Positions 1 to 11,762 are shown, counted from the first letter of the stretch. The stretch is DNA of 11,762 nucleotides from Candidatus Aenigmatarchaeota archaeon (GCA_046760225.1 JBHIDR010000024.1:1-11762); one strand, 5' to 3'. Program-made: numbers and translations. The notes: generated from the letters alone by a model not told the origin.

Positions 1-1707
1 ATCACCAACAGCAATGTCGTTTATACCGCCGTTGCAGCTCATTGTGCCGATATACACTTTGTCAAAATAACTCTCATCTCCGTTGTTCACGAAGACATAA
101 AGTCTGCAGCTGTTGTCACCTGCTACAATGTCAAGGTCACCATCATTGTCAAAATCCCCTATTCCTATGCCCCTTGAATTGCTGTTTGCTTTGTCAACAT
201 AGACAGCTTCACCGAAAGTACCATTGCCATAATCCTCAATATAATAAATATCACCAGTACCAGTATTTCTTGTTGAAGCAACAAAACTTTCAAATCTCAT
301 GTCCGATCTCTTTGTATCCCAATTCCCATAATAAACCCTGTAGTTCCTTGTGCTCAGGTTGGCAGAATAGACCTGGAGCTCATTTAATCCTCCTCCACTG
401 CTATGATAGCTGTTAACATCAAACTGAACATACTGAGCCTTTCTTGGCAAGAAAGCAACTTCTGTCCAGGGATATGAATCCTTCTGATACGCATAACCGT
501 TCTGTATGTTCACATAACCAGAATTATTTTGTTGTGATGTCTTGACATTCCAGTCCTTTGCTCCCCTATCATAACTATCTCTATTGTGTGTGTTCAGCCA
601 CCTAATTCTGTTTATGGTTATATTGTTCCCAAGGTCTACCCTTGCCCATCCAGTAACGCCGTTAGGCAACAGCCAGAAATCATTCAAGCCATTGATATTA
701 TCATCAACATACGAGTCATCCACAATATTGCTGCAATTATAACTATTGCTATATTTTGCAGAGCAATATGTTGTCTTGTTGAATGCAAGGTTAGGCCCAA
801 GTTCCTCGTATATCTCGATTTCTGCTGAAAGGTTTGCTGCCGTACAATAACCGTTCTGATATTTTTCTTCCTTGACCTTCAGAGGAATCTCTGTTTCCAG
901 TGCATCAGGATCGTATGCCAGCGGTGTTGTGTTCTGCCATTCCTTTACAACCACCTCTACCTCGGCATCAAAGTACTGGCTGCCTCCAGAGTTGTATATC
1001 CTGCATGCCAGCGTGTTCTTCCCTGTCAGGTTCAGCCTGGGCCTGATATTATAGAAATCGTTCCAGTGCCTGTCCTCTTCATTGGTCCCGAAAATGAATA
1101 TCCTCTCCTCGTTCAGCCAGCAGGATGCATCATCATCAGCAGATACCCTTAATTCTGCTGAGACAACATCAGATATATTGCTGATGTTAAGGACAGTGCT
1201 GTTCCTTACAAGTATATAAGAGTTGTCCCCGTCCCATGGTGTCCTGTAACCATTATGGTCGCCTATGGGAGTCTTTCCAAGGTTCCAGCCTGAATCATCA
1301 AGGCCCGAGCTTTTCCAGTTAGCTGGCTCAGAATTCGTTATATAATATCTCCAATATTGGTCATTGTTCTTGTCAGCCCTCAAAACCCAGTCTGTTCTTT
1401 TCCTTTTCCAGTCATCAAGTGTTGCTTTGCATGTGCTGTTCTGGTCGCACCATCCGCCCCTCACAGTCATTCTTAATTCCTTTGAGCAGTTGAATGTTGT
1501 ATTTGGCTCTAGAGTAAAATTGAAGTGCATTATTTCAGTTCTTCCAATCCCGCTTGTATTTGAGAGATTGAATGTTATTTCCTTGCTGTATTTCCAGTCA
1601 GTGTCCCACCATGTATCAGCTGCAAGAGCAGAAGGAGCAAGAAATACAAAGAAAAGGCCTATTAAAACTATGGCTGCACCCCCCTGCAAATGCCGTTGAG
1701 AAGACAT
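1..1707 (-). CDS. Large secreted/surface adhesin-like glycoprotein, 3'-partial (569 codons visible): signal peptide, DUF2341-like domain, galactose-binding-like jelly roll, F5/8 type C (discoidin)-like domain, FG-GAP/VCBS-like repeats
   Basis: Manual translation from ATG at 1707 is open to position 1: MSSQRHLQGGAAIVLIGLFFVFLAPSALA|ADTWWDTDWKYSKEITF...YWRYY...NWKSSGLDDSGWNLGKTPIG...LRVSADDDASCWLN...NLAFNKT...GWARVDLGNNITINRIRW...AQYVQFDV...LNELQVY...YRVYYGN...GIGIGDFDNDGDLDIVAG...LYVFVNNG...DIAVGD. Many N-x-S/T sequons. No stop codon in the window. Confidence 0.9.
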   Translation of the reverse strand, partial: MSSQRHLQGGAAIVLIGLFFVFLAPSALAADTWWDTDWKYSKEITFNLSNTSGIGRTEIMHFNFTLEPNTTFNCSKELRMTVRGGWCDQNSTCKATLDDWKRKRTDWVLRADKNNDQYWRYYITNSEPANWKSSGLDDSGWNLGKTPIGDHNGYRTPWDGDNSYILVRNSTVLNISNISDVVSAELRVSADDDASCWLNEERIFIFGTNEEDRHWNDFYNIRPRLNLTGKNTLACRIYNSGGSQYFDAEVEVVVKEWQNTTPLAYDPDALETEIPLKVKEEKYQNGYCTAANLSAEIEIYEELGPNLAFNKTTYCSAKYSNSYNCSNIVDDSYVDDNINGLNDFWLLPNGVTGWARVDLGNNITINRIRWLNTHNRDSYDRGAKDWNVKTSQQNNSGYVNIQNGYAYQKDSYPWTEVAFLPRKAQYVQFDVNSYHSSGGGLNELQVYSANLSTRNYRVYYGNWDTKRSDMRFESFVASTRNTGTGDIYYIEDYGNGTFGEAVYVDKANSNSRGIGIGDFDNDGDLDIVAGDNSCRLYVFVNNGDESYFDKVYIGTMSCNGGINDIAVGD

Positions 1708-1827
1708 TTTATCTGACTAAATATGCACAGTAATCTTTAAATGCCTTGATTATATAGCCCATTTCGTCATTCACCGAACTTCAGGAAAAGAGCAACCTCT
1801 TTTTATTTTACTTCGACCATATATCTA
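1708..1827. promoter_or_regulatory. Divergent promoter region between adhesin-like and toxin-like genes
   Basis: TTTAAA at 1736-1741, ~29 nt upstream of the - strand ATG (1707); TTTTATTTA at ~1801-1810, ~20 nt upstream of the + strand ATG (1828). Spacing fits archaeal TATA boxes with leaderless or short-leader transcripts. Confidence 0.5.
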
Positions 1828-4131
1828 ATGGTGGTAATGGCAGCCATACCTTTTTCTAATCTGAGAAAGGTCTTCTTACTCCTTTCCATGTTATTCTTCC
1901 TGGCACCTGTTGCATTAGCTGTCCCGTTCTCTCCTGAAAGCGGGAGCGGTGCAACAGATTTTGTTCTTCCTGCCTCACTTGCAGCATCAATAGCAATACC
2001 ACTGCTCCTTGCCTACAAGGGAAGGAAATACCTTGTAAAGGTAAGCTGGGAAGACATGAAGCAGATGTATGCGCCGAAAAGAACCTACCAGAACTTTCTT
2101 TCCTCAATAAGGAGGGCGGTCAGAAGCACAGTGAGCCGCCTCTCAAGAGCAGTCAGGAGTGTTGCCCGAACAGTCACTAGGACAGTGTCCAGTGTAGCAA
2201 GAACAGTCAGCAGGGCGGCCAGTGCTGCCAGAACTGTTGCCAGCAGGATTGTGAGCACAGCAAGCAGGGCTGTAAGAAGTGTTGGAAGGGCAATAAGCAA
2301 TGCTGCCTCCAGGGCAGTATCAACAGCACGCAGCATTGTAAGCAGGGCAGGCTCTGCGGTCCGAAGCGTTGCAAGAAGAGTATATTCAGGTGCAAGGACT
2401 GTTGCGCGCGCATATGTCAATACCCATGTCAGGGCTGCCCAGACAGTTGCAAGTGCAATAGGTGCTGTTAAGAAGTCTGTGCAGTCCTCAATATCCAGAA
2501 TTGTGAACAGAGCAAGCACTGTTGTAAAGAACATAGCCTCAAAGATTTCCTCTGGGCTCAAAGCAGCAAAACAAGTAGGAAAGGCACTGGTCAACAAGGT
2601 AAAGAAGGACATGGCTGCTGCAGGCTCTTTTATTTACAAGGGCATGAGGGATGCAAAGAACCTTGCCATTGCAGCTGGAAAAACTGTTGTAGACAGTGCA
2701 AAGGCTGTTGGCCAGTGGATAGTTGAGCATCCTTATGAGACAATAATGATTATCGGCATGATTGCCCTTGCCCTGACAGGAGTTGGCCTTATAGCTGACT
2801 TTGCAGTGGCAGGGTCAATATCCCTTGGAGCAATAGGAGCCAGCAGCACAGGTGCAATGCTCGGAACAGCTGGCTCCACCCTGTTCATAGCATCTGATGT
2901 TGCTCTAGGCGGTGTTTTTGCTGCTGATGTGGGCACAGCCTATATGGATGGCGGCTGGGAGGCCGCGAAGACTGTTATGGCTGAAAAGGGGCCAATGGTG
3001 GCTGTCACAATGGTTGGATATGGGGCGGGCGCTGCATTACGTCCAGTTGCGCAGATGATTGCCAGGACGCGTATAGGTGGAAAAATAGGTGCAGAAGTAG
3101 GCACAATTTTAGCGCGTAGCCAAGGCTATACCGATGACATCATAAGAAACATCGACGGCGGAGTGCCCAGGATAGCTGAACTGGAGGCAAAAGGCCTCAA
3201 AGCAAAGGACGTAAAGAGGATAATGGACATAGAAAATGGCGTAATTGATCCAGGTTATTCTAAAGCTGTTATGAACAAGCTCTCGGCAGAAGAGCTTGTA
3301 GGGTTAGAAAGAGCAAAACTTAAGCCTCATCAGATAGAAGAAATGGGAAAGCTGAAATTCAAAGCCAAAATAACAGGAAGCGTAAAGAAGGCAGAGATAG
3401 ATGGCGCAATAAAATCTCTGAAAAGAATAGATAAAGACCCTGCTCTTGTAAACAAAATGAATAAAGCTGGAGTTAAAGATATTACCATGAAACAATTCAA
3501 AGGAAACAATGCCAAGATTCCTGCAAGAATAAATGCCAAGGGAGAGATGGAGCTAAACAGCAGACTTATTAATGATTATAATCCTAAAGCATTAGTTTCT
3601 CATGAAGCACAGCATCTTATCGACAATGCTGCCTTCAAGGGAAGGTACAATCCGAATAAAGTTAAAAGAAATCTAATTAAAATGACAAAGATGAGTGATG
3701 ATGAAGCAGATAATATCATAAATATAGCAGAAGACATTATAGCTGACTCTAGAATACCTAAAAAGTATGCTATGTCTTTAGTGAAATCAGAACTAAATGC
3801 ATGGGAAAAGGGCTTGGTATCTCCAGATAAAAAGATTTTAGCCAAGTACTATGCTATTGTGAGAAATCGTGCTTCTCCAAAAGACATTTTAAAAGGTGAG
3901 GAAACAGGAAAATTCTTATCCAGAGTTGATGAAATAGTATCAAAAAGGGGTTTGAATAAAGGAGATCCTCATTTCACTGAAAAGGTTGGAAGGATGGGAG
4001 AATTATATTCTGTGAGGTCACAAAGGGTTTTATCAAAGGTTGAACAGAAAACAATGACAAATGCTGATCAAATAGAATTTGTAAAGAATCTGGACGATAT
4101 CACTTTATTTGTGGAAAAATCTTTTCCTTAA
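1828..4131 (+). CDS. Putative polymorphic toxin-like membrane/secreted protein with C-terminal zincin (HExxH) metallopeptidase domain
   Basis: 767-aa ORF: signal peptide (RKVFLLLSMLFFLAPVALA), TM at ~aa45-63 followed by KGRK, Arg/Lys-Ser-Ala-Val amphipathic repeats (aa77-260, no D/E), Gly/Ala-rich hydrophobic segments (~aa305-405), then HEAQH at 3601-3615 and NIAED at 3721-3735. The 3' part is visibly more AT-rich. The CDS itself is secure; the toxin role is inferred. The start could be the in-frame ATG at 1837. Confidence 0.7.
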   Translation: MVVMAAIPFSNLRKVFLLLSMLFFLAPVALAVPFSPESGSGATDFVLPASLAASIAIPLLLAYKGRKYLVKVSWEDMKQMYAPKRTYQNFLSSIRRAVRSTVSRLSRAVRSVARTVTRTVSSVARTVSRAASAARTVASRIVSTASRAVRSVGRAISNAASRAVSTARSIVSRAGSAVRSVARRVYSGARTVARAYVNTHVRAAQTVASAIGAVKKSVQSSISRIVNRASTVVKNIASKISSGLKAAKQVGKALVNKVKKDMAAAGSFIYKGMRDAKNLAIAAGKTVVDSAKAVGQWIVEHPYETIMIIGMIALALTGVGLIADFAVAGSISLGAIGASSTGAMLGTAGSTLFIASDVALGGVFAADVGTAYMDGGWEAAKTVMAEKGPMVAVTMVGYGAGAALRPVAQMIARTRIGGKIGAEVGTILARSQGYTDDIIRNIDGGVPRIAELEAKGLKAKDVKRIMDIENGVIDPGYSKAVMNKLSAEELVGLERAKLKPHQIEEMGKLKFKAKITGSVKKAEIDGAIKSLKRIDKDPALVNKMNKAGVKDITMKQFKGNNAKIPARINAKGEMELNSRLINDYNPKALVSHEAQHLIDNAAFKGRYNPNKVKRNLIKMTKMSDDEADNIINIAEDIIADSRIPKKYAMSLVKSELNAWEKGLVSPDKKILAKYYAIVRNRASPKDILKGEETGKFLSRVDEIVSKRGLNKGDPHFTEKVGRMGELYSVRSQRVLSKVEQKTMTNADQIEFVKNLDDITLFVEKSFP

Positions 4132-4143
4132 TTATTAGTTAAA

Positions 4144-4178
4144 AAAACAACATCCTTTTATACTTTTTAGAACTATTT
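4144..4178 (+). repeat. Promoter-containing direct repeat A, copy 1
   Basis: AAAACAACATCCTTTTATACTTTTTAGAACTATTT; 30/35 identical to 4822-4856; contains TATA-like TTTTATA (4156-4162) ~24 nt before ATG 4186. Confidence 0.85.
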
Positions 4179-4185
4179 AATTAAT

Positions 4186-4611
4186 ATGTCACCTGTACCA
4201 CCATTATCATTATATCATGAATATAGATATTATAAAAGACTCCTATCAATGCAGTGTAAAGATTTGAAATTACCTAAAAAAATCACGGATTTTGTACTAA
4301 AATTTTATACTGTATTGACCTATAAAATCTGGAAAAAAGAAATATCTCTTGAACCAGCTACGTATCAGGTAGTGGCACTAGTTTCAATTTATCAGGCTTC
4401 GAAAATGAAAAAATTTAAAATTTCTTTAAAAAATTTAACAAAGAAGCTAAAAAAGATAACTTATTATCAACTTGCTCTGCAGTATAATAAGGAATATGAA
4501 GAAAAGGTAAATTTCAAAACAATAAAATACATAGAGGAGGAATACAAAAAAATTGAGGAGGAATATAGAAAGAAGGGGAAAAAGCTAAAAAGAAGAAGAT
4601 GGCAATACTAG
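4186..4611 (+). CDS. Gene A1: basic 141-aa protein resembling a single TFIIB/TFB cyclin-fold repeat; candidate immunity protein
   Basis: ORF with its own TATA box directly behind the toxin-like gene. CKDLKLPKKITDFVLKFY and QVVALVSIYQASKMKKFKISLKNL resemble the TFB repeat patterns CSxLGLPxxVxExAxxIY and VAAAxIYxAxRxxGxPxTLxEI (by eye). Confidence 0.6.
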   Translation: MSPVPPLSLYHEYRYYKRLLSMQCKDLKLPKKITDFVLKFYTVLTYKIWKKEISLEPATYQVVALVSIYQASKMKKFKISLKNLTKKLKKITYYQLALQYNKEYEEKVNFKTIKYIEEEYKKIEEEYRKKGKKLKRRRWQY

Positions 4612-4635
4612 AACAACGCCCTTAAATATGTCTTC
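4612..4635 (+). repeat. Promoter-containing direct repeat B, copy 1
   Basis: AACAACGCCCTTAAATATGTCTTC; 22/24 identical to 5264-5287; starts immediately after the gene A1 stop; TATA-like CTTAAATA 26 nt before ATG 4654. Confidence 0.85.
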
Positions 4636-4653
4636 AATACTCTTAATAGGTAT

Positions 4654-4779
4654 ATGATTTTAATGCCCCGTGATGAAACCAGAAAGTTTTTTGTTAAGGG
4701 TGCAAAACATATCTTAAATGAGATGAAAGATAATGATGCAACAGAATTTACAGGAATATTTTCCTTTTTTACATCATAG
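4654..4779 (+). pseudogene. Gene B1: truncated 41-aa paralog of the 5306..5647 protein
   Basis: MILMPRDETRKFFVKGAKHILNEMKDNDATEFTGIFSFFTS*; ILNEMKDNDATEFTGIFSFF aligns without gaps to IMRDMIKKGGRDFAGMISFF of 5306..5647; same promoter repeat at the same spacing. Confidence 0.75.
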
Positions 4780-4823
4780 AATTTGCTGAAAAGGTTGATG
4801 ATCTTCTATTTTTAGATAAATAA
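4776..4823 (+). pseudogene. Relic of the extreme C-terminus of a variant toxin gene
   Basis: Reads IEFAEKVDDLLFLDK*, compared with IEFVKNLDDITLFVEKSFP* at 4072-4131; both begin ATAGAATTTG and both are followed by promoter repeat A. Confidence 0.65.
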
Positions 4824-4856
4824 AACAACATGTTTTTATACTTGTTAAATCTATTT
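4822..4856 (+). repeat. Promoter-containing direct repeat A, copy 2
   Basis: AAAACAACATGTTTTTATACTTGTTAAATCTATTT; 30/35 identical to 4144-4178; TTTTTATA (4833-4840) ~21 nt before ATG 4861. Confidence 0.85.
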
Positions 4857-4860
4857 TTAT

Positions 4861-5262
4861 ATGATGATTAAACATCATAAAAGAAAGAGTACCCCTAAAA
4901 TCAGAGTTATTGTACCACGGAAATTATTTGTTGATATAAAGGATAATATAGAATTCCGTAAAAGATTTAGTGATGTACTTAAGCATTTATCAGAATTAGG
5001 ATTCTCTGAAAAAGACCTAGATAAATTCTTTTATTTAACAGATAAATTCATGTTAAAATACAGCATCAAAATTAATTCTGAACAAATAAAACATTTCCCA
5101 AAAATAAGGGTTAATGATATGGTAAGGGCTTCCATACAACATCTTCAAGAAAAGGAAGAAATTTCTTTGACAGATGAGCAGACGAATAAGATTCAGAATA
5201 TGTACAAATCAAGTCCTGAAAGGATTAAGAAGGTTCTTGAGCTTATTAAAGATATAGAATAA
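4861..5262 (+). CDS. Gene A2: 133-aa helical protein, possible highly diverged cyclin-fold/TFB-like repeat; candidate orphan immunity protein
   Basis: Occupies the same slot as A1 between repeats A and B. LSELGFSEKDLDKFFYL, NDMVRASIQHLQEKEEISLT and MYKSSPERIKKVLELI follow the helix pattern of a TFB repeat; similarity to A1 is weak. Confidence 0.55.
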   Translation: MMIKHHKRKSTPKIRVIVPRKLFVDIKDNIEFRKRFSDVLKHLSELGFSEKDLDKFFYLTDKFMLKYSIKINSEQIKHFPKIRVNDMVRASIQHLQEKEEISLTDEQTNKIQNMYKSSPERIKKVLELIKDIE

Positions 5263-5263
5263 A

Positions 5264-5287
5264 AACGACGCCCTTAAATACGTCTTC
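5264..5287 (+). repeat. Promoter-containing direct repeat B, copy 2
   Basis: AACGACGCCCTTAAATACGTCTTC; 22/24 identical to 4612-4635; CTTAAATA 26 nt before ATG 5306. Confidence 0.85.
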
Positions 5288-5305
5288 GAACAATTAAAAT
5301 AATGT

Positions 5306-5647
5306 ATGATAAAATCCAACGGAAAATTCTTGAAAAATCTAGAAAAGGATTTTGATATAATAATGAGGGATATGATAAAGAAAGGAGGAAGGGATTTCGC
5401 AGGTATGATATCCTTCTTCAACAAGAATAATGATGTATCGTCAATATTTTTCAGATATTCTCCGAACCTTAATAAAAGCCTGATAGTGATGGCTACAGTT
5501 GCTTGTCAATCAGCTAAACTCTTTTATAGTAATGCGAACAAATGGGGTGTTGACGGAAGGGTTGTAATGAAAAAGCTTTTCGGTGAAGAGCTTCAATTAT
5601 GGCATAAAACAGGTACATTTGAGGAGAATTGGGATAAATTAACGTAA
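5306..5647 (+). CDS. Gene B2: hypothetical 113-aa protein (full-length member of the B family)
   Basis: ORF with own TATA-containing repeat; N-terminal part homologous to truncated 4654..4779. No family recognised. Confidence 0.75.
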   Translation: MIKSNGKFLKNLEKDFDIIMRDMIKKGGRDFAGMISFFNKNNDVSSIFFRYSPNLNKSLIVMATVACQSAKLFYSNANKWGVDGRVVMKKLFGEELQLWHKTGTFEENWDKLT

Positions 5648-5667
5648 ATATCAATTGAGGTGGTTAA

Positions 5668-5952
5668 ATGCAAAGGGTATGGATAGCGTCAAAAAGGAAA
5701 ATAAAAAAGGAGAAGTGGATTAAAATACCCCCCAAGAAAGATGAATCTGTCACAGATATGGTCAACAGATTACTGGATACTTTTGAAGAAGAAAAAAAGA
5801 AAATGGAAATTGAAAAACTTATAAGAAAGCATAAGGACGGACTTACTACTCAAGAGATTGCTGAGAAGATGAACTTGAATACATTATTTCTCTTGAAAGT
5901 ACTTCCTGAGCTTGTAAATGAGGGTAGGATAAAGAGGGTGTTGAAGCACTAA
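5668..5952 (+). CDS. Small DNA-binding protein: N-terminal RHH/antitoxin-like segment fused to a winged helix-turn-helix
   Basis: GAGGTG Shine-Dalgarno at 5657-5662; KKDESVTDMVNRLLD resembles the ESFSDVIxRLL helix of archaeal RHH antitoxin-type proteins; GLTTQEIAEKMNLNTLFLLKVLPELVNEGRIKRV is a typical wHTH. Confidence 0.7.
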   Translation: MQRVWIASKRKIKKEKWIKIPPKKDESVTDMVNRLLDTFEEEKKKMEIEKLIRKHKDGLTTQEIAEKMNLNTLFLLKVLPELVNEGRIKRVLKH

Positions 5953-6570
5953 TCACTTCCTCTTCCTTTTTGCCTTTTTGGTGCGTTTGTTTCTTTTTGC
6001 CTTTTTCGCCTTCAGCCTTGCAATCTCCTTTTTAAGATGGACCAGCTCGTTCATCCTGAGCTTCGTGAGGGAGGTGCTGATGCTGGCTATACCAGCCTTT
6101 ATCTCCTCCAGGTCTGCCTCTATCTTCACCAATTTGGGCACATAGTGCGGAACATTCTTTTCCACCAGCTCTGCAAGCTTGTCAACAGATCTTGGCGACA
6201 GGCCTGACCTCTTCAGGACGCTCTTTATTTCATTGTCATCCAGGCCATATCTGCTCAGTGTGCGCACTATGTTGACTGCTATCTTCTCACCTTCCTTTGG
6301 CCTGTCAGTGAGCTTTATGCTGGCCTCTATTCCCCTTACCATGACTATGGACAGCATTCCCACAATAAAGTTCACAAGATAAAACAGCCAGCCCAAGGCA
6401 GTAAAGGAAACAAAATTGAATATCAGAACCAGCACGACCACGAAGATGAACATGTCAACTATCAGTGCCTTTGCCTTTGGCCTGCCGAAGGCACGGAAGG
6501 TTATCATTTCACCTACGAATATCCCTATCAGCAGCGCCATCAGCGCTATCATTTGCGTTAGTATTTCCAT
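5953..6570 (-). CDS. Membrane protein (about 3 N-terminal TM helices) with cytoplasmic helical domain, short coiled coil and very basic tail
   Basis: 205-aa ORF with hydrophobic segments in the first ~80 aa; C-terminus KAKKAKRNKRTKKAKRKRK; start abuts the upstream stop (GGTGAA TGA ATG), with an SD-like GGTGA. Confidence 0.8.
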   Translation of the reverse strand: MEILTQMIALMALLIGIFVGEMITFRAFGRPKAKALIVDMFIFVVVLVLIFNFVSFTALGWLFYLVNFIVGMLSIVMVRGIEASIKLTDRPKEGEKIAVNIVRTLSRYGLDDNEIKSVLKRSGLSPRSVDKLAELVEKNVPHYVPKLVKIEADLEEIKAGIASISTSLTKLRMNELVHLKKEIARLKAKKAKRNKRTKKAKRKRK

Positions 6571-9192
6571 TCATTCACCCTGTTCATATGAAAGCCTTTT
6601 CTGCATCCTGTAGAGCTTGTCATCAAGTGCTTTGATTATGTCTCCCATGGGCTCCTTTCCCCTGTTTCTTTTGAGGTCTTCCAGCTGCTCCTCTACGTTG
6701 TCAATCCTAAAGTGGGCATCACTCTGTGCCATCTGCGCCTTTATTGCAGCAATTTCCTGCTGGATGTGCATTATGTGCTGCTGTATTGAATCAAGCTGGG
6801 AAAGCCCGCTCCTTATAACCTGAAGTTCGTCCCCAAAGGTTAAATTCTTTGGCATTTCAGCCAGATGTTTACCCATTGAGTTCACTGTCGAGTGCAGGCT
6901 ATCTATTGCTGTACTCATCGTGCTTAGCTCCTTCATGCTCTTTTCCATGGCATTGAGCCTTTTTTCCATGTCCTCCAGCTGGTTGCTCTGGCTTATGCTG
7001 TTAGCAAGCTCAAGTAAGGCGGTGTCCATCTCCTTCTTTGATACAAAGTCCTTGGGCATTTTACCTTCTATTTCCTTGACCTTGTCCTCAATAAAGGAAG
7101 AAATGCTTCCCATATCAGGCTTCTGTACCATCTTGCCCCTTGTCTCTGAAATCATTTCCTGCAACCTCTCCTTTTCCTGCTCCAGCTCCTTAATCCTGTT
7201 CTGCAGGGAATCCATTATCTTCCTTTCCTCTGTCCTGTCCTGGCTTTCAGAGACCTTCTTTATTTCAGAAAACATCACCTGGTTCCTGCTCTCGACCATG
7301 GAAAGTCCCTGTTTGAGGGATGCCAATTCATTCTGAATATTGTTTCTCAGCTCTTCCATGCTTTTGATCACTGGTGCGATCTCAGATGAGAAGTCCTGGG
7401 CGTTTATTCTGGCATTTATGTCATTTGCCCATTGCTTCAGGTTGACAACCTGCTGCTCCAGTTTCCTTCTCTCTGTTTCTATTTTTTCATCAATGGACCT
7501 GGCGAACTCTTCATTCAGCTTGTTGCTCATCCGTACCTCCAAATCTTCAATTTCCGGTTTCTTTACAATATCCTCTGGCAATTCTGGCACCTCCTCTTCG
7601 ACTTTATCTATTCTTCTTTCCAGCTCATCCATTCTTGAAGTATCAGTCTCAGGCCGGATTTCCTCTATTTCCCTCAGCTTGCTCTCGATTTCCGCTCTCT
7701 TTCCTCTCTCTTCTGCAAGCCTGTTTCTTATCTCTTCAATATCAGTGTTTATAATATTCCTTAGTTTCCTGATATCATCATGACCTATGAGGTTCCTCTC
7801 TATACTTTCTATTACCCTCTCTATTTTTCTTATACCTTCCCCTGCCTTGGCCATTTCACTGTCCCTTCCCACCAGCCTGTTTTGCAGCTCATTGACCATC
7901 TGCCTGTTTTGCATTATTTCTTTCTGCAGCACTGCTCTCCTGCTTTCTTCCTCTGCTTTTATCCTTTCGTACCATCGGGATACCATTTCTCCTACATTAG
8001 AAATATCAGTTTCTTTTACTGACTTCTCAATATCCTGGATTTTTCCCTCTATATTATTTATCTTGTGGGAGTGATTGGGAATTGAAATGCTGGAAACAGT
8101 GCTTTCCAGCTCCCTTATCTTTTTCCGCAAGTCTTGGATGTCCTCAGAATAATCATGTATTGAAGACACTGTGCCTTCTATTTCCCTTATCTTCTTCCTG
8201 ATACCATCTATATCAGCAGAATAATCAGGAAACGATATCTTTGACAGCTTGTCTTCAAGCTCTTTGACCTCCCTCCTGATCAGTTTGATCTCCCTTGTGT
8301 TGTCAACCAACTTGAGGTCTTCTATTTCTGAAGAAAATCTTGATATAATGTCATGGTTCTTTCCTATTCCCTTGAGCGCTGTGTTTACGCTCTCCTCTAT
8401 GGTGCTGCCCCAGTTGCCCAGTGACTTCAGGGTAGAGTTTGCCTTCTCAATCCTGTTCTTGTTTTCCTTGACTTCTTCAGCAAGTGATTTTGTTATCCTC
8501 AGGCTCTTGCTCAGGCTGCTTATGCATTCCTTGAGCTCATCAATGTCCCTTTCTATGCCTGACATCTCCTCTTTTCTTGCGAACTTCTTGTCAAAATCAG
8601 AAGCAGCATCAAACAGCTTCTTGTTGAGCGTTGATATTGCAGAATTTATGAACTCTATCTTTTCCCTGAAATTATATTCCTGCTTTTCGAGCTGTTCATC
8701 CAGCTCCTTGGGCAGCCTTTCCAGCTTCCTTATCTTCCTTTCCAGCTCGTCCATTGATCTTCTGAACTTCTTGTTCAGTACCTTGAAATCTCCTGCCTCG
8801 GTCCTGATGTCCTTTTGGAAAACCTTCATCTTGCTTTCAAGTTCATTCCTTGCTGCTCGTGTCTCCCTTATCCCGCGCTCCAGCTCTGTTTTTACTTCCT
8901 TTATGTTTTTTAATTCCCTGTCCAGCTCCCTCACGGATTTCTGGATGTTGAGAAGAACTCTTCTGTCGGCCTTCTCGTCCTTCAGGTCCATCAGTTTCCT
9001 TTGAAGCATGGAAAGCGACTTCTTTGTCTGCCTTTCCAGACGCTCTGTAGCCTTGATTTTTATCAGCGTCGAGCCCGCGCCTTCCCTGTACATCTCAGAC
9101 AGTCTCTCGTCAATGTCAGCTATCCTTCTGTTCAAATCAGCTATTTTTGATTTGAAATCAGCTGGACTATTAAGAACCACACGTTCCCCCAT
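6571..9192 (-). CDS. Long coiled-coil protein (873 aa) of unknown function
   Basis: E/K/R/I/L-rich heptad pattern over almost the whole length, broken by Pro-containing linkers; no Walker A/B, signal peptide or TM seen; TATA-like CTTAAAT (9216-9222, - strand) ~24 nt upstream. Confidence 0.85.
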   Translation of the reverse strand: MGERVVLNSPADFKSKIADLNRRIADIDERLSEMYREGAGSTLIKIKATERLERQTKKSLSMLQRKLMDLKDEKADRRVLLNIQKSVRELDRELKNIKEVKTELERGIRETRAARNELESKMKVFQKDIRTEAGDFKVLNKKFRRSMDELERKIRKLERLPKELDEQLEKQEYNFREKIEFINSAISTLNKKLFDAASDFDKKFARKEEMSGIERDIDELKECISSLSKSLRITKSLAEEVKENKNRIEKANSTLKSLGNWGSTIEESVNTALKGIGKNHDIISRFSSEIEDLKLVDNTREIKLIRREVKELEDKLSKISFPDYSADIDGIRKKIREIEGTVSSIHDYSEDIQDLRKKIRELESTVSSISIPNHSHKINNIEGKIQDIEKSVKETDISNVGEMVSRWYERIKAEEESRRAVLQKEIMQNRQMVNELQNRLVGRDSEMAKAGEGIRKIERVIESIERNLIGHDDIRKLRNIINTDIEEIRNRLAEERGKRAEIESKLREIEEIRPETDTSRMDELERRIDKVEEEVPELPEDIVKKPEIEDLEVRMSNKLNEEFARSIDEKIETERRKLEQQVVNLKQWANDINARINAQDFSSEIAPVIKSMEELRNNIQNELASLKQGLSMVESRNQVMFSEIKKVSESQDRTEERKIMDSLQNRIKELEQEKERLQEMISETRGKMVQKPDMGSISSFIEDKVKEIEGKMPKDFVSKKEMDTALLELANSISQSNQLEDMEKRLNAMEKSMKELSTMSTAIDSLHSTVNSMGKHLAEMPKNLTFGDELQVIRSGLSQLDSIQQHIMHIQQEIAAIKAQMAQSDAHFRIDNVEEQLEDLKRNRGKEPMGDIIKALDDKLYRMQKRLSYEQGE
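8017..8226 (-). repeat. Internal tandem 24-26-aa repeat in the coiled-coil gene
   Basis: DYSADIDGIRKKIREIEGTVSSIH / DYSEDIQDLRKKIRELESTVSSISIP / NHSHKINNIEGKIQDIEKSV; the first two units start 72 nt apart (8226, 8154). Confidence 0.75.
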
Positions 9193-9235
9193 GCCTTAAT
9201 ATACGATAGAAAAACATTTAAGGGTTAAATGAGGG

Positions 9236-9886
9236 TTAAAATTTCACTACCCTCTTTCCCCTTACCTTCTTTTCCCTTTCTGTCTCACCAAACATGTCAT
9301 GGTGCACAAAGTCCTTCAGGGGATGCCTGGGTGATGCAGCAGGGACTTCATCCGGCCAGCCAACTGCAATTATTGCAGCAGGCCTCACATAGTCAGGACA
9401 GTGTAATATTGTGGAGACCATTGGCTCGCTGAAAGCACCTACCCAGCTTGTACCAAGGCCAAGCGCTGTTGCAGCAAGGAGCATGTTCTCTGTTGCATTT
9501 GCAACATCCTGTACGCAGTAAAGTTTCTCCCCTCTTTCACCATAGTTCGCACTTGCAATGCGCATGTTTATGCAAGCAACAATGAGAACAGGCGCAGTGA
9601 GCATCCAGTTCTGGTCAAAGGCAGCATGAGCCAGCTGCTGCTTTAGCTTCTCGTCCCTTACAACAACAAACTCCCATGGCTGCTGGTTGCCTGCTGAAGG
9701 AGCATACGAGGCTGCAATCAGTATGTCCTCTATCAGGCTGTCCGAAACATCTGCTTTCTTGAACTTCCTCACAGATACCCTGGACTTTATATTTTCAAAT
9801 ACAACGTCCCATATAGTGGACTTGCCTCTGGGAAGCTCCACCTTCTTTTTCTTTTTTGCAAACTTAGAGACTGTCTTGAATGGCAT
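9236..9886 (-). CDS. Nitroreductase family (FMN-dependent) protein, 216 aa
   Basis: IKSRVSVRKFK, AASYAPSAGNQQPWEFVVV, DVANATENMLLAATALGLGTSWVG, IAVGWPDE motifs. Start moved to ATG 9886 (MPFKTV...), which avoids overlap with the ligase and has TTTAAA ~22 nt upstream. Confidence 0.93.
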   Translation of the reverse strand: MPFKTVSKFAKKKKKVELPRGKSTIWDVVFENIKSRVSVRKFKKADVSDSLIEDILIAASYAPSAGNQQPWEFVVVRDEKLKQQLAHAAFDQNWMLTAPVLIVACINMRIASANYGERGEKLYCVQDVANATENMLLAATALGLGTSWVGAFSEPMVSTILHCPDYVRPAAIIAVGWPDEVPAASPRHPLKDFVHHDMFGETEREKKVRGKRVVKF

Positions 9887-9945
9887 AAGAATAATTGAGA
9901 TGGAATGTTTAAATAGCTTTTTATTAGGGTAATCAAATATTAAAT
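9887..9945. promoter_or_regulatory. Compact back-to-back promoters for nitroreductase and DNA ligase
   Basis: 59-bp spacer with TTTAAA at 9908-9913 (for - strand gene) and TTTTTATT at 9918-9925 (for + strand gene), each ~21-22 nt from its ATG; no SD seen. Confidence 0.55.
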
Positions 9946-11637
9946 ATGCGCTACTCTGAGCTGGCTGATGTTTATGAGGAGCTCCTTGGAACAACCAAGA
10001 AGCTGGAAAAAACAGAAATTGTGGCAAAGCTTTTGAAAAAAACACCCACTGACCTGATTACAAAGGTTGTCCTGCTTCTGAATGGAAAGGTCTTCCCATC
10101 CTGGTCAGAGGAAGTCATAGGTGTGGCCAACCAGCTCATGATAAAGGCAATAGCAAAGGCAAGCGGCAAAACCGCAGCTGAGGTGACAAAAGACTTCAAG
10201 AAAACAGGTGACCTTGGCCTCACAGCAGAAAACCTTCTAAAAAAGAGGAAGCAGGCAACACTCAAGAAAAGAATTCTTACTGTTGACAATGTCTTTGATG
10301 GCATACAGAAAATATCAAAGCAGACAGGCAAGGGCTCTCAGGAAAGGAAGCTCAGCATCATCTCCCACCTGCTTGTCTCAGCCAAGCCAAAGGAGGCAAA
10401 GTACATTGTGCGCACTGTACTGGAAGAGTTGAGGGTAGGTGTTGCGGAAGGAATCATAAGGGATGCTATTGCAAAGGCATTTGATGTAGATAAGAAACTG
10501 GTTGAGCATGCATGGTTCCTGAAGCAGGATTATGGCGAAGTTGCAAGAATAGCCAAGAAAGCAAAGGAAAGGGGACTGAAGAAAATTGAAATCGAGATAA
10601 GCAAGCCCATAGCAGTGCTTCTCGGAGAGAAAGCACCTACCTTGAAGGACGCCCTCAAGAAGTTTGATAAGGTGGCAATTGAAGTAAAGTACGACGGCAT
10701 GCGGGCTCAGATACAGAAAAAGGGAAACAAGATATGGGTGTTCACAAGGAGGCAGGAGAATGTCACAAACCAGTTCCCTGACATTGTTGAGTACGCTAAG
10801 AAGGGCCTTAAGGCAAAGGAATGCATTGTGGAAGGTGAGGTATTGGGAATAGACCCAAAGACCAGGAAACCCATGCCGTTCCAAAGACTTTCCCAGAGGA
10901 TAAAGAGGAAGTACAGGATAAGGGAGATGACAAAGGAGATTCCTGTTCAGATAAACCTCTTTGACATAGTCTACATCAATGGAAACACACTTTTTGACAA
11001 GAAGTTCTCTGAAAGGAGAAAGATACTGGAAAGGAATGTAAAGCCCATAAAGGGCAAGTTCCAGCTTGCAGAGCAATTGGTAACAAAGGACCTGAAAAAA
11101 GCAGACAAATTCTACAAGAAGTCCCTTGATGCTGGACAGGAAGGCGTTATGGTAAAGAACCTTGATGCAAAATATGTATTCGGAAGAAGAGTAGCAGGAG
11201 GCTGGCTAAAGGTAAAGCCCACACTCGAGAACCTTGACCTTGCAATAATAGGGGGCACATGGGGAACCGGCAAGAGGGCAGGATGGATTGGCTCGCTCAT
11301 ACTTGGTGTAAGAAAAGGTGACAAGTTCCTTGAGTGCGGCATGCTTGGCACAGGAATAAAGGAAAAAAAGACAAAGCCAGAGGACGTGACTTTTGCTGAC
11401 ATGACAAAGATGCTCAAGCCCCACATAGAATCAGAAAAAGCCCATCATGTCAAGATAAAGCCCAAGATAATAATCGAGGTTGCTTATGAGGAAATACAGC
11501 GCTCCCCAACATATGAGAGCGGTTATGCCCTGAGATTTCCCAGATTTTTGCGCCTCAGGCCTGACAAGTCACCCAAGGACGCTGATGATATTAACAGGAT
11601 GCAAAAGATTTACAAAATGCAGAAGGGAAAGAAGTAG
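9946..11637 (+). CDS. lig: ATP-dependent DNA ligase (archaeal type)
   Basis: 563 aa with N-terminal DNA-binding domain and motifs I EVKYDGMR, III EGEVL, IIIa LFDIVY, IV EGVMVK, V WLKVKP, VI LRFPRFLRLRPDK. Confidence 0.97.
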   Translation: MRYSELADVYEELLGTTKKLEKTEIVAKLLKKTPTDLITKVVLLLNGKVFPSWSEEVIGVANQLMIKAIAKASGKTAAEVTKDFKKTGDLGLTAENLLKKRKQATLKKRILTVDNVFDGIQKISKQTGKGSQERKLSIISHLLVSAKPKEAKYIVRTVLEELRVGVAEGIIRDAIAKAFDVDKKLVEHAWFLKQDYGEVARIAKKAKERGLKKIEIEISKPIAVLLGEKAPTLKDALKKFDKVAIEVKYDGMRAQIQKKGNKIWVFTRRQENVTNQFPDIVEYAKKGLKAKECIVEGEVLGIDPKTRKPMPFQRLSQRIKRKYRIREMTKEIPVQINLFDIVYINGNTLFDKKFSERRKILERNVKPIKGKFQLAEQLVTKDLKKADKFYKKSLDAGQEGVMVKNLDAKYVFGRRVAGGWLKVKPTLENLDLAIIGGTWGTGKRAGWIGSLILGVRKGDKFLECGMLGTGIKEKKTKPEDVTFADMTKMLKPHIESEKAHHVKIKPKIIIEVAYEEIQRSPTYESGYALRFPRFLRLRPDKSPKDADDINRMQKIYKMQKGKK

Positions 11638-11698
11638 TCCTTGGGTTTTGACTTTTTATAGTACAAATATGTAAAAGAGTTCGTTTTTAACATATGCG

Positions 11699-11757
11699 AT
11701 TTAACGAAGTCGGCGTTAGCCGATTTGGTGAAGCGAGGTGCAACCGAGCGTAACCTC
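11699..11757. other. GC-richer hairpin-forming non-coding element, possibly truncated by the window end
   Basis: AAGTCGGC-GTTA-GCCGATTT stem-loop (11707-11726, one G-T pair) and GAGGT...ACCTC pairing (11735-11739 / 11753-11757). Confidence 0.4.
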
Positions 11758-11762
11758 TTAAT

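Follow-up and report, generated by a model that had tools for sequence, protein, structure and literature searches.

Organization of the locus

The window analysed here, a stretch of 11,762 nucleotides from Candidatus Aenigmatarchaeota archaeon (GCA_046760225.1), comes from a DPANN archaeon, a tiny host-dependent symbiont. It carries a 767-residue open reading frame, the toxin candidate, followed on the same strand by small genes, repeated elements and gene remnants (Table 1). A first-pass annotation of this DNA had described a modular protein with a signal peptide, a cationic amphipathic part, hydrophobic segments and an HExxH domain, and this description was borne out by the ORF and motif checks. 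The fall in GC that it reported inside the gene was found as well, from 0.503 over aa1-430 to 0.363 over aa431-767, in a genome of 0.44. The small genes A1 and A2 have a GC of 0.28, and the toxin locus is among the 22 of 4131 400-nt intervals of the genome with GC ≤0.28.

A contig from a second run of the same sequencing study covers positions 4303-6700 with no differences, and mis-assembly of the array is counted against because the junction between B1 and the tail relic sits inside it; four DNA runs from one study, one of them a possible source of the assembly, gave no alternative cassettes or joints. A sigma-70 promoter scan of the locus stayed at chance level, this consensus not applying to archaea. 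No delivery apparatus adjoins the toxin gene within the window. The divergent neighbour gene encodes a large secreted FG-GAP/sugar-binding protein, and a similar start occurs in G001, a syntenic relative of the same genus.

Table 1. Features of the toxin candidate locus, in window positions
Feature	Coordinates	Strand	Basis
Toxin candidate ORF, 767 aa	1828-4131	+	ORF call confirmed
Signal-peptide-like N-terminus, aa1-31	1828-1920	+	Hydrophobic core aa15-35; kept in both close homologs
Marginal TM/anchor segment aa45-65, then basic aa64-68	1960-2031	+	Conserved in 3/3 close homologs
Cationic Ala/Ser/Val-rich amphipathic helical region, aa86-295	2083-2712	+	Periodicity, net charge
Head ('pre-toxin') module, W-x3-HPYE and Gly/Ala-rich hydrophobic hairpin, aa296-430	2713-3117	+	Conservation, reuse
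Zincin-like metallopeptidase, low GC	3328-4131	+	H592-E593-x-x-H596, likely third ligand E635 (ExxxAD)
pA, repeated AT-rich element	4131-4178	+	TATA-like box at 4156, ~30 nt before A1
A1, immunity candidate, cyclin/TFIIB-repeat-like	4186-4611	+	ORF call confirmed; ortholog behind the G001 toxin
pB, repeated element	4612-4635	+	TATA-like box at 4621; 92% to 5264-5287
B1, truncated remnant of 41 aa that resembles the B2 start	4654-4779	+	Position behind pB
Tail relic, last 15 codons and stop of a toxin-like ORF	4776-4823	+	Matches the last 16 residues of the window toxin
pA, second copy	4808-4856	+	84% to 4131-4178, E 3.5e-8 genome-wide
A2, orphan small protein encoded after the tail relic	4861-5262	+	ORF call confirmed; position only
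pB, second copy	5264-5287	+	Repeat match
B2, orphan small protein	5306-5647	+	ORF call confirmed; weakly resembles two partner genes from other cassettes
Winged-helix-like (HTH-like) small protein, regulator or further orphan	5668-5952	+	ORF call confirmed; sub-threshold Rrf2/MarR/HTH matches

The N-terminal half and the conserved head

Cleavage of the signal-peptide-like start is predicted after A31. On a crude scale of our own, hydrophobic segments fall at aa15-35 and aa306-326 and marginal ones at aa45-65 and aa325-364. Should the segment at aa45-65 really anchor the protein, the protease may lie on the cytoplasmic side of the producer's membrane, and delivery would need membrane fusion. 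The region behind it forms a strong amphipathic helix over aa86-200 (periodicity 99 degrees, net charge +23 in 115 residues); across the whole region the charge by half is +23 and +15, and a periodicity of 98.5-100 degrees is common to the window protein and both close homologs. Compared with Pfam, it gave only sub-threshold apolipoprotein-like matches, and a profile search of the own genome found no second copy of aa15-92 (best E 0.19). This specific N-terminal half, with signal, anchor and long amphipathic helix, was found in three proteins only, and all three carry one zincin family, differing by allele only.

The best-conserved part among the close homologs lies further on, in the head (86 of 137 aligned columns invariant), whose signature across the family is W-x3-HP[YW]E. 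The head marks the start of cassettes in relatives, and orphan cassettes also begin with it, in near-identical DNA. It has a patchy distribution, being present in 4 of 371 genomes of the phylum and on metagenome contigs, and it matched no family in the libraries searched. A two-row profile of aa278-497 run against 1.84 billion representatives returned the window protein and P0002 only; none of the 166 pattern matches of a first metagenome scan was confirmed, a plasmid search gave none, and 46 stretches of viral contigs gave one weak 36-residue match. Several candidates were dropped from the counts: G011 (ribonucleotide reductase-like), G118 and G121 (tRNA synthetase-like and transposase-like frames) and L039, a 302-residue protein with a 36-residue match only and no enzyme tip. 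The head and tip counts given here leave out L040, L041, L032, G113, G335, G339 and G356. A literature search, whose scope stopped short of Makarova et al. (2019, mBio) and its supplements, found no published description of such a family.

The annotation had proposed aa1-420 as a delivery module without RHS, LXG, Hint or filamentous haemagglutinin motifs. Its unrecognised nature stands, as Pfam (ten window proteins and both toxin halves) and NCBIfam gave no RHS, LXG/WXG, FilH, MuF, PVC or Hint carrier marker; the widely reused unit, however, is aa296-430 and not the whole.

The C-terminal zincin-like domain

The HEAQH motif at aa592-596 is invariant in 3/3 close homologs, and the AF2 model of the domain (pLDDT 91.5) points to a zincin-like fold, so that we regard it as a predicted zinc metallopeptidase. 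Its closest folds are zincins below firm thresholds, Ste24/ZMPSTE24 among them (VIA Z 6.1-6.3), none of 48161 chains reaching Z ≥8. In Foldseek, phage domains linked to vWA/CobT resemble it at E ≥0.016, and no match at E ≤0.001 was obtained against PDB and viral models. With both M48 peptidases (Ste24/BepA) and vWA/CobT-associated zincins it has in common HExxH and a downstream helix of ExxxAD type, but the likeness is confined to this common core (Z ≤6.3, Foldseek E ≥0.016). The HExxH motif and the likely Glu ligand on a later helix, as in M48/gluzincin peptidases, are present and no M48 profile matched; aa431-767 matched no Pfam family at E ≤0.1, so no Tox-MPTase or DUF4157 profile, models which we take to be included in the Pfam copy used. 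Anthrax lethal factor and collagenases were rejected as kin, their matches (Foldseek E ≥0.15) covering the common zincin core only.

A1 and the downstream array

In G001 the toxin is immediately followed by an ortholog of A1 (39% over 122 aa, E 3e-26), the only gene before the next, convergent one, and on this comparison A1 is the cognate partner of the window toxin and a candidate immunity gene. Its fold looks cyclin/TFIIB-repeat-like in the models: eight of ten structural look-alikes in the Atlas belong to cyclin/TFIIB-type clusters, at TM 0.53-0.67, all below the bar for naming. With a TFB-repeat profile A1 came out first among 14 (1/1000 shuffles as good), and for the ortholog 56/1000 shuffles were as good. 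In the same comparison hhalign gave 0.5% over 61 columns. The TFIIB/TFB family PF00382 had six matches in the genome at E ≤10, none at A1. The predicted complex of A1 with the zincin domain scored 0.16 (mark 0.32) and is given no weight here.

Archaeal promoters are laid out as a BRE followed by a TATA box, and by analogy with this layout pA is probably a promoter. The pA and pB repeats each beat 500/500 Markov shuffles; a third pB-like copy occurs on contig C73, and the 11-nt core of pB precedes the A1 ortholog in G001. The tail relic matched the window toxin better than any of 2000 shuffles, while 47/2000 and 33/2000 shuffles reached its scores against the homolog tails, and it reads as what is left of an earlier allele from the zincin family of the window toxin. 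B1 resembles B2 weakly (18/2000 shuffles reach the score). A2 and A1 are not detectably homologous (519/2000 shuffles, hhalign probability 0.5%), nor does A2 resemble the A1 ortholog of G001 (432/2000 shuffles); none of 20 candidates was a homolog of A2, and its model from a three-row alignment with the A1 pair reached a pLDDT of 46. Its position behind the relic makes A2 probably the immunity gene of a displaced tip. For B2, 2/5000 and 9/5000 shuffles reached the scores against two partner genes of other cassettes, but one of 1623 other ORFs of the genome scores as high and one of these partners gave no BLASTP alignment; this kinship is a lead only. The winged-helix-like protein that closes the array is not similar to the winged-helix partners found in the relative G269 (z ≤2.1).

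The array had been taken for a duplicated one, with a two-gene accessory module for each toxin. The repeats and the tail relic were confirmed, and B1 weakly, but A1 and A2 are not copies. The two-gene module is unsupported because G001 has a single downstream gene and A1 and A2 are not detectably homologous; one gene is also found in the first L037 cassette and in L038. A better reading of A2, B1 and B2 is as orphan immunity genes that stayed behind after previous exchanges of the tip. An ordinary membrane protease gene, with unrelated small genes beside it that were locally duplicated and have decayed, would agree with the undetectable homology of A1 and A2 and with the lack of A2, B2 and the HTH gene at the G001 locus. 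We nevertheless hold this to be very improbable, since the tail relic and the repeated promoters are in register, A1 is kept in place in G001 and the layout of relic plus partner recurs in G269.

Variable tips and partner genes in relatives

The head sits on 11 visible C-termini, nine zincin-like and two PD-(D/E)xK-like by motif, which fall into seven mutually dissimilar groups (z ≤5.1 between groups and ≥16 within), so the swappable C-terminus first proposed for the window protein was recovered across the family. Two cassettes stand in tandem on L037. Their heads are nearly identical in DNA over 160 nt, their C-termini are two dissimilar PD-(D/E)xK-like domains, and each has its own small gene behind it. 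These two tips are called nuclease-like from visual inspection of their motifs; neither had a named match in Pfam, NCBIfam or PHROGs, a PDB sequence search with the second tip gave none, and PADLOC gave a weak Cas4 match (E 0.032). The head, or its second half, carries five further zincin groups or variants on L038, on four contigs of G269 (C58, C40, C39 and C10) and in G302. One small gene stands between successive cassettes on L037 and L038; stand-alone cassettes, relics and strings of orphans also occur in G269 (C58, C39, C10 and C26), which has head-only relics and a tail relic with its partner. Across the family, then, neither the tip nor the downstream genes are constant, although the two closest homologs do keep the same zincin family. 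As nine of the 11 tips are zincin-like, tip variety alone would also suit a housekeeping protease role for the zincin.

The partner genes, compared without the partner of P0002, largely track the tip groups: A1 and the G001 partner match at z ~35, the L038 and G269-C58 partners at z ~39, and 0/5000 shuffles reach the score of the L038 and G302 partners. Partner specificity is not one-to-one, since one winged-helix family serves two dissimilar zincins of G269 (C40 and C39), and two paralogous partners stand behind the C39 tip. GC falls from head to tip in 5/5 genes or cassettes measured, with the partner gene equal or lower; in the G001 toxin GC3 falls from 0.86 to 0.34-0.52 after ~aa500. The three close homologs show a shift in phylogenetic signal near aa520 (Fisher p 0.0026; 7/500 permutations).

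Some of these partners resemble parts of transcription factors: beside the cyclin/TFIIB-like A1, three of four related G269 partners match the winged helix HTH_45 (E 2e-4), and partners of some zincin tips show a weak likeness to a zinc ribbon (TFIIB Zn-binding, E 0.1-0.3). Protease-cleaves-regulator pairs such as BlaR1/BlaI and IrrE/DdrO suggest the possibility of a membrane-tethered signalling protease, with the zincin in its own cytoplasm cleaving the adjacent small transcription-factor-like substrate. The inward topology that is possible after the anchor (aa45-68) and the HTH gene closing the window array would also fit. We consider this unlikely, given that nuclease-like tips, orphan cassettes and relics of the same head would be needless for a sensor, that tips and partners are low in GC and exchanged, and that the window protein, with a loop of 13 residues, has no extracellular sensor domain.

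The relatives also have long extracellular N-terminal halves, and type IV pilus-type genes nearby. Together with the signal peptide, the secreted sugar-binding neighbour (with its similar start in G001) and the protease step on the host S-layer proposed for a nanohaloarchaeon (10.1101/2023.02.24.529834), they would suit a surface-displayed entry or feeding protease that breaks down the S-layer of the host where the symbiont attaches. A1 would then inhibit it inside the cell, and the variation would reflect host range and not killing. This appears quite improbable: nuclease-like tips on the same head would be useless against an S-layer, the protease lies behind a hydrophobic hairpin and not a stalk, and the partner genes as read have no signal peptides.

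Discussion

The variable tips, the cassettes and the co-variation of partners support the central proposal of the first-pass annotation, and we consider it likely that Aenigmatarchaeota-type DPANN archaea carry a family of polymorphic toxins, of which the window encodes a full-length member, acting as follows. The toxin would reach the membrane by the Sec route. Its amphipathic helix and its hydrophobic head with HP[YW]E may act on membranes and bring the zinc protease onto or into the cell with which the producer is in contact, which could be the host or another symbiont competing on that host. Toxicity would come from proteolysis of a target protein of that cell, while A1, expressed from its own promoter, would confer immunity by neutralising the protease inside the producer. 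Recombination would replace the 3' portion of the gene together with the partner gene, mostly at the conserved head in the family and also at ~aa510-540 in this genus, each swap pushing the old tail and partner genes downstream to give the relic, A2, B1 and B2. Such a family suggests symbionts fighting neighbours or attacking hosts with swappable weapons.

A more specific version, also unlikely, is that the zincins, tethered to the membrane and delivered across the contact zone, cleave the target archaeon's basal transcription machinery, and that the immunity proteins are decoys assembled from pieces of it. The TFB-like cyclin repeat of A1 and the zinc ribbons and winged helices of relatives would then mimic parts of TFB and TFE. 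If true, this would be a polymorphic toxin class directed against archaeal transcription, with substrate-mimic immunity and no known secretion machine.

The head family bears on the ways in which DPANN symbionts damage their hosts or keep rivals out; 10.1101/2023.02.24.529834 describes the contact-zone proteins as unknown, and archaeal polymorphic toxins were described in 2021 as predicted but uncharacterised (PMC8416519). The family supplies a head marker, seven tip groups and matched partner genes, which are testable without culturing the symbiont, as well as zincin tips and candidate inhibitors without a profile in the libraries searched.

Zhang et al. (2012, PMC3482391) define polymorphic toxin systems by a layout in which the immunity gene comes after the toxin and in which cassettes and runs of orphan immunity genes occur. 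In common with the window family these systems have an exported multi-part protein, a variable C-terminal enzyme, a partner behind the toxin, stand-alone cassettes and a row of orphan small genes. That source lists zincins among the tips, in agreement with the earlier view of zincin peptidases as a toxin class. Unlike the systems described there, the window family has no known carrier marker, a head without a library family, an archaeal symbiont as bearer and mostly zincin tips, and the window locus has promoter-like elements of its own before the partners. Tox-MPTase1-5, ALF-MPTase and HopH1-like zincin toxins likewise place an HExxH C-terminal domain before a small gene, whereas these toxins are bacterial and typically lie behind RHS repeats or PVC delivery, and the window zincin has no Pfam match.

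Archaeal systems with Ig-containing carriers and PD-DExK tips have been predicted (Makarova et al. 2019, as cited in PMC8416519 and PMC6393860). They resemble the long extracellular N-terminal halves and PD-(D/E)xK-like tips of the relatives, but their signature DUF4157 protease is not matched by the window zincin in Pfam, and their commonest tips are said to be nucleases, against zincins in the window family. The VARTIG module of Thermococcales (PMC8416519), as described there, also combines a long first gene and a shuffled C-terminus with co-varying small downstream genes; its variable parts are Ig domains with no identified toxin, whereas those of the window family are enzymes behind a hydrophobic head.

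Anatomy and genomic setting of the candidate toxin

We consider it likely that the locus encodes a membrane-active carrier protein that is exported and whose enzyme tip can be swapped, that A1 is the cognate immunity gene with its own promoter, and that earlier swaps left behind a tail relic, A2, B1 and B2. All ORF positions of the first-pass annotation, which had proposed a polymorphic toxin locus, were reproduced. The toxin candidate (767 aa) is hydrophobic at its N-terminus (aa15-35), and a marginal segment that ends in basic residues (aa45-68) comes next. Further on lies a long amphipathic helix with a 99-degree period (net +23 across aa86-200); aa306-326 are strongly hydrophobic and continue as Gly/Ala-rich sequence, and HEAQH stands at aa592. 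GC content is 0.503 over aa1-430, 0.363 in the remainder of the gene, 0.28 in A1 and A2 and 0.44 in the genome; the drop within the toxin gene is not due to amino-acid bias alone, since GC3 falls as well.

The window is one whole contig of a 0.85-Mb DPANN genome (83 contigs, 83% complete), and the sequencing runs containing its DNA are labelled hydrothermal vent metagenome. On one side of the locus lies a divergently oriented gene, cut by the window end, whose product is a large secreted protein of the FG-GAP/sugar-binding kind; a run contig of 21.7 kb reaches beyond that end. The genes on the other side are convergent and encode a 205-aa membrane protein and a coiled-coil protein as well as a nitroreductase and a DNA ligase. 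Gene order around the locus is identical in G001, a same-genus relative.

Features of the locus and of related loci (L, loci in the phylum genomes G269 and G302; C, contigs)
Feature	Position	Strand	Remarks
Large secreted protein, galactose-binding-like domain and FG-GAP repeats	window:1-1707	-	divergent from toxin; ends at contig edge
Toxin candidate	window:1828-4131	+	
A1	window:4186-4611		
B1	window:4654-4779		
A2	window:4861-5262		
B2	window:5306-5647		
HTH-like gene	window:5668-5952		
205-aa membrane protein	window:5953-6570	-	order kept in G001; no family match
873-aa coiled-coil protein	window:6571-9192	-	adjoins 205-aa gene; order kept in G001; no family match
Pilus-gene-adjoining carriers	L052:3-3989 and 4416-8257 (G269 C22); L063:378-2210 (G302)		labels by inspection
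Nuclease-like tail and five small genes	L061:2794-5984 (G269 C39)		
RimK-like ATP-grasp gene	L010:1923-2729 (G269 C58)		
Giant protein	L011:2531-12160 (G269 C26)		

Repeats and small genes behind the toxin

The elements pA and pB occur in two copies each, each repeat outscoring 500 of 500 shuffles, and every copy contains a TATA-like box 27-33 nt upstream of an ATG. In archaeal promoters, a TATA-like box at such a distance fits leaderless genes, and the predicted layout of pA and pB fits such promoters. Contig C73 of the same genome has another element like pB, the third, at about 1084-1112 (86% across 29 nt), upstream of a minus-strand predicted membrane-protein gene.

A 15-codon relic preceding the second pA matches the end of the toxin (0 of 2000 shuffles as good), and A2 is best read as the partner of that older tail because it sits behind the relic. 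A1 and A2 show no similarity above chance (519 of 2000 shuffles; hhalign 0.5%), B1 and B2 a weak likeness (18 of 2000 shuffles reach the score), and B2 weak likeness only, to two partner genes of other cassettes. Strings of orphan immunity genes are described as swap leftovers in section 41 of PMC3482391.

Exchange of tips and the wider head family

Two close homologs were found, the database protein P0002 (52% over aa270-767) and a G001 gene (48% over aa17-762), the latter being the one clear match among 60 relatives searched. Both retain the zincin family of the window toxin, which taken alone would have spoken against the first-pass reading. The G001 toxin gene is nevertheless a mosaic: its GC3 falls from 0.82-0.86 to 0.34-0.52 past about aa500. 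Sites pairing P0002 with G001 number 104 of 200 informative before aa520 vs 31 of 94 after, a change in phylogenetic signal with p 0.0026 (7 of 500 permutations). Therefore, tip exchange within the genus has been between different alleles of a single family. The single gene behind the G001 toxin is an A1 ortholog (39%, E 3e-26) with a GC of 0.36 vs 0.53-0.56 in neighbouring genes; A2, B2 and the HTH gene are all absent from that locus.

A two-row profile of aa278-497, which spans the conserved head (aa296-430), matched a third genome, G269, at two places (3 of 371 genomes). One is an ORF whose start is the HPWE motif and whose terminal HExxH domain is of another kind; the other is a relic of 53 aa. 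Wider profiles added the database protein P0009 and metagenome contigs L037 and L038, with matches in 4 of 371 genomes and six places in G269; the metagenome scan reduced 418 pattern matches to four loci, of which two weak ones were dropped. L038 carries a protein of 1249 aa, truncated by the start of the contig, that joins a long N-half unrelated to the window's to a head and a zincin, followed by a 160-aa gene and the start of another head. L037 holds two tandem cassettes that are nearly identical in DNA over 160 nt of their heads and end in two dissimilar domains, each with its own small gene behind; E..D..ExK patterns read by eye suggest PD-(D/E)xK-type nucleases, and no named library family was found for these putative domains. 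In G269 and G302 there are full-length carriers (1375 and 1608 aa) that have signal peptides, and there are cassettes and head relics besides. The layout of the window also recurs there, with the relic of a tail placed before a copy of the partner gene belonging to it.

The 11 tips form seven groups, and nine are zincin-like, one having HEYSE in place of HExxH. Partner genes track these groups (A1 with G001; L038 with G269-C58 and G302); one winged-helix partner family is common to two different G269 tips, and the remaining partners are single families.

Elsewhere in G269, on C39, five small genes (GC 0.30-0.36) lie between a nuclease-like tail and the next cassette and form a polyimmunity-like string. 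On C58 a zincin cassette with its partner is immediately followed by a RimK-like ATP-grasp gene, and the end of this contig has a 55-nt overlap with the start of C26. C26 encodes a protein of 3210+ aa with a signal peptide, an internal TM with a basic patch, and then several enzyme-like domains: RelA/SpoT (Pfam E 2e-7) and a YraN-like nuclease (NCBIfam E 2e-4), together with an HExxH motif. It is a giant multi-toxin candidate in a DPANN genome, with a head relic 1.7 kb away.

The zincin tip and its partners

The AF2 model of the tip, from a three-row alignment, has a pLDDT of 91.5. H592, E593, H596, E635, D636 and D640 are invariant across close homologs, and the E..AD motif after the HExxH-type motif recurs in the L038, G269-C58, G269-C10 and G302 tips. 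Zincins account for many of the closest fold matches, none of them firm (Ste24/ZMPSTE24, Z 6.1-6.3); the top VIA structural match (Z 6.7) is a mitoribosome assembly chain, and phage vWA/CobT-linked zincin domains resemble the tip at E 0.016 and above, with no firm match. No fitting family was found in Pfam, NCBIfam or named PHROG. The tip is probably a gluzincin-type protease of no described family.

The Atlas model of A1 (pTM 0.80) resembles cyclin/TFIIB repeats (TM 0.53-0.67, below the bar for naming). Against a profile of the own genome's six TFB-type repeats, A1 scored highest among 14 small proteins (1 of 1000 shuffles as good) and its ortholog was at chance level (56 of 1000); PF00382 did not match A1. 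Partners of other zincin tips show a likeness to zinc ribbons or to winged helices, with scores below threshold. Such transcription-factor-like partners are the basis for two further readings: the main rival, in which the zincin would be a signalling protease acting on its partner transcription factor, seems improbable to us, and we find it equally doubtful that the partners are decoy immunity for a toxin cutting TFB or TFE. The genome has three TFB-like genes in its 0.85 Mb, on contigs C5, C1 and C4; that on C4 is a 201-aa frame only, with little room beyond two cyclin repeats.

Delivery

Delivery is the weakest step of the proposed carrier-and-tip mechanism. The segment aa45-65 may anchor the chain, and the tip may then lie on the cytoplasmic side of the producer. 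This would account for A1 having a promoter of its own and would call for membrane fusion or a cytoplasmic bridge; such structures are reported for DPANN-host pairs in 10.1101/2023.02.24.529834. Alternatively, aa45-65 may be cut or pass through, so that the protein would be released and its helix and head would enter the membrane of the target. Sections 17 and 41 of PMC3482391 already describe polymorphic toxins and zincin tips, and predictions of archaeal polymorphic toxins are cited in PMC8416519 and PMC6393860; the literature searched, whose scope stopped short of the main archaeal survey (mBio 2019) and supplements, holds no description of the head or of such systems in Aenigmatarchaeota. 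Two full-length carriers in relatives adjoin genes that by inspection are of type IV pilus/T2SS-type ATPase or TadC-like kind, whereas the window carrier does not. The G269 C22 carrier has, at its cut end, a 158-nt tract that is found again in the C39 cassette.
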